Numbered from the whole stretch's first letter, positions 1-63,990 are shown. The stretch is 63,990 bases of DNA, filler included, from 6 parts of 6 records of this genome joined end to end with filler, not necessarily neighbours in it, one strand, 5' to 3'. Translations and numbers: made by a program. The notes: generated by a model from the letters alone, not told the origin.

Positions 1-318
<318 letters not shown>

Positions 319-337
319 TTACATGGACGTGGAGGCG

Positions 338-889
338 TCAGTTCTTGGTGGAACCGATGCGCAGTTGCCGCGCACGCGTCAGGATCGCGTCTTCAAGGTC
401 CCGGTGCAGCTTTTCTTCCGTATCCAGATCCTGCCATTGACCGGATGCGGTGAGCTTCTGCTTGAAGACCTTTGCCCTTATACCATCGGACCGTAATGCG
501 CGATCGAGGATGAAAACATTGATCTTGAAGCGCTCGCTCGGCGTTTCCGGCGGCGAATACCAGTCGGAGATTATGACACCCCCGAACGGATCCGCCGATG
601 CCAGAGGCATGAAGGAGATCGTGTCGAGGGATGCGCGCCAGAGGTAGCTGTTGACCGCAATGCCGGACCCGACAGAGGCCTGCTGGTTGTCTACATCGTT
701 TCCGAGCAGCGTGAAGCCGTCCTCACCGAAGATCTTCTCTTCTTTCTCGTAGGTCGGTTTTCCTCCGACACCGGTGCGCGGATATTCATATTCGATATCA
801 GCACCTGAACATGCCGTAAGGGATGCCATCCCAAGCAGCGCCAGCAGGCGCATGCCTTTGCTCATTCCCAGAAGATCCGGAATTTTCAT
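338..889 (-). CDS. DUF3576-family lipoprotein
   Basis: Lipobox-like LTAC; VNSYLWRASLDTISFMPLASADPFGGVIISDWY and LEDAILTRARQLR motifs; next to leuS. Start uncertain (889, 865 or 853). Confidence 0.85.
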   Translation of the reverse strand: MKIPDLLGMSKGMRLLALLGMASLTACSGADIEYEYPRTGVGGKPTYEKEEKIFGEDGFTLLGNDVDNQQASVGSGIAVNSYLWRASLDTISFMPLASADPFGGVIISDWYSPPETPSERFKINVFILDRALRSDGIRAKVFKQKLTASGQWQDLDTEEKLHRDLEDAILTRARQLRIGSTKN

Positions 890-1027
890 ATCACCCAAGA
901 CTCGCACTCGCGTTTCGATACGGACGAGACGCCTTTTACCGTTTCTCTTGCCCGCGAACAACTTGACATATGATCACACCGGTTCTGTGTGCAAGAAATC
1001 GGATAAATACAGGCACAGTCATAGATT

Positions 1028-1055
1028 TGTGGCATTTTCGCCACATTGAGACACA
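1028..1055. promoter_or_regulatory. Inverted repeat TGTGGC-N6-GCCACA plus extra GACACA half-site, candidate operator between the divergent DUF3576 and porin genes
   Basis: tgtggc attttc gccaca ttga gacaca read directly; regulator unknown. Confidence 0.35.
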
Positions 1056-1202
1056 TTTGCATAAACCCCCGGCCTGTCTTTCTTGACGGTCAAATGGCGA
1101 GAGAATAGTGATGCTGTGACGTGAGGTTAGGGGGTTACGCAGATTTTCTGCAGCCTACTTGCCGCGTTACTTAACCGATGACTCTCGGGAGTAGGGGAAA
1201 AG

Positions 1203-2315
1203 ATGAAAAAGATTCTTCTCGGAACGACTGCGATTGTTGCCGCTGGCATGATCGCTGCACCGTCTGCGGATGCTGCTGAAAAGCTGAAAGTGTCCGTCGG
1301 TGGTTACATGGAACAGTGGTTCGGCTACACGTCCACGGACGATGATGCCGGCACCGATTACAGCGGTTTCGACGTCAAGTCCGATGCTGAAATCCACTTC
1401 AAGGGCATGACCACGCTCGATAACGGCATCTCTGTCGGCATCAACGTGCAGCTCGAAGCTAACAGCAACAGCAGCGACCAGATCGACGAATCCTACATGA
1501 TCGTCAAAGGCAACTTTGGTGAAGTGAACCTGGGTTCTGAAAACTCCGCTCTGTACAAGATGAACTACGGTCCGTCTGACTACGGTATTGGCATCAACTC
1601 TGGTGACCAGTCTTCTTGGGCCACCAAGTCCGCCAACGTTTCCGGCAGCTTCTTCCGCAGCCCGTTCGGTTCGACCAACATTGAGCCGGCACGGACCAAC
1701 GACTCCGAAAAGCTGACCTACTACACGCCGCGTATCGAAGGCTTCCAGCTCGGTGTTTCCTACATTCCGGACGCTTCGCAGGACAGCAACGGTCAGCCGG
1801 ATCGGGATTCTTCCCTGACCGACGGCTATGCAGTTGCAGCCAACTTCAAGCGTGACTTCGACGGCTTCAACGTCGGCGTTTCCGGTGGCTTCGGTGGCTT
1901 CACCGGCGGTACCGCTGCTGGCCAGGACGATCCGAAAGCTTGGTCCGCTGGCCTGACCCTCGGCTTCGGCGGTTTCTCTGTTGGTGCAGCATATGCTGAC
2001 GCCGACGGCACCACCGATGCTGCTGATAGCGACGGTTACAATGTTGGTGTTGCTTACGCGACCGGCCCGTGGGGCGTCAGCCTCGGTTGGTTCCATGGCG
2101 AAGTCGACGGTTCCACCACTGCTGGTGTCACCACCGGCAATGGCGAGCACGACACGTATGCCCTGTCCGGCAAGTATGCGCTGGGCCCGGGTGTGACCGC
2201 TGCTGCGACCCTCGCTCACACCGAATACGACACCGACAACACGGACGCTACCGGCGCTGCTCTCGATGGCAACGAAGCGACCTACTTCGTGGTCGGCATG
2301 AAGCTGTCCTTCTAA
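1203..2315 (+). CDS. Alphaproteobacterial outer-membrane porin
   Basis: Signal peptide MKKILLGTTAIVAAG; DAEIHFKG..TLDNG, IDESY, KLTYYTPR motifs; C-terminal Phe (GMKLSF); strongly biased codons; purine-rich RBS. Confidence 0.93.
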   Translation: MKKILLGTTAIVAAGMIAAPSADAAEKLKVSVGGYMEQWFGYTSTDDDAGTDYSGFDVKSDAEIHFKGMTTLDNGISVGINVQLEANSNSSDQIDESYMIVKGNFGEVNLGSENSALYKMNYGPSDYGIGINSGDQSSWATKSANVSGSFFRSPFGSTNIEPARTNDSEKLTYYTPRIEGFQLGVSYIPDASQDSNGQPDRDSSLTDGYAVAANFKRDFDGFNVGVSGGFGGFTGGTAAGQDDPKAWSAGLTLGFGGFSVGAAYADADGTTDAADSDGYNVGVAYATGPWGVSLGWFHGEVDGSTTAGVTTGNGEHDTYALSGKYALGPGVTAAATLAHTEYDTDNTDATGAALDGNEATYFVVGMKLSF

Positions 2316-2341
2316 TACAGCTTCTACGTCAAGACTTCGGG

Positions 2342-2373
2342 AAGGGGCCGCGTTTCGCGGCCCCTTTTCTTTT
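2342..2373 (+). terminator. Rho-independent terminator of the porin gene
   Basis: aaggggccgcg-ttt-cgcggcccctt followed by ttctttt. Confidence 0.9.
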
Positions 2374-2474
2374 GACCTATATCTCCTGCGCCTATTGAAG
2401 CGCGGCTTGCCCTATGGAACTGTCGTCGCGCCTGTTATACAGATCGCGCGCTATGGATATCCGGGAGCAAATCG

Positions 2475-3662
2475 GTGCAGTTCAGTAATTTCTTCAAGAA
2501 AATCACACGGGACCAGTTTCTGAAGGAATACTGGGACAAGGCCTATTATTTCGAGCAGGGCGCATTCGATCCGATCGGCGACCTGTTCGACTGGGATCAG
2601 ATGAATGATCTGATCAACCGCTCCAAGCTCTGGCATGCGCACTATATGGAGATGGCGGTCGATGGAAACGTCCTGCCCTCCGAGCAATATTGCCGCCCGG
2701 GTATCGACCGCAAGGGCATGAGCGTCCTGGTGCCTGATTCAGAGCGGGTACGCTTTCTGATGTCAAAAGGCGCAAGCCTTGTTCTCGATTACATTGAGGG
2801 TATTCACCCCTCGGTTCAGGAAGCGACACGTTTTATTGAGCGGCTGACCGGAACCCACGCTTCCTGTAACGCCTATTGTTCCTGGAAAAGCGTCCAGGCC
2901 TATCACTCCCATTTCGACACGATGTGTGTCTTCGCGGTGCAGATCGAGGGCGAGAAAACCTGGAATATCTATCGCGGCCGGGTCAACGAGGCGATCGACG
3001 TGCCGCGTGTACGGTCGGCTGACTTCACGCGCGAGCAGCACGATCAGCAGAAGGGCGAGGTCATGCAGCAGATCGTGATGCGCCCGGGCGATGTTCTGTA
3101 TCTTCCGCGCGGGCTCTATCACGACGCCATGACGACGGATACGGCGTCCCTGCACCTGTCTTTCGGTGCAACTTATGTGGATGGGCACTCCACCCTGTCG
3201 ATGCTCGCTCCTGCCTTGCACCAGGATGAGTTTTTCCGGAGGCGAATCCCACATTTTGACGATGGTGACGATCTGGAAAACTACATCACCGAACTGGGCA
3301 AGCGGGTTGCCGAACATATGGCGCGGCCGGAGTTCCACCAGCATGTGCGCGGTCATCTGATGAGCAAGGTCGCGGACAAGGTTGTGCGCCACACCCTGCC
3401 GGACCGGACTCCCGACATCAATTTCATGGTAACCCGCCGTCCTGTGAAACTCGCGCGGCGGGGCCAGGCCGCGACCTTGAGCGGCGAGGGGTTCTCGATC
3501 GATATTGCCAAGGAAGATTATGCCCTCGCCGAACGGATCGTAAAGTCCGAGGAGATCTGGTTGTCCGACCTGCGGGCAGAGTTCCCTGACCGGGTGCCGC
3601 ATTTTGAGCCTTTGCTGAAAGCGCTGGATCAGCATCATGTGATCTGGCGGCTTCGCGGGTGA
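2475..3662 (+). CDS. JmjC/Cupin_4 Fe(II)/2-oxoglutarate oxygenase (ROXA/NO66-like fold)
   Basis: HxD...H triad: YHSHFDTMCVFAVQIEGEKTW ... RPGDVLYLPRGLYH; FLKEYWDK N-terminus; GTG start. Confidence 0.85.
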   Translation: MQFSNFFKKITRDQFLKEYWDKAYYFEQGAFDPIGDLFDWDQMNDLINRSKLWHAHYMEMAVDGNVLPSEQYCRPGIDRKGMSVLVPDSERVRFLMSKGASLVLDYIEGIHPSVQEATRFIERLTGTHASCNAYCSWKSVQAYHSHFDTMCVFAVQIEGEKTWNIYRGRVNEAIDVPRVRSADFTREQHDQQKGEVMQQIVMRPGDVLYLPRGLYHDAMTTDTASLHLSFGATYVDGHSTLSMLAPALHQDEFFRRRIPHFDDGDDLENYITELGKRVAEHMARPEFHQHVRGHLMSKVADKVVRHTLPDRTPDINFMVTRRPVKLARRGQAATLSGEGFSIDIAKEDYALAERIVKSEEIWLSDLRAEFPDRVPHFEPLLKALDQHHVIWRLRG

Positions 3663-3681
3663 ACCGGGCTGACCTGATCCG

Positions 3682-4527
3682 ATGAGCGGAATTCTTTGGC
3701 TGGCATCCTTCCCTAAGTCTGGCAACACCTGGCTTCGTGTCTTCATCGAGAACCTGTTCCGCAATAGCGCGGAGCCGGTCTCGATCAACGAGTTGGGCGT
3801 GGTCCGGTTTGGCGACATGATGGGACCGCTCTATGAGCAGTTGAGCGGAAAACCATTGCAGGCAATGAGTGACGCGGAGCTGCATGCGCTGCGAGAGCCA
3901 TTGCAAAGATCCTGGGCACAACAGCCTCAGACGACGATCGTGAAGACGCATAATGCGATCGGTATACATGAGGGACGGCCGCTCATTCATCTCGAACTCA
4001 CTGCCGGGGCGGCGTATGTTGTGCGGAATGTTTTTGATGTGACCGTCTCTTATGCCGATCACTACAGGCTCACCCTGGACGATGCGGTGGAGGCGATGAC
4101 CTCGGGCCTGCAGACCACCCGGACCAGCCCGGCGGCGGTTTTCCAGATCCTTGGTACCTGGACCGACCATTACAGGAGCTGGCACGGTGTGGATAATTTC
4201 ACGCCCCTGACCCTGAAATACGAGGATATGGTCAAGAGTCCGATGAAGTCGTTTGGGGCTTTCATGCGTTACCTCGGTGTTCCCAAAAACCCGGCGCGGC
4301 TGAAGCGGGCGATCAAGAACAGCAGCTTTTCCGTGGTCTCGGGCCAGGAAAATCAAAGCGGTTTTCGTGAGCGGGTGCACCAGTCGCAAAAATTCTTCCG
4401 CTCCGGCGGGGTCGGCGGGTACCGGGCTCTTTTAAGCGATGATCATGTGAAACGCCTGACAGAGCGGCATTATGATCTGCTTCTGGAGCTGGGCTATGTC
4501 TCCAAATCCGGGACGCCCCGTGTCTGA
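3682..4527 (+). CDS. PAPS-dependent sulfotransferase (Sulfotransfer_1-like)
   Basis: 5'-PSB loop WLASFPKSGNTW; KTH; VRNVFDVTVS 3'-PB; YEDM; FFRSGGVG. Confidence 0.9.
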   Translation: MSGILWLASFPKSGNTWLRVFIENLFRNSAEPVSINELGVVRFGDMMGPLYEQLSGKPLQAMSDAELHALREPLQRSWAQQPQTTIVKTHNAIGIHEGRPLIHLELTAGAAYVVRNVFDVTVSYADHYRLTLDDAVEAMTSGLQTTRTSPAAVFQILGTWTDHYRSWHGVDNFTPLTLKYEDMVKSPMKSFGAFMRYLGVPKNPARLKRAIKNSSFSVVSGQENQSGFRERVHQSQKFFRSGGVGGYRALLSDDHVKRLTERHYDLLLELGYVSKSGTPRV

Positions 4528-4535
4528 GCCAATGG

Positions 4536-6482
4536 GTGCCGACAAGCATGTCCATTCAGCCATCTGACTTCGATCCGGTCCGCAAGCTCGCGCATGCAGG
4601 CCGCTGGCGCGAGGCGCGGGAGCGCTATGCCCGGATCCTCCGCAAGGCCGGCAGCGATTGGCGGCCATACTATATGGCCGGGATGATCGAGGCTTCCGGC
4701 GGTGATTTCGACCGGGCGGCCAAGGCGCTGGAAAAAGCCCGGGCACAGGCACCGGCGGAGCCTCAGATAATCATCAATCTGGCGCAGGTTCAGCTGCATC
4801 GCGGATTGCCGGCGGAAGCGCTAAAGCTGCTCGACCCGCTTGCGGGCCGTTTCGCGGAGAATGCCGCCGTCCAGAAACTATACGGTACCGCCCTGTTGGA
4901 AGTGGGCCGGCATGATGAGGCGGCCCCGGCTCTGGAAAGAGCACTGCGTCAGGGTGATGATCCCGCCGTCTTGAACAATCTTGCCCTGATCTATCGCGGC
5001 CAGGGTGATTTGCACCGGGCCACAACCGTTCTGGAGCGGGCGGCGCGGGGTGGTGATGACGGCATTGAGGTGCAAAGTAATCTGGCCGGCGTCTATGTGG
5101 CAACCGGGCGCCATGAGGATGCCCGGATACTGTATGACAAACTTTCCAGCAGTGGCGCTTCAGATCCCCGGGCCTTACGCGCGCTTGCTGTCTTTTCGCG
5201 CGACACCGGACATGCGGACCGGGCGGTCCGGCTGGCCACGCGCGCCCTGATCCTCGACCCGTCTCAGGTTGCATCCTACACGATGCTGGCTGAGCTTTTA
5301 GACCGGACCTCGGCGTTGGAGGCCGCCTTGTCGGTTGCGCGCCGGGGAGTGTGCCTGGAGCCGGGAAAACAGCATCTCGTGGCGTTGGAAGGACGGGCGC
5401 TGAGGCGCCTCAAACGGTTTGATGAAGCGGTTTCCTTCCTGCAGGGGGCATTGGAAGGGGCGGTATCAGGGCCGGACACCTACCGTCTTGGCTTCGAGCT
5501 CGCGCAGTCCCTCGATTCACTAGGGCGCTACGATGATGCTTTTCGCTGGTTCGAGAGTGCAAACCGGACCCAGATCAAAGAATTTCGTGGCGGGTTTGTC
5601 GATCCCGGGCGGGCTTTCGCCGAGGTAGGGGCGCTCACGGCCGCATTCAGGAACGCTCCGTCCTGGGCTGGCATTGTCCCGCAGAACCGGGCGGGCCAGG
5701 CAGATCCGGTGTTTCTTGTCGGTTTTCCGCGCTCAGGCACAACACTGCTTGATCAGGTTCTTGATGCGCATCCCGGAGTGCAGGTGCTGGAAGAGCATCC
5801 GTTGATCACCGGTCTTTCTGCCCGGCTGGTGAGCAAGGCAGGATATCCGGGCGCGCTGGAAAATCTTTCCGAAGAGATGTGCGCCGAAATGCGGGCTGCG
5901 TATTTCGCCGAACGGGACCGGTTTCTGGTGCCCTCGGAAGGCGCGGTCTATATCGACAAGATGCCGCTTAATATCGTGCATGCGGGTCTGATCATGAGGA
6001 TCTTTCCGAAGGCACGGTTTATCCTCGCACTGCGGCACCCGTGCGATGTCTGTCTCAGTTGCCTGATGCAGAACTTCACCCTGAACCATTCCATGGCGGT
6101 CTTCTGCTCCTTGCCGGATACAGCCCGTTTTTATCGTGAGGTGTTCGGCCTCTGGCAGCTTTATGCGGAGCATCTGAAACCTGGCATCGTGACGGTGAAA
6201 TATGAGGATATGACCCGGGATCTCCGGGCTGCGGCGGAGCCCGTACTGCACTTTCTCGGGTTGGACTGGGATGATCGGGTGATGGAGTTTCACGAACATG
6301 CACGCCAGCGCGGGCACATCTCGACGCCGAGTTATGCGCAGGTAACACAGCCGCTCTACGGGCATGCGGTGGCGCGGTGGAAGCGCTATGGCGCCGCCAT
6401 GGAAGCGGTTGCCGGGGAACTTCGACCGGAAATCGAAGCGTTCGGATATGGGGACGAAAGCAATGGAGCAGCAGGTGGCTGA
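4536..6482 (+). CDS. TPR-repeat sulfotransferase (TPST/Sulfotransfer_3-like)
   Basis: N-terminal TPR-like helices; FLVGFPRSGTTLL, IDKMPLN, RHPCDVCLS, YEDM, TPSYAQVTQPLY. Start may be 4548. Confidence 0.9.
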   Translation: MPTSMSIQPSDFDPVRKLAHAGRWREARERYARILRKAGSDWRPYYMAGMIEASGGDFDRAAKALEKARAQAPAEPQIIINLAQVQLHRGLPAEALKLLDPLAGRFAENAAVQKLYGTALLEVGRHDEAAPALERALRQGDDPAVLNNLALIYRGQGDLHRATTVLERAARGGDDGIEVQSNLAGVYVATGRHEDARILYDKLSSSGASDPRALRALAVFSRDTGHADRAVRLATRALILDPSQVASYTMLAELLDRTSALEAALSVARRGVCLEPGKQHLVALEGRALRRLKRFDEAVSFLQGALEGAVSGPDTYRLGFELAQSLDSLGRYDDAFRWFESANRTQIKEFRGGFVDPGRAFAEVGALTAAFRNAPSWAGIVPQNRAGQADPVFLVGFPRSGTTLLDQVLDAHPGVQVLEEHPLITGLSARLVSKAGYPGALENLSEEMCAEMRAAYFAERDRFLVPSEGAVYIDKMPLNIVHAGLIMRIFPKARFILALRHPCDVCLSCLMQNFTLNHSMAVFCSLPDTARFYREVFGLWQLYAEHLKPGIVTVKYEDMTRDLRAAAEPVLHFLGLDWDDRVMEFHEHARQRGHISTPSYAQVTQPLYGHAVARWKRYGAAMEAVAGELRPEIEAFGYGDESNGAAGG

Positions 6483-7170
6483 GGCAGACGCAACGGTTGA
6501 TGTCGGAGCCAATCTCCGGGAAGTGAAAGCCCAGATCGAGGCTGCGGAGCAGGCGGCCGGGCGTGAGCCCGGAGAGGTCACGCTGGTCGCGGTCGGCAAG
6601 GTACAGCCGGTGGAAAAGGTCGAGGCGGCTCTGGCGCAAGGCCAGCGTATCTTTGGCGAGAATCGTGTGCAGGAAGCGCAGGGAAAATGGCCGGAGCTGA
6701 AGGCACGCTATCCCGATGTGACGCTGCATCTGATCGGCCCGCTGCAGACCAACAAGGCGGCGGATGCGATTGCGCTCTTTGATGTGATCGAGACTGTTGA
6801 CCGGCCCAAGCTGGCGCGGGTTCTGGCAGCGGAAATGAAAAAGCAGGGCCGGATGCTGGAGTGTTTCGTGCAGGTCAATACCGGCGAGGAGGACCAGAAA
6901 GCAGGCGTTCTCCCGGCTGACGCGGATGCGTTCATCGAGACGTGCCGGGATGAGCATGGCCTGAACATTGTCGGCCTGATGTGTATTCCCCCGGCGGATG
7001 ACGAGCCGGCGCTGCATTTCGCCCTGCTGCGGGAAATTGCCCGGCGGCAGGGCCTTGAAAAGCTGAGCATGGGCATGAGCGGGGACTATGAGATCGCGAT
7101 CGAATTCGGGGCGACCCATGTGCGTGTCGGCACGGCCATCTTTGGCGACAGGCTGAAACCCGCTGGTTAA
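6463..7170 (+). CDS. yggS: YggS-family PLP homeostasis protein
   Basis: LVAVGK, FGENRVQEA, HLIGPLQTNK, GLMCIPP, LSMGMSGDY, VRVGTAIFG motifs; start 6463 or GTG 6475. Confidence 0.95.
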   Translation: MEQQVAEADATVDVGANLREVKAQIEAAEQAAGREPGEVTLVAVGKVQPVEKVEAALAQGQRIFGENRVQEAQGKWPELKARYPDVTLHLIGPLQTNKAADAIALFDVIETVDRPKLARVLAAEMKKQGRMLECFVQVNTGEEDQKAGVLPADADAFIETCRDEHGLNIVGLMCIPPADDEPALHFALLREIARRQGLEKLSMGMSGDYEIAIEFGATHVRVGTAIFGDRLKPAG

Positions 7171-7715
7171 GACGGCCCGGTTTTGTCCGCAAGTTCCGCC
7201 GGTACAACAACGGTGCCGCTGCCGCCGGTCTGTTCCAGGATCTTCAGCAGATCCGGAAGGGCCAATGCGATGCAGCCTTCGGTTCCGGAATAGTCCGGCC
7301 GGGCGACATGCATGAAAATTGCACTGCCCCGGCCCGGGGTCGGTGGGGTGTCGTTGTATCCCAGCTCCACGACCACATCGTAGACCGCGTCCTCGCGCTT
7401 CAGGCATTCGTGAGAGTGCGGATAAGGCAGTTTGACCAGCTGGTTATACTGTTTCGGGTCGGCCGGGTCGTCGCTCCAGCCATGATCCGCTTCGATCGGG
7501 ATCGCATCCGGGCATCCGAGGATGGGTTTCAGGCGGTCCGCCCGGTAGAAGATCCGGCGAAAGGGGAATTGCCCGACCGGTGTTGCACCATCTCCCTCGC
7601 GCTTGTCTTCACGGATGCCCCCCTTGCCGATGGCACAGGCAAGGGTCTGCCCATCAAGCACGATGCCGTGGGAGCCATCTTGCTTGCGGTGAAGGACGAG
7701 ATCCAATGGGGGCAC
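7167..7715 (-). CDS. L,D-transpeptidase (YkuD-like) family protein
   Basis: KREGDGATP, GSAIFMH...TEGCIAL catalytic His/Cys motif. Confidence 0.88.
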   Translation of the reverse strand: MPPLDLVLHRKQDGSHGIVLDGQTLACAIGKGGIREDKREGDGATPVGQFPFRRIFYRADRLKPILGCPDAIPIEADHGWSDDPADPKQYNQLVKLPYPHSHECLKREDAVYDVVVELGYNDTPPTPGRGSAIFMHVARPDYSGTEGCIALALPDLLKILEQTGGSGTVVVPAELADKTGPS

Positions 7716-7752
7716 TCCTGATCAGACGCCGGAAAATGGCATCTGGCCGAAA

Positions 7753-8679
7753 CTACCCGACACCGCTGCCACTGACCTTCATGGTCCCATATTTATCGAG
7801 CGCCTTCATCATCCAATCCGCCAACCCGGCGCGTTGAGCTGGACTGACCGGCGGCAGTGCAGGCTCGCTCGCCGGTGCCTGGGCGCCCCGGGTTTTCAGG
7901 CCGGGCTGTACCAGGGACGGCAGGGACGGGCCGCGTCGCCGTGTTGCTGTCTTTGCCTGGCTGTCGCGGATAAGGGCATCAAGGCCTCCTCCGGCAACAG
8001 ATTGCATGCCTGGAGCGGACTCCGCAGCGGGTTGTGTGATCACGCCGCTGGTCCAGTCAACGGAACCGCTGCCTGGAGTAGGCGCTGTAAGTGCGCTTGC
8101 CTTGGCATAGGCGGCCATGGCCTCGGGTGTCATGCCGGCATCCGTGGCGGCGGTCTGTACGCCCGGAGCGGCAAAACTGCGCTGGCCGGCCGCAGGTGTG
8201 ATCGCGCCACTGTTGGCCGGAGCGGGCGCCGGGGCTGGTGTCGAGGGCTGCGGGGCTTCTGCAAGCACGCTTGTCTCGGTCGGCACGGCACTGGCTGCCG
8301 GTGCGGCTCCGTCTCCTCTAAGCTCGGCAATCATTGTCGCGCCGATATCGGAGCCGCTCTCTGCTTCGAACATCACGTTTGCGACGCCGGCCACCAGACC
8401 GGCGGGGCCGCCATATAGCGCTCCTCCCGCGGCGCGGGCCGCAGGCGCAATCGTGTCGCCGGTGAATTCCCGGTAGAGAGTGGAAACAAACGGCAGGTGC
8501 TGCAGCGGGTTTATGATGTCGACAAAATCATCGAAACCAAACCCGTCCGCACCCCAGCCACCATCATCGGCAGCAGAGGCGGCCTTGGCCGGCTCGAGCA
8601 TGTCTTCTTTGAGGTCGCGCTCTCCGCTCGAGGAGGATTGTGACCACCAGGCCGGTTGTGCCGCCGTTTGACTAACATT
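7753..8679 (-). CDS. Hypothetical protein with conserved-looking N-domain, Pro/Ala-rich linker and C-terminal motif
   Basis: FGFDDFVDIINPLQHLPFVSTLYREFTGD, glycine-rich GGALYGGPAG, C-terminal MMKALDKY; AAAGGAG RBS before ATG 8679. Confidence 0.75.
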   Translation of the reverse strand, partial: NVSQTAAQPAWWSQSSSSGERDLKEDMLEPAKAASAADDGGWGADGFGFDDFVDIINPLQHLPFVSTLYREFTGDTIAPAARAAGGALYGGPAGLVAGVANVMFEAESGSDIGATMIAELRGDGAAPAASAVPTETSVLAEAPQPSTPAPAPAPANSGAITPAAGQRSFAAPGVQTAATDAGMTPEAMAAYAKASALTAPTPGSGSVDWTSGVITQPAAESAPGMQSVAGGGLDALIRDSQAKTATRRRGPSLPSLVQPGLKTRGAQAPASEPALPPVSPAQRAGLADWMMKALDKYGTMKVSGSGVG

Positions 8680-8709
8680 CATCGCGAGGGCTCCTTTGCC
8701 CCGCATTGA

Positions 8710-8725
8710 TGCAAGCCGCGTACCA
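8710..8725 (-). promoter_or_regulatory. Sigma54 (-24/-12) promoter
   Basis: Reverse strand TGGTACGCGGCTTGCA = GG-N10-GC, one mismatch to TGGCACG-N4-TTGCW, about 30 nt upstream of ATG 8679. Confidence 0.7.
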
Positions 8726-8757
8726 TGAATCGGTGATGCTCTAAAGGCTTGGGATTC

Positions 8758-9915
8758 CTAGAAAAGGTGGCCTGTGCGGATGGCCTTGGTTTTCAGGTAA
8801 CCTTCATTGTGGCTGTTGGATGGGAAAATATGAGCCACCCGCTCAACCACATTGACCCCGGAGCTCCGGAGCTGGGCAATCTTTTCCGGATTATTCGTCA
8901 TCAATCTGACGGATTCGACCCCGAGCTGATGCAGCATTTCGGCGGCGGTCAGATAAACCCGCTCGTCCGCTTCGAAGCCAAGCTGTTCATTGGCGTCGAC
9001 CGTATCGCTGCCGAGATCCTGCAGCTGATAGGCGCGGAGCTTGTTGATCAGGCCGATATCCCGGCCTTCCTGGGCCAGATACAGCAGAATTCCCGAGCCT
9101 TGCTTGCCAATCTCCCGGAGAGCGCCCCGCAGCTGGTCGCCGCAATCGCAGCGCAGGCTGCCGAGCAGGTCGCCGGTCAGACATTCGGAATGCAGGCGCA
9201 CCAGGACCGGCTGGCTGACATCCGGCTCTCCGACCACAATCGCCAGATGCTCTTCCCCACCATCCGCCGGGCGGAAGGCGACAACGCGGGAGTCTTCCGC
9301 ATCCGCAAGCGGCACGCGGGCGGAGGCGACCCGGGTCAGGCGCCGCGCGCTTTCCTCGACGTAATCCTCAATGTTCGAAACGCTGACCGACAGGAGGCCC
9401 TGGCCATGGGCCCAGGATTCGGCGTCCGCCACATTCACGTCTGTCAGCCGGGCGACAACGACGGAGGGCAAAAGGCGCGCCCATTTCGAAAGCTGAACCG
9501 CTGCGGGTCCAAGCCGGCCCGCACGCACGGGAACCACGGTCAGGCCCCGGCCGAGCGAGCCAAACTTTTCCGGCTCGAACAGAGGGTCCGCGATCTGCCG
9601 GATCAGGGCGGCGTCAGCGCCTCTGGGCAGAGCCATGCTGGAATAGGGCGGCAATTCCCGGTTTCCGGTGATATCGCGCGCCCGGTTCTTCGGGACGATC
9701 ACCGAGGGCAGGCTGCCCGCGAGCCGGACCATGGTGCCGAGGCCGCTTTCATTGGCCATTTCGGCGGCGAGCACCAGCAGCACGCTTTCCTCGGCGGAGC
9801 CGTGCAGCAGGATCAGCCCACCACGGCGCAGCTCGGAGATCGCGCGGTCAACATGGGTCTGGGTTGGTGAGCCTGTGGGCACGCCCGTACCCTGAATGGG
9901 GAGTGTATCTGTCAT
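8758..9915 (-). CDS. ribA: GTP cyclohydrolase II with degenerate N-terminal DHBP-synthase-like domain
   Basis: VLVRLHSECLTGDLLGSLRCDCGDQL, QEGRDIGLINKLRAY, LMTNNPEK, YLKTKAIRTGH; start 9915 or 9927. Confidence 0.93.
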   Translation of the reverse strand: MTDTLPIQGTGVPTGSPTQTHVDRAISELRRGGLILLHGSAEESVLLVLAAEMANESGLGTMVRLAGSLPSVIVPKNRARDITGNRELPPYSSMALPRGADAALIRQIADPLFEPEKFGSLGRGLTVVPVRAGRLGPAAVQLSKWARLLPSVVVARLTDVNVADAESWAHGQGLLSVSVSNIEDYVEESARRLTRVASARVPLADAEDSRVVAFRPADGGEEHLAIVVGEPDVSQPVLVRLHSECLTGDLLGSLRCDCGDQLRGALREIGKQGSGILLYLAQEGRDIGLINKLRAYQLQDLGSDTVDANEQLGFEADERVYLTAAEMLHQLGVESVRLMTNNPEKIAQLRSSGVNVVERVAHIFPSNSHNEGYLKTKAIRTGHLF

Positions 9916-10014
9916 GGACCGCATCATCTTCCGACCGCGCTGGAGGTCAAGCACCTTGAACCGGCTTTGTGCCTCCCGCACTGTGAGGCTGGATGTGCAC
10001 AAATGGACCGGGAC

Positions 10015-10884
10015 ATGACTCTTTTCAATTCCTATGACCGCGCCGGGCTTGATCGTGAATACGACAATCGGGCGAAAGTCGCCAATAGCGCGGAGATTTC
10101 AGCGCGCTGGGAGGCGGCGAGCGCCGATGTGCGCAAACAGTTTTCCGCCGATCTTGACCAGCCTTACGGCGACCATCCGCGCCAGTGCGTTGATGTTTTT
10201 CCCGCCGGAAAACGGGACGGGCCGGTGCTGATTTTCATCCACGGCGGCTATTGGCACATGCGGGACAAGTCGATCGCGCATTTTCTGGCGCCGACTTTCA
10301 TTGCGGCGGATATCAATTTCGTCTCTGTCGGCTACCGTCTGTGCCCGGAGGTTACGGTGGCGGATATCGCCGATGACATTCGTGCGGCCATTGTCTGGGT
10401 AAAGGATAATATCGGCCGCTTTGGCGGTAACCCGGGGCGTCTGTATCTGGCGGGTCATTCGGCTGGCGGCCACCTCAGCGCGCTGATGGGCGGGCCGGCG
10501 GGGCTTCAGGCGGGAACCCTCAAGGGTATTTGTTCTGTAAGCGGTCTGCATGACCTGGAGCCAATCCGGCTCTGCTATCTGAACGATGTACTCTCTCTGT
10601 CGGAAAAGGATGCCGCCGCCCTCTCGCCGATCCGGCTTGTGCGCGAGACGGCGGATGCCGGAATGCGCCTGCCGCCGCATCTGCTCACGGTCGGCAGCCT
10701 CGAAGGGCCGGAATATCTGCGCCAGCGGGACGAGCTTGCGGGGGCCTTGAGAGAGAAACGGCAGCCGGTTGAGTGCATCGATTTGCCTGATCGCGATCAT
10801 TTTACCGCACTTGAAGCCTTCGGCGATCCGCATCATCCGCTGTGTCTGGCGATGCTCCGGCTCATTCTGGCGCCATCTTTTTGA
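10015..10884 (+). CDS. Alpha/beta hydrolase, arylformamidase-like
   Basis: IFIHGGYW oxyanion motif, GHSAGG nucleophile elbow, C-terminal DHF. Confidence 0.85.
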   Translation: MTLFNSYDRAGLDREYDNRAKVANSAEISARWEAASADVRKQFSADLDQPYGDHPRQCVDVFPAGKRDGPVLIFIHGGYWHMRDKSIAHFLAPTFIAADINFVSVGYRLCPEVTVADIADDIRAAIVWVKDNIGRFGGNPGRLYLAGHSAGGHLSALMGGPAGLQAGTLKGICSVSGLHDLEPIRLCYLNDVLSLSEKDAAALSPIRLVRETADAGMRLPPHLLTVGSLEGPEYLRQRDELAGALREKRQPVECIDLPDRDHFTALEAFGDPHHPLCLAMLRLILAPSF

Positions 10885-10897
10885 AGGATCGCGAGGG

Positions 10898-11203
10898 ATG
10901 TTTGATCAGGTTCTGGTGGCGCGTTTTGGCGAGACGGAGATTGCCCGGGCGGCCGAGCGGGACACCGTGACGGTTGAGGGAAGTGTGTATTTCCCCCCGG
11001 ATTCCGTACGTTTCGAGCTGCTGCGGAAGACCGCTACCCGGACGCGCTGCCCATGGCGCGGCGAAGCGGTCTACTATGATGTCGTCGATGAAATGCGGGT
11101 TTCCCCGGACGCGGCCTGGTCCTATCCGCAGCCTGGCCGGAAGGCAAAGCGCATCGCCGGGTTCATCAGTTTCTGGAAAGAGGTCGAAATCGGGCCAGTT
11201 TAA
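10898..11203 (+). CDS. DUF427-family protein
   Basis: VEGSVYFPP, TRCPWRGEAVYY, AAWSYPQP, IAGFISFW motifs; ATG 10898 after GAGGG. Confidence 0.85.
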   Translation: MFDQVLVARFGETEIARAAERDTVTVEGSVYFPPDSVRFELLRKTATRTRCPWRGEAVYYDVVDEMRVSPDAAWSYPQPGRKAKRIAGFISFWKEVEIGPV

Positions 11204-11268
11204 GCCTCTGGTATTCGGTCCTCTTTCTCCTTAAGTGTGGATCGGTACATAGCAACGGGTCGTGGTCG

Positions 11269-11961
11269 ATGATGGTGAACGGTAAGAAAGTCCTGTTGGT
11301 CGAGGATGACGAAGCACTTCGGGTGACGCTCAGCGAACAGCTGGAGCTGCACGAGGAATTCGTGGTCAGCGCGGTTGAAAACGGGGCTGCGGCACTGGAG
11401 ACGGTCAAGTCGGCGCATTTCGACCTGATATTGCTCGATGTTGGTCTTCCGGACATGGACGGACGCGATGTCTGCCGGCTGATCCGGCGCAACGGCGTGA
11501 AATCGCCTGTTGTCATGCTGACGGCCCAGGATGGCGACGCGGACACCATTCTCGGTCTCGATGCCGGGGCCAACGATTATGTCACCAAGCCCTTCAAGAT
11601 CGCCGTCCTGCTGGCCCGTATGCGGGCGCATCTCCGGCAGCATGAGCAGAGCGACGACGCGCTTTTCACGATCGGCCCGTACAGTTTTCGGCCCAGTGCC
11701 AAGCTGCTGATCGACGAGGCGCGGAACAAGAAGGTCCGGCTGACGGAGAAGGAAACCGCGATCCTGAAATATCTCTACCGGACCGGCGGACGCATGGTGA
11801 AGCGCGAGACCCTGCTGAACGAGGTTTGGGGATATAATGCGGGCGTCACCACGCATACGCTTGAAACGCATGTCTACCGGCTTCGGCAAAAGGTGGAGAT
11901 CGATCCGTCCAACGCACAGATTCTTGTGACCGATCCCGGCGGGTACAGACTGGTCCCCTGA
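11269..11961 (+). CDS. cenR: OmpR-family response regulator, CenR-like
   Basis: Receiver (LLVEDD, LLDVGLPD, KPF) plus winged helix LTEKE...WGYNAGVTTHTLETHVYRLRQK; near ribA/yggS as I recall for alphaproteobacterial cenR. Confidence 0.8.
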   Translation: MMVNGKKVLLVEDDEALRVTLSEQLELHEEFVVSAVENGAAALETVKSAHFDLILLDVGLPDMDGRDVCRLIRRNGVKSPVVMLTAQDGDADTILGLDAGANDYVTKPFKIAVLLARMRAHLRQHEQSDDALFTIGPYSFRPSAKLLIDEARNKKVRLTEKETAILKYLYRTGGRMVKRETLLNEVWGYNAGVTTHTLETHVYRLRQKVEIDPSNAQILVTDPGGYRLVP

Positions 11962-12051
11962 TCCTGGCCGGAGCCAAATAGAGGCTTGTACTGATTTAAC
12001 CTTTTCACGCTGCTCCCGCTCATGCAGACTTGGCGCTCTTAATATCCGGCT

Positions 12052-12909
12052 GTGGATTATGGGTTGGGGATTGCCGTGTCGCCGGGAGAAGAGTTTTTTG
12101 TCCGGATCTGGGGCGCCCGCGGAAGCATTGCCTGCCCGGGGCCTGAATTTGTGCGCTATGGCGGGAACACCGCGTGTCTTGAAATCCGCTGCGGCGGACG
12201 GGTTTTTATCCTCGATGCCGGTACTGGTTTGCGTAATCTCGGCATGATGCTGGACAAGTCCGGCCCGGTGGATGCGGACATCCTGTTTACCCACTCCCAT
12301 CTCGATCATATCGGCGGCCTGCCTTTCTTCACGTCGGCCTTCAAGAAGGGCAATGTCTTTCGTATCTGGTCCGGACATCTGGGTGGCAGGGCGAGCATGC
12401 GCGAGGTGATTGCGCGGCTGATGTCCTCTCCGCTTTTTCCGGTGCCGCTGGAGATCTTTCAGTCGGAGCTCGAATTCAAGGATTTTGCCGCTGGTGACAC
12501 GCTGAGTTTAGCACCGGACATTTCCGTGCGGACGGCGCCGCTCAATCATCCGCAGGGCGCTGTCGGGTATCGCTTCGATTATGGCGGCAAGTCGATCTGC
12601 TATATCACCGACACGGAGCATCGCCCTGGTGAGCCTGACCAGAATATCCTCGCGCTGGTGCAAGATGCGGATGTGATGATTTATGATGCCTGCTACACGG
12701 ATGAAGAATTTCCAAAATTCGTCGGCTGGGGACATTCGACCTGGCAGGAGGGGGTCCGCCTTGCCGATGCGGCCGGGGTCAGGAAGCTGGTTCTTTTCCA
12801 CCATGACCCAAGCCACACGGACGATAAAATGGACGAGATCCTTCGCCAGGCCGATGAGCGCCGCCCCGGCACCGTAGCGGCCTCCGAAGGCCTGACGATT
12901 ACCCCCTGA
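12052..12909 (+). CDS. MBL-fold metallo-hydrolase
   Basis: GARGSI, YGGNTAC, DAGTG, THSHLDHIGG (HxHxDH), WGHS, FHHDP. Confidence 0.9.
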   Translation: MDYGLGIAVSPGEEFFVRIWGARGSIACPGPEFVRYGGNTACLEIRCGGRVFILDAGTGLRNLGMMLDKSGPVDADILFTHSHLDHIGGLPFFTSAFKKGNVFRIWSGHLGGRASMREVIARLMSSPLFPVPLEIFQSELEFKDFAAGDTLSLAPDISVRTAPLNHPQGAVGYRFDYGGKSICYITDTEHRPGEPDQNILALVQDADVMIYDACYTDEEFPKFVGWGHSTWQEGVRLADAAGVRKLVLFHHDPSHTDDKMDEILRQADERRPGTVAASEGLTITP

Positions 12910-12910
12910 T

Positions 12911-13774
12911 ATGACCAGACAAAACCCGACCAATAGAAGCCACGCATGGCGCCGGCTTCGCCTCGGCCTGAGCACGATTCTTGGCATAAAACCAATGGGT
13001 TACTTTGTGCCCTACCGGTATGCCGCAAATGTCCCCACACACGGTAGTCGGTACGATTGGATCGAGGAGCGCTTCAGTGGCGATGCGCTACCGGCATTTG
13101 CCGGGACGCTTTCCGATATTGACCGCTACCGGGATGCGCTACAGGCGATAGGCAACGAGCAGCCGCCGGAACCACGCTGGCAACAGGACTGGTTTCCGGG
13201 CCTCGACGGGGCTGCCGCTTACACGCTTGTGCGGGAACGCCGTCCGGCGCGCATTCTGGAGATAGGTTCGGGCCACAGCACCCGCTTTCTCGCACGCGCC
13301 GTTCGCGATGCCAGCCTTGAAACCGAGATCACCTGTGTCGATCCCGCACCGCGTGCCTCTCTTGCCGGTACAGGCGTGCGCTTCCTTGAGCACACGATCC
13401 AGGATGTTCCGCGTGAAAGTCTGCCGGAGCTTGGTGCGGGTGATGTCTTGTTTCTGGATTCAAGCCATCTGGCCCTGCCGGGCTCCGACGTCGATCTGGT
13501 GCTGAACCACCTGTTGCCGACCCTGCCAGCGGGTTTGCTGGTTCACATCCATGACATTGTGCTGCCTGACCCCTATCCGGAAGTCTGGGCATGGCGAACC
13601 TATAACGAGCAATTGCTGGTGGCGGCTTTGCTGAGTGGCGGCGGGTTCCGGCCGGTTTTCTCAAGTCACTATGCCCGCACACGCATGCTCGGCCGGGATG
13701 GTGTGCCGGCGCTTGACTGGTTGCCGCTGCAACAGGGCGCGCTGGAGACCAGCCTCTGGCTTGAGAAGCTATAG
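12911..13774 (+). CDS. Class I SAM-dependent methyltransferase (Methyltransf_24-like)
   Basis: ILEIGSGHST, VLFLDSSH, VHIHDI, YNEQ motifs. Confidence 0.82.
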   Translation: MTRQNPTNRSHAWRRLRLGLSTILGIKPMGYFVPYRYAANVPTHGSRYDWIEERFSGDALPAFAGTLSDIDRYRDALQAIGNEQPPEPRWQQDWFPGLDGAAAYTLVRERRPARILEIGSGHSTRFLARAVRDASLETEITCVDPAPRASLAGTGVRFLEHTIQDVPRESLPELGAGDVLFLDSSHLALPGSDVDLVLNHLLPTLPAGLLVHIHDIVLPDPYPEVWAWRTYNEQLLVAALLSGGGFRPVFSSHYARTRMLGRDGVPALDWLPLQQGALETSLWLEKL

Positions 13775-13803
13775 CTGCGTTCAGTTTTGGATGATCTTTG
13801 GGA

Positions 13804-13863
13804 TGGCTGGGGCGGCAGGATTCGAACCTGCGCATGGCGATACCAAAAACCGCTGCCTTACCG
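13804..13863 (-). tRNA. tRNA-Gln(TTG), 5' end truncated by the contig end
   Basis: Reverse strand ...GGTAAGGCA GCGGT-TTTTGGT-ATCGC ... GCAGGTTCGAATCCTGC CGCCCCAGCCA: anticodon TTG, T-loop and CCA end. Confidence 0.93.
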
Positions 13864-13963
13864 NNNNNNNNNNNNNNNNNNNNNNNNNNNNNNNNNNNNN
13901 NNNNNNNTTAATTAATTAANNNNNNNNNNNNNNNNNNNNNNNNNNNNNNNNNNNNNNNNNNNN
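13864..13963. other. Artificial contig linker
   Basis: N44-TTAATTAATTAA-N44 (stops in all six frames); sequence style changes across it. Confidence 0.98.
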
Positions 13964-13965
13964 CA

Positions 13966-15507
13966 CGGGTGCTCGGAGGCCAGTCCGAAAGAGCGATGCC
14001 CGCGCTGCAGGAGATCGCCGCCGAAGCGCCCGACCAGCCCTTCGCCCACTACTGGCTGGGGCAGGCCTACCTCCGCAACTACCAGGGCGCCGACGCCGTC
14101 CGCTGCTTCGAACGCGTCAGAGAGATCTCGCCGGAGGACCGCAACGTGCTGCAGCCGCTCGCCGCGGCCAATCTCGCCGTCGGCCGCGCCGCCCAGGCCG
14201 AAGAGATCCTCCGCGACCTGCTCACGACCAACCCCAAGCACGTCGAGGGGCTCAACTCCCTCGCCGCGGCACTCGAGCACCAGAACCGGCTCTCCGAGTC
14301 CGGCGAGTACTACCGGCGCGTGCTCGAGGTCGCGCCGGACAACGGCCGGGCGATCTCCGGCCTCGCCCGCGTGCTGCAGACCGAGGGCAAACGCGACGAG
14401 GCCCGCGAGATGCTCCGAGAGCGCTTCAGTACCGGGGAGCCCCACCCGGTGGTGATCTCGACCTTCGCCGGCCTCTGCGAGACCAGCGACGACCGGCAGA
14501 CCTGCCTGCGCGCGGCCCACGCCGCGCTCGAGCACCCGCAGCTGACCGCCCAGGACCGGGCCGCGCTGTACTTCGCCGCGGCCCGGCTGCTCGACGCCGA
14601 GGGCGACCACGACCGGGCCTTCGAGTTCTACGCCAAGGGCAACAGCGCCTCGCCGATGCTCTACATCCCGATGGAGAAAGAGAACTTCACCGACGATGTC
14701 ATCGCGACCCTGACCGCCGAGAAGATCCGGTCGCTCCCCCGGGCCATGGAGTCGTCCTCCAGACCGATCTTCATCGTGGGCATGCCCCGCTCGGGGACGA
14801 CGCTCATCGAGCAGATCCTCGCGGCCCACCCGCAGGTGCACGCCGCGGGCGAGCTGCAGGAACTCCGCCGCATCTGGCGCGAACTCGTGATCGACGTCGG
14901 GCAGGGCTCGATCGTGAGGTTCCCGCAGATCACGCAGTCCCACGTGGACCACGCCGCCCGTCGCTACCTCGCGCACCTCGAGTCGATCGACGCCGATGCG
15001 CCCCGCGTCACCGACAAGATGCCGCACAACTACGAGCAGCTCGGTCTGATCAATCTGCTCTTCCCCGACGCCCACATCATCCACTGCCGGCGGAGCCCAC
15101 TGGACACGTGCGTCTCGTGCTTCACGATCCAGCTCGGCCCGGCGCACTCGTTCAGCAACGACCTGACGACGCTCGGGCACGCCTACGGCCAGTACGAACG
15201 GCTCATGGCGCACTGGCGCACCGCCCTCGACATGCCGATGCTCGAGGTCGTGTACGAGAACGTCGTCGAGGACATGGAGGCGATGGCCCGCAAGGTCGTC
15301 GAGTTTGTCGGCCTCCCCTGGGACGACGCCTGCCTGCGCTTCTACGAGGCCGAGCGCGCCGTGACCACCGCCAGCGTTGATCAGGTCCGCAAGCCGATCT
15401 ACAACTCGTCGGTCGGGCGCTGGAAGCGGTACGCGAGCCACCTCGGGCCGTTGCGCGAGGCACTCAACAACGCGGGGGTCGAGCTCCCCGAGTCCGACCG
15501 ATCCTGA
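13966..15507 (+). CDS. TPR-repeat sulfotransferase (5'-truncated)
   Basis: TPR helices; FIVGMPRSGTTLIEQIL, TDKMPHN, RSPLDTCVS, TTASVDQVRKPIY. Confidence 0.9.
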   Translation, partial: RVLGGQSERAMPALQEIAAEAPDQPFAHYWLGQAYLRNYQGADAVRCFERVREISPEDRNVLQPLAAANLAVGRAAQAEEILRDLLTTNPKHVEGLNSLAAALEHQNRLSESGEYYRRVLEVAPDNGRAISGLARVLQTEGKRDEAREMLRERFSTGEPHPVVISTFAGLCETSDDRQTCLRAAHAALEHPQLTAQDRAALYFAAARLLDAEGDHDRAFEFYAKGNSASPMLYIPMEKENFTDDVIATLTAEKIRSLPRAMESSSRPIFIVGMPRSGTTLIEQILAAHPQVHAAGELQELRRIWRELVIDVGQGSIVRFPQITQSHVDHAARRYLAHLESIDADAPRVTDKMPHNYEQLGLINLLFPDAHIIHCRRSPLDTCVSCFTIQLGPAHSFSNDLTTLGHAYGQYERLMAHWRTALDMPMLEVVYENVVEDMEAMARKVVEFVGLPWDDACLRFYEAERAVTTASVDQVRKPIYNSSVGRWKRYASHLGPLREALNNAGVELPESDRS

Positions 15508-15564
15508 CGAGGCACGCCGGCGAGGTGCACCACGCACCCGCCGCGGCAACCTGAGAGACCCACC

Positions 15565-17361
15565 ATGGCAGAACAGCAGACGCTCATTCAACAGGCCTTC
15601 GAGCTGCACAAGGCCGGCGACCGCGAGGCGGCCGAGGCCGCCTGCGTCGAGTTCCTCGAGTCGGACCCCAACAACATCCCCGCGATGCGGCTGCTGGGCA
15701 CGATCGCCCGCGAGACCGATCGCCCGGAGAAGGCAATCGAGGCGCTCGGCTATGCGCTGCAGCTCGACCCGAACAACCCGTACATCGCCGGCGAGCTTGC
15801 CGCGAGCCTCGTCCTCGCCGGACGCTACTCCGAGTCCACCCCGCTGCTCGAGGCCCTGGTCACGCAACTGCCCGACCACGCCATCTCACACTTCTGGCTG
15901 GGCCGCTCCTACCTCGGGCAGCTGCTCGGTCCCAAGGCGGCCAAGTGCTTCCGGCGGTCCTACGAGCTTGCGCCCAACAACGACGCGATCCTGCACATGA
16001 TCGGCGTGGCGCTGCTGGCCGGCGGGCGCGGGCGCGAGGCCGAGCCCTGGCTCCGCGAGTTTGCCAAGAAGTTCCCCAACTCGGCCCGCGCGCTCCACGA
16101 CCTGTCGGTCAGTCTGCAGCAGCAGCTCCGGTCCGACGAGGCCGCCGGGCTCTGCAAGCGGGCGATCGAGCTCGAGCCCGACTTCGCCCCGGCGATCGCG
16201 TCGCTGGCGCGCTACTACCGCAGCTACAACCGCTACGACGAGGCGCTCGAGCTGGTGACCGAGGCGATGGAACGGCTCGGGCCGCAGCCGGCGCTCGCCG
16301 AGATCTACTCCCGGCTCTGCGACCGTGAGGGCAAGGCCGAAGAAGGCGCGCGAGTCATCCGCGAGCTGCTCGCCGCGGACGAGGGCAAGGCGGGCAACGC
16401 CGCGATCGGGCTCAAGTTCGGTCTCGGCCGGCTCGAGGAGCGGGCCGGCCGGTACGACGAGGCGTGGGAGGCGTTCCATTCGGCCAACCTCACGATCCCG
16501 TCCGTCTACGGCTTCCAGCAGCAGGAGCTGCTCTTCAACGAGATCAAGAACACCTTCAACGCCTGGTCGCTCGCCTCGCTGCCCAAGGCCACGATCCCGA
16601 CCGACAAGCCCGTGTTCGTCGTCGGCATGCCGCGTTCGGGCACGTCGCTGGTCGAGCAGGTGCTCAGCTCCCACCCCGACTGCTACGGGGCGGGCGAGCT
16701 GCTGACGCTCTCGCAGATCGCCATGGAGATGGGCCACCGTCTCGGCGGGCGCTGGCCGACGGCGTTGGCCAACCTCACGCCCGAGGTCGCCAACGAATTC
16801 TCCGGGCGGTACCTCGATCACATCAACACGCTCGCGCCCGACGCCAAGCGCGTCGTGGACAAGCTGCCGCACAACTTCAAGTACATCGGGCTGATGAGCG
16901 TGCTCTTCCCCGGCGCGCGCGTCATCCACTGCATCCGCAACCCGCTGGACGTGTGCGTGTCCAACTACGGCACGCAGCTCTCGCCCATCCACACCTGGCG
17001 CCCCCGCCTCGAGACACTCGCCCACGCCTACAACCAGTACCGCTCGATCATGGACCACTGGCGGAGCGAGGCGACCATCCCGATCCTCGACGTGGTCTAC
17101 GAGGACACCATTGCCGACGTCGAGAAGCAGGCGCGGCGGATCGTGGACTTTGTCGGGCTGCCGTGGGACGAGCAGTGCCTCAAGTTCTACGAGCACTCGC
17201 GCGCCGTCAGGACCGCCAGCACCGACCAGGTGCGCCAACCGATCTACCAGAGCTCCAAGGAGCGGTGGCGCAGGTACGAGAAGCACCTCGGCCCGCTCAT
17301 CGAAGGTCTCAAGAAGGGCGGCACCAACATCGAGAGGCCGTTCGCTGTCGAGCGGATCTAG
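15565..17361 (+). CDS. TPR-repeat sulfotransferase (tandem paralog)
   Basis: TPR helices; FVVGMPRSGTSLVEQVL, VDKLPHN, RNPLDVCVS, RTASTDQVRQPIY. Confidence 0.92.
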   Translation: MAEQQTLIQQAFELHKAGDREAAEAACVEFLESDPNNIPAMRLLGTIARETDRPEKAIEALGYALQLDPNNPYIAGELAASLVLAGRYSESTPLLEALVTQLPDHAISHFWLGRSYLGQLLGPKAAKCFRRSYELAPNNDAILHMIGVALLAGGRGREAEPWLREFAKKFPNSARALHDLSVSLQQQLRSDEAAGLCKRAIELEPDFAPAIASLARYYRSYNRYDEALELVTEAMERLGPQPALAEIYSRLCDREGKAEEGARVIRELLAADEGKAGNAAIGLKFGLGRLEERAGRYDEAWEAFHSANLTIPSVYGFQQQELLFNEIKNTFNAWSLASLPKATIPTDKPVFVVGMPRSGTSLVEQVLSSHPDCYGAGELLTLSQIAMEMGHRLGGRWPTALANLTPEVANEFSGRYLDHINTLAPDAKRVVDKLPHNFKYIGLMSVLFPGARVIHCIRNPLDVCVSNYGTQLSPIHTWRPRLETLAHAYNQYRSIMDHWRSEATIPILDVVYEDTIADVEKQARRIVDFVGLPWDEQCLKFYEHSRAVRTASTDQVRQPIYQSSKERWRRYEKHLGPLIEGLKKGGTNIERPFAVERI

Positions 17362-17369
17362 CCGCGGCG

Positions 17370-17735
17370 TCAGTCCGGCCGGCGCACGACCTTGACAGTG
17401 ATCTTGTTGATGGTGCCCGGCGAACACCCCGCCAGCATCCGCTGCCCGCCGCTGCGCAGCCAGCGCTGCACCAGATAGCGGCTCGACGCGTCGGGCGTCT
17501 CGACGAGCAGCACCCCGCGCTGGAAGCTGCGCACGACCGTCCGGGCGCGCAGGTCGTCGGGAACGACGGTGCGCCACGCCTCGACGATGCCGCCGACCGC
17601 CCGCACGCGACGCTGCAGATCAGTCCGAAGTGTCTCGATCGTGCCCGAGGCGTGGCGGTCGGGCGCCGGCCTCACCCGCAACTCCCGCAGGCGGTTGATC
17701 GACGCGGCGGCATGTTGCAGGTCGCGGTCGGGCAT
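17370..17735 (-). CDS. dciA: DUF721/DciA-family protein
   Basis: AWRTVVPDDLRARTVVRSFQRGVLLVETPDASSRY pattern typical of DUF721. Confidence 0.7.
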   Translation of the reverse strand: MPDRDLQHAAASINRLRELRVRPAPDRHASGTIETLRTDLQRRVRAVGGIVEAWRTVVPDDLRARTVVRSFQRGVLLVETPDASSRYLVQRWLRSGGQRMLAGCSPGTINKITVKVVRRPD

Positions 17736-17835
17736 GGGTGCATCCTACCGCGACCAGCCGCGACAGCGGCTGCGGCTCCGGGCGATCGGCCGGGAGCCGC
17801 CATCACGCCCGACTCCCCCACCGCTCTCCTCACGA

Positions 17836-17877
17836 CTGGCCCCATCGCTGGCCCCATCGCTGGCCCCACCACTGGCC
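17836..17877 (+). repeat. Intergenic 12-bp tandem repeat (about 3.5 copies)
   Basis: ctggccccatcg ctggccccatcg ctggccccacca ctggcc. Confidence 0.85.
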
Positions 17878-17910
17878 AACCCCCGCTACCCTTGCCGCGT
17901 GTCTACCGCG

Positions 17911-19011
17911 ATGAAAATCCAGTCGATCGTCAAGGAGTACCCCGCCATCGGCCGCGCGGGGGTCACACGGGCGGTTGACGGCCCCTCGCTCGACATCGAG
18001 CCGGGCGAGCTGTTCTTCCTGCTCGGACCCTCCGGCTGCGGCAAGACGACGCTGCTCCGCATGATCGCCGGGTTCATCGACCCGACCGCAGGCTCGATCT
18101 CCTTCAATGGCCGCGACGTCACCCACACCCCGCCCAACAAGCGCAACACCGGGATGGTCTTCCAGAGCTACGCCCTCTGGCCCCACATGACCGTCGCCCA
18201 GAACGTCGGCTTCGGCCTCGACGTGCGGAAGGTCTCGGGCCAGGAGAAGGCCCGGAGGATCGCCGAAGCCCTCGAGCAGGTCCAGATGACCGGGTACGAG
18301 GGCCGCAAGCCCACCCAGCTCTCCGGCGGGCAGCAGCAGCGGGTGGCTCTGGCCCGGGCGCTGGTGGTCCGCCCGGACGTGCTGCTGCTGGATGAACCCC
18401 TCTCAAACCTCGACGCGAAGCTGCGGCTGGAGCTGCGGTCGCAGATCCGCCAGGTATGCAAAGACTCGGGGCTCACCACGGTCTACGTCACGCACGATCA
18501 AAAAGAAGCCCTGAGCATGGCCGACCGGGTCGCGATCATGCGCGAGGGCCGCGTCTGCCAGATCGGGACCCCCCGGGAGCTGTACCGTCGACCCAATTCG
18601 CGGTTTGTCGCGGCCTTTCTGGGTGAGGCGGACTTCCTGCAGGCGACGGTGGCTGAGGACGGCGGCGGGGTGCTCCGGCTGCAGACGCCCGGGGGACCGC
18701 TCGTTGCCGACACCGGAGCCGCGACCGGCGGCACCCCCCCCACCACCGGCCAGTCCGTCACGGTCTGCGTGCGTCCGGAGTGCTGGCGGGTGGTCGGCGC
18801 GGACGCGCCGGGATCGCTCCGGGCCAAGCTGCTCTCCACGACCTATCTCGGCGAGATCGCGCAGTACGTCCTCGAACTCGATTCGGGCCAGCGCGTCCAC
18901 GCAGCCGTCCTTAACCCAGCACTAACACCAGCCCACAATCCGGGAGATTCGGTGGGGATGGCGGTTGAGCCGCGGGATGTCATCGTGCTGGATGGGCACG
19001 AGACAGCCTAA
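17911..19011 (+). CDS. ABC transporter ATP-binding protein (PotA/FbpC-like, TOBE C-terminus)
   Basis: [45 protein letters not shown]; no permease adjacent. Confidence 0.9.
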   Translation: MKIQSIVKEYPAIGRAGVTRAVDGPSLDIEPGELFFLLGPSGCGKTTLLRMIAGFIDPTAGSISFNGRDVTHTPPNKRNTGMVFQSYALWPHMTVAQNVGFGLDVRKVSGQEKARRIAEALEQVQMTGYEGRKPTQLSGGQQQRVALARALVVRPDVLLLDEPLSNLDAKLRLELRSQIRQVCKDSGLTTVYVTHDQKEALSMADRVAIMREGRVCQIGTPRELYRRPNSRFVAAFLGEADFLQATVAEDGGGVLRLQTPGGPLVADTGAATGGTPPTTGQSVTVCVRPECWRVVGADAPGSLRAKLLSTTYLGEIAQYVLELDSGQRVHAAVLNPALTPAHNPGDSVGMAVEPRDVIVLDGHETA

Positions 19012-19038
19012 GCATACCTATCAGAATACAAACAGTGA

Positions 19039-19890
19039 TTATGCCGCGTTCGACGCGTCCGTTGCCGCACGAGGCACGTTGATGACGAACGCGGCACCCC
19101 GGGCGGTGCCGGGCTCGATGGTGATCGTCCCGCCCGCAGCCTCGATCAGCCGGCGGCAGATCGCCAGGCCGAGGCCGTGGCCCTGCTGATCCGAAAAGCC
19201 CGACCTCTGGAACGGCTGAAAGAGCCCGGCCCGTGTCAGGTCATCGATCCCGGGCCCGTCGTCGCGGATGGTCAGGCCGACCATCGGCTGCGGCGGGCCG
19301 GGTGTGTTCCACGTGGAACACGCGCTGGGCTCGGAGTCGGCGGCTGTGACCTCGATGACCCCCCCACCCTTGCCGATCGCGCGGCAGGAGTTCAGCAGGA
19401 GGTTCAGCAGCACGTGCTCGAGGTCGGTCTGCGGGATCGACAGACTGACCGTGTCGGGGATGCCGACCCGGAGTTCGATGCCCGCGGCATCCAGCGGCTG
19501 GGGCAGGCAGGCCAGTGCACCCTGCAGGGCCGCAGCGGGGGAGCAAGTCTCGGTCGAACCCGCATCGCGGTCCCGACCGGCGAGCCTGAGCACGGAGGAA
19601 GCGATGCGGGAGGCCCGCTCCACCCCGATCGCGGCCCTCTCCAGCGCCCGCTGGCACAGGTCGCGGTCCTCAGGAGACTCCAGCGCGACCCGGGCGTAGC
19701 TCAGGACAGGGGTCAGGATGTTGTTGAACTCGTGCGCGATCGCGCCGGTGAGCAGGCCGAGGGTCTCAAGTTGAGAGATGGACTCGAGCTCGTCGCGGGT
19801 CCGTTTGACCTGGTCCTCGAGCGAATCGATGCTGGCGAGCATCTGGTCGGCCTGCGGATTGACAGGTTTGGTGTGTGGGCCCTTGGACAT
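19039..19890 (-). CDS. Soluble histidine kinase (HisKA + HATPase, no sensor domain)
   Basis: AIAHEFNNILT H-box, NLLLNS N-box, DDGPG, FQPF, GHGLGL; no transmembrane segment. Confidence 0.9.
   Translation of the reverse strand: MSKGPHTKPVNPQADQMLASIDSLEDQVKRTRDELESISQLETLGLLTGAIAHEFNNILTPVLSYARVALESPEDRDLCQRALERAAIGVERASRIASSVLRLAGRDRDAGSTETCSPAAALQGALACLPQPLDAAGIELRVGIPDTVSLSIPQTDLEHVLLNLLLNSCRAIGKGGGVIEVTAADSEPSACSTWNTPGPPQPMVGLTIRDDGPGIDDLTRAGLFQPFQRSGFSDQQGHGLGLAICRRLIEAAGGTITIEPGTARGAAFVINVPRAATDASNAA
19305..19320. promoter_or_regulatory. parS site (perfect palindrome) inside the histidine kinase gene
   Basis: TGTTCCACGTGGAACA, matches canonical parS TGTTNCACGTGNAACA; 1.2 kb from parB. 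Confidence 0.88.
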
Positions 19891-19989
19891 CCGGCGGTTT
19901 CTCCGCTGGAGCTATCGGGCGAGGGTGGCCGTCACTTGTCCGCAATCGGACATCGGGCCTCGATTGGGTGATCCAGCGCAGCGCGGCCG

Positions 19990-20460
19990 CTAGCCGGGCT
20001 CGCGGTGGCTGACCCAGGCGTGGGCGGGGTCGGAGACCGCATCGGGCCCGCCGGCCAGGAGCCAAGCGAGCAGTGGGGCGGGGACGAAGTTGGCCTCCGG
20101 CAGCACGGCCACCTCACACCACTCGAAAGCGAGATCCGATTCCAGGCTCGTGACGGTCTCCGGCCACGCCCCCCCGCTGTGTTCCACGTGAAACACGACA
20201 TTCCACTCGTGTCGGGGCTTGCCTTGCTGGGTGAAGACGTGTTCGTTGGCCAGGAGGAAGGCGCCGACGCGGACGCTGAGGCCGCACTCTTCGGTGAACT
20301 CGCGGGCGAGCGCTTCCGCAGCCGTCTCTCCGGGATCGACGTGGCCGCCGGGGAGGTAGGCCACATCGTGCTCGATATTCCTGCACAGCAGGACGCGGCC
20401 ATCGCGGACGGCGAGGCCTCGGGCGATGCACTCGATCTTCTTGGGTGCGCGGCTGGGCAA
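19990..20460 (-). CDS. NUDIX hydrolase
   Basis: Nudix box GGHVDPGETAAEALAREFTEECG; TTG start. Confidence 0.88.
   Translation of the reverse strand: MPSRAPKKIECIARGLAVRDGRVLLCRNIEHDVAYLPGGHVDPGETAAEALAREFTEECGLSVRVGAFLLANEHVFTQQGKPRHEWNVVFHVEHSGGAWPETVTSLESDLAFEWCEVAVLPEANFVPAPLLAWLLAGGPDAVSDPAHAWVSHREPG
20180..20195. promoter_or_regulatory. parS site inside the NUDIX gene
   Basis: TGTTCCACGTGAAACA, fits the Bacillus-type consensus TGTTNCACGTGAAACA. Confidence 0.88.
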
Positions 20461-20511
20461 GGGAGAAACTCCGTTGAGTTGGTGGTCCAGGGGTGTTCGG
20501 CTGCGGTTGAT

Positions 20512-20525
20512 CGTGTTATAACACG
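20512..20525. promoter_or_regulatory. 14-bp perfect palindrome in the divergent NUDIX/parB intergenic region
   Basis: CGTGTTATAACACG, 35 nt upstream of the parB ATG. Confidence 0.45.
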
Positions 20526-20559
20526 GCTCCTGTCCGCCGGCACTTTGAAGGATTCATCC

Positions 20560-21564
20560 ATGGCGAAACCGACCCCCAAGCCGCGCCGCCTTGGCCGCGG
20601 GCTCAGCAGCCTCATCCAACCCACAGAGCCAGTCCGGGTAGATGCTGACCAAACAAATACAAAACAAATAACCTCTTCAGGGGACTCGATGGATCCGGTC
20701 TCGGGTGCGGCATCGGGCGGGGCGGGAGCGGCGGTGGGGGAGTCGGGCGGGCTTGTCCGCTGGGTTGCGGTCGGTCGGATCGAGCCGAGCCCGTTTCAGC
20801 CCCGGCGGCATTTCGACGAGGGGGCGTTGGAGCAGCTCGCGGCTTCGATCACGCGGTCGGGGCTGATGCAGCCGATCATCGTCCGCCCGACGGCGGCGGG
20901 TTTCGAGCTGGTCGCCGGTGAGCGCCGATGGAGAGCCGCGGAGCGGGCGGGGCTCACCGAGGTGCCGGCGGTCGTCCGCGAGCTGACCGACGAGGAGGCC
21001 GCGGAGTGGGCGCTGGTCGAGAACCTGCAGCGTGAGGAGCTCAACCCGATCGAGCGCGCGCACGGACTGAAGTCATTGGCCGACCGGTTCGGTGTGAGTC
21101 ACGCGGCGTTGGGCGAGCGGCTGGGGCTTGATCGATCGACGGTGGCGAACCTGATCCGGTTGACCGAACTGGAGAGTGAGATTCAGGAGCACGTCGCTTC
21201 GGGGACGATGACGATGGGTCATGCACGGGCGTTGCTCGGTGTTCCGACTTCCGGCGCGCGGCTTGACCTGGCCAAGCGCGCGATCGCGGGGGCGTGGTCG
21301 GTGCGCCAGATCGAAGAGGCAGTGCGTAAAACAACGCACCAGGAAGCGACGGTTCCGGCGACGACGAAGGGTGAATTGCCCAATCAGCGGGCGGCGGTGA
21401 TCGCCGATCTCGAGCGACGACTGAGTGCGCATCTTGGGACGAAGGCCACCGTGACGATGCGGGGCCGCGGCAACCGCGGTCGCCTGGTCATCGAGTTTTA
21501 CAGCCTGGAAGAGTTTGAAGGCCTGATGGATCGCGTCGGCCTCACAGATGAGTCCATGGGGTAA
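20560..21564 (+). CDS. parB: ParB/Spo0J chromosome partitioning protein
   Basis: RLGRGLSSLI N-terminal peptide, PFQPRRHF, GLMQPIIVR, AGERRWRA, LVENLQREELNPIE, HTH, C-terminal dimer domain. Confidence 0.96.
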   Translation: MAKPTPKPRRLGRGLSSLIQPTEPVRVDADQTNTKQITSSGDSMDPVSGAASGGAGAAVGESGGLVRWVAVGRIEPSPFQPRRHFDEGALEQLAASITRSGLMQPIIVRPTAAGFELVAGERRWRAAERAGLTEVPAVVRELTDEEAAEWALVENLQREELNPIERAHGLKSLADRFGVSHAALGERLGLDRSTVANLIRLTELESEIQEHVASGTMTMGHARALLGVPTSGARLDLAKRAIAGAWSVRQIEEAVRKTTHQEATVPATTKGELPNQRAAVIADLERRLSAHLGTKATVTMRGRGNRGRLVIEFYSLEEFEGLMDRVGLTDESMG

Positions 21565-21655
21565 AACGCACAATCTACCGGAACGTTACGGTCCCTTGGT
21601 TGGTTGCATTACGGTGCGCGTTACGCTCAATGCGCTGTGATGCGGCGCGGGTGAT

Positions 21656-21684
21656 TTGATTCTCCGCAGCAATGTGTCCATAAT
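21656..21684 (+). promoter_or_regulatory. Sigma70-type promoter of the histone-like gene
   Basis: TTGATT-N17-CATAAT; followed by 5'-UTR hairpin ctgttgcccc...ggggcgacag and GAGAGGA RBS. Confidence 0.55.
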
Positions 21685-21786
21685 CCCTCAGACATGTCAT
21701 TTGCTCATGGGGGGAAGTCTGTTGCCCCCCTTTGTTTTTAGGGGCGACAGCAACCTTGGAATCGAAAGTCACTGAGAGGACCGTTC

Positions 21787-22362
21787 ATGGCAAAGAAGGC
21801 AAAGAAGAAGACCGCGAAGAAGTCCGCCCGGAAAGCCGGTGCCCGCAAGGTTGGTGCCCGGAAGGCCGGTGCCCGCAAGAAGGTCGCACGCAAGACGTCT
21901 GCGCCGCGTGGCGGCGGCGGGCTGCGGGCCGCGTCGGCGGGCGAGCTGCAGGCGGAGTTGCAGCGCCGGTCGCGCGACTTGGCGATGCTGGAATCGAAGC
22001 GTGACGAGTTGCTGAGCAAGGTCGAGGGCATCGACGCGGAGATCGCGGCGATCAACGGCGCGCTCGGTGTGAGCACCACGGCCCCGCGGGGCCGGCGTTC
22101 GGCGGGTCGCGCCAAGGCCGGCGCGGGGATCCGCGTGACGCGGATGGCCGGCGGTCGTCGCCCCCGCAACGACAGCAGTCTCGAGGTCGCGCTCGCCAAC
22201 ACGCTCAAGGGCAAGACCATGGGTGTGAGCGAGGTCGCGGAGGCGGTGCAGCAGGCCGGTTACAAAACGACCAGCCCCAACTTCCGCACGATCGTGAACC
22301 AGACACTGATCAAGAGCGATCTGATCAAGAAGATCGGGCGCGGGCAGTACACCGCCAAGTGA
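21787..22362 (+). CDS. Histone H1-like basic protein with coiled coil and predicted C-terminal winged helix
   Basis: K/R/A-rich N-terminus with ARKxG repeats; LQAELQRR...IDAEIAAI heptads; MGVSEVAEAVQQAGYKTTSPNFRTIVNQTL...KKIGRGQY; own promoter, RBS and terminator. Confidence 0.8.
   Translation: MAKKAKKKTAKKSARKAGARKVGARKAGARKKVARKTSAPRGGGGLRAASAGELQAELQRRSRDLAMLESKRDELLSKVEGIDAEIAAINGALGVSTTAPRGRRSAGRAKAGAGIRVTRMAGGRRPRNDSSLEVALANTLKGKTMGVSEVAEAVQQAGYKTTSPNFRTIVNQTLIKSDLIKKIGRGQYTAK
21826..21894 (+). repeat. 15-bp coding tandem repeat (ARKAG/ARKVG/ARKAG/ARKKV/ARK)
   Basis: gcccggaaagccggt gcccgcaaggttggt gcccggaaggccggt gcccgcaagaaggtc gcacgcaag. Confidence 0.85.
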
Positions 22363-22402
22363 TCAGGTGATCAACTGATCGACAGCCGAAACAGACGCAC
22401 AG

Positions 22403-22441
22403 CACCCCGCCGGGAATTTCGGCGGGGTGTGTGTGTTTTTT
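22403..22441 (+). terminator. Terminator of the histone-like gene
   Basis: caccccgccg-ggaattt-cggcggggtg then tgtgtgtttttt. Confidence 0.75.
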
Positions 22442-22504
22442 GGCCTATGGGAGTGCGCGAGAGTGGGGGCGGTTGCGCCGCGGGTCGGGCGGGTGCAGCG
22501 TCAG

Positions 22505-22537
22505 GACAACAAACAACCCGCCACTGTGGGCGGGTTG
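22505..22537 (-). terminator. Terminator of the minus-strand lipoprotein gene
   Basis: Reverse strand caacccgcc-cacagt-ggcgggttg followed by tttgttgt. Confidence 0.65.
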
Positions 22538-22573
22538 GAGGGGGATACGTGCTGGCCGCGTGAGCGGGGTGGA

Positions 22574-22861
22574 TTACCAGGGCACCGGCTCGCGGGTGAG
22601 GCGGCTGGGGCGGTCGGTGTAGAGGACCCGGCCGAGGTCCTGCCAGATCATGCGGCCGTTCTCGTCGAGCATGACGGTGAAGGCGTTGCTCATGTCGTCG
22701 GGGCGCTGGTAGAGCGTGTCGAGCTCGGGGGTCAGGTCGGCCCGGATGCGCTCGGCCTGGGCGTAGTCGGCGTTGCTGCTGGCGGTGCTGCAGCCTGTGA
22801 CAGCGGCGGCGGCCAGTGTGCCGAGGGCAAGAATAGTGATTCGCCGAACGCGGGTGGTCAT
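22574..22861 (-). CDS. Small hypothetical lipoprotein (95 aa)
   Basis: AGGAG RBS; MTTRVRRITILALGTLAAAAVTGC lipoprotein signal; ends DRPSRLTREPVPW. Confidence 0.75.
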   Translation of the reverse strand: MTTRVRRITILALGTLAAAAVTGCSTASSNADYAQAERIRADLTPELDTLYQRPDDMSNAFTVMLDENGRMIWQDLGRVLYTDRPSRLTREPVPW

Positions 22862-23026
22862 GGTTCGCTCCTGTACCGGGCGGATGGGGCTGGTGTTGTA
22901 GCGGACCCGGGCGGGGGCGTCAATACGCGATGGGTCCTGCTGCGAGGATATCCGCTCGGAAGGGGTCGGGGGTTCCAGGTCAGATAAGGGCATGGGCGGC
23001 ATGGGGATGGGTTGTGGATATTGCGA

Positions 23027-23126
23027 NNNNNNNNNNNNNNNNNNNNNNNNNNNNNNNNNNNNNNNNNNNNTTAATTAATTAANNNNNNNNNNNNNNNNNN
23101 NNNNNNNNNNNNNNNNNNNNNNNNNN
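23027..23126. other. Artificial contig linker
   Basis: N44-TTAATTAATTAA-N44. Confidence 0.98.
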
Positions 23127-23127
23127 C

Positions 23128-23865
23128 CAGATGGTGTTCCAGAACCCGTTCGATACGCTGAATCCCAGCCATACAGTCGGCTCCCAGATCGTCCGGACTC
23201 TGGAACGGTTTGGCATTGGGAAAAGCCCGAAAGACCGTACGGAGCGGATGCTGGAACTGCTCGATCTGGTCAAACTGCCGCGCGCGTTCGCCAAGCGCAT
23301 GCCGCGCCAGCTTTCAGGCGGCCAGAAACAGAGGATCGGCGTGGCCCGCGCTTTTGCCGGAGCCCCGAAGGTCGTGGTCGCGGATGAGCCGGTATCCGCG
23401 CTCGACGTCTCCGTGCAGGCAGCGGTGACGGAACTGCTGATGGATATTCAGCGAGCGTCGCGCACAACAATGCTGTTCATCAGCCATGATCTCTCCGTCG
23501 TCCGCTATATCGCGGACCGGGTGATCGTGATGTATCTCGGTCATATCGTTGAGCAGGGAACGACCGACGAGGTTTTCTCTCCGCCCTATCATCCCTATAC
23601 CGAAGCCCTGCTCTCGGCGATCCCGATCGCGGACACGAAGGTCGTGAAAAAGCATATCGTGCTGGACGGCGATATCCCGTCGGCCATGAACCCGCCGTCC
23701 GGATGCCCGTTCCAGACCCGCTGCCCGCACAAAAGCGAAGTGCCGGGGAACAGGTGCGAGACGGAACTCCCCCCAACACGGACATTAGCTGGCGGCCACC
23801 AGATCAAATGCCATCTCGCCGACGATATCCTCGACAGAATGGAACCGGTCGTCGCACTCGGCTGA
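23128..23865 (+). CDS. Oligopeptide/dipeptide ABC ATP-binding protein, C-terminal part
   Basis: VFQNP, LSGGQKQR, VADEPVSALD, ISHDL, HPYTEALL, PPSGCPFQTRCP. Confidence 0.92.
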   Translation, partial: QMVFQNPFDTLNPSHTVGSQIVRTLERFGIGKSPKDRTERMLELLDLVKLPRAFAKRMPRQLSGGQKQRIGVARAFAGAPKVVVADEPVSALDVSVQAAVTELLMDIQRASRTTMLFISHDLSVVRYIADRVIVMYLGHIVEQGTTDEVFSPPYHPYTEALLSAIPIADTKVVKKHIVLDGDIPSAMNPPSGCPFQTRCPHKSEVPGNRCETELPPTRTLAGGHQIKCHLADDILDRMEPVVALG

Positions 23866-23890
23866 GAGATCTCGCTTCCTGGGAAGATCC

Positions 23891-23930
23891 AAAAAGAAAG
23901 CGGGCGACCAAAGGCCACCCGCTTCTCTTG
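23891..23930. terminator. Probable bidirectional terminator between convergent genes
   Basis: aagcgggcgacc-aaa-ggccacccgctt with an A-run upstream and pyrimidines downstream. Confidence 0.5.
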
Positions 23931-23963
23931 ATCAATGACCCGTTACCGGGCCATTACATCTGC

Positions 23964-24440
23964 TTATGCGTCGCCCGGCAGAGCCTGGGAGACGGACTTC
24001 ACCATTTCAGTGATGCGCTTGCGCACACCGACATTGGTGATGTTGTAATAGGCACGAACCAGCTCGAGCGTTTCACGCCGCGCCATCGGGTCGTTCGGCT
24101 TTTCCTCGTAATCGGTCGTCGAAGAACCAGAGCGCACTTTGCGCGGAGAGTTCGCCGCCGTGTCGTCCGTCATGTCATCGAAGAAGAAGCTGACGGGAAC
24201 GTCGAGGATCTGCGCGATATCCCAAAGACGGGAAGCGCTGATGCGGTTGGAGCCGCGCTCGTATTTCTGGACCTGTTGAAAGGTAATATTCAGTGCCTCG
24301 CCCAGTTGCTCCTGGCTCATGCCCAAGAGAGTGCGACGCAACCGAACACGCCGTCCGACATGGACGTCAATCGCGTTATTGTTCGTTACGCGATAGTTCG
24401 GATCATCACTACCATTCAATGCTTGCTTTGCTGCGGCCAT
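23964..24440 (-). CDS. XRE-family HTH transcriptional regulator
   Basis: IDVHVGRRVRLRRTLLGMSQEQLGEALNITFQQVQKYERGSNRISASRL. Confidence 0.93.
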   Translation of the reverse strand: MAAAKQALNGSDDPNYRVTNNNAIDVHVGRRVRLRRTLLGMSQEQLGEALNITFQQVQKYERGSNRISASRLWDIAQILDVPVSFFFDDMTDDTAANSPRKVRSGSSTTDYEEKPNDPMARRETLELVRAYYNITNVGVRKRITEMVKSVSQALPGDA

Positions 24441-24919
24441 TCTCAGTCTCTAGCGGTTGAGTGAAGTTGGTTCTCAGTCACGACATTCAAGATATAGGAC
24501 CAAGAGTGCCGGGTTTCTACAACGCCTCGGTGTTATTTCCAACAAAAACTAAAGGATTCGTAGAATATTATCTGGTGACGATCAAATTAACACTAAAGAA
24601 AATTAACTATAAACCTTAACCAAACATAACAGTTCGACTTATAATTCAAAAATAAAGAAAATTACTCTTAATTTATCTTTGCTTTTTCAGAACCCCGAAA
24701 CAGAAAGCCTGATATAGCGCGATTTCCCGGGAAGTAGAAATCAAAAATAAAACACTAAAAAATTTGAACGGTCATTTCGTTATTCTCGTTTCTGTCACCT
24801 CTCATTCCAAATGCGACCACCGGCATTAACGTTTTGTCGCCGCATGGCTAGACAATTACCCCCTCAAAATGGGCACCATTACGGCAATAAAAAGGTCTTT
24901 TTTGGAGGCACGCATCACG

Positions 24920-26470
24920 ATGACCGAAGCCCCGAGCCGTACAAGAAAGCGCGAACGAACACGAAAACGTTCGGATTCGGCCAGCACGGACCGGAAGATC
25001 AGGCAGGCTGAGTGGTCCCGGTTGCGCTCCCCCTACCCACCGATGGGTATCGTCTCAGAGGATGAACTGGAAGCAATTCACACTGCATCCCTCCGTATCC
25101 TGAGCGACATCGGCATTGATTTCCTGGACGCCACCGCACGAGACATTTTGAAGCAACATGGTGCCGATGTCACAGAAGGATCCGAGCGCGTCCGCTTCGA
25201 GCCTGACATGGTGCTCGAATATGTCGCCAAGGCTCCGTCTGAATTCACCCTCCATGGCGGGCGTCCCGAACGGGATCTTGTCTTTGGCGGCAACAACCTC
25301 AATTTCGCCAGCATTGCCAGCGCCCCCTTCTGCAGCGACCTTGAGGGCGGCCGCCGGGACGGTAACTATGCCGATTTCCAGAATTTCGTCCGTATGGGCC
25401 AGACCGCGAACATCATCCATCTGTTTGGCGGCTATCCGGTCGAACCGGTGGATCTGCCGCCGCAGACCCGGCATCTGGATTGCCACTATTCCTTCCTGAC
25501 CCTGTCCGACAAGGTGCATCACGCCTATTCGCTCGGGCGCCAGCGGCCGAGCGATGCCATCGACATGCTGTGTATCGCCCGCGGCGAGACCCGTGACAGC
25601 ATCGCCAACAGGCCCGGGATGCATTCCATCATCAACACCTCCTCCCCGCTCCGCGTCGACATCCCGATGCTGCAGGGCCTGATGGAAATGAGCCGTCACG
25701 GCCAGGCCATCTGTGTCACCCCCTTCACCCTCTCCGGCGCGATGAGCCCGGTGACCATTGCCGGTGCCCTCGCCCAGCAGAACGCGGAAGCCCTCGCGGT
25801 TATTGCCTTCACCCAGATGGTCCGCGCCGGCGCGCCGGTGATCTATGGCGGCTTCACCTCGAATGTGGATATGCGCAGCGGCGCTCCCGCCTTCGGGACT
25901 CCGGAATACGCCAAGGCCGCTTTCGTCGGCGGCCAGCTCGCCCGCAAGTACGGGTTGCCCTACCGCTCGACCAACGCCAACGCCTCGAACGCGCCCGACG
26001 CCCAGACCGCCTGGGAAAGCATGATGTCGCTCTGGCCGGTTGTGCTCGGGCACACCAATCTGGTGATGCATGCCGCCGGATGGATGGAAGGCGGCCTGAC
26101 CGCATCCTTCGAGAAATTCGTGATCGATCTCGAACTCCTTCAGGGCATGGCCGCGTTTCTGCAACCGCTGGAGATCAACGAAGCCAGCCTCGGCCTGGAT
26201 GCCATCCGCGATGTTGGCCCCGGCGGGCACTTCTTCGGCACGGCGCACACGCTGGAACGTTATGAGACGGCGTTCTATCAGCCGCTGCTTTCGGACTGGC
26301 GCAATTATGAAAGCTGGGAGGAAGCCGGCAGCCCGGATGCGCTTACACGGGCGAACCGGACATACCGCGCCCTGCTGGAAGAATTCGAAGCGCCAGTGAT
26401 CGATCCCGCCATTGACGAAGAACTGAAAGCCTACATGGCCAAAAGGCGGGAAGATCCCCGTATAGAATAA
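24920..26470 (+). CDS. Trimethylamine methyltransferase (MttB) superfamily protein, non-pyrrolysine
   Basis: TPFTLSGAMSPVTIAGALAQQNAEALA, GFTSNVDMRSGAPAFGTPE, HAAGWMEGGL, VGPGGHFFG; GGAGG RBS; no in-frame TAG. Confidence 0.92.
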   Translation: MTEAPSRTRKRERTRKRSDSASTDRKIRQAEWSRLRSPYPPMGIVSEDELEAIHTASLRILSDIGIDFLDATARDILKQHGADVTEGSERVRFEPDMVLEYVAKAPSEFTLHGGRPERDLVFGGNNLNFASIASAPFCSDLEGGRRDGNYADFQNFVRMGQTANIIHLFGGYPVEPVDLPPQTRHLDCHYSFLTLSDKVHHAYSLGRQRPSDAIDMLCIARGETRDSIANRPGMHSIINTSSPLRVDIPMLQGLMEMSRHGQAICVTPFTLSGAMSPVTIAGALAQQNAEALAVIAFTQMVRAGAPVIYGGFTSNVDMRSGAPAFGTPEYAKAAFVGGQLARKYGLPYRSTNANASNAPDAQTAWESMMSLWPVVLGHTNLVMHAAGWMEGGLTASFEKFVIDLELLQGMAAFLQPLEINEASLGLDAIRDVGPGGHFFGTAHTLERYETAFYQPLLSDWRNYESWEEAGSPDALTRANRTYRALLEEFEAPVIDPAIDEELKAYMAKRREDPRIE

Positions 26471-26475
26471 AATCA

Positions 26476-26513
26476 AATAAAACGGCGGCGGACATATGAT
26501 GCTGCCGTTTATT
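26476..26513. terminator. Bidirectional terminator
   Basis: aataaaacggcggc...gctgccgtttatt between convergent mttB-like and desaturase-like genes. Confidence 0.65.
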
Positions 26514-26519
26514 ACTGGT

Positions 26520-27485
26520 TCAGGAATGTGGATGCGCCGGGTGTTCTTTTGGCCGGAACAGCCATCGCCGTGCAATCTCGCGGTATCCGCGATAGATCCG
26601 CTCCTCACGACCACCCGTCAAACGCCTCCGCAAAACCTCATAGCGCGGCAGCGCATACCAGGGCACGCCCGGGCTGGCATGGTGCGCCACATGCAGATTG
26701 TTGTTCAGGAACAGTAGGGCCAGCGGGGCTTCCGCCTCGACAATCGCCGTCCGGTCATCGGCCTCGGGTGCCGCGTGATGTTCCGCGAATGAGCGAAGCA
26801 GCAACAATCCCGTCCCCGGATAGGCAAAGCAGAGCAGATAAAGCCAGAGCGGCATGCCGCAGACACCGAAAATCCAGACCGCAAGCAGGGCCAGCCCCAC
26901 GGCATGGAAGCCCCAGTCCTTCATACGTCCCTTTCCCCGGACGAGATCCCGCGCCTCGCGCCAGAGAAACAGGCTTGCAACAAAGAGCGGCCCAAGCACA
27001 AGCCGTCCGGCGAGCGTGTTCACCGTGCGATAGAGCAGCCGCTGCGGCTCGGAAAATCGGCTCCATGCATCGGGTGTCACGTAGAAGGATTCCGGATCCT
27101 CGATCGGGTCGGTCAGATACTCATTGCGGTGATGCTTGAGATGGCTGTCACGATAGATGCCAAACGGTACCCACAGCATCAGTGGCAGCCCGGCAAGCAG
27201 AGTGTTGAGCCAGCCAATTCTGGTCGGATGGCCGTGAATAGCTTCATGCTGATAACTCGCATGCCAGGCAACCACCGGCGCCCCCAGCAGCGGCAACAGC
27301 CATATAGGCAGTGCAGCATGCCAATAGGTCAGCGCGGCAAAAAGGCCGTGAATAACGCTCCAAAGAGCGACCGTCTGCCACTCGACAGACGAGACAGTCA
27401 CGGTAAAGGCGGAGTCAACATTACCAGGAGAAACAGATATTTCCGGGATTTGCTGAGAAATCGGTGCGGGATGACGTTCAAACAT
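26520..27485 (-). CDS. Fatty acid desaturase-family membrane di-iron enzyme
   Basis: His boxes HASYQHEAIH, HLKHH, EH, NNNLHVAHH; several hydrophobic helices; start uncertain. Confidence 0.88.
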   Translation of the reverse strand: MFERHPAPISQQIPEISVSPGNVDSAFTVTVSSVEWQTVALWSVIHGLFAALTYWHAALPIWLLPLLGAPVVAWHASYQHEAIHGHPTRIGWLNTLLAGLPLMLWVPFGIYRDSHLKHHRNEYLTDPIEDPESFYVTPDAWSRFSEPQRLLYRTVNTLAGRLVLGPLFVASLFLWREARDLVRGKGRMKDWGFHAVGLALLAVWIFGVCGMPLWLYLLCFAYPGTGLLLLRSFAEHHAAPEADDRTAIVEAEAPLALLFLNNNLHVAHHASPGVPWYALPRYEVLRRRLTGGREERIYRGYREIARRWLFRPKEHPAHPHS

Positions 27486-27614
27486 GCCGTCAGGGTATGC
27501 CGCACCGCACAACCGCAACAACGAGCGTTTGCGCTATTTTTGCAGCTTATGTTGACCAAATGATGAATTTGCAGATAAAACACAACATTGCTTATTTTCC
27601 CGCCAGGAACCGCC

Positions 27615-28475
27615 TTGGACCGCCGAGACACAGTCGAAATCTTCCGGACCCGCCTTGCGGAAAGCATGGAACGCGCGGGTATGAACCGGTCCGGCCTTGC
27701 CCGGCGTGTCGGCGTTGACCGCTCGACCCTGTCCCAGTTGCTGTCAGCCGATAACGAACGCCTGCCCCGCGCGGATACCGTTGCAGCTATCGCCTCGGCC
27801 CTGCAGGTCAGCCTTGACTGGCTGCTCGGCCTAACCCAGCAGGAGCAGCTCGGCGCCGAGATCCTGCAGCGCTCGATCCATATCACCGAAGCGTCACGGG
27901 CAGCCGTGGACAAGAACATCGCCGAATGGCATGCGGAGGCCGCCGGCTACAAGATCCGGTATGTCCCAAGCAATCTGCCCGATCAGGTCAAAACACCGGA
28001 AATTCTGGCCTACGAACACGGCGTCGTGGAAGCATTCGAGCGGGACAGTGCGCTGGAACGGGCACAGGACCAGCTCGCCTACACCCGGCGCCCGGAAACC
28101 GATATCGAGATTTGCATGCCGCGGCAGGCGCTGGATGATTTCGCCGCCGGCGCCGGTATCTGGCACGATCTCGCGCCTACGCTCCGATACGAGCAGCTAC
28201 GCTATATGCGGCAGCTGCATGATGAGCTGTATCCCAGAATGCGCCTCTACCTGTTCGATGGGCGTCGGGTATACTCCGCCCCGCTGACCATCTTCGGCCC
28301 GCTGCGCGCCTCGCTCTTCCTTGGCCAGAGTTTCTTTGTCTTCAACACCACCGAGCATATCCGCACACTGACCCGTCATTTCGATCAGTTGATCCGCGAC
28401 GCAGTCGTTCAGAGCCATGCCCTGGACGATTATATCGATGGGCTGCTCTCACGCTTTCCGGAACACACCGCCTGA
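27615..28475 (+). CDS. XRE-family HTH regulator with large C-terminal domain
   Basis: MNRSGLARRVGVDRSTLSQLL...VSLDWLLG HTH; TTG start after AGGA (track start 27588). Confidence 0.85.
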   Translation: MDRRDTVEIFRTRLAESMERAGMNRSGLARRVGVDRSTLSQLLSADNERLPRADTVAAIASALQVSLDWLLGLTQQEQLGAEILQRSIHITEASRAAVDKNIAEWHAEAAGYKIRYVPSNLPDQVKTPEILAYEHGVVEAFERDSALERAQDQLAYTRRPETDIEICMPRQALDDFAAGAGIWHDLAPTLRYEQLRYMRQLHDELYPRMRLYLFDGRRVYSAPLTIFGPLRASLFLGQSFFVFNTTEHIRTLTRHFDQLIRDAVVQSHALDDYIDGLLSRFPEHTA

Positions 28476-29278
28476 TGATTGCCACGCTCGACATGTATGA
28501 TTTCCCGGAGGTCCGGGATGCGACGAATACCTGGTGGGAGGCACTGGCGCGCGGGTTTATCGCCGAAGGCCTGACCGGGATCCCGCCTCACCGCACCCGT
28601 TTTTCCGATGAAAACGCGTCATGGTCCGCCCCCGGGCTGATCTTCACCCAGATATGCGGATATCCACTCCGCAAGCGATATCGCGACGCGCTCCGTGTCG
28701 TAGGAACCCCGTGCTGCCGGGCGAAAGGATGTGACGGGCCACGTTACAGCAGCGTGGTAATCGTCCAACGCGGCGCCGGGATCACCTCCGTGGAAGCGCT
28801 TGAGGGGGCACGGCTTGCTTATAACGGCGCCCTTTCCCAGTCCGGCATGAGTGCTTTCCGTGCCCTGCTCGCGGAACATGCGATCAAACCGGGCTTTTTC
28901 GGCGACGCGGTGTGCAGCCGTGGCCACCGTGCAAGCGTTTCCATGGTGTATTCGGGAGAGGCCGACACGGCCGCGATCGATTGCGTCACCTGGGCTTTGT
29001 TGCAGAAACACGCGCCGCACGAATGCGATGCGGTCGAGGTCCTGGCCTGGACTCCTGGTGCGCCGGGTCTGCCCTATGCCGTCCCCGCCAGCGCCGATGA
29101 CCAAACCATCGCCGCCTATCGGCGCGGAATCGACCGGGCAATAGCCGACCCGGCCGCGCAATCCGCCCGCGAGGCGCTCCTGATCGACGGATTCGCACCC
29201 CTGACAGATGCCGATTACGAAGAAATCGACGCCATGGAAACACGTGCCCGCGAGCGAGGACTGCCTTCCCTCTTCTGA
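28475..29278 (+). CDS. PhnD/SsuA-like PBP-II fold protein lacking a signal peptide
   Basis: QICGYP, YSSVVIV, AYNGALSQSG, GHRASV...GEADTAAIDCVTW; start overlaps the upstream stop (TGATG). Confidence 0.8.
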   Translation: MIATLDMYDFPEVRDATNTWWEALARGFIAEGLTGIPPHRTRFSDENASWSAPGLIFTQICGYPLRKRYRDALRVVGTPCCRAKGCDGPRYSSVVIVQRGAGITSVEALEGARLAYNGALSQSGMSAFRALLAEHAIKPGFFGDAVCSRGHRASVSMVYSGEADTAAIDCVTWALLQKHAPHECDAVEVLAWTPGAPGLPYAVPASADDQTIAAYRRGIDRAIADPAAQSAREALLIDGFAPLTDADYEEIDAMETRARERGLPSLF

Positions 29279-29365
29279 GCTTGTTGCCCGGCGGCTCGCG
29301 CGGCAAGATCGCCGCCGGAAAGACAACGCCACTTAAGACAGCGCCACTTGTGAGGGAGACACGCC

Positions 29366-30070
29366 ATGGCCATTACCTTTTACGATCTGTCCGGCAAAGA
29401 CGGAGCACGGTTCAGCCCGTTCGGCTGGCGCGCCCGTATGGCTCTCGCCCACAAGGGGCTTGAGGCCGACGCTGTGGTCGAGCATGTCCGCTTCGGCGAA
29501 AAAGCCAAACTTGAATTCAGCGGGCAGAAACTGGTTCCGGTGATCAAGGATGGCGAAACAGTCGTCAACGACAGCTGGGCCATCGCCTGCTACCTGGAAG
29601 AAACCTATACGGATCGCCCGAGCCTGTTTGGTGGCGAAGCCGGACGCGGGGCCGCCAAGCTGATCAACGACTGGACCAATCGTTCCATCAACCCGTTGGT
29701 CGCCCGCTGCATCGTCCACGATGTCCTTCTGCGCTGCGACGACAGTGACGTGGAGTATTTCAAGGAGACCCGGGAAGCGCGCTTCGGCGCCGCCCTCGAG
29801 CAGATCCAGGCCGGGCGCGAAGAGGTTCTTCCAAGCCTGCATCAAGCTTTCGCACCAATCCGCACGGTTATTGAAGAACAGCCCTTCATCGGCGGCTCCA
29901 AGCCGAGCTATGCCGATTACGCACCGTTTGGCACTCTGATGTGGGCGCGGGTTTCCAGCCCGTTCGAGCTTCTGGAAGAAAGCGATCCGCTCTGGGCCTG
30001 GCGCGAACGCCTGCTCGACGCCCATGACGGAGCGGCCCGCGCCGAGCCGGTCTGCCCGAAAGCCGCCTGA
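29366..30070 (+). CDS. Glutathione S-transferase family protein (LigE/beta-etherase-like subgroup)
   Basis: FSPFGWRARMALAHKGL, VPVIKDG, DSWAIACYLE, PSYADY. Confidence 0.85.
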   Translation: MAITFYDLSGKDGARFSPFGWRARMALAHKGLEADAVVEHVRFGEKAKLEFSGQKLVPVIKDGETVVNDSWAIACYLEETYTDRPSLFGGEAGRGAAKLINDWTNRSINPLVARCIVHDVLLRCDDSDVEYFKETREARFGAALEQIQAGREEVLPSLHQAFAPIRTVIEEQPFIGGSKPSYADYAPFGTLMWARVSSPFELLEESDPLWAWRERLLDAHDGAARAEPVCPKAA

Positions 30071-30099
30071 TCACCTCACGAGCCCGGAAAACCAGCATC

Positions 30100-30648
30100 A
30101 TGTCACGTGTACCCGCCCTCAAACCCGAGGATATGTCCGATGCGCAACGGACAATCCACGATGCCATCGTCAATGGCCCCCGTGGCCGCGTCGAAGGTCC
30201 GCTGAAAATCTGGCTACATAGCCCTGCCCTGGCCGACAAGGCACAACAGCTCGGCCAGTTCGCCCGGTTCGACAGCTCACTCGAGCCACGGCTTTCCGAA
30301 CTCGCCATTATGGTCACCGGCCGGTTCTGGGGCGCCCAGTTCGAATGGTCCGTCCACAAGCCCTTCGCTCTGAAGGCGGGCATCTCGGAAGAAATTCTGG
30401 ACGCCATTCGGGACAGAAAAACGCCGTCCTTCAAGAAGACGGACGAACGGATCGTCCATGACGTCTCCCGCGCCCTGCATGAAACCCACAGGATCGGCGA
30501 TGCTCTTTATGCCGAAGCGGTCGACGTACTGGGGCAGCAGCAGGTGATCGATCTTGTCGGTCTGCTTGGCTATTACACACTGATTTCCATGACGATCAAC
30601 GCCTTCGAGGTTCCGCTGGAAGGTGATCAAATCGCCGAACTCGACTGA
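30100..30648 (+). CDS. Carboxymuconolactone decarboxylase/AhpD-like family protein
   Basis: GPRGRVEGP...WLHSP, ELAIMVTGRFWGAQFEWSVH, DLVGLLGYYT. Confidence 0.85.
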   Translation: MSRVPALKPEDMSDAQRTIHDAIVNGPRGRVEGPLKIWLHSPALADKAQQLGQFARFDSSLEPRLSELAIMVTGRFWGAQFEWSVHKPFALKAGISEEILDAIRDRKTPSFKKTDERIVHDVSRALHETHRIGDALYAEAVDVLGQQQVIDLVGLLGYYTLISMTINAFEVPLEGDQIAELD

Positions 30649-30662
30649 TTTCAGGGCTTTTT

Positions 30663-30690
30663 CGGGGCGCGCATGAAAATGTGCGCCCCG
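30663..30690. terminator. Stem-loop after the CMD gene
   Basis: cggggcgcgcat-gaaa-atgtgcgccccg. Confidence 0.55.
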
Positions 30691-30744
30691 CATCACAGCA
30701 AAAACCATTATTTTAAAAATGAATTATTTTTCGATTTTAGAAGC

Positions 30745-30781
30745 GGTTAACGTTGCGTTAACCACAACCTCACGATACCAT
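30745..30781 (+). promoter_or_regulatory. CtrA box with downstream -10 element
   Basis: ggTTAAcgttgcgTTAACc = TTAA-N7-TTAAC (30747-30762), also an inverted repeat; TACCAT at 30776-30781. Confidence 0.7.
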
Positions 30782-30807
30782 TGTCACCATTGAGTAGGAG
30801 AGTATAT

Positions 30808-30897
30808 ATGATAACTCTTGCGATGGTGATAGTGACCTGGTGCGTGGTCGCCCTTGTCGGCGGCGTTCTTCTTGGGCGCGGTATCCGCGAAAACTAA
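30808..30897 (+). CDS. Small single-pass membrane protein (29 aa), below the ORF-track cutoff
   Basis: AGGAG-N7-ATG; MITLAMVIVTWCVVALVGGVLLGRGIREN*. Confidence 0.65.
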   Translation: MITLAMVIVTWCVVALVGGVLLGRGIREN

Positions 30898-31000
30898 GAG
30901 CGATTTTATTTCAGAGCTTTGCTTGCCTGAATTCCAGCTCCGCTTGCGGATTCCAGTAACGCTTCCCCAGCCTCTGTTTCCTGAATCGGTAAGCTTTCGA

Positions 31001-31927
31001 TCAGAGCGGTCCGGCCCTTAAAACAACTTCGATTCCAATGATAATCGCCGTCAGCATCGCAAGATAGATGACGAACTGCGCGTGATCCTCGCCATCGATC
31101 ACCACCTTGCGCAAGCGCGCACCGAAAATATCGAACAGTGAAACCGTCGCCAGAATGATCAACAGGATCGCGGCGCCTGATCCGTAATCGAATCCCCGCA
31201 ACGCTTCCGACAGGGACATACCGATGCCGCCGGCACCAACGATGCCAAGAACCGTGGCCGAGCGCACATTTGCCTCGAACCGATAGAGCGAAAAGGAAAT
31301 CCAGAGCGGCAGGACCTGCGGGATAACACCGAAGACAATTTCATGCAGGCTCGTGGCCCCGGTCGCCCGGATACCTTCGACCGGGCGCGGATCGATGGCT
31401 TCAACGGCTTCGGAAAAGAGCTTGGCGAGCGTCCCTGTCGTATGAATGGCCAGCGCCAGCACTCCGGCAAGCGGGCCAAGCCCGACAGCGGCAACAAAAA
31501 CCAGCGCAAAGACCAACTCATTGATCGCCCTGAAAGCATCCATTAGGCGCCGCACCGGAAAACTGAGCCAGGCCGGCGCCAGGTTTGACGATGCCATCAG
31601 ACCAAAGGGGACTGCGAACACGACCGAGAGGAACGACCCCCAGACCGCCATCTGCACGGTTTCCAGCATCAGGTCGAGATAACTCCGCCAGTAACGGAAA
31701 TTGGGCTCCAGAAAATCGGACAGCAGCATCGCCATGTTACTGCCGCCGCTGAACACATCCCCGATACGGTTCATGTCCGACGGCACGAAGCTCCAGACCA
31801 GCATGATCAGGAAAGTGCCCCAGAGCAGGTAGTCGAACGCCTGCTCCTGGCGGCCACGGCCGGGCACGACGATGTCCTCCAGGCGGGGCTGGGTTCCGTT
31901 GGCGGCACTATTATTCATGGCTGACAC
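31001..31927 (-). CDS. phnE: Phosphonate ABC transporter permease
   Basis: ETVQMAVWGS, RAINELVFAL, KLFSEAVEAID, FEANVRSATVLGIVGAGGIG. Confidence 0.93.
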   Translation of the reverse strand: MSAMNNSAANGTQPRLEDIVVPGRGRQEQAFDYLLWGTFLIMLVWSFVPSDMNRIGDVFSGGSNMAMLLSDFLEPNFRYWRSYLDLMLETVQMAVWGSFLSVVFAVPFGLMASSNLAPAWLSFPVRRLMDAFRAINELVFALVFVAAVGLGPLAGVLALAIHTTGTLAKLFSEAVEAIDPRPVEGIRATGATSLHEIVFGVIPQVLPLWISFSLYRFEANVRSATVLGIVGAGGIGMSLSEALRGFDYGSGAAILLIILATVSLFDIFGARLRKVVIDGEDHAQFVIYLAMLTAIIIGIEVVLRAGPL

Positions 31928-31946
31928 TCATGGGACTTGGTTCCCG

Positions 31947-31975
31947 AAAAGAAGCGGGGGCCACGTGGCCCCCGC
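31947..31975 (-). terminator. Intercistronic hairpin/terminator between phnD and phnE
   Basis: Perfect 22-bp palindrome gcgggggccacgtggcccccgc followed on the minus strand by ttctttt. Confidence 0.6.
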
Positions 31976-32011
31976 ATATCGGCCCGGCGAAACACCGGAC
32001 CAGGATCTGGG

Positions 32012-33028
32012 TTACTTGCGAGGGCGAGCCTCGGCGGCGCGCCGGATATCCGCGATCTTTTCGTCGATCTTGGCGATCTTCTCTTTCTTCTCGGACTGGG
32101 AGAAAGTGTCGTCACCCTCGATGGACATGCGCTGACGGATTTGGTCCATCTCATAGAACGGCCAGAGCTGGGCATTCGAGGACGGCACGAACGGGCCCAT
32201 ATCGATCATGGCGAGGATTTCACGCGCCTTGGTCACTTCCGCATCGCTGCCGAGGCGGCCATAAGTCATGAAAAAGCTCATGATCTTGGCTTTCAGACCC
32301 TTGTTCAGCTCCGGGCGCCAGGCCATCGGATCGGACGCGATCAGCGGGGAGCGCCAGATTTCCTTGATCTCGGCAAACAGTTCCGGTTTGGCAAATTTCA
32401 GACGCTTGTAGAGACCACCGGAGGACGCAACGGCCGCATCGACTTGCTTGGTCGCGACGGAGATCAGGTTGGTCTCATGGTTTGCATTGCGGACAATCTT
32501 GAAGCACTCCTTCGGATCAACGCCTTCCTTGGCGAAGATGAAGGTAGACGGCACCAGGAAGCCCGAGGTTGAGTTCGGATCGCCAAGGCCAAAATTCAGG
32601 CTCTTGTCGCACTTCATGACGTCTTCGTAGCTCAGGCCCGAATCCTTGTGCGTGACCATGACCGACCAGTAACCCTGATCGCCGTTGGATTCGGTTGTCT
32701 GCGCGAAAATTTCGGCGCCGGCGCGGTCAACGGCGACCATGCCGGACTTGTTGCCGTACCAGGCGATATCGACTTTGTCGAAGCGCATCGCCTCGATCAC
32801 ACCCGCATAGTCGGCCGCGAAGAACGGCTTCACCGGCATACCGATATCCGCTTCGAGCGCCTGCAGAAACGGCCCCCACTTCTCGCGCTGGGCGGAGCTG
32901 TTCTCCGTCGCGATGATACCGAAATTGATTTCCTTCGGGTCTTCGCGATCGGCAAAGGCAGGCATGGCGCTTGTCGCGAGGCCGGTTGCCAGAACCGCAG
33001 CGGCGGTCAGGCGGGTGAAGATGGTCAT
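32012..33028 (-). CDS. phnD: Phosphonate ABC transporter substrate-binding protein
   Basis: Signal peptide; FFAADYAGVIEAMRFDKVDIAWYGNKS, GDPNSTSGFLVP, ANHETN, IWRSPLIASDP. Confidence 0.94.
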   Translation of the reverse strand: MTIFTRLTAAAVLATGLATSAMPAFADREDPKEINFGIIATENSSAQREKWGPFLQALEADIGMPVKPFFAADYAGVIEAMRFDKVDIAWYGNKSGMVAVDRAGAEIFAQTTESNGDQGYWSVMVTHKDSGLSYEDVMKCDKSLNFGLGDPNSTSGFLVPSTFIFAKEGVDPKECFKIVRNANHETNLISVATKQVDAAVASSGGLYKRLKFAKPELFAEIKEIWRSPLIASDPMAWRPELNKGLKAKIMSFFMTYGRLGSDAEVTKAREILAMIDMGPFVPSSNAQLWPFYEMDQIRQRMSIEGDDTFSQSEKKEKIAKIDEKIADIRRAAEARPRK

Positions 33029-33061
33029 GGGATCAGCTCCTCTTGATGCTGGGAAATAGGC

Positions 33062-33922
33062 TCAGGCGAATGCGGGCAGTCGCTGTTCCGCCGTCTCGTG
33101 TGCCTCCGCGAAATCCTCGGCATCGGGGAGGATCAGCTCTTCACTGGCCTCGCCGTAGATTTCGCGGAGAAAAGCAGTGGTGAGATCGTGGGACGGACCG
33201 TCGAAAACGACCCGGCCGTCCCGCATGGCGATGGTGCGCTTGCAGTAGCGCCGCGCATATTCGACTTGATGCAACGAGACGAGCACGGCTGTGCCTTCCG
33301 TCCGATTGATATCGGACAGGGTTTCCATCACACGGCGGGCCGAAGCGGGATCAAGGGAGGCAATCGGCTCGTCGGCGAGAATGGCTTCGGATTCCTGCAC
33401 CAGGCAGCGGGCAATAGCCGCGCGCTGCTGCTGCCCGCCGGAGAGCGTCGCCGCACGTTGCCGCGCCGTCGCCGCGATGCCGACCCGGGCGAGCGCCTGC
33501 ATGGCCCGCTGTTTTTCCAGATGGGAGAACTGCATGAGAACGCCGCGCCATTTCGGCATCCTGCCAAGACGGCCAGCCAGCACATTGGTCAGCACCGTGA
33601 GACGCGGCACCAGATTGAATTGCTGGAAGATGACCCCGAGACGACGACGCACTTGCGACACATCGCCTGTCAGGCGGCCACCGGCCTGCACCTGATCGCC
33701 GAATACCGCAATCTCGCCCCCATCATTGCCCTTGTTGGCAACGATCAGGCCGCCGATATGCCGGATCAATGTGGACTTGCCGGACCCGGAAGCGCCAATC
33801 AACGCCACCATCTCGCCTGCGGCAAGCTGAACGGAAACCCCGTCCAGCGCCTTGCGCCCGTTCGGAAATGTTTTGCAGACGTTCGTGACCTGAATAACAG
33901 GCTGGCTCTGAGTATGTGACAT
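33062..33922 (-). CDS. phnC: Phosphonate ABC transporter ATP-binding protein
   Basis: [50 protein letters not shown]. Confidence 0.94.
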
Positions 33923-33983
33923 GCGGCCCCTTCCCAAGGGCCGCGACATTACTCAGAAGCGTTGACCGGCACACCGCAACATC

Positions 33984-34012
33984 ATGACGGTTTCAGGACT
34001 CCTGCGAGACTC
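33984..34012 (-). promoter_or_regulatory. Degenerate Pho box candidate upstream of phnC
   Basis: Reverse strand gagtctcgcag/gagtcctgaaa/ccgtcat: GTC cores at 11-bp period, last unit close to CTGTCAT. Confidence 0.3.
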
Positions 34013-34049
34013 TAAACCCACAAAATGACACAAAAGAGTCTCCGTCCCG

Positions 34050-34499
34050 TCATGCCCGGCAGGACACGATCTGCGGGCACTCCATTGTCATCACCGCTTC
34101 GCCATCCTGATTGAAGGTGGTGTATTTGAACCGCACGAAGCCCCTGTCCGGTTTCGAGCGAGACTGGCGTTTCTCCAACACCTCCATCTCGACGCTCAGC
34201 GTATCGCCCGGCCGCACCGGTTTCAGCCAGTTCAGCTGATCGATGGTCCCGGCGCCGAGATTGGTGGCCTGCAGCCCGTTCGCCTGCCAGGCCAGTCGGA
34301 AACTGACGGCAAGGGTCTGGAAGCCACTGGAGATGATCCCACCGAACGGACTTTCCTCCGCGTCGGGAACGCTGACATGGAAGGGTTGCGGGTCGTACTT
34401 CCAGGCAAAATCGATGATCTCGGATTCCGTCATGGTCTTACGCTGGGAGCGGAGGACCTGGCCGATTTCCAGGTCCTCAAAATAGACAGGCGCCTGCAT
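34050..34499 (-). CDS. MaoC-family dehydratase
   Basis: YFEDLEIG, FAWKYDPQPFH, SPFGGIISSG, WLKPVRPGDTL. Confidence 0.9.
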   Translation of the reverse strand: MQAPVYFEDLEIGQVLRSQRKTMTESEIIDFAWKYDPQPFHVSVPDAEESPFGGIISSGFQTLAVSFRLAWQANGLQATNLGAGTIDQLNWLKPVRPGDTLSVEMEVLEKRQSRSKPDRGFVRFKYTTFNQDGEAVMTMECPQIVSCRA

Positions 34500-34503
34500 C
34501 CGG

Positions 34504-35568
34504 TTAGCCCCGGAGCACGGCGGCGATGGCGTCGCCAAGATCCGTGGTGCTGGCCTGACCGCCAAGATCGGGAGTCTTCGGTCCACCTCCGGAGATCACC
34601 GTCTCACATGCCGCGACGATGGCATCGGCCGCTTCCTGATGGCCGTGATGCTCCAGCAGCATGGCGCCGGACCAGATCTGACCGATCGGGTTGGCGATCC
34701 CCTTGCCGGCGATGTCCGGAGCCGAGCCATGCACCGGCTCGAACATGGAGGGATACTTCTTCTCCGGATTGATGTTCGCGGACGGCGCGATGGCTATGGA
34801 ACCGGCAACGGCCGGGCCGAGATCGGACAGGATATCACCAAACAGGTTGGAGCCGACAACGACGTCGAACCAGTCCGGATGCAGCACGAAATTCGCGACC
34901 AGAATGTCGATATGATACTGGTCCGTCGCGAGGTCCGGATATTCCTTGGAAATCGCCGCGAAGCGCTCGTCCCAATAAGGCATGGTGTGGATGATGCCGT
35001 TGGACTTGGTCGCTGATGTCACCTTCTTCTTGCCCGTGCGTTGGCACAGCTCGAAGGCATAGCGCATGATCCGGTCGGTACCGGTCCGGGTGAAGACGCT
35101 TTCCTGCATCGCCATCTCGCGATCCGTGCCTTCGAACAGACGCCCGCCGATGGACGAGTATTCGCCCTCGTTATTCTCCCGCACGACATAGAAGTCGATA
35201 TCCTCCGAAGTTCGGCCAGCCAGCGGACAGGACATACCCTTCAGCATACGGATCGGGCGCAGGTTCACATACTGCTCCATCTCCCGGCGGATCGGGATCA
35301 GCAAGCCCCAGAGCGAAACGTGGTCCGGCACGCCCGGGAACCCAACGGCGCCAAGAAAGATCGAGTCGAATTCCTTTAATTGATCGATGCCGTCTTCCGG
35401 CATCATCTGGCCGGTCTTGTGATAGCGCTCGCAGCTCCAGTCGAATTCGGTAAAATCATACTCAATGCCGAACTTCGCCCCGGCCGCCTCCAACACCTTG
35501 ATGCCTTCCGGGATCACTTCCCAGCCGATCCCGTCTCCGGGAATGACAGCGATTTTGATTTTCGACAT
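34504..35568 (-). CDS. dmlA: Tartrate/D-malate dehydrogenase (decarboxylating), TtuC/DmlA type
   Basis: IAVIPGDGIG, PDHVSLWGLLIPIRR, RENNEGEYS, SATKSNGI..TMPYWD, SNLFGDILSD, FEPVHGSAPDI. Confidence 0.88.
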   Translation of the reverse strand: MSKIKIAVIPGDGIGWEVIPEGIKVLEAAGAKFGIEYDFTEFDWSCERYHKTGQMMPEDGIDQLKEFDSIFLGAVGFPGVPDHVSLWGLLIPIRREMEQYVNLRPIRMLKGMSCPLAGRTSEDIDFYVVRENNEGEYSSIGGRLFEGTDREMAMQESVFTRTGTDRIMRYAFELCQRTGKKKVTSATKSNGIIHTMPYWDERFAAISKEYPDLATDQYHIDILVANFVLHPDWFDVVVGSNLFGDILSDLGPAVAGSIAIAPSANINPEKKYPSMFEPVHGSAPDIAGKGIANPIGQIWSGAMLLEHHGHQEAADAIVAACETVISGGGPKTPDLGGQASTTDLGDAIAAVLRG

Positions 35569-35714
35569 TGGGTTTTTCCTCCGCCCATCTGATTTCTTGG
35601 CGCGCATGATAGGCGGAGGAGGCTTCTTGTCAAAAGAGGTGCAGACGCAATGTCTGTTTTTCCCAAACCCGGCAAACGGACCGGTTCAAAAGATGCAGCG
35701 GATTTCGCCTTGGT

Positions 35715-36977
35715 CTATTCCCCGTGTGCCTTGAGCAGCGCTCTTGTTTCAGGAGCCTTGATAAACTTTTCGTAAAGCGCGGCCTCTGTCTTTGGAGCGC
35801 TGTTCTTTTTGCCACCGAAAAGGCTGGGCTTCTTTTTGTAATAAGCAGCGAAGTAATTGTTCATGAACTGGGTACGGGAAGAACCCGAGCGGTGCTCATG
35901 TTTGGTCTCTTCTTTCAAACCTTCAACACCATCCGTCATCGAACTGAAAAGACCACCGGACTTGGCATCATCTCCCGTCTCGCTGCTACCTGCGGTGAGG
36001 AACCCGAAAAATGCATTGCCGCTTTCTTTCTGGCCATCCGAAGACGCGTTCGTTCCACCACCAGATTTTTCGGCGAGCTGAATTTTCTGGTTCGCCCCTT
36101 CCGCAGCCAAGCGCGCGGACTGAACTGTGGGGCCATCACTTTCCCAAGCGCTAACGGTTCCCAGCGCTGACGTCACCGAAGCCCCACCATAGCCGCAGCC
36201 ACGCACTATATCCGCGCCAAGCATATCAGCCTGATCCTCCTGGAAACGTTTGGCTACATTTTCCAAGCGCCGATCAAATCCGACCTCGTCACCCATTGCC
36301 CGGCTGACAGCACCACCAACCGTCTTGAAGCCCGAGAGAAGCCCGCCTCCAATGCTGCCCAGCATACCTCCACCGGATGAATCTGAATCTGCTGCACTTC
36401 GCGCCACATCCCCTATCGGGTCGATAGAGTGTTGCATGATCACATGCGCATATTCGTGACTGATAAAGAACAGAAGGTGTCGAGGGTCTTTCGTTTTGCT
36501 GAATAATCGCGGATCGACCAGAATAATTCCGCTTTTCCGAGCCTCCAGCAAAAGACTGGTATCAGTCGGCAATCTATCGCGCTTGTGAGCAATGCGGAAC
36601 TCTACCGGGACTTTCGGTATGTCTTCCTTTACGCGCGCTAGGCAGCCCTGCAGGAGATTACTCAAAAAAGCTTCTGCGACTGGTGCCTTCAGAACCACGA
36701 TACTCTGTTTGGCTATATCGATTTCGTCTTCGGCGCGACGTGCCTGCAAGGCAGCCGGGCTGAGATCATGGCGGGAGAACATCTCCGGGTAGATCCGGAT
36801 CATGCGGTCCTCGGGAAGCTCCTGATCCATCAACTCCATGCTCGTTGTGCCGTCCTTATTTTTGACCTCGAGCCACTTGAAGCCACTATTCTCATCAATG
36901 AAGTAGTTCTTATCCTCCGCTGCGGCTGGAACAGCCGCGAGCATCAGAATGGCCAGCGCCACACCGACGGTCCTCAT
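35715..36977 (-). CDS. Secreted M48-family zinc metallopeptidase
   Basis: Signal peptide MRTVGVALAILMLAAVPAAA; HEYAH zinc motif; QEDQAD third-ligand motif; late H...R; ATGA overlap with upstream gene. Confidence 0.8.
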   Translation of the reverse strand: MRTVGVALAILMLAAVPAAAEDKNYFIDENSGFKWLEVKNKDGTTSMELMDQELPEDRMIRIYPEMFSRHDLSPAALQARRAEDEIDIAKQSIVVLKAPVAEAFLSNLLQGCLARVKEDIPKVPVEFRIAHKRDRLPTDTSLLLEARKSGIILVDPRLFSKTKDPRHLLFFISHEYAHVIMQHSIDPIGDVARSAADSDSSGGGMLGSIGGGLLSGFKTVGGAVSRAMGDEVGFDRRLENVAKRFQEDQADMLGADIVRGCGYGGASVTSALGTVSAWESDGPTVQSARLAAEGANQKIQLAEKSGGGTNASSDGQKESGNAFFGFLTAGSSETGDDAKSGGLFSSMTDGVEGLKEETKHEHRSGSSRTQFMNNYFAAYYKKKPSLFGGKKNSAPKTEAALYEKFIKAPETRALLKAHGE

Positions 36978-37369
36978 TTCGTGCACCCTGCGCCAAAACC
37001 TCGCCCGGTACCGCCCGAACCAGCGGCGACGGATGAGACCTGCGTCCGGCATTTTTTCTGAAACTCGGCGTCGAGGTTAGTCTCAACATCCTCGGAACGA
37101 ATAAGGAATTTTTTTCCCCCATCAATTTGAATTTCATAGGCCGCGCCGTCGGCTATCGAATCCAGAATTGATATTTTTTTGCCTTCCAGCTCAATGCGAA
37201 GAAGCGCACCCGCCGGCTCCTGGGTATCCAAATCAAACAGGTCCAGTTGCGGCGGCAGGATCTTGGTCACGCTCGTGGGTGTGTCTGCTGAGGCCCAATT
37301 TACTATAACCACACCTGCAAGCAACATCACAGCAAGCCCAAAGGTTTTGAAATAACGCAAGAAATTCAT
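36974..37369 (-). CDS. Small secreted hypothetical protein with C-terminal Cys-x21-Cys Gly-rich tail
   Basis: Signal peptide; ends CRTQVSSVAAGSGGTGRGFGAGCTK; ATGA overlaps on both sides. Confidence 0.8.
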   Translation of the reverse strand: MNFLRYFKTFGLAVMLLAGVVIVNWASADTPTSVTKILPPQLDLFDLDTQEPAGALLRIELEGKKISILDSIADGAAYEIQIDGGKKFLIRSEDVETNLDAEFQKKCRTQVSSVAAGSGGTGRGFGAGCTK

Positions 37370-38919
37370 ATCGACTCTCCCCTGATCGATTGATTTCGCA
37401 AAACTGAAGTCAACAGTTGAAGCAACCGGGAAAGCCCCCGCTCCAGTGCTTCAAAATAGAAACTCCCCGAAACGCCACGGACCGTTGCAATCAGCCCAAA
37501 AAGACCAAGAAGGTTCAGCGGCGCTAACCGGAAGAGCCAGACCTGAACGATTGTCAGGAGCAGTAAGATCGACAGGTAAAAACCGTGTGCCGCCAAACTC
37601 ACGATCAAATGCCGTCCTAGTTTCCGGTCATCTTTTTGGAGAAAGCTCTCGGTCGAGAAAGAAGCGAACGCATGGATCGTGCTCAGCAACACGAGGGCTA
37701 CGAGAAACACTGTTTCCGGCGTGACAGTGACCGATCGGGCAGCATCTTCAGAGAGGAACGGAACCGATATGCTGATTTTTGATTTCAGATAATTGTCACC
37801 ATCGCGACGCAAATTTTCCAGAGCCATGGCATGGCGATATCCTGAAGAAACCCGAGGTTGCGTCGGCGGGTCGACAAAGTCTGAAACGCCGACTAGAGCT
37901 TGCCCGTAAACAACATCCTTGCCAGCAATGCGGTCTGACAGCTCTTTTGCGACATAAGCGCTTGCCGACGGAGAGAACCCTTCATGCAACAGGTTCGTCA
38001 CCGATATCACTGGCATATAGGGGCACTGCTCCTCGGCCTTTGCGACACTTTCGAACATCACTGTGGACAAGAGCTTCTTGCTCACGTCCCACACCGATTG
38101 CTTAGCCGAATAATTGCAGCCCTTCAGAAAATCATTCTTCGCGGACGGTACGATCCCCCATTGGATTTGAAGTGGGCTTTCGAACCGAAGATCATCCGCA
38201 CTGGGTTTCAATTCGGATTTCCCGCAATCGCCTCTGGAACAGCCATGCAGGTAGAGTGCAAAGGCGGGGAAAGTCCTTTCAAAGCCTCGCTTTTCGTAAT
38301 CTTCTTTGCTGGCTCCCTCATTCGAACGCGACGCGCGCGTTACTTTCCGCAAAATATATTCTTCGTCATTCAGTCCTTGTTGAGCGCGCGTTGCCAAAAC
38401 AGTACGGGTAAGGTCCCGAATTTCTGCGCGTTGCCGTTTAAACGGCAATACCGGCAAATAGACCGGGATCTCCGCCTCAATGTACTTCTCTAAAACCGGA
38501 ACCAGCCGTCCAATAGTCGGATCTTCCCGCTGGTCGATAAACAGGAAGTCCATATAGATCGATCGTGGGCGATATTTCAAAATTTCATCAAGGACCCGGG
38601 CATGGTTTTGATAGCTGACCGGCCAAATCCAGTCATGTGACCGTAAATCGCGGTCATCAATCATGACGACGGGAACATTATCCCGCTCAGCAGTATCGTG
38701 AAACGGTGCAACTAAAAGGCTATAAGCCCTGTAGGTGAAATTTTCCGTTATCCCCCCAAGTCCAAACAGATCTGTAAAAACTCCAAACAGCACAAAGGCT
38801 AAGACCAGAAAAAGCCTGATCAGCCGCGCTTTAAGTCCGCCGTAGCAATGCAGGAGGCTACGCCCCCGATAATTGCGGATGAACTCGGTAACAAGCCCTC
38901 TGTTTTGAGCTTCTGACAT
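37366..38919 (-). CDS. CHASE2-domain membrane protein with no cytoplasmic output domain
   Basis: N-terminal TM; VVMIDDRDL...WPVS...HARVLDEI...RPRSIYMDFLF; GKDVVYG, HAMALENL; three C-terminal TMs then a short tail. Confidence 0.78.
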   Translation of the reverse strand: MSEAQNRGLVTEFIRNYRGRSLLHCYGGLKARLIRLFLVLAFVLFGVFTDLFGLGGITENFTYRAYSLLVAPFHDTAERDNVPVVMIDDRDLRSHDWIWPVSYQNHARVLDEILKYRPRSIYMDFLFIDQREDPTIGRLVPVLEKYIEAEIPVYLPVLPFKRQRAEIRDLTRTVLATRAQQGLNDEEYILRKVTRASRSNEGASKEDYEKRGFERTFPAFALYLHGCSRGDCGKSELKPSADDLRFESPLQIQWGIVPSAKNDFLKGCNYSAKQSVWDVSKKLLSTVMFESVAKAEEQCPYMPVISVTNLLHEGFSPSASAYVAKELSDRIAGKDVVYGQALVGVSDFVDPPTQPRVSSGYRHAMALENLRRDGDNYLKSKISISVPFLSEDAARSVTVTPETVFLVALVLLSTIHAFASFSTESFLQKDDRKLGRHLIVSLAAHGFYLSILLLLTIVQVWLFRLAPLNLLGLFGLIATVRGVSGSFYFEALERGLSRLLQLLTSVLRNQSIRGESI

Positions 38920-39067
38920 TCCATCCCCACTCAGAAGCGCGGAATAACAAATTATTCAATTAATGCGCGCTTTTAAAGTTAACAAAATGATAAGATTTGG
39001 CAACGTTTCGTCTTGGAATAATTTTCAAATGCTGCCTGATACGGCTTCCTCAACAAGACACCTGTCC

Positions 39068-39096
39068 TTGACAAGTTTGTGACCGCGCCGCAGGTT
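39068..39096 (+). promoter_or_regulatory. Sigma70 promoter feeding the TPP riboswitch
   Basis: TTGACA-N17-CAGGTT, predicted start site at the 5' end of the aptamer. Confidence 0.55.
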
Positions 39097-39102
39097 GGCC
39101 CG

Positions 39103-39188
39103 GTGATGCTGGGGTGTTCCGGGTGACCGGAACTGAGAGGATACCCATCGAACCTGATCCGGGTCATGCCGGCGCAGGGAGACGTCAC
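39103..39188 (+). ncRNA. TPP riboswitch (THI element)
   Basis: gtgatg ct GGGGTG ttccgg..ccggaa CTGAGA ggat ACCC atc GAACCTGAT ccggGTcATgCCggCGcAGGGA ga cgtcac: CTGAGA, ACCTGAT and AGGGA signatures plus P1 pairing. Confidence 0.93.
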
Positions 39189-39274
39189 GAGACTGCATCA
39201 GCGGTCGCGTCAGGTCCTCTCGCCCCGATTTTGAATCTACCGTTCCGCCGAGCGGGACTATTGGAGTGCCGGGA

Positions 39275-40390
39275 ATGTTCCTGAAATCCGCCGCTGTTGC
39301 GCTGACCGCGCTGATGGCTACTGCGTTGACCGCAAAAGCCGAGACAATCCCCGTGCTGGTGCCGATCACCGGCTTCCTGTCGCTTGAGGGCAGCTCCCAG
39401 CGCAATGGCGCGGTGCTGGCCATCGAGCGCTATGGCAAGGATCTCGATCTGGACGCCGAAGTGACCGACACGGGCACGTCTCCCGAGGGTGCCGTCACCG
39501 CATTGCGCCGCGCACTGGAGGGCGAACCGACCGCCGCCGTTGCCTCCATGCTCGGCACGCAGATGCTTGCCATGCTGCCGATCGCGGGCCGCGCCGGTGT
39601 GCCGCTGCTCACCGTTTCCGGCACGGCGAAGATCACAGAAATCGGTATTCCCTGGGTATTCCGTTTCTTTCCCGGCGACAGCGTTGTGAAGGTGGCGCAG
39701 GCCCGGTACGCGGTCGAGGAGCTCGGCGCCAAGCGCCCGGCCCTTCTGTATCAAACCACCGCCTACGGGCAGAGCGGCGCGGAACATCTGCGCCGGATCA
39801 TGCAGGATCTCGGTGCGCCGCTGGTATTCGAAGAAGCCATCGACATCTCCGTGAAGGACATGCTGCCGGCCCTGACCCGGATGCAGGAAGCCAAACCCGA
39901 CCTGATCCTGCTGCATCTGCATTCCGGCTCCACCGCTCTGGTGATCCGCCAGGCGCGGGACCAGAACATCGCCCTGCCGATCCTTGCCGGCTCCGCCATG
40001 CACCAGCCGACCACGGCTGCCCTGCTGGAGCCGAAGCAGCTCGCCGGTGTCTGTGCCGAAAGCGCCTCCTCGCCGATTTCCGAGCCGGAAGGGCCGGTCG
40101 AGGATTTCACGTCGGAATACCGGGCCCGTTTTGGCGCCGAGCCGGACGCTTTCGCGCTGGCCCAGTATGACGGCGCCACCATGATGATCGCTGCGCGGAA
40201 TTCAGGCGCCAAAACCGCAGAAGAAGTGCGAGACTGGCTGGCAAACAACAGCTATGACGGGCTCGCCATGACCTACAAATCCGACGGCAAGGGCAACATG
40301 GCGCATGACGCGGTCATTGTTTGTTACGACGGCAAAAGCGCGGTGCCCGCAATCAAGCGGCGCTACGAGAATGTCAGTGGCGTGAAATAA
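39275..40390 (+). CDS. LIV/HAAT-family ABC substrate-binding protein, TPP-riboswitch associated
   Basis: Signal peptide; PITG, DTGTSPEGAV, WVFRFFP, AYGQSG, YDG motifs of PBP-I (LivJ/K-like) proteins. Confidence 0.88.
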   Translation: MFLKSAAVALTALMATALTAKAETIPVLVPITGFLSLEGSSQRNGAVLAIERYGKDLDLDAEVTDTGTSPEGAVTALRRALEGEPTAAVASMLGTQMLAMLPIAGRAGVPLLTVSGTAKITEIGIPWVFRFFPGDSVVKVAQARYAVEELGAKRPALLYQTTAYGQSGAEHLRRIMQDLGAPLVFEEAIDISVKDMLPALTRMQEAKPDLILLHLHSGSTALVIRQARDQNIALPILAGSAMHQPTTAALLEPKQLAGVCAESASSPISEPEGPVEDFTSEYRARFGAEPDAFALAQYDGATMMIAARNSGAKTAEEVRDWLANNSYDGLAMTYKSDGKGNMAHDAVIVCYDGKSAVPAIKRRYENVSGVK

Positions 40391-40414
40391 GCAGCCACCC
40401 GGCAACACCCCAGC

Positions 40415-41308
40415 ATGTCAGCCATTGCCCTCACCCAGATCCTGCTGAACGGCCTCGCTCTCGGGGCCGCTTACGCCTTGATCGCACTCGGCTTCGTCAT
40501 CGTGCTGAATGCGGCGGGAGCGGTGAATTTCGCCCAGGGCGAGCTGGTCATGGCGGGCGGGTTCGCCGCCATCGCGCTTGCCCCGCTGATCGGTGAGACG
40601 ACGGCGCTTCCGGGACTTTTCCTGCTGCCGCTGGTGATGGGGCTGATGGGGTTGATCGGGGCCGGGTTTGCCTGGATTGCCTATTTCCCCGTCCGCAAAC
40701 GCCACCAGGTCGCGGTCTTCGTCAGCACCATCGCCGCCGGGCTGGTGCTGCAGCATCTGGCGAACGCCGTTTTCGGCGCTGCGCCCCGCGCTGGACCACC
40801 GCTGATCTCCGGTAATGGCCTGACAGTCGGCGCCCTCTCCATCTCGCTTCAGCAGATCGCCGTAATGATCTGTGCCGCCGTGCTGATTTCCGGCACGGGG
40901 CTGTTTCTCGGCCGCACCCAGACCGGACGGCATATGCGGGCCGTGGCGCAGGACCCGGAAATGGCCGCCGCCATCGGCATCCGGCCGAAACGCATGATCA
41001 CGCTGTCCTTTGCGCTCGCCATCGCGCTCGCGGGCGCGGCGGGCCTGCTGCTGTCCAACCAGTTCTTCGTCAGTCCGAACGATGGCGGACTGTTCATGCT
41101 GAAAGCCTATATCGCGGTCACCATCGGCGGCTGGGGCAGGCTCGACGGGGCCGTGATCGGCGCGCTGCTGATCGGTATCTTCGAGACACTCGTGGCCGCG
41201 TTCGCCTCCTATCTGGTGGCGGAGGCACTGCTCTATGCCCTGCTGCTGATCATGCTGGTCTTCCGGCCTTCCGGGTTGCTGCCGGAGCGGGCCCGCGCCC
41301 GTGTCTGA
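40415..41308 (+). CDS. LivH-like ABC permease
   Basis: NGLALGAAYALIALG, VNFAQGE, TGRHMRAVAQD, IGGWG. Confidence 0.9.
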   Translation: MSAIALTQILLNGLALGAAYALIALGFVIVLNAAGAVNFAQGELVMAGGFAAIALAPLIGETTALPGLFLLPLVMGLMGLIGAGFAWIAYFPVRKRHQVAVFVSTIAAGLVLQHLANAVFGAAPRAGPPLISGNGLTVGALSISLQQIAVMICAAVLISGTGLFLGRTQTGRHMRAVAQDPEMAAAIGIRPKRMITLSFALAIALAGAAGLLLSNQFFVSPNDGGLFMLKAYIAVTIGGWGRLDGAVIGALLIGIFETLVAAFASYLVAEALLYALLLIMLVFRPSGLLPERARARV

Positions 41309-42968
41309 CCCGCGCTCCCGTCTGGCTCTGGGCGTCGTCGCCATTGCGCTGGCGCTCTATGCCCTGTTCTTTGCCGGCGATTACGCGCTGCACGTCCTGA
41401 CCCGCGCCGGAATCTATGCCATCGCCGCCATCGGCTATCAGCTCATCTTCGGCCGCCTTGGCGCCCTGTCGCTGGCGCAGGGCTGCTTCTTCGGGCTCGG
41501 CGCCTATGCGGCTGGTCTTGGCGCGCTGGAACTCGGCCTCGGATTTCCGCTGACGCTGGCCGCCGGCATCCTGCTACCGAGCCTTCTCGCGGCGCTCATC
41601 GCCATTCCCGTGCTCCGTCTCGCCTCGCACTATTTCGCGCTCGCCACCCTCGGCATCGCCCAGCTCGGCCTGCTCGTCGCGACCAACTGGACGGCGGTCA
41701 CCGGCGGTGCGAACGGACTCTACGGAGTACCGCCCATCGAGATCGGCGCGGTTTCCATCGGGCATGGCTTGCCGCTCACCATGCTGGTCTGGGCTTGTGT
41801 AGGACTTGCCCTCACCATCTCGCACCGGATGACAGCCGGGAAACGCGGGCTTGCGGTCGAAACCCTGCGGGAAGCGCCTCTAGCCGCCGGCGCGCTCGGT
41901 ATCGACGGGGCCGCGATCCGCTTTCGCTTCTTCGTCGCCAGCGCAGCCCTCGGCGGCCTTGCGGGGGCGTTGCAGGCACACGCGATCGGTGTCGTCTCGC
42001 CGGACGTGCTGCAATTCCATGTCCTCGCTCTGATTCTCGCCATGAGCGTGATCGGCGGACACGCCTCCCCCCTCGGGGCCGTACTTGGCGCCCTGCTGCT
42101 CGTCCATCTGCCGGAATGGTTCCGGGACTTTGCCGACTATTACCTTGTGGTCTATGGCGCGGCCCTGCTCGCCGCCATCATCTTCCTGCCGCGCGGGCTT
42201 GCCGGTCTGTTCGGGACAAACAAAACGCCCGCAGCAACACCAGAAAAGGATATGGCACCGCGCCCGCCTGCTGCGCTCAGGTTAACGGTGGAAACGGTCT
42301 CCAAGCATTTCGGCGGCGTGACCGCGCTCGACGGAGTCTCCCTCACCCTTGCCCCCGGCGAAATTCTCGGCCTGATAGGCCCGAACGGTTCCGGCAAGAC
42401 AACGCTGGTCAACCTGCTCTCCGGCATCGAAAAGCCGGATGGAGGGCGCGTCCTGCTCGGTGATGCCGACATTACCGGAAGGCCTCCGGAATACATCGCC
42501 CGTTCCGGTCTCTGCCGCAGCTTCCAGCATCCGCAGATCGCGCCGGACCTGACCGTGCTGGAGAGCGTCGAGGCGGTCACGACAGAGGGAGAGAGTGCCG
42601 ATGCCCGCGTGACAGAAGTCGGGCTCTCAGACGGTGCGAACGAAAAAGCCGGAACCCTGCCACCGGCAGCCCTGAAGCATCTCGAAATCGCCCGCGCCCT
42701 TGCCGCCGGTGCCTCCATCCTGGCTCTGGACGAGCCGGCCGCCGGGATGAACGAGGTGGAGCGCGCGGAACTCTCCGCCTTGCTGAAACGGCTGGCGGAT
42801 GCGGGCCACGGCATCCTGCTGATCGATCACGCGATGGACTTCCTGCTGCCTCTGGCGGACCGGGTGGTCTGCCTCAGCGCCGGGCAGGTCGTTGCCGAGG
42901 GAACACCCAGCGACGTTGCCCGCGATCCGGCAGCCATCAGTGCCTATTTCGGGGAGAGCCCGCTGTGA
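41301..42968 (+). CDS. Fused LivM-like permease / LivG-like ATPase
   Basis: LSLAQGCFFGLGAY, HYFALATLG, TGGANG; then GPNGSGKT, RSFQ, LDEPAAG, IDH; ABC signature degenerate (LPPAA). Confidence 0.88.
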   Translation: MSDPRSRLALGVVAIALALYALFFAGDYALHVLTRAGIYAIAAIGYQLIFGRLGALSLAQGCFFGLGAYAAGLGALELGLGFPLTLAAGILLPSLLAALIAIPVLRLASHYFALATLGIAQLGLLVATNWTAVTGGANGLYGVPPIEIGAVSIGHGLPLTMLVWACVGLALTISHRMTAGKRGLAVETLREAPLAAGALGIDGAAIRFRFFVASAALGGLAGALQAHAIGVVSPDVLQFHVLALILAMSVIGGHASPLGAVLGALLLVHLPEWFRDFADYYLVVYGAALLAAIIFLPRGLAGLFGTNKTPAATPEKDMAPRPPAALRLTVETVSKHFGGVTALDGVSLTLAPGEILGLIGPNGSGKTTLVNLLSGIEKPDGGRVLLGDADITGRPPEYIARSGLCRSFQHPQIAPDLTVLESVEAVTTEGESADARVTEVGLSDGANEKAGTLPPAALKHLEIARALAAGASILALDEPAAGMNEVERAELSALLKRLADAGHGILLIDHAMDFLLPLADRVVCLSAGQVVAEGTPSDVARDPAAISAYFGESPL

Positions 42969-43684
42969 GCTCCTCACTGCTCTCTTTCCGGAATGTCTCG
43001 GTGCGGCGTGGCGGCGCGATAGCCGTGCGCGATCTCACGCTCGATATTGCACCGGGTGAGATTGTCGCCCTGATTGGCCTGAATGGCGCCGGCAAATCGA
43101 GCATTCTACGGGCAGCCATGGGGCTGGAAGCGCTCACAGAGGGCAAAATCCTGTTCCGTGAGCAGTCACTTGCCGAAATGGGCACACCTGAGCGGGCGCG
43201 GCGCGGCATCGGATATTGCCCAGAAGGGCGCCGCCTGTTCCCCGGCATGAGCGTTTCGGACACGCTGCATGCGGCGATGCAGGCACCGCGCAGGCAACGC
43301 CTCGCACGGATCGAAGAGCTCACAAATCTCTTCCCCCTGCTCGGCACCATACTTGACCGGGAGAGCTGGAGCCTCAGCGGCGGGCAGCAACAGGTCGTCG
43401 CCATCGCCCGCGCGCTGATGCAGCGCCCGGAAATCCTGCTGCTGGACGAGCCGTCTCTCGGCCTTGCCCCCGTCATCTGTCAGGAGCTGTTTCCGGCCAT
43501 CCGGCAACTCGCGAATGACGGTGCTGCCGTGCTGCTGGCTGAACAGAGCACAGCCACGGCCCTCGCTGTCGCCGACCGGATAGCGGTGCTGCATCGGGGC
43601 ACTCTTGTCCTGAACGAGCCCGTAGCGGCACTTTCTCACGACCGCTTGAAAACAATCCTGCTTTCCGAGGGTGAACAGCACTGA
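42965..43684 (+). CDS. LivF-like ABC ATPase
   Basis: GLNGAGKS, PEGRRLF, LSGGQQQ, LLLDEPSLGLAP, AEQ. Confidence 0.9.
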   Translation: MSSSLLSFRNVSVRRGGAIAVRDLTLDIAPGEIVALIGLNGAGKSSILRAAMGLEALTEGKILFREQSLAEMGTPERARRGIGYCPEGRRLFPGMSVSDTLHAAMQAPRRQRLARIEELTNLFPLLGTILDRESWSLSGGQQQVVAIARALMQRPEILLLDEPSLGLAPVICQELFPAIRQLANDGAAVLLAEQSTATALAVADRIAVLHRGTLVLNEPVAALSHDRLKTILLSEGEQH

Positions 43685-43740
43685 CGCTTGGTTTATGCTC
43701 GCCAAAAATCGACTTGCCCGCCTTAGGAGATCCCCCGTCG

Positions 43741-44427
43741 ATGGACGAGAGCCAGACACCCGACTTCCGCCAGAGCATCGCCGAGACCGCAGCGAATATC
43801 CTGCTTGAAATCGAAGCCGTTCACATCCGCCCGGAAGAGCCGTTCACCTTCACATCCGGCCGGCTCAGCCCGGTCTATGTGGATTGCCGCAAGATCATCA
43901 GCTTCCCGCGTGCCCGGACGCAGCTGATGGAAATGGGCGTCGAGCTGCTCGCCCAGAAAGCCGGGTTCGAGCAGTTCGATGCCGTGGCCGGCGGCGAGAC
44001 GGCAGGCATTCCCTTCGCAGCCTGGATCGCCGACCTGCTCGGCCTGCCGATGCTCTATATCCGCAAGAAGCCAAAAGGCTTCGGCCGCAATGCCCGGATC
44101 GAGGGCACCTTCGAGGATGGCGCGCGCATCCTGCTGGTCGAGGACCTGGCGACGGACGGTGGCTCCAAGCTCTCCTTCATCGACGCTATCCGCGAGGCTG
44201 GCGGCGAGGTCGCCCACTGCTTCGTGGTGTTCCATTACGGCAACTTCCCGCAAAGCACCTCTTCCATGAAGGAAAAGGGCGTGGATCTGCATGGGCTCTG
44301 CACCTGGTGGGATGTCCTGGCGGCGGCGGAGAAGCGTGGCTTCACCCAAGCACAGCTCAATGAAGTGCGTCAGTTCCTGCGCGATCCGGATGGCTGGGCC
44401 GCCAGCCGCGAGACCGTCGACGTCTGA
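43741..44427 (+). CDS. pyrE: Orotate phosphoribosyltransferase
   Basis: FTFTSGRLSPVYVDCR, GGETAGIP, YIRKKPKGFG, LLVEDLATDGGS. Confidence 0.92.
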   Translation: MDESQTPDFRQSIAETAANILLEIEAVHIRPEEPFTFTSGRLSPVYVDCRKIISFPRARTQLMEMGVELLAQKAGFEQFDAVAGGETAGIPFAAWIADLLGLPMLYIRKKPKGFGRNARIEGTFEDGARILLVEDLATDGGSKLSFIDAIREAGGEVAHCFVVFHYGNFPQSTSSMKEKGVDLHGLCTWWDVLAAAEKRGFTQAQLNEVRQFLRDPDGWAASRETVDV

Positions 44428-44467
44428 TAAGAATCAAAGCAGTAAAAATCAAAATGGGGGAAGAGTG

Positions 44468-45091
44468 ATGCTGAGGATTCTCGGCCGTAACAATTCGAGC
44501 AACGTGCAGAAGGTGACATGGCTCTGCGAGGAGCTGTCGATACCGAACGAGCGCGAGGATTTCGGAGGGGCCTTCGCCAACACGAAAGACAGTCATTACC
44601 TTTCGCTGAACCCCAACTCCCGGGTCCCGACGATTATCGAGGACGATTTTGTCCTCTGGGAATCCAACGCCATCGTTCGCTACCTCTGCAACAAGTACTC
44701 GGCTGGCGACATGGCCCCGGCGGACCCGCGTGCCTATGCGGATGCGGACCGCTGGATGGATTGGCTGCAGACCACCGTTCTGGCCCCGATCACGGTGATT
44801 TTCTGGGGTCTGGTCCGGACACCCGAAGCAGAGCGCGATCTGGCGGCGATAGAGGCCGCGCGGGAAAGCATGATCCCGATCTGGAAAATCCTCGACGAAC
44901 GGCTGACGGGCCGCGACTACATCATGGGCGACAGGCTGACCATGGCGGACATCGTGCTTGCCATAAACTGCTATCGCTGGCTGACCTTGATCCAGGACCG
45001 GCCGTCCATGCCCGCGCTGGAAGCCTGGTACGCGCGCATTGCCGCACGGCCAGCCTTCAAGAAGCATGTGCTGGATATTCCGCTTACCTGA
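44468..45091 (+). CDS. Glutathione S-transferase
   Basis: GRNNSSNVQKV, LNPNSRVPT, LWESNAIVRYL, LTMADI. Confidence 0.92.
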   Translation: MLRILGRNNSSNVQKVTWLCEELSIPNEREDFGGAFANTKDSHYLSLNPNSRVPTIIEDDFVLWESNAIVRYLCNKYSAGDMAPADPRAYADADRWMDWLQTTVLAPITVIFWGLVRTPEAERDLAAIEAARESMIPIWKILDERLTGRDYIMGDRLTMADIVLAINCYRWLTLIQDRPSMPALEAWYARIAARPAFKKHVLDIPLT

Positions 45092-45179
45092 TCACCGATG
45101 CAGGGGCACGGCGCTGGAAATCACCCGCCGTGCCTCCTATCCTTATAAGATCTATCCACTGAGACGGAGACAGCCCCCG

Positions 45180-46880
45180 ATGCGACGATCCGCCCGCGTC
45201 CTGACCTTCTGGCTGCTCCTGTTTCTTTCCCTGCTTCCCCTTGCCCGCTCAGCCGATGCGCGCGAACAACTTGTCATCGGGATCACCCAGTTCCCGACGA
45301 CCCTGAACCCGATGATCGATTCCATGCTGGTGAAGACCTATGTGCTCGGCATGGCGCAACGGCAGGTCACCATATTCGGCCATGACTGGGAGCCGATCTG
45401 CCTCTGGTGCACCGAGTTACCGACCTTCGAGAACGAGCGGGCGAAACGCTTTGCTCTGCTCGATGCCACGGGGAAGGAAACCGGCCGCGAAGGCGTGCGG
45501 ACCACCTACACCATCAAGCCCGGTGCCTTCTGGGGCGACGGCACGCCGATTACCACCGATGACGTACTTTTCAGCTGGGAAGTCGGGCGCCATCCGGAAA
45601 CCGGCGTCGCGGATGCCAACAGCTATCAGGAAATTGTCGATATCGAGGTCGAGGACGAGCGCACCTTCAGCATCGTCCGGGACAAGATCGATTACCGCTA
45701 CAACACGCTCGGCGATTTCCAGCTCCTGCCCGCCCATCTGGAACGCGCCGCTTTCGCGAACCCTCAGGAATACAAGAACCGCACCCTCTACAAGACCGCG
45801 CCCGGCACGCCAGGCCTCTATAACGGCCCCTACCGGGTCACGGAGGTGAATGAGGGCGCCTATATCGTGCTGGCCCGGAACGAGCACTGGAAAGGCAAGG
45901 AGCCAGCCTTTGAGCGTATCGTGGTCAAAACCATCGAAAAGACCGCCGCGCTTGAGGCCAATCTGCTTTCCGGCTCCATCGACTATATCGCGGGCGAGGC
46001 CGGACTCACCCTCGATCAGGCGCTCGGTTTCGAGAAACGCCATGGCGACACGTTCGACGTCATCTACAAACCCGGCCTGATCTACGAGCATATCGAGTTC
46101 AATCTCGACAACCCGGTGCTGGCCGACGTCAAGATGCGCCGGGCCCTGCTCCATGCCATCGACCGGCAGGCGATCTCCGACAGACTGTTCGACGGCAACC
46201 AGCCGGTCGCCCATGGCGCGGTCAACCCGCTGGACTGGGCCTATCACGACAAGCTGCCGCTCTATCCCTATGATCCGTCCCGCGCCAAGGCGCTGCTGGA
46301 CGAGGCAGGCTGGACCGTGATTAAGGACGGTGTCCGGTACAGGCCGGACGGCACGAAGCTCAGCCTGGAGATCATGACCACGGCCGGGAACCGGATCCGG
46401 GAGCTGGTCGAACAGGTGCTGCAGGATTACTGGAAAAAGGTCGGCATCGAGGTGACGATCCGGAACGAGCCCGCCCGGGTGTTCTTCGGCGAGACCGTTC
46501 TGAAGCGTAAATTCCCGGCTATGGCCATGTTCGCCTGGCTGTCGGCACCGGAATCCCTGCCCAAGACCACGCTCTATTCAACCTCGATCCCGACAGAGGC
46601 GAACAACTGGGCCGGACAGAACGCCACCGGCTACAACAATCCTGAAATGGATGCGCTGATCGACGCCATCGAAGTCGAGCTCGACCGGGAAAAGCGCCGC
46701 GCCCTCTGGGCCGAGCAGCAGATCCTCTATGCCACGGACCTGCCGGTCATTCCGCTCTATTTCCGGTCCGAGGCCTATATCCTGCCGAAATGGCTGAAGG
46801 GCCTGAGGCCGACCGGGCACAAATACAGCTCCACCTACTGGATCGAACAGTGGCGCGACGGATCGAGCGCGAGCCAGTAG
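45180..46880 (+). CDS. Peptide ABC transporter substrate-binding protein (family 5)
   Basis: Signal peptide; WGDGTPITTDDVLFSW, GPYRV, RRALLHAIDR, DLPVIPLY. Confidence 0.92.
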   Translation: MRRSARVLTFWLLLFLSLLPLARSADAREQLVIGITQFPTTLNPMIDSMLVKTYVLGMAQRQVTIFGHDWEPICLWCTELPTFENERAKRFALLDATGKETGREGVRTTYTIKPGAFWGDGTPITTDDVLFSWEVGRHPETGVADANSYQEIVDIEVEDERTFSIVRDKIDYRYNTLGDFQLLPAHLERAAFANPQEYKNRTLYKTAPGTPGLYNGPYRVTEVNEGAYIVLARNEHWKGKEPAFERIVVKTIEKTAALEANLLSGSIDYIAGEAGLTLDQALGFEKRHGDTFDVIYKPGLIYEHIEFNLDNPVLADVKMRRALLHAIDRQAISDRLFDGNQPVAHGAVNPLDWAYHDKLPLYPYDPSRAKALLDEAGWTVIKDGVRYRPDGTKLSLEIMTTAGNRIRELVEQVLQDYWKKVGIEVTIRNEPARVFFGETVLKRKFPAMAMFAWLSAPESLPKTTLYSTSIPTEANNWAGQNATGYNNPEMDALIDAIEVELDREKRRALWAEQQILYATDLPVIPLYFRSEAYILPKWLKGLRPTGHKYSSTYWIEQWRDGSSASQ

Positions 46881-46904
46881 CAGCATGAGAGTCCCCGGAT
46901 CATC

Positions 46905-47873
46905 ATGACCGGATTCCTGATCCGCCGCCTGCTCCAGGCTCTGATCCTGCTTTGGGTCATGTCCTTCGTGACCTATGGACTGCTGGCCCTGATGCCGGGC
47001 GATCCGATTGACCTGATGCTGGCCGGCGACCCCAGCGTGACATCCGCAGACGTGGCCCGGCTGCGTGCCCTGTATGGTCTCGACCGGCCCTTCATCGAAC
47101 GCTACGGCGATTGGCTGGCCGGGGCCCTGAAAGGCGATCTTGGTTACTCCAGACTGTTCGGAGCGCCGGTACTGGATGTTCTGACACCACGGCTGCTGAA
47201 CTCCCTGTTGCTGATGGGGCTGGCCTTCCTTCTTGCCGTCTCCATCGCCCTGCCCGCAAGCGTCGCCGCCGCCCGCCGTCCCGGCAGCATGGCGGACCGT
47301 TTGATCAACCTGCTCTGCTTTGCCGGAATATCGGTCCCGGCATTCTGGCTCGCCCTGCTGATGATCCTGTTTTTCGCCGTCACGCTCGGTCTGTTTCCGG
47401 CAAGCGGCATGGTCACAATCGGCGATGGCAGCTTCGGAGACAGGGCGGCCCATCTTGCCCTCCCTGTTTTCACCCTCGCCGTCGCCAGCATCGCCCAGTA
47501 TACCCGCCACGGCCGGGCGGCGATGATCGAGGTCCTGCGTGAAGATTATATCCGCACGGCACGGGCAAAAGGCGTCGCCGAACGGGCCATTGTCTGGCGT
47601 CACGGGTTCCGCAATGCGCTGATCCCGGTCGTGACCATCATGGCGCTCGATTTTGGCGCGCTCTTCTCCGGCGCCCTGATCGTCGAGACCATGTTCGCCT
47701 ATCTCGGCATGGGCAAGACGATCTATGACGCCGTAATGGGGAACGATTACAATCTGGCCCTTGTCGGGTTGCTGCTGGCCACCGCTGTCACCCTGACCGC
47801 AAACATCGCCGCCGACATCGCCTATGGTCTGATTGACCCGCGCATCCGGCTGACCGGCGGGCGCCGGGCATGA
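46905..47873 (+). CDS. Peptide ABC permease (OppB/DppB-like)
   Basis: MPGDP, GDLGYS, DYIRTARAKG, HGFRNALIPV. Confidence 0.92.
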   Translation: MTGFLIRRLLQALILLWVMSFVTYGLLALMPGDPIDLMLAGDPSVTSADVARLRALYGLDRPFIERYGDWLAGALKGDLGYSRLFGAPVLDVLTPRLLNSLLLMGLAFLLAVSIALPASVAAARRPGSMADRLINLLCFAGISVPAFWLALLMILFFAVTLGLFPASGMVTIGDGSFGDRAAHLALPVFTLAVASIAQYTRHGRAAMIEVLREDYIRTARAKGVAERAIVWRHGFRNALIPVVTIMALDFGALFSGALIVETMFAYLGMGKTIYDAVMGNDYNLALVGLLLATAVTLTANIAADIAYGLIDPRIRLTGGRRA

Positions 47874-48796
47874 GCATATCCCTCCATCACCCGGCACAAT
47901 CACGACGCGGAGCACTCCGGCGCCTGCTGCGCGACGGCTCAACCGCCGTCAGCCTGGTTTTGCTTGCATGCCTGCTGCTTGCCTGCTTTAGCGCCTCTCT
48001 GATCGGCACCATTCTCGATATCGACGCCACGTCGATCGATCTCTTCAATATTACGGCACCACCGTCCGCCGCCCATCCGCTCGGCACGGACGAGATCGGC
48101 CGGGACCTGCTGATGCGGTTGCTTGACGGCGGTCAGGTATCGTTGACGGTCGGGATCGCAGCCGCCCTGAGCGCCACCGCCATCGGCACAGTGGCGGGAT
48201 TGATTGCAGGCTATCGCGGCGGCATTACGGACGCCGTGCTGATGCGTCTTGCCGACGGGGTGATATCGCTGCCCCTGCTACCGCTGCTGATCGTACTGGC
48301 CGCCATAGACCCGGCGAAACTCGGTCTGCCGGAGGAGCTGGTACATTCGGAGAATTTCAGCCTCTACCGCATCATCGTGATCATCGCTCTTGTCGGGTGG
48401 ACCACAACAGCGCGGCTGGTGCGCGGCACAGTCCTCAGCCTGCGCGAGCGGGACTTTATCGAAGCCGCCCGCGCCCAGGGCCTGCCGTCGTCCCGCATTC
48501 TGTTCCGGCACCTGCTGCCCAACGCCGCCTCACCCATCCTCGTCGCCATGACACTGACTGTCGGTAACGTGATCCTGTTCGAAAGCGTGCTCAGTTTCCT
48601 CGGCCTCGGCATCCAGCCGCCGATCCCGAGCTGGGGCAACATGCTGACCGGCGCACAGGATCTGATCTCCCTGTCTCCCATGCTCGCCATCTGGCCCGGC
48701 ATGCTGATTTTCGCCTCTGTCATCGCCTTTAATTTTCTTGGCGACGGGCTGCAGGATGCATTGGATCCCCGGACACAAGCACGGCACGGACAATGA
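47870..48796 (+). CDS. Peptide ABC permease (OppC/DppC-like)
   Basis: HPLGTDEIGRD, FIEAARAQG, HLLPN, LSFLGLG..PP.PSWG, GDGLQDALDPR. Confidence 0.92.
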   Translation: MSISLHHPAQSRRGALRRLLRDGSTAVSLVLLACLLLACFSASLIGTILDIDATSIDLFNITAPPSAAHPLGTDEIGRDLLMRLLDGGQVSLTVGIAAALSATAIGTVAGLIAGYRGGITDAVLMRLADGVISLPLLPLLIVLAAIDPAKLGLPEELVHSENFSLYRIIVIIALVGWTTTARLVRGTVLSLRERDFIEAARAQGLPSSRILFRHLLPNAASPILVAMTLTVGNVILFESVLSFLGLGIQPPIPSWGNMLTGAQDLISLSPMLAIWPGMLIFASVIAFNFLGDGLQDALDPRTQARHGQ

Positions 48797-48810
48797 GATA
48801 CCGCGCCGCA

Positions 48811-48839
48811 TTGACGCCTTGTCACCCCGTCTCTAGCTT
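48811..48839 (+). promoter_or_regulatory. Sigma70 promoter, probably giving a leaderless mRNA
   Basis: TTGACG-N17-TAGCTT ending 6 nt before ATG 48846; no Shine-Dalgarno. Confidence 0.45.
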
Positions 48840-48845
48840 GGCGCC

Positions 48846-49259
48846 ATGAACCGCTTCCGCGCCCTCTTCCTCATACTGATATTCGCCGCCACGCTCGGCC
48901 TCGCCGCCTGCGAGGAAGAACAGTCAACAGTCATGAACAGGCGCGACGGCAAAGCGCCGCCGGGCGCGGGGCAAACCGGCGAGGTCTGCGTGCTGGTGCG
49001 CAATCGCGCGCCCTTCACTATCACCGGACGGGTGCAGCTGAAAACGCGGGAGCGGACCAGTTTCCGGCTGGCGCGCAACGGGCGCACCAAGATCTGCCTG
49101 GTGGGAACATTGTTCGGCGGCGATACGGTCTCGCTGGTGCTGACCAACTTCATGACCCTGCCGCTGTTTTCCTGCTATGTGCGGTTCGATCAGTCGATCG
49201 ACGTCTATGCCCGGCCGCATCCGGACGGCGGCTGGCTCTACAACGCCCCCTGCAGCTAA
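48846..49259 (+). CDS. Hypothetical lipoprotein
   Basis: Lipobox LAAC; four further Cys in a beta-rich mature part. Confidence 0.7.
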   Translation: MNRFRALFLILIFAATLGLAACEEEQSTVMNRRDGKAPPGAGQTGEVCVLVRNRAPFTITGRVQLKTRERTSFRLARNGRTKICLVGTLFGGDTVSLVLTNFMTLPLFSCYVRFDQSIDVYARPHPDGGWLYNAPCS

Positions 49260-49290
49260 CCCAGCACAGCCTGGGCAGAGCCAGTTCCCC

Positions 49291-49914
49291 CTAGAGCAAC
49301 CCGTCTTGTTCCCCGGTATCTTTCGGCACCGATGAGACCGGTATGTTTCCGACGATGAACTGCTCGCAGGCCTCCCCGCCATAGGAGACCGGCAAAACCA
49401 GACGGCGCCAGATCTTTCCACTAAGCTGAAGCGGCGCCTGATGCTCCGAATAGATCGGCCTGTTCGAGTCGTAAACACTCAGATAGACCGCGCGATACAT
49501 CAGCGCCTGTTCATGACGGGTTATCCGGTTCATCTCGGAAACAGTGTGACCGGTCCAGTCGCGCGTTGACGAGTCCGCTATTCCGGTTCCGTAAAGACGG
49601 TAGCGGCCGTCCAGCCCGTTCCGCAGAACGTCCAGGATCATGATATTTCCAACCGCGGGGAGCATGGACAACATGTCGAAGTCCGAGCGGTTATGCTGGC
49701 CGGTCTCCGGATCCGCGTTATCGAGCCAAAGCTTGTAGAGAAACGCGAGCTTCGGCTCAGGCAGGCCATCCATCTCTTCAACGAAGCTGATCTGCTTGAC
49801 CTGCTCGCTGAACTCCGAGCGAAACCGTCCGGCGAGGATGGCCCGGCTGGCATTCCGGATCTCGTCGTCCGCAAGTTCTACGGGCGCATTTTGCAAGTGC
49901 GTTGAATTATTCAT
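49291..49914 (-). CDS. PAS-domain (PAS_5-like) protein
   Basis: LYKLW...RSDFD...NIMILDV...RYRLYGT...DWTG...RRLVLP pattern. Confidence 0.75.
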   Translation of the reverse strand: MNNSTHLQNAPVELADDEIRNASRAILAGRFRSEFSEQVKQISFVEEMDGLPEPKLAFLYKLWLDNADPETGQHNRSDFDMLSMLPAVGNIMILDVLRNGLDGRYRLYGTGIADSSTRDWTGHTVSEMNRITRHEQALMYRAVYLSVYDSNRPIYSEHQAPLQLSGKIWRRLVLPVSYGGEACEQFIVGNIPVSSVPKDTGEQDGLL

Positions 49915-49960
49915 GGTTTTTTATGCGCCAACCGTAGAAAGAGCACTGCAAGGTAGCGGA

Positions 49961-50395
49961 TCAAATCGCCTTCGCATGCTGAACCGCTTTCAGATGACGA
50001 CGGACTGCCTGAATTCTATCGAGGTCACCAGACGCCATGAAATCGACGGGTGGCTTGCCGCGAAAAGGTTCAAGCCGGTTCGCGGCCATCGGCCAGTTTT
50101 CCGCGTTGGATTCCCCGAAAATATCGGTCAGGCTACGGTAAATCGCAACGAAAGCGGAAGCGCGCTCAAGCTGTTCGGCGGAAAGAATACCCTGCCAGCT
50201 CCCATCATCCATTGCAGCCCAGGTCGCCTCGTCGACATTCATCAGCTTCGCGGCTTTGCGCGGCGGCAATGCCCATAGATCGAACAGCGTCGCCACTGTC
50301 TTGACAGCAACCGGCGTCAGTTCCTTGCGGTCCTTGGTTCTTCGCAGACGATCATTTTGCGACCGATCGCCACGGACACCCGAAAAATGATTCAT
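49961..50395 (-). CDS. Xre/MbcA/ParS-type antitoxin-like protein
   Basis: LFDLWAL..AAKL, LSAEQLERAS..IYRSL..IF, W....N...F.G..P...M..G....V.RHL pattern; GAGG RBS. Confidence 0.75.
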   Translation of the reverse strand: MNHFSGVRGDRSQNDRLRRTKDRKELTPVAVKTVATLFDLWALPPRKAAKLMNVDEATWAAMDDGSWQGILSAEQLERASAFVAIYRSLTDIFGESNAENWPMAANRLEPFRGKPPVDFMASGDLDRIQAVRRHLKAVQHAKAI

Positions 50396-50628
50396 AGCCT
50401 CTAATGATCCCGTCAAACTACTCTATGTCGGCTTCCTTGCGGGCGTAAACGAGACGCCTGACGTTCAATCGCCGGGTCATTCTTAAAGCCCAATAACGGC
50501 AGAACAATCATTCGATTGTCGTAGAAATATATTTTAGAAGGCAAAAAAATCCAAGCATTACATAAATCAATTAAAATAAAACTTTACCAAAATAAAACAA
50601 TAAATAGACAAACAAACACCGAACATCA

Positions 50629-51435
50629 CTAATAAACAGAACCATCCGTCAGCCGATCCAACCTTAACCTGTGGCGATTGTCGGAAAGGCGCCGGCTGAT
50701 TGCGAATACAGCCCCGATAACCCCAATTGCCGTTGCACCCGCGATCAGGAACATGACCAAAAGCTGATACTTCACGGCCTCGACCGGATCGATACCTGCA
50801 AGAATTTGCCCCGTCATCATCCCGGGCAAAGACACCAGTCCCGTCGCCGCCATTGAATTGATGGTCGGGGTCATGGCGGTCTTCAGTGCGGAACGGACCA
50901 TTGGCAAGGCCGACAACCGGAATGTCCGGCCAAGCGTCAATTGGGCCTCAACCGCGCTCCGGCTATCGGCCAGCGCGCTGGTGATAGAACGAATGGCCAG
51001 TGCCACACCGGTCATGCAATTGCCCAGCACCATGCCAAGCATGGGCAGCAGATATTGCGGGTGATACCAGGGATCGGCCGCGACCTGTGTAATCAGGGCA
51101 AAACTCATCACCAGCAAGGCAGCCAGCGTCATCACGCCAGTGCCGAGCCCATAGGCCCAGAAGCCCTTCAGCCGACGGTCCTGCCGGGCCATAGCCTCGT
51201 ACCCGGCAAATCCCAGCATCACCAGCACAGCAAGCCCGGTCCAGAACGGCGAGACGGACGCCAGCAGAAAATCGAGGATCAATCCGATCAACAGGAGTTG
51301 CACAACCATCCGGACCGCCGAGATGGCGAGGCTTCGGGCGAGACCAAGCGAGAGCACTACGGAAATCGCGCCGTTGATCAGGAGCAGGGATGCCGCGAGA
51401 GCCAGATCCGTATAGTCGAGCGTCACATAATTCAT
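50629..51435 (-). CDS. fetB: UPF0014/FetB-like ABC permease
   Basis: RMVVQLLLIG, GMVLGNCM, PTINSMAATGLVSLPGMMTGQILAG.DP..AVKYQ. Confidence 0.85.
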   Translation of the reverse strand: MNYVTLDYTDLALAASLLLINGAISVVLSLGLARSLAISAVRMVVQLLLIGLILDFLLASVSPFWTGLAVLVMLGFAGYEAMARQDRRLKGFWAYGLGTGVMTLAALLVMSFALITQVAADPWYHPQYLLPMLGMVLGNCMTGVALAIRSITSALADSRSAVEAQLTLGRTFRLSALPMVRSALKTAMTPTINSMAATGLVSLPGMMTGQILAGIDPVEAVKYQLLVMFLIAGATAIGVIGAVFAISRRLSDNRHRLRLDRLTDGSVY

Positions 51436-52031
51436 GTCCGGCTCTCCGGAACAAGTTTCCCCTCTTCAAGGCGGTATCCTTGCCGGGCAACGCGGGCGAA
51501 TTGCGACGGATCGTGCGTGACAAAGAGACAGCACCCGCCAGCTTCGCAATGTTCCGCGACAAGTTCCTCGACCACCGCCGTTGCCGCTTCGTCGAGCGCA
51601 GCCGTTGGCTCGTCGAGAAGCAGGCAGCGAGGCCGGTTCTCCAGAAGCCGCAGGAGACCGAAGCGTTGACGCTCCCCCGAGGAAAGGCGGGAGATGGACC
51701 AGTCACCGGCAGCCGGATCCAGCCCCAGCCGCTCGGCCATGGACCGGCAGGCGCTCCAGTCGGCGAAATGCGCGGCGACACGGTCCGCCCACCAGCCAGC
51801 TTCAGCCGGCAGATACCCGACCTGGCGGCGCCAGTCCGGCGCGGACATGGTGTTCCGCTCCCGCCCGTCCAGGACGACCATTCCATCGGCGGGATCAAGA
51901 TCGGCAATAGCTCGCAGAAGCAGAGACTTGCCGGAGCCGGAGCGACCGCGCAGGGCAACACACTCCCCTGCCGCAATTTCCAGATCGAGTGGACCGAGAT
52001 GCAATCTCGCAAGCCCCTGAACCGTCAGCAT
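51432..52031 (-). CDS. fetA: FetA-like ABC ATPase
   Basis: GRSGSGKS, WRRQVGYL, LSSGERQR, LLLDEPTAALD, VTHD; coupled to the permease. Confidence 0.82.
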   Translation of the reverse strand: MLTVQGLARLHLGPLDLEIAAGECVALRGRSGSGKSLLLRAIADLDPADGMVVLDGRERNTMSAPDWRRQVGYLPAEAGWWADRVAAHFADWSACRSMAERLGLDPAAGDWSISRLSSGERQRFGLLRLLENRPRCLLLDEPTAALDEAATAVVEELVAEHCEAGGCCLFVTHDPSQFARVARQGYRLEEGKLVPESRT

Positions 52032-52076
52032 GCGGCAGAGCCTTTCAGCATAAGATCGGGCTACCCGTTTTAGGGC

Positions 52077-52958
52077 TTAGCTTGCCCGCGGCAACTGATC
52101 CTCGACGAGCTGGCTCCAGTAGCTGGCGCCCCAGGGCAGAGCCTCGTCATTGAAGTCATAGCCCGCATTGTGCAGCATCTTGCCTTCGCCGCCGCCGCCA
52201 TTGCCCATCCAGATATAGCAGCCCGGCTTTTTCTCCAGCATGAAGGCGAAATCCTCACCGCCCATGCTCGGTGTCGGATCGCGGACGACCATCTCGTCGC
52301 CGACCAGACGCTCGGCGACCTGGGCCGCAATTGCCGTCTCGGCTTCGGAATTCACAGTCGGCGGGTAACGTTTTTCGTAGCGCAGCTCGGCGGTCGCCCC
52401 AAAGCCGGCGCAGACACCGTCGATGATCTGCTGCATCTTCGGCTCGATCATGTCCCGCACTTCCGGCCGGAAGGACCGGGTGGTGCCGGCGAGCTGAACC
52501 ATGCCAGGGATGACGTTGTAGGCATCGCCGCCATGGATCTTGGTGACGGAGACCACCACCGCATCCATCGGATCGACATTGCGGCTGGCGATGCTCTGCA
52601 GCGCGGAGACGACCTGCGCGGAGACCAAAATCGGATCAATGCCAAGATGCGGCATGGCGCCGTGGCCGCCGACGCCCTTGATATCGAGTTCGAACATGTC
52701 ATAGGCGGCCATCATCGGTCCCGGACGGACCGCGACGGTGCCGACCGGCATGCCCGGCCAGTTATGCATGCCCCAGACGGAATCCACCGGGAACTTGTCG
52801 AACAGACCTTCCTCGACCATCACCCGGCCGCCGCCCTCGTTCTCTTCCGCAGGCTGGAAAATAAACTGGACGGTTCCCGAGAAATTCCGGGTCTCGGCAA
52901 GATACTTGGCCGCGCCGAGCAGCATGGTGGTGTGGCCGTCATGACCGCAGGCATGCAT
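52077..52958 (-). CDS. M20 amidohydrolase (hippurate hydrolase-like), 5'-truncated
   Basis: MHACGHDGHT, FQPAEE, GMHNWP, GGHGAMPH, GGEDF, LHN. Confidence 0.93.
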   Translation of the reverse strand: MHACGHDGHTTMLLGAAKYLAETRNFSGTVQFIFQPAEENEGGGRVMVEEGLFDKFPVDSVWGMHNWPGMPVGTVAVRPGPMMAAYDMFELDIKGVGGHGAMPHLGIDPILVSAQVVSALQSIASRNVDPMDAVVVSVTKIHGGDAYNVIPGMVQLAGTTRSFRPEVRDMIEPKMQQIIDGVCAGFGATAELRYEKRYPPTVNSEAETAIAAQVAERLVGDEMVVRDPTPSMGGEDFAFMLEKKPGCYIWMGNGGGGEGKMLHNAGYDFNDEALPWGASYWSQLVEDQLPRAS

Positions 52959-53058
52959 NNNNNNNNNNNNNNNNNNNNNNNNNNNNNNNNNNNNNNNNNN
53001 NNTTAATTAATTAANNNNNNNNNNNNNNNNNNNNNNNNNNNNNNNNNNNNNNNNNNNN
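52959..53058. other. Artificial contig linker
   Basis: N44-TTAATTAATTAA-N44. Confidence 0.98.
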
Positions 53059-53160
53059 AATCAATGGGTTACAGAGGCGAATTTACGATTGGTTAGGACT
53101 TTGGCGGACAGTCGGAGGCGCCGGGGCCCGCGGGGGATAGGGGGCGTCGTGACGTGGCGT

Positions 53161-53182
53161 GCCGGGCTGAAGCCCGGCCTAC
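53161..53182 (-). repeat. GTAG-type REP-like palindrome
   Basis: Reverse strand GTAG-GCCGGGC-TTCA-GCCCGGC downstream of alkB. Confidence 0.6.
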
Positions 53183-53207
53183 ACCCGAATTGACGGGTTA
53201 AGGGCTA

Positions 53208-54341
53208 TCACCGTGGCAGGGGTGTCTTGGCCTTGTTGTACGCCGACCAGTCCTTGATGTCCGGGTAATGTTGACGACGCCACGCCTGTACGCGGGGGTT
53301 CATCACCCGTTTCCACAACGGCGGCACCATCGCGGCCATGGTCATCACCGGATAGCCATAGGGCAATTGCGGCGCGTCCGCGTCCGCGTGGTTTTGCAAC
53401 AGCGGAAAGCGGCGGTCGGGTTTGTAGTGGTGGTCCGAGTGCCGTTGCAGGTTGATCAGCAGCCAGTTTGACGCCTTGTGCGCCGCGTTCCACGAATGGC
53501 GCGGCAGGACGTGTTCGTATTTGCCGTCGCCTAGATGCCTGCGGGTCAGCCCGTAGTGTTCGACGTAGTTGACCAGCTCCAGCTGCCAGATCGCCACCCC
53601 GGCCTGTACCAGAAACAGCACCACGCCGCCCAATCCCCCCAAACCAAAGGCCAACGCCAGCATCGCCAATTGCAAACCCCAGTAGCGCCAGAACGGGTTC
53701 GCCGCGGCGTGCCACGGCAGCCGCTTGCGCGCCAGCATCGCCCGTTCTGCGGCAAAGCTGGACCGCAGGCTGTCGCGCAGAACGCGGGGGTAGAAGCGGT
53801 GAAAGCCCTCATTATACCGCGCTGTTACCGGGTCGCGCGGCGTGCCGACATAGCGGTGATGCACCAACAGATGCTCTGACCGGAAATGCGAATAAAGCAC
53901 CATCGCCAGCAGCAGATCGCCCAGAAAGCGTTCCACGCGGTTTTTCTGGTGCATCAGCTCATGGCTGTAGTTGATGCCGATGGTGCCGGTCATCACGCCG
54001 ACGCCGAAAAACACCATGAACTTTTCCAGCCCGTTCAGATGCGCGGCGCGGCTGACGTACCAGATCAGGGCAAAGACGCTGATGAATTGCAGCGGCACCC
54101 AAGCGGCGGTCAGGATCTTGTACCAGCGCAGATCCGCGTCGGAGGTATCGGGATCGGCGTTTTCCGTGTTTAAACCCAGAACCGCGTCCAGTGCCGTGAA
54201 CAGATACCATGTGGCCAGAATGGGCAGCAGCACCCAATAGCCGCCCTGCGTCGCCGCGATCCAGACCAGCGGGATCAACAGGTAGGACATGTAAAACGGC
54301 AAGGCGGCGCTGGGTTTGGCGATCTGGGCGGCGGGGGTCAT
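53208..54341 (-). CDS. alkB: Alkane 1-monooxygenase
   Basis: HELMH, EHLLVHH, NYVEHYGL (HYG motif), LQRHSDHH. Confidence 0.95.
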   Translation of the reverse strand: MTPAAQIAKPSAALPFYMSYLLIPLVWIAATQGGYWVLLPILATWYLFTALDAVLGLNTENADPDTSDADLRWYKILTAAWVPLQFISVFALIWYVSRAAHLNGLEKFMVFFGVGVMTGTIGINYSHELMHQKNRVERFLGDLLLAMVLYSHFRSEHLLVHHRYVGTPRDPVTARYNEGFHRFYPRVLRDSLRSSFAAERAMLARKRLPWHAAANPFWRYWGLQLAMLALAFGLGGLGGVVLFLVQAGVAIWQLELVNYVEHYGLTRRHLGDGKYEHVLPRHSWNAAHKASNWLLINLQRHSDHHYKPDRRFPLLQNHADADAPQLPYGYPVMTMAAMVPPLWKRVMNPRVQAWRRQHYPDIKDWSAYNKAKTPLPR

Positions 54342-54403
54342 CGGGGTCTCTGATCCATAACGGGGCTATGATAGGGCAGGGTCCAGCCTGTCCCAAGAGG
54401 GGA

Positions 54404-55465
54404 TCAGCCGCCTTGCGCGAGGTCAAACGCCTTGCGCATGACCGTTGGCAGATCACCGGGGCTGAATTCAGGCAATTCGATGAATTCTCCGCGATCTGGA
54501 TTGCGTTCCATCGGGACCAGCGCGGTTTTGACCGTCAGGCGCAGGTGGAAATGGGTAAAGGTGTGGCGGGCCTCTGCGTCGACGGTTTTCCATTCGGCGC
54601 GGATGGGCGGGGCCTCGGCAGGTTGGTCTTCGGTCCAGTCGGAGCCGGGCCAGCCCAGCATACCGCCCAGCAATCCCTTGTCAGGGCGGGTTTCCAGCAG
54701 CCAGGCCCCATCGACGCGGCGGGCCAGATAAGCAATGCCCAGCCGGGTGGGTTTGCGTTTCTTGGGCGATTTCTTGGGCAGGTCAGCGGCGGTGCCGCGC
54801 ACCCAAGCGGTGCAGGCGCTGCGCCACGGGCACAAGCCGCAGGCCGGGCGTTTGGGCGTGCAGATCGTGGCGCCAAGGTCCATCACCCCTTGGGCATAAC
54901 AGCCGGGTCGGTCCTGCGGGGTCAGGCGGGCGGCGTGTTCCGTCAGGATCGGCTTGGCGGCGGGCAGGGGCGTGTGTTCGTCAAACAGCCGCGCCATGAC
55001 CCGTTCCACATTGCCGTCCACAACGGTTTCGGGCGCGTCAAAGGCGATAGCGGCAATGGCGGCGGCGGTATAAGGCCCGACGCCGGGCAGGGTCAGCAGC
55101 GTGGCATGATCGCGCGGGAACTGGCCGTTATGATCAAGTGTCACGGCGCGGGCACATTTGAGCAGATTGCGGGCGCGGGCGTAATAGCCCAGCCCTGCCC
55201 ACGCGGCCATGACATCGGCATCTTTGGCCCCGGCCAGATCCTGCACCGTGGGCCAACGGGTTGTGAAGGCCAGGAAATAGTCCTTGACCGCCGCGACGGT
55301 GGTTTGTTGCAACATGATTTCGGACAGCCAGATCCGGTAGGGATCGGGCAATTCGCCGCGCGCGCGCGCAGCCGGACCAATGCGCCACGGCAGGGCGCGG
55401 GCATGGCGGTCGTACCAGTCGAGCAGCGCCTGCGGGTCAGGGCTGTGCAGTGGCTCATCACGCAA
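54404..55465 (-). CDS. mutY: A/G-specific adenine glycosylase
   Basis: LPWR, WLSEIMLQQT, WAGLGYYARARNL, LPGVGPYTA, VDGNVERV, CTPKRPACGLCP 4Fe-4S motif. Confidence 0.96.
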   Translation of the reverse strand: MRDEPLHSPDPQALLDWYDRHARALPWRIGPAARARGELPDPYRIWLSEIMLQQTTVAAVKDYFLAFTTRWPTVQDLAGAKDADVMAAWAGLGYYARARNLLKCARAVTLDHNGQFPRDHATLLTLPGVGPYTAAAIAAIAFDAPETVVDGNVERVMARLFDEHTPLPAAKPILTEHAARLTPQDRPGCYAQGVMDLGATICTPKRPACGLCPWRSACTAWVRGTAADLPKKSPKKRKPTRLGIAYLARRVDGAWLLETRPDKGLLGGMLGWPGSDWTEDQPAEAPPIRAEWKTVDAEARHTFTHFHLRLTVKTALVPMERNPDRGEFIELPEFSPGDLPTVMRKAFDLAQGG

Positions 55466-55544
55466 GGGTGAAACTCCGTGTCGTAAGGGGGCTGGTGCCG
55501 CCCCGCATGGTCACTAGAATAGCCTCGCCGACAGGGAGTCAAAC

Positions 55545-56057
55545 GTGGCGGATCGCAAACCAACAACATATGGGTTTTCCAGTGCGTCCAAGCTGTTGCA
55601 GGGACGTATTCGCAAGGCGGCGGAGGGGCGGGGATTCGCCCAGACGCGTGTTTTGACCCATTGGGACGAAATTGCCGGTGCCGATGTGGCGGCGATTTCG
55701 CGGCCCGTCGAGGTAAGCTATGCCAAAGGCGGCTTTGGCGGCACGCTGACGCTGCTGACCACGGGCGCGATGGCCCCCATGGTCGAGATGCGCCGCGAAG
55801 AGATTCGGGCGCGGATCAACGCGGTTTATGGCTACAACGCCATTTCGCGGGTGCGGGTGACACAGACCGCCCCAACCGGATTTGCCGAGGGGCAGGTGGA
55901 TTTTCAGCACCGTCCCAAGGACACGGGCCCCAAGGCTGCCTCGCCAGAGGTACAGTCACGGGCGCGGATGGTGGCAGAGGGGGTGGGCGACGCGGATTTG
56001 CGCGCGGCGCTTGAACGACTGGCGGCAAACGTCATATCGAAAACGGGCCGGGAGTGA
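55545..56057 (+). CDS. dciA: DUF721/DciA-family protein
   Basis: RGFAQTRVLTHWDEIAG, GGTLTL, RINAVYGYNAISRV; divergent from mutY and upstream of a DsbA gene. Confidence 0.82.
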   Translation: MADRKPTTYGFSSASKLLQGRIRKAAEGRGFAQTRVLTHWDEIAGADVAAISRPVEVSYAKGGFGGTLTLLTTGAMAPMVEMRREEIRARINAVYGYNAISRVRVTQTAPTGFAEGQVDFQHRPKDTGPKAASPEVQSRARMVAEGVGDADLRAALERLAANVISKTGRE

Positions 56058-56094
56058 TCCGGGCCCAAGGACCGACAGGAAAGAGGCAAACGAC

Positions 56095-56763
56095 ATGAAA
56101 TGGATCCTCCCGGCGGGCGCGGTGGCGCTGACGCTTTTTGGTGGCGGCGCATGGTATCTGACGCAGGGCGCAGGCCAGACAGGGGCGGCCGACGTGCGTC
56201 TTCCCGGCGCGGCACAGGCGCAGGCAGCCGACATCGACATCTCGACCGTGACCGAAATGGTCAAAGGGGCCGAGGATGCGCCGATCGAAGTGATCGAATA
56301 CGCGTCCTACACCTGCCCGCATTGCGCCTCGGCCCATGCGAACCTGATCCCCAAGCTGCAGCAGAACTATATCGACACCGGCAAGGTGAAATTCATCTAC
56401 CGTGAGGTCTATTTCGACAAGGTCGGCGTCTGGGCGTCGTTGATTGCGCGCTGTGGCGGTGAGGAAAAGTTCTTTGGCATCACCGACCTGCTCTATGAGG
56501 GGCAGTCTGAATGGGCGCGTCAGGGCGAACAGGGCATTATTGCTGCGTTTCGCAAGATCGGCCTCAAGGCCGGCATGGAGAGCGACCAGATCGAGGCCTG
56601 CCTGAACGACGGCGACCAGATCGCGACGCTGGTGGGCTGGTTTCAGGCCAACGCAGCGGAACATGAGATCAACTCGACACCCAGCTTTGTGATCGACGGC
56701 AAGAAATACTCGAACATGAGCTATGAGGAATTCTCGGCGATTCTGGACGCCAAGCTGGATTGA
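56095..56763 (+). CDS. DsbA-family thioredoxin-fold protein
   Basis: EYASYTCPHCA (CxxC), YIDTGKVKFIYRE, INSTPSF. Confidence 0.92.
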   Translation: MKWILPAGAVALTLFGGGAWYLTQGAGQTGAADVRLPGAAQAQAADIDISTVTEMVKGAEDAPIEVIEYASYTCPHCASAHANLIPKLQQNYIDTGKVKFIYREVYFDKVGVWASLIARCGGEEKFFGITDLLYEGQSEWARQGEQGIIAAFRKIGLKAGMESDQIEACLNDGDQIATLVGWFQANAAEHEINSTPSFVIDGKKYSNMSYEEFSAILDAKLD

Positions 56764-56831
56764 TGACATCGGCACCGCGCGGTCCCCTCGAAGGGGTCAA
56801 GGTCATCGAACTGGCGCGCATTCTGGCCGGC
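56763..56831 (+). CDS. CaiB/BaiF CoA-transferase family III, N-terminal fragment
   Basis: MTSAPRGPLEGVKVIELARILAG, truncated by the contig end. Confidence 0.8.
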
Positions 56832-56931
56832 NNNNNNNNNNNNNNNNNNNNNNNNNNNNNNNNNNNNNNNNNNNNTTAATTAATTAANNNNNNNNNNNNN
56901 NNNNNNNNNNNNNNNNNNNNNNNNNNNNNNN
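56832..56931. other. Artificial contig linker
   Basis: N44-TTAATTAATTAA-N44. Confidence 0.98.
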
Positions 56932-56932
56932 G

Positions 56933-56998
56933 TGCTCGGACGAGGCCAGCATGATCACCGGTGTCGCCATGGAAGTTGACGGCGGGCGCTGCATATGA
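56933..56998 (+). CDS. SDR-family oxidoreductase, C-terminal fragment
   Basis: CSDEASMITGVAMEVDGGRCI* matches the SDR C-terminal TG...VDGG motif. Confidence 0.75.
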   Translation, partial: CSDEASMITGVAMEVDGGRCI

Positions 56999-57055
56999 GT
57001 TGTACCGCCTGACCTTGCGGCTTCTGAACACCCCGAACCAAAGCAGGCGCGCGCC

Positions 57056-58045
57056 ATGAACATCGGCCCCAGAAACCTTATCACGGATGTCCCCGGCCTT
57101 TGGGTCGGCAACGCGCAGGACGAGGTGCTGAAATCCGGCACCACCGTGGTTGTGGGGGATGCACCTTTTACCGCGTCGGTACATGTGATGGGCGGTGCCC
57201 CCGGCACCCGCGAGACCGATATGCTCGCCCCGGACAAGACCGTCGAAGCGGTGGAGGCGCTGGTGCTCTCGGGCGGCTCCGCATTCGGGCTCGACGCCTG
57301 TTCCGGCGTGGTTGACGGGCTGCGCGCGGCGGGGCGCGGGTTTCAGGTGGGCGGTGCCGTCATCCCGCTGGTGCCGGGGGCGATCCTGTTCGACCTGCTG
57401 AATGGCGGGGACAAGACCTGGTCCGACAACCCGTACCGCGCGCTGGGGCGGCAGGCCTTCGACGCCGTCGCGCAGGATTTTGCACTGGGCACAATCGGTG
57501 CAGGCACCGGAGCGCTGAGCGCGATGATGAAGGGGGGTCTTGGCTCTGCCTCTCTTGTGCTGCCGGATGGCAGTACAGTGGGCGCGCTGGTCGCCGCCAA
57601 TCCGGTCGGGGCTGTGACCACGCCGGGGGACCGGCATTTCTATGCCGCACCCTTCGAGATTGCGGGCGAATTCGGCGGTCTGGGGCCGGATCCTGCCAGC
57701 GGCCTTGGCATGACGCTGGACAGCCGCAAGATACGCGCGCAGTCGCCGCGCGAAAACACCACCATCGCGATTGTCGCCACCGATGCCGCGTTGACCAAGG
57801 CGCAGTGCCACCGCGTTGCTGTTGCGGCACATGACGGCATCGGGCGCGCGACGGTCCCGGCGCATACGCCCCATGACGGCGATCTTGTCTTTGCGCTCAG
57901 CACCGGGGGCGGCACCGCCGGTGACGTCATGATGATCGGCCATGCCGCCGCCTTGTGCCTGTCCCGCGCCATCGCGCGGGCCATCTTTCACGCGTCGCCG
58001 CGCCCCGGTGACCTGCTACCCTGCTGGAGCGATCTGAATGCCTGA
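57056..58045 (+). CDS. P1/S58 family peptidase (DmpA-like)
   Basis: NLITDVPG, GGAPGTRETD, LSGGSAFGL, GAGTGA, KGGLGSAS, ENTTI, HTPHDGD. Confidence 0.9.
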   Translation: MNIGPRNLITDVPGLWVGNAQDEVLKSGTTVVVGDAPFTASVHVMGGAPGTRETDMLAPDKTVEAVEALVLSGGSAFGLDACSGVVDGLRAAGRGFQVGGAVIPLVPGAILFDLLNGGDKTWSDNPYRALGRQAFDAVAQDFALGTIGAGTGALSAMMKGGLGSASLVLPDGSTVGALVAANPVGAVTTPGDRHFYAAPFEIAGEFGGLGPDPASGLGMTLDSRKIRAQSPRENTTIAIVATDAALTKAQCHRVAVAAHDGIGRATVPAHTPHDGDLVFALSTGGGTAGDVMMIGHAAALCLSRAIARAIFHASPRPGDLLPCWSDLNA

Positions 58046-58844
58046 CCTCGCGCTGAACGACCTGTCGCTGCATTACGAGGTCGAGGGCAACGGGCCGCCG
58101 CTGGTCCTGCTCGCAGGCATGCTCAGCGACAATGCCGCCTGGACACCCCTTGTGCCGCTGCTGCGCGACAGGTTCACGGTGATCCGCCCGGATAACCGCA
58201 GCACCGGGCGCACAACGCCAAAGGATGCACCGGCAACAATGGACCTGATGGTCCGTGACGTGATCGCGCTGATGGATCATCTGGGGCATGCCCGGTTCCA
58301 TGTGGCAGGACATTCGATGGGCGGGCTGATGACGCTTGAGCTTGCCGGTCTGTTCGCGGACCGGGTTGCAACCGCAACCATCATGGCCTCCGGTCGGGTG
58401 CGCAGCCCGCGCACAACGGCGGTGTTCGACGCGCTGCTGGCGATCCGCCGGATGCCAAAGGGCGAGGAAGCATGGCTGCGCGCGCTCTACCCCTGGATCT
58501 TCGGGCCTGCGTTCTTTACCGATCCCGGAAATGTCGGCGCCGCGCTTGAAGCCGCTTTGGCCTATCCCCATGCACAATCCGCCGAAGCGATGGCGCATCA
58601 GATGGACGCGTTCAGTAAGTTCCGACCAGAAGCGGGCCTTGCAGACATCACCTGCCCGACGTTGATCTTCTATGCCGCGCAGGATGTCCTTGTGCCGCCC
58701 GCCCTGGCGAAACCGGGTTTCGACGGCATCGGGAACAAGACCGAAATCACCATTGAGAATGCCGGTCACTCGATCATCTGGGACGCGCCAAAAGATGTGG
58801 CATCCCGGCTGCTCGATTTCCTTTCAGAGCATTCGATCAGATAG
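58038..58844 (+). CDS. Alpha/beta hydrolase
   Basis: DNRSTGRT, GHSMGG, QDVLVP, AGH catalytic residues. Confidence 0.9.
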   Translation: MPDLALNDLSLHYEVEGNGPPLVLLAGMLSDNAAWTPLVPLLRDRFTVIRPDNRSTGRTTPKDAPATMDLMVRDVIALMDHLGHARFHVAGHSMGGLMTLELAGLFADRVATATIMASGRVRSPRTTAVFDALLAIRRMPKGEEAWLRALYPWIFGPAFFTDPGNVGAALEAALAYPHAQSAEAMAHQMDAFSKFRPEAGLADITCPTLIFYAAQDVLVPPALAKPGFDGIGNKTEITIENAGHSIIWDAPKDVASRLLDFLSEHSIR

Positions 58845-59484
58845 CATCCGGCTGGTGCGGTGGCGTGGCCTGCTCCAGCGCGGGGATCGCCATGCAATTT
58901 TCGTGGATCCGCAGGATGTTCGGGCAGTTCCTCATGTCCACCCTGAACCGCACGTTGTTCAAAACCTGCGCATAGAGGCACAGATCGGCCAGCCCCACGG
59001 TATCGCCATGGCAGAATTTTCCGGTCTCCGGCTCTGCGGCCAGCCGCGTCTCAAGCGCCTGCATGCCCGCCCCGGCCCATTTGCAGAACCACGCCGCCTT
59101 GCCCGCCGCATCCACGCCGAATTCAGCCTCAAGATGCTGGAGGATGCGCAGGTTGTTGACCGGGTGGATGTCCAGCGCGACGATCTGCGACAGGCTGCGC
59201 ACCCGCGCCCTGCCCCAAGGATCAGCCGGCAAAAGCGGCGGTTCGGGATACACCTCGTCCAGCCATTCGAGGATCGCCAGCGATTGCGGCAGCGCGCCCT
59301 GCGGCGTTACCAGCGTCGGGACCAGCCCCGACGGGTTCACCGCCAGATGTTCGGCGCTGGTTTGCTCTCCCTTCAGCAGGGCATGCGGCACGTAGTCATA
59401 GTCGAGCCCCTTGAGGTTCAGCGCGGCCCGGACCCGCACGGAGGAGGAGGACCGAAAATAGTTATGCAGGATCAGATCGCTCAT
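58837..59484 (-). CDS. maiA: Maleylacetoacetate/maleylpyruvate isomerase (GST zeta)
   Basis: YFRSSSSVRVRAALNLKG, QSLAILEWLDE, DIHPVNNLRIL, QPDA. Confidence 0.93.
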   Translation of the reverse strand: MSDLILHNYFRSSSSVRVRAALNLKGLDYDYVPHALLKGEQTSAEHLAVNPSGLVPTLVTPQGALPQSLAILEWLDEVYPEPPLLPADPWGRARVRSLSQIVALDIHPVNNLRILQHLEAEFGVDAAGKAAWFCKWAGAGMQALETRLAAEPETGKFCHGDTVGLADLCLYAQVLNNVRFRVDMRNCPNILRIHENCMAIPALEQATPPHQPDAI

Positions 59485-60173
59485 GCGCGCGCACCGATCG
59501 TGACTTCCAACTCGCCGATGCCCTCGACTCCGCCGGTGATCACGTCACCGGTGACCACAGCCCCCACGCCAGCGGGCGTGCCGGTCATGATCACGTCACC
59601 CGGTGCCAGCACCATGGCATGGCTCAGGATCGAGACATGTTCACGCACCGACCAGATCAGATCGGACAGGTCCGCGTCCTGCTGAACCTTGCCGTTCACG
59701 GCCAGCCAGATGCGCCCCGTCTCGACGCTGGGGACATCCGCCAGTGGCTTGATCGGGGCAATCGGTGCGGAGTCGTCGAATGCCTTGCCCCAGTCCCAGG
59801 GACGGCCCATATCCTTGGCCTCGGTTTGCAGATCGCGGCGCGTCATGTCCAGACCCACGGATGCGCCCCAGACATGATCCATCACGTCAGCTTCGGCAAT
59901 CCGCACGCCGCCCTTGCCGATGGCAATAATCAACTCGATTTCGTAATGCAGATTTTCCGTCAGCAGCGGATAGGGGATCGTGCAGGGCGTATCCAGCGCC
60001 GCATCTGCGGGCTTTGTGAAAAAGAACGGCGCCTCGCGTGTCGGGTCCTTGCCCATCTCGCGGGCATGCGCTTCGTAGTTTCGACCGACGCAGAATATCC
60101 GCCGGATCGGAAACCGGGCTTCGCTGCCCTGAACCGCAAGGCTGGCTTGCTTGGGGGGATCAATTACATACAT
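59481..60173 (-). CDS. Fumarylacetoacetate hydrolase family protein (fumarylpyruvate hydrolase-like)
   Basis: RIFCVGRNYEAHAREMG, PFFFTKP, LHYEIEL, DMTRRDLQ, GDVIMTGTPAGVG. Confidence 0.92.
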   Translation of the reverse strand: MYVIDPPKQASLAVQGSEARFPIRRIFCVGRNYEAHAREMGKDPTREAPFFFTKPADAALDTPCTIPYPLLTENLHYEIELIIAIGKGGVRIAEADVMDHVWGASVGLDMTRRDLQTEAKDMGRPWDWGKAFDDSAPIAPIKPLADVPSVETGRIWLAVNGKVQQDADLSDLIWSVREHVSILSHAMVLAPGDVIMTGTPAGVGAVVTGDVITGGVEGIGELEVTIGARA

Positions 60174-60293
60174 GGCAAGGCTCCTTTGGTTGGGTACAAC
60201 GAACACCGAGTACCAGGAATCGTCAATGGCGCGCGTATTGGCCTATGCCACCCGATGCCATAGAAGGGCAGAAAGATACGGCAGGAAAGTCAC

Positions 60294-60679
60294 ATGAAAA
60301 AAGCACTCATCACCGGCGTCACAGGGCAGGACGGCTCTTATCTGGCCGAACTCCTGCTGGAAAAAGGCTATGAGGTACACGGGATCAAGCGCCGCGCGTC
60401 CTTGTTCAACACCCAGCGGATCGACCACATCTTTCAGGACCCGCACGAGCGTAACCGCAATTTTCACCTGCATTACGGCGATCTGACCGATACCTCGAAC
60501 ATCACGCGGATTATTGCCGAGGTGCAGCCTGATGAGGTCTATAATCTGGGTGCGCAAAGCCATGTTGCAGTTAGCTTCGAGGCCCCGGAATATACCGCCG
60601 ATGTCGACGCCAACGGTGCCCTGCGCCTGCTGGAGGCCATCCGTTTCCTCAAGATGGACCAGAAGACAAGGTTCTATCA
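60294..60679 (+). CDS. gmd: GDP-mannose 4,6-dehydratase (3'-truncated)
   Basis: [47 protein letters not shown]. Confidence 0.96.
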
Positions 60680-60779
60680 NNNNNNNNNNNNNNNNNNNNN
60701 NNNNNNNNNNNNNNNNNNNNNNNTTAATTAATTAANNNNNNNNNNNNNNNNNNNNNNNNNNNNNNNNNNNNNNNNNNNN
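60680..60779. other. Artificial contig linker
   Basis: N44-TTAATTAATTAA-N44. Confidence 0.98.
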
Positions 60780-62756
60780 GTGTTCGACATCGAGATCGAC
60801 GCGCCCGAAATCGACCGCATGGTCGAAACCATCGCTGCCCTCGAACCAACCTTCGGTGGCATCAACCTGGAAGATATCAAGGCGCCCGAATGCTTCGAAG
60901 TCGAGGAACGGCTGAAGGCCCGCATGGGCATTCCCGTATTCCACGATGATCAGCATGGCACCGCTATCATCGTGGCCGCCGCCGTGCTGAACGGTCTCGA
61001 ACTGGCTGGCAAGGACATTGCTACCGCCAGGATCGTTTCGTCCGGTGCGGGAGCGGCTGCGCTTGCCTGCCTCAATCTGCTTGTTTCGCTCGGCGCAAAA
61101 ACCGAGAACATCTGGCTGACCGACCGGCACGGTGTCGTTTACGAAGGCCGCAAGGAAGAGATGGATCGCTGGAAAGCGCCCTATGTGAAGGATACCGACG
61201 CCCGGAAGCTGGTTGACGTGATTGGCGGCGCGGATGTGTTTCTCGGGCTCTCGGCGGCTGGTGTTCTCAAGCCGGAAATGCTGGCGAACATGGCCGAAAA
61301 GCCGCTGATCCTCGCGCTCGCCAATCCCGTGCCCGAAATCATGCCGGACGTGGCACGTGAGGCAAGGCCCGATGCCATGATCTGCACCGGGCGCTCGGAC
61401 TTTCCGAACCAGGTGAACAACGTTCTGTGCTTCCCCTACATCTTTAGAGGAGCGCTCGATGTCGGGGCGACCGCGATTAACGAGGAGATGAAGCGTGCCG
61501 CCGTGAAGGCAATCGCCGGTCTGGCTCGCGAAGAGCCCTCTGATGTCGCAGCGCGCGCCTATTCCGCCGAGACGCCCATCTTCGGACCGGATTTCCTTAT
61601 TCCCTCACCTTTTGACCCCCGTCTCATCCTGCGCATTGCACCGGCGGTTGCGGAAGCGGCGATGAAAAGCGGTGTCGCAGCCCGCCCGATTGAGGATATG
61701 GACCAGTATCTCGATCGGCTGAACCGCTTCGTGTTCCGCTCGGGCCTGGTGATGAAACCCGTATTCTCCGCAGCCAAGGTCGCGGGAACGAAGCGCGTCA
61801 TCTACGCGGACGGAGAAGATGAGCGTGTTCTGCGGGCAGCACAGGTCGTGATCGAGGAAGGCATTGCCGAGCCCATCATCATCGGCCGCCCGCATGTGGT
61901 GGAAACGCGCCTGAAGCGTTATGGCCTGCGCATTCGACCCGGCGAGGACTTCGCCATCATCAACCCGGAAGACGACCCACGCTATCGCGACTATGTCGAT
62001 CTGCTGGTGCAGCTGGCGGGCCGGCGCGGCGTGACACCGGAGGCTGCTCGGACACTCGTCCGCACCAACACGACGGTCATCGCCGCCATCGCCATGATGC
62101 GCGATGAGGCCGACGCCATGATCTGCGGTCTTGAAGGGCGCTTTGAAAAACACCTGCGCTATGTCGACATGATCATCGGCAAGCGCGAAGGCGTGTGCGA
62201 TCTCTCCACCCTTTCCATGCTGATCTCGCAGTTCGGTGTAACATTCTTCACCGACACCTATGTCACCCTTTGCCCAACGGCATCCGAGATCGTGGAAACG
62301 ACGATCCTGGCGGCCGAAGAAATTCGGCGCTTCGGCATCGAACCAAAGGCGGCGCTGTTGTCGCACTCCAATTTCGGCTCACGCGATTCAGAGAGCTCGA
62401 TCAAGATGCGCGAAGCCGCTCTGACGCTGAAGCGCGTCGCGCCCGATCTTGTGTCCGATGGTGAAATGCACGGCGATTCCGCGCTCTCGGAAGTGTTGCG
62501 CCAGCGCGTCTTTCCGCAGGCGTCGCTCTCCGGCGAGGCCAATCTTCTCGTCTTCCCGAACCTTGACGCAGCCAATATCACGCTAACCACGCTGAAGATC
62601 ATGACTGATGCGCTGCATGTCGGTCCTATCCTGCTTGGAACGGCCATGCCCGCGCACATTCTGACACCTTCGGTCACCTCGCGCGGGGTTGTGAACATGA
62701 CTGCTCTGGCAGCCGTGGAAGCATTGCAAAAAAGCAAGGCGGTCATGACCAGCTGA
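60780..62756 (+). CDS. maeB: Malic enzyme with C-terminal phosphotransacetylase-like domain (MaeB/Dme type), 5'-truncated
   Basis: [41 protein letters not shown], then [31 protein letters not shown]. Confidence 0.93.
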
Positions 62757-62924
62757 GTGCCAGTCGCGCGCCGGAATGAATTGAGAGGCCCATCGGAGAA
62801 AGACTGATGTCTCTAACCGTAGCTTAACCTGGTTGCCTTATCTTCGCAGCTCAACCGGTGATGTATAGCAAAGCGCGATGCGGACTGCTCGCGCGGCAGC
62901 CGGAAAGTGCAGGCGGGGCACAAG

Positions 62925-63990
62925 ATGCGTCTGGGTGGTAGATACCTGTTGCGATTGATTTTACTGGCTTTTACAGCCATGCCAGTCGTAGCGATCACAA
63001 TTTCTCCTGCCCAAACGGCATCGCGCATTTGCAAGACACTTGAAGCGCGGCTCGCAGCCATGCCCTCCGGATCCTCCAGCAAAAGCCGGAACTACTCTCG
63101 AGCCATAGCGAAGCAGCAACAACAGCTTGGCATCGTGCGTGCGCGCATGAAGCAGGCGAAATGTGGCTTCGGCATTTTCGGCAATCGAATTCCTGAATGC
63201 GCTCAGCTGAGAAAGTCGGCTGCGAGCATGGAGAACAACCTCGCAAAACTGCGCAGGCAGCAAGGCCGTATCGGTGGCGGCTCCGAAGCTCAACGCTCGC
63301 GAATTCAGGCAAGGCTGAAAGCCAACGATTGCTATGACAAGGGTGCCGTAAAAACGCGCAAAAAAAGCAAAGTGCGCAGCAAGCAAAGCACGCCATCGGC
63401 GGCCCGCAAGCGGCAGCGCCCCAGCACGGTTTTTCAAACCATGTGCGTGCGGTCGTGCGACGGGTACTATTTCCCAATCTCGTTTTCAGTGTCCAGGGAC
63501 AAATTCTCCCGGGATGAGAAGACCTGCATGGCGCGTTGCCCTGGAGCAGAAGTCGCACTCTATGCACATGACGTTTTGAACGAGGAAGCCGAGGACATGA
63601 TTTCGACGGCAGACGGCACCCCGTACCGTGAGTTGCCGAAAGCATTCAGCTACCGTCGAACAGGGGTTTCTCGCGAAACGTGCAGCTGCCGTAAGGACAG
63701 ACGGTTTACAATCCTGGCAGGAGAAAAAGCGGTCGATACCGAGAGCGCCTCAACTCAAGAGACCACTCACTCGTCAGACACCCAGGTGGTGGCCAAGGAG
63801 ACAACCGGCGAAACGACATCAAGCTTTTATGTGGCGGTGCCTCCGAAACAGGAGTCAGCACAAAGTGAAGTCGCAGGACCGATCCTGGACGACACTCCTC
63901 AATCTCGCTCGTTCGATGATGAAGCAGCCCAACGCCGCGTCAGGATAGTCGGGCCAGCGTTTCTTCCCGACCCAAAAGAGGCAATAGACC
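62925..63990 (+). CDS. DUF2865-domain secreted protein (3'-truncated; absent from ORF track)
   Basis: Manual translation MRLGGRYLLRLILLAFTAMP...TMCVRSCDGYYFPISF...CMARCPGAEVALY...PYRELPKAFSYR...CSC...RVRIVGPAFLP, open to the window end. Confidence 0.85.
   Translation, partial: MRLGGRYLLRLILLAFTAMPVVAITISPAQTASRICKTLEARLAAMPSGSSSKSRNYSRAIAKQQQQLGIVRARMKQAKCGFGIFGNRIPECAQLRKSAASMENNLAKLRRQQGRIGGGSEAQRSRIQARLKANDCYDKGAVKTRKKSKVRSKQSTPSAARKRQRPSTVFQTMCVRSCDGYYFPISFSVSRDKFSRDEKTCMARCPGAEVALYAHDVLNEEAEDMISTADGTPYRELPKAFSYRRTGVSRETCSCRKDRRFTILAGEKAVDTESASTQETTHSSDTQVVAKETTGETTSSFYVAVPPKQESAQSEVAGPILDDTPQSRSFDDEAAQRRVRIVGPAFLPDPKEAID

What the first reader, a model, noticed from the sequence alone, without database searches (positions are those of the whole stretch)
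39068..43684. TPP riboswitch heading a LIV/HAAT-family ABC transporter: candidate new thiamine or thiamine-precursor importer
Seen: a TTGACA promoter and a complete TPP aptamer (39103-39188) lie about 90 nt before a four-gene LivK/H/MG/F-type operon that contains no thiamine biosynthesis gene. Known: TPP riboswitches control thiamine synthesis, salvage and uptake genes. The transporters I know in this regulon (ThiBPQ, ThiXYZ, ECF ThiT/YkoEDC, ThiV, CytX, PnuT) are not LIV-type PBP-I systems. Inference: this 'branched-chain amino acid' transporter probably imports thiamine or a precursor (HMP/AmMP, HET/cHET), which would matter for vitamin B1 cross-feeding.
Basis: partly seen in the sequence, partly recalled or inferred. 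Interest (0 to 1): 0.78.

Follow-up and report, generated by a model that had tools for sequence, protein, structure and literature searches.

The report
Thiamine-riboswitch LIV-type importer, probably for thiazole
A genuine vitamin-B1 (TPP) riboswitch controls a four-gene "branched-chain amino acid type" ABC importer that, judged from which B1 genes its carriers lack, most likely brings in the thiazole half of thiamine, for which no binding-protein-dependent bacterial importer turned up in my literature searches.

Summary
RF00059 matches window 39100-39198 (+) at 65.7 bits against a gathering score of 54.3. Downstream lies a four-gene HAAT/LIV-type ABC operon, 39275-43684.

The pairing is conserved. 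75 of 80 ortholog loci carry a TPP aptamer just upstream. Three loci are cut at a contig end, and two (L040, L051) truly lack it.

Evidence added here on the likely substrate:
- In the window's GTDB order (45 genomes, ThiE in all 45), all 34 carriers lack the thiazole synthase ThiG. All 8 ThiG+ genomes lack the transporter.
- All 9 thiC+ thiG- genomes carry it, so it tracks the thiazole gap and not the pyrimidine gap.
- A separate TPP-controlled ThiX-ThiY pyrimidine importer is already present.
- Eight carriers have a TPP regulon of exactly thiM(-thiE), thiXY and this operon.

Best reading (about 0.55): a TPP-repressed importer of the thiazole moiety (HET or cHET).

Main weaknesses:
- 41 of 50 thiG-less carriers also lack ThiM.
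- 21 Azospirillum-clade carriers are ThiG+.
- No ligand has been tested.

The scan found this family twice before on other DNA (e1-4761900, e1-4951863) without narrowing the substrate.

The parts
39068..39073 (+). TTGACA, a -35-like hexamer and possible promoter element
   Evidence: Read directly. The promoter scan reports 0 sigma-70-type sites in 38800-44600, so a promoter is not shown.
39100..39198 (+). TPP riboswitch aptamer (THI element, RF00059)
   Evidence: 65.7 bits (gathering score 54.3), E 1.2e-10, model positions 1-105, not truncated. Orthologous aptamers lie upstream of the SBP gene in 75 of 80 loci.
39213..39229 (+). Predicted switching segment (GGUCCUCUCGCCCCGAU). It acts as anti-aptamer when TPP is absent and as SD sequestor when TPP is bound.
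   Evidence: In the unconstrained MFE (-85.9 kcal/mol) it pairs with the aptamer core (GAGAGGA and GGGGUG). With the aptamer enforced (-79.4 kcal/mol), 39215-39229 pairs with 39260-39274. This is thermodynamic prediction only.
39263..39277 (+). Shine-Dalgarno GGAG (39263-39266) and ATG start codon (39275-39277) of the binding-protein gene
   Evidence: Sequence; pairing partners.
39275..40390 (+). Periplasmic substrate-binding protein, type I / cluster B fold, 371 aa, with an N-terminal signal-like sequence (MFLKSAAVALTALMATALTAKA/ETIP). Candidate thiazole-moiety binder.
   Evidence: Pfam Peripla_BP_6, 157 bits. The best NCBIfam hit is the LivJ/K-type PRK15404 at 48 bits against a cut-off of 477. 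AlphaFold2 model pLDDT 91.9. Nearest solved structures share 15-23% identity. Invariant S240 sits at the alpha-ammonium-binding position.
40415..41308 (+). LivH/UrtB-like permease (297 aa)
   Evidence: BPD_transp_2, 114 bits. UrtB 143.7 and LivH 117.8 bits, both below cut-off. Conserved next to the SBP gene in 74 of 81 sources, that is the 80 loci plus the window.
41301..42968 (+). Fused LivM-like permease + LivG-like ATPase (555 aa)
   Evidence: BPD_transp_2 at residues 29-292, ABC_tran at 343-480 and BCA_ABC_TP_C at 529-552. A match to this protein lies next in line in 64 of 81 sources (80 loci plus the window). In the rows I read the ORF is about 1.7 kb, consistent with the fusion.
42965..43684 (+). 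LivF/UrtE-like ATPase (239 aa). Its start overlaps the stop of the previous gene by 4 nt.
   Evidence: ABC_tran, 114 bits. UrtE 201.1 (cut-off 285.8) and LivF 178.6 (cut-off 441).

Best explanation
This is a TPP-repressed, binding-protein-dependent ABC importer of the HAAT/LIV family that takes up the thiazole moiety of thiamine. The substrate would be HET or, more likely in seawater, its carboxylated form cHET or a close derivative.

How it would work:
1. When cellular TPP is low, the leader segment 39213-39229 pairs into the aptamer core. The Shine-Dalgarno sequence is left available and the binding protein and transporter are made.
2. When TPP binds the aptamer, the same segment is released and pairs with the SD region, shutting off translation of the first gene.
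3. The periplasmic protein captures the thiazole compound. The LivH-like and LivM-like permeases, driven by the LivG-like and LivF-like ATPases, move it in.
4. In the cell it is phosphorylated. ThiM does this where present; otherwise the kinase is unidentified.
5. ThiE couples it to HMP-PP to give TMP, which ThiL converts to TPP.

Status of each step:
- Shown: the aptamer, the operon, their conserved pairing, and the gene-content pattern.
- Inferred: the SD-sequestering mechanism, the direction of transport, and the substrate.
For: 1. Genuine aptamer: RF00059, 65.7 bits against 54.3.

2. Conserved pairing. 67 of 80 ortholog loci have a TPP-core motif directly upstream on the same strand. Eight more pass Rfam's gathering score. 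That makes 75 of 80, spanning Nisaea, Thalassobaculaceae, SAR116, Azospirillum and others.

3. It is a precursor importer and not a whole-vitamin importer.
- Carriers keep ThiE: 48 of 50 and 45 of 45 in the order.
- Thiamine pyrophosphokinase is in 0 of 50.
- ThiK is above cut-off in 0 of 5.
- ThiL is in 5 of 5.

4. It tracks the thiazole gap. In the window's order (45 genomes at >=90% completeness):
- LIV+/ThiG+ 0, LIV+/ThiG- 34, LIV-/ThiG+ 8, LIV-/ThiG- 3.
- Fisher p = 7.7e-7, counting genomes and not independent events.
- Outside the order, all 29 non-Azospirillum carriers among the 50 tested also lack ThiG.
- Thi4 gives only N-terminal FAD-motif hits, and ThiO is above cut-off only in the ThiG+ genome.

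5. It does not track the pyrimidine gap.
- All 9 thiC+ thiG- genomes carry it and all 8 thiC- thiG+ genomes lack it.
- A TPP-controlled ThiX (BPD_transp_1) - ThiY (NMT1, 215-240 bits) importer is already in the same genomes.
- TenA and ThiD are in 5 of 5.

6. Regulon logic. G070, G073, G075, G076 and G078-G081 each have exactly three TPP riboswitches. They stand before thiM (thiM-thiE in G078 and G081), before thiX-thiY, and before this SBP gene, and there is no ThiG. The LIV system is the only regulon member that could feed ThiM.

7. Pocket. The column that holds the D of 'GD' in the amino-acid binders 3td9 and 4gnr is an invariant Ser (S240) in 47 of 47 family members. The same column is N in the sequence group holding 4obb (titled with a 3-methyl-2-oxo ligand) and D in the group holding 4nv3 (titled 'N280D mutant ... 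in complex with v...').

8. Need. E. coli delta-thiG grows on sub-picomolar cHET, and the passages I read name no transporter for it (PMC5899164, passages read).
Against: 1. ThiM is missing from 41 of the 50 thiG-less carriers examined. For those genomes the model needs an unidentified thiazole kinase. No kinase is conserved beside the operon, thiE or thiD.

2. 21 of 71 carriers, the Azospirillum clade, have ThiG and ThiC and still keep the riboswitch-controlled operon. The transporter is therefore not confined to thiazole auxotrophs. It would then act as a sparing or salvage system, but those genomes also lack ThiM.

3. The ThiG complementarity rests on few independent events. By their ThiG scores the 8 ThiG+ genomes fall into about three groups, so the Fisher p overstates the support.

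4. Three thiG-less genomes of the order lack the transporter: G068 and G069, which have ThiM, and G071, which has neither.

5. Two ortholog loci (L040, L051) have no TPP aptamer even at E <= 1.

6. The fold and sequence neighbours are generic at 15-23% identity. The pocket argument rests on one aligned column, and the aromatic-acid binder 4ey3 has D near that column.

7. No ligand, transport or regulation experiment exists.

8. Most genomes are MAGs, so absences are provisional. However, two isolates and four complete chromosomes (G002, G003, G021, G045) show the same pattern.
Confidence: 0.55

Rival explanations
1. It imports intact thiamine or its phosphates (TMP/TPP), as a functional analogue of ThiBPQ built on a LIV-type scaffold. 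Imported TMP would need only ThiL to become TPP.
For: - TPP riboswitches commonly control whole-vitamin importers (established knowledge).
- ThiB is above cut-off in 0 of 5 genomes and in only 1 of 45 genomes of the order, so the niche is empty.
- ThiL is present in 5 of 5.
- This reading needs no unknown kinase, which fits the 41 of 50 thiG-less carriers that lack ThiM.
- Prototrophic Azospirillum keeping the system resembles E. coli keeping ThiBPQ.
Against: - For free thiamine there is no TPK (0 of 50) and no ThiK above cut-off (0 of 5).
- Carriers never give up ThiE: 45 of 45 and 48 of 50. They also keep ThiD and TenA and a TPP-controlled pyrimidine importer. That equipment is pointless unless thiazole phosphate is available.
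- A whole-vitamin importer should also occur in thiG+ thiC- relatives, yet 0 of 8 have it.
- Eight carriers put thiM in the same three-member regulon.
Confidence: 0.2
2. It imports the pyrimidine moiety or a pyrimidine degradation product (HMP, AmMP, FAMP).
For: 25 of the 34 carriers in the order lack ThiC. Pyrimidine auxotrophy is the commonest B1 auxotrophy in the sea (PMC11452348, abstract seen in the listing).
Against: - All 9 thiC+ genomes of the order carry the operon, while all 8 thiC- thiG+ pyrimidine auxotrophs lack it.
- A dedicated TPP-controlled ThiX-ThiY (NMT1) importer plus TenA is already present in the same genomes.
Confidence: 0.07
3. It is an ordinary amino-acid, 2-oxo-acid or amide importer placed under TPP control. 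It might supply a precursor of an unrecognised thiazole pathway, or a substrate of TPP-dependent enzymes.
For: - The whole operon is HAAT/LIV-type.
- The nearest structures bind amino acids, 2-oxo acids, aromatic acids, urea or amides.
- Some route to thiazole phosphate must exist in the 41 carriers that lack both ThiG and ThiM. An unknown synthase fed by an imported precursor is conceivable.
Against: - All NCBIfam equivalogs score far below cut-off: LivJ/K-type 48 against 477, and the UrtB, UrtD and UrtE models all below theirs.
- The acidic alpha-ammonium-binding position is an invariant Ser.
- The known TPP regulon consists of B1 synthesis, salvage and uptake genes (PMC3766115, passages read).
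- ThiG, ThiO and Thi4 are absent, so the known precursor-consuming pathways are missing.
Confidence: 0.1

Closest known systems
ThiBPQ (TbpA/ThiB-ThiP-ThiQ), the thiamine/TMP/TPP ABC importer of E. coli and Salmonella, under a TPP riboswitch
   Same: It is a binding-protein-dependent ABC importer of a B1-related compound, headed by a TPP riboswitch. It is also found in prototrophs.
   Different: It belongs to a different ABC family, and its SBP has a different fold class (ThiB is a type II / iron-binding-protein-like SBP). The window's SBP gives no ThiB-family hit. TIGR01254 is above cut-off in 0 of 5 genomes and 1 of 45 genomes. The gene-content pattern points to the thiazole moiety and not the whole vitamin.
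ThiXYZ, the NMT1/THI5-type ABC importer of HMP or formylaminopyrimidine
   Same: It is a TPP-riboswitch-controlled ABC importer of one half of thiamine. It is present in the same genomes and the same regulon.
   Different: ThiY has the NMT1 fold (PF09084), whereas this SBP is Peripla_BP_6. The permease families differ (BPD_transp_1 against BPD_transp_2). The phyletic pattern follows thiG loss and not thiC loss.
ThiW, the ECF-type S component predicted to take up hydroxyethylthiazole in Firmicutes (recalled from Rodionov et al. 2002/2009; the name occurs in PMC6593275, seen only in the listing)
   Same: The same proposed substrate class (thiazole moiety) and TPP-riboswitch control.
   Different: ThiW is a small integral-membrane S component of an ECF transporter without a periplasmic binding protein. 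There is no sequence or architectural relation. As far as I recall, ThiW itself has not been tested.
LivJ/LivK-LivHMGF (HAAT family, TC 3.A.1.4) and its non-amino-acid offshoots: the Urt urea transporter, the AmiC amide sensor, and the Rhodopseudomonas palustris aromatic-acid binders (4evq, 4ey3, 4evs)
   Same: The same five-domain architecture and SBP fold, with TM-score 0.79-0.84 to these structures.
   Different: Identity is only 15-23% and every NCBIfam equivalog scores far below cut-off. LivM and LivG are fused. The alpha-ammonium-binding acidic residue is replaced by an invariant Ser. It is regulated by a TPP riboswitch, which I found described for no HAAT system.

Membership tests
TPP riboswitch (Rfam RF00059) | Covariance-model score at or above the curated gathering score over the full model | tested here: met
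   65.7 bits against 54.3, model positions 1-105, not truncated.
TPP riboswitch (Rfam RF00059) | Sits in the 5' leader of thiamine synthesis, salvage or uptake genes, conserved across species | tested here: met
   It lies upstream of the ortholog on the same strand in 75 of 80 loci. The other aptamers in the same genomes head thiC, thiO, thiM and thiX-thiY.
TPP riboswitch (Rfam RF00059) | Binds TPP and switches expression | not testable with these tools
   Only a thermodynamic model exists, in which a mutually exclusive anti-aptamer / SD-sequestor segment lies at 39213-39229.
HAAT / LIV-type ABC importer (TC 3.A.1.4) | Type I SBP (Peripla_BP_6), two BPD_transp_2 permease domains and two ATPases, one with the BCA_ABC_TP_C tail | tested here: met
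   One search finds all five domains, with LivM and LivG fused in one 555-aa protein. The model has TM-score 0.79-0.84 to LIV-family SBPs.
LivJ/LivK branched-chain amino-acid binding proteins (functional equivalog) | Scores above the curated equivalog/subfamily cut-off | tested here: not met
   NF011933 (PRK15404) scores 48.2 bits against a cut-off of 477.
LivJ/LivK branched-chain amino-acid binding proteins (functional equivalog) | Acidic residue after the conserved Gly that binds the alpha-ammonium group. The role of this residue is recalled from the LivJ literature. The tool outputs show only that the same column is the N/D difference between the 4obb and 4nv3 sequence groups. | tested here: not met
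   The family has an invariant S240 (47 of 47), aligned to the D of 'GD' in 3td9 and 4gnr and to the N/D column of the 4obb and 4nv3 groups. This rests on an alignment at about 20% identity and should be treated as indicative.
Urea ABC transporter UrtABCDE | Subunits above the NCBIfam equivalog cut-offs | tested here: not met
   UrtB 143.7 against 250.3, UrtD 168.5 against 304.1, UrtE 201.1 against 285.8. The SBP against the archaeal urea SBP model scores 37.3 against 494.8.
ThiBPQ thiamine importer | SBP of the ThiB/TbpA family (TIGR01254) | tested here: not met
   The NCBIfam scan of the SBP lists only PRK15404 and urea_ABC_arch. The Pfam family is Peripla_BP_6.
ThiXYZ pyrimidine importer | SBP with the NMT1/THI5 fold (PF09084) | tested here: not met
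   The SBP is Peripla_BP_6. True ThiY proteins are encoded elsewhere in the relatives' genomes.
Thiazole-moiety importer (functional class proposed here) | Binds and transports HET or cHET | not testable with these tools
   This is inferred only from phyletic patterns and regulon composition.

The most novel reading that the evidence does not exclude
The transporter imports a thiazole form that needs no ThiM. This could be a phosphorylated or adenylated carboxythiazole (cHET-P, HET-P, or the Thi4 product ADP-thiazole released by eukaryotic phytoplankton), or another activated thiazole derivative. Most carriers (41 of 50 thiG-less ones) could then couple it through ThiE without any thiazole kinase. 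That would reveal a previously unknown traded B1 vitamer as well as its importer.
Probability: 0.1. Interest if true: 0.9.

Novelty: new variant of a known kind. Interest (0 to 1): 0.72.

Why it matters
Many marine and soil bacteria cannot make one or both halves of vitamin B1 and live on what others release.

- **Known uptake routes.** Importers are known for the vitamin (ThiBPQ, ThiT) and for the pyrimidine half (ThiXYZ, ThiV, CytX).
- **The gap for thiazole.** For the thiazole half the field has no uptake marker. A 2026 time-series study uses the kinase gene thiM as a stand-in for a cHET "transporter" (PMC12998435, passages read). The cHET paper shows use of sub-picomolar cHET by E. coli and names no transporter in the passages read (PMC5899164).
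- **What this would give.** A riboswitch-marked, binding-protein-dependent candidate gives a protein that can be purified and tested with HET and cHET. It also gives a gene marker for thiazole salvage in metagenomes.
- **A second open problem.** Most carriers have ThiE but no known source of thiazole phosphate, so a kinase or a new vitamer is still to be found.
- **Annotation.** Thousands of these genes are currently labelled "branched-chain amino acid ABC transporter", and that label would need correcting.

Tried and rejected
- **Own-genome search.** No genome is held for the window, so all pathway inference comes from relatives. The closest are N. denitrificans L001/G001 at 94% and G065 at 95% SBP identity.
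- **Conserved neighbours.** I looked beside the operon for a thiamine gene or a kinase and found none. There is only pyrE/GST synteny in marine lineages, a carbonic anhydrase, and unrelated secreted proteins.
- **Kinase beside thiE or thiD.** I looked in six and three genomes respectively and found none. thiE sits in tkt-gap-fba-thiE-efp-suhB, and thiD sits next to glmM and ftsH.
- **Thi4 as alternative thiazole synthase.** Only N-terminal FAD-motif hits (model positions about 1-106 of 235) were found, so I rejected it.
- **Sequence search of the PDB.** Best hit E 1.8e-17 with the single sequence and 1.7e-29 with the profile. No close solved relative exists.
I then sent 50 of the 80, chosen for longer contigs, and dropped the 30 shortest or edge-truncated loci before the counts.
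- **One paper search** failed on a term that was too long and was rephrased.
- **Intrinsic terminator in the leader.** None was found in 39199-39274, so I favour translational control.
- **Public RNA libraries**.
  - Contigs from three 2017 marine metatranscriptome runs match parts of the locus with 0-2 differences.
  - Examples are X5 record 25 at 39120-39293, which bridges the aptamer and the start codon, and X2 record 12 at 39183-39343.
  - These are contigs from possibly one campaign, DNA carry-over cannot be excluded, and I could not lay a silent control stretch. I therefore do not count this as evidence of transcription.
  - Parts without cover mean nothing.
- **Not attempted.** I did not analyse the expression platform across orthologs for covariation, because start codons in the loci are uncertain. 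The switching model is therefore for this window only.
- **Not used.** Complex prediction, the search of protein representatives, the ESM Atlas and a custom covariance model.

Full report
**1. Observation**

An Rfam scan of the whole window gives a single hit. It is RF00059 (TPP riboswitch) at 39100-39198 on the + strand, at 65.7 bits against a gathering score of 54.3, E 1.2e-10, covering the full model and not truncated.

Downstream lie four tightly packed genes:
- a Peripla_BP_6 binding protein, 39275-40390;
- a BPD_transp_2 permease, 40415-41308;
- a 555-aa fusion of a second BPD_transp_2 permease with a LivG-like ATPase carrying the BCA_ABC_TP_C tail, 41301-42968;
- a LivF/UrtE-like ATPase, 42965-43684.

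All NCBIfam equivalogs (LivJ/K-type, LivH, LivG, LivF, UrtB, UrtD, UrtE) score far below their cut-offs. The next gene is pyrE, so the operon contains no thiamine enzyme.

However, the promoter scan finds no sigma-70-type site in 38800-44600, so the promoter is not established.

**2. The pairing is conserved**

The window comes from a Nisaea-like alphaproteobacterium. The closest named locus is N. denitrificans DSM 18348, with 94% SBP identity. Eighty loci encoding orthologs at 60-96% identity were fetched, from Nisaea, Thalassobaculaceae, SAR116, Azospirillum, Skermanella, Reyranellaceae and unclassified MAGs.
- A loose TPP-core motif lies directly upstream on the same strand in 67 of 80 loci, and nowhere else in those loci.
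- Infernal at the gathering score recovers 8 of the 13 misses. The total is 75 of 80.
- Three of the remaining five (L002, L017, L042) begin inside the gene.
- L040 and L051 have no aptamer even at E <= 1.
- The gene order SBP, LivH, LivMG, LivF is kept wherever the contig allows.
- No thiamine gene or kinase is conserved next to the operon.

**3. How the switch probably works**

No intrinsic terminator is found in the 76-nt spacer. The two folding states are as follows.
- Unconstrained MFE of 39095-39300 (-85.9 kcal/mol): segment 39213-39229 pairs into the aptamer core.
- Aptamer helices enforced (-79.4 kcal/mol): 39215-39229 pairs instead with 39260-39274, which contains the GGAG at 39263-39266 just before the ATG at 39275.

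This is the mutually exclusive arrangement expected of an SD-sequestering "off" switch. It is a prediction for this window only.

**4. What the transporter carries: pathway context**

TPP regulons in five relatives:

| Genome | Riboswitch-controlled genes |
|---|---|
| G001, G002 (two Nisaea) | thiC, a thiX-thiY operon (BPD_transp_1 + NMT1), the LIV operon |
| G003 (Thalassobaculaceae chromosome) | thiY and the LIV operon only |
| G005 (SAR116 SAG) | thiY and the LIV operon only |
| G004 (Azospirillum canadense) | thiC, thiO(-thiG), thiX, a LuxE-like gene, the LIV operon |

Gene content in the same five genomes:

| Gene | Present in |
|---|---|
| ThiE | 5 of 5 |
| ThiD | 5 of 5 |
| ThiL | 5 of 5 |
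| TenA | 5 of 5 |
| ThiG | G004 only |
| ThiO above cut-off | G004 only |
| Thi4 | FAD-motif fragments only |
| ThiM | 0 of 5 |
| ThiB above cut-off | 0 of 5 |
| ThiK above cut-off | 0 of 5 |

Extended to 50 carrier genomes (50 of the 80 loci; the 30 shortest or edge-cut were dropped):

| Gene | Present in | Note |
|---|---|---|
| ThiG | 21 of 50 | all in the Azospirillum clade; 29 of 29 others lack it |
| ThiE | 48 of 50 | |
| ThiM | 0 of 50 | |
| ThiC | 27 of 50 | |
| Thiamine pyrophosphokinase | 0 of 50 | |

**5. A test that could have failed**

In the GTDB order of G001 there are 45 genomes at >=90% completeness. 34 have the SBP ortholog and 11 do not.
- ThiE is in 45 of 45.
- ThiG is in 8, and all 8 are among the 11 non-carriers.
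- ThiC is in 9, and all 9 are carriers.
- ThiB is in 1.

| Genotype | Genomes | Carriers |
|---|---|---|
| thiC+ thiG- | 9 | 9 |
| thiC- thiG+ | 8 | 0 |
| thiC- thiG- | 28 | 25 |

The three exceptions are G068 and G069, which have ThiM, and G071, which has neither. The transporter therefore follows the absence of thiazole synthesis and not the absence of pyrimidine synthesis.

The Fisher p of 7.7e-7 counts genomes. By their ThiG scores the ThiG+ genomes fall into about three groups, so the number of independent events is small.

**6. Regulon logic**

ThiM is present in 9 of the 34 carriers of the order. In G070, G073, G075, G076 and G078-G081 there are exactly three TPP riboswitches:
- one immediately upstream of thiM (thiM-thiE in G078 and G081);
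- one upstream of thiX-thiY;
- one upstream of the LIV SBP gene.

One Nisaea MAG (G066) adds a riboswitch-thiM unit to the Nisaea set. These genomes lack ThiG. They have a TPP-controlled thiazole kinase and a TPP-controlled pyrimidine importer, and the only other regulon member is this transporter.

**7. The protein**

- The AlphaFold2 model is confident, with pLDDT 91.9 and pTM 0.89.
- It is a standard type I binding protein. The nearest solved structures share 15-23% identity and bind amino acids, 2-oxo acids, aromatic acids, urea or amides.
- In the profile alignment the family motif G-S-A-M-H-Q-P has an invariant S240 (47 of 47 sequences). It stands where the amino-acid binders 3td9 and 4gnr have G-D.
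- The two Anabaena sequence groups differ in the same column. The group with 4obb (titled with a 3-methyl-2-oxo ligand) has N. The group with 4nv3 (titled "N280D mutant ... in complex with v...") has D.
- This argues against an alpha-amino-acid ligand and is compatible with a carboxylate such as cHET. It is a single column at low identity, so the support is weak.

**8. Weighing the readings**

- **Whole-vitamin import.** It explains the missing ThiM. It does not explain the universal retention of ThiE, ThiD, TenA and ThiXY, the lack of TPK and ThiK, or the absence of the operon from thiG+ thiC- relatives.
- **Pyrimidine import.** The genotype table and the presence of ThiXY contradict it.
- **Ordinary amino-acid import.** It fits neither the regulon nor the pocket.
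- **Thiazole-moiety import.** It fits best, at about 0.55. It leaves a real hole: 41 of 50 thiG-less carriers have no known thiazole kinase. Either a non-orthologous kinase exists or the imported form bypasses ThiM.
- **Azospirillum.** The prototrophic Azospirillum carriers show that the system is not restricted to auxotrophs.

**9. Literature**

Eight full-text searches found no LIV/HAAT-type transporter linked to a TPP riboswitch or to thiamine.
- PMC10881298 (passages read) lists as B1 transporters thiB, thiT, thiY, thiV, cytX, ykoF, thiPerm and omr1.
- PMC12998435 (passages read) treats thiM as the cHET "transporter".
- PMC5899164 (passages read) shows sub-picomolar cHET use by E. coli delta-thiG and ThiM-dependence in Ostreococcus. 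It mentions only presumed low-affinity transport or diffusion for HET.
- PMC3766115 (passages read) counts 19 thiamin/precursor transporter orthologs but names them only in a supplement that I could not open. A prior in-silico listing, for example for Azospirillum in RegPrecise, therefore cannot be excluded.
- PMC11223231 (passages read) does not mention such a system.

**10. Earlier scan notes**

Two earlier follow-ups on other genomes (e1-4761900, e1-4951863) reported the same kind of riboswitch-LIV operon. One found it conserved in 76 of 78 loci and the other in over 120 loci. Both read it as an importer of B1 or of a building block. Those SBPs share only 4-5 of 180 short words with this one, so they are more distant members. 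My conservation count agrees independently. The substrate narrowing is new here.

**11. Verdict**

The system is a new variant of a known kind: a riboswitch-controlled B1-vitamer ABC importer, built on a transporter family not previously tied to B1. It is the first binding-protein-dependent candidate I could find for the thiazole half. Interest 0.72.

Noticed in passing
window 43714-44427 (pyrE) and 44291-45091 (GST-like): pyrE (NF001729, 350.7 bits) follows the transporter after 30 nt with no terminator-like site between them. pyrE matches were found in 30 of the 80 loci and GST matches in 21, on the same strand downstream of LivF in nearly all the rows I read (in L014 the GST match lies upstream on the opposite strand). 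None is in a locus titled Azospirillum. The listed GST ORF overlaps the end of pyrE, and its Pfam hits start at residue 68, so its true start is probably later.
   Followed up: partly
L095 (G004, Azospirillum canadense, C2:658714-661842), ORF 333-1454 on the - strand: A fifth TPP riboswitch in this genome (62.2 bits) heads a LuxE-type acyl-protein synthetase (PF04443, 70.9 bits) followed by another ORF. This recalls the acyl-CoA-synthetase/OarX clusters under TPP riboswitches discussed in PMC11223231, whose function is unknown.
   Followed up: no
L096-L101 (thiE regions of G001, G002, G003, G005, G021, G045): thiE lies in a conserved cluster read by eye as tkt - gap - fba - thiE, followed in three or four of the six by efp and suhB. 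The thiamine-phosphate synthase gene therefore sits just downstream of the TPP-dependent transketolase gene and has no riboswitch of its own. The gene names were judged from N-terminal sequences and not confirmed by a family scan.
   Followed up: no
G068 and G069 (1.5-Mb genomes in the same order): Two very small genomes have ThiE and ThiM but no ThiG, no ThiC, no LIV-type SBP ortholog and no TPP riboswitch at all. They are dual auxotrophs with unregulated salvage and an unknown uptake route.
   Followed up: no
window 37366-38919 (-) and 35715-37052 (-): A CHASE2-domain protein (517 aa, PF05226, 42.7 bits, no NCBIfam hit) is divergently oriented upstream of the riboswitch. Beyond it lies a weak M48-peptidase-like protein (445 aa). 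The CHASE2 neighbour recurs only in L006 (48% identity).
   Followed up: no
window 45039-47873 (+): An Opp/Nik-type ABC system begins here. It has an SBP_bac_5 protein (613-aa ORF, hits from residue 150) and a permease whose best hit is the nickel permease Opp2B (278.6 bits, below the cut-off of 350).
   Followed up: no
L043:11627-11704 (-): An mmgR/suhB-family sRNA (RF00519, 49.2 bits against 41) lies a few kb downstream of the operon in an Azospirillum MAG.
   Followed up: no
L051 (G032) and L040: These two orthologs of the SBP (62-63% identity) have no TPP aptamer upstream even at E <= 1. G032 is thiC+ thiG- thiE+. Either regulation was lost or another regulator has taken over.
   Followed up: partly
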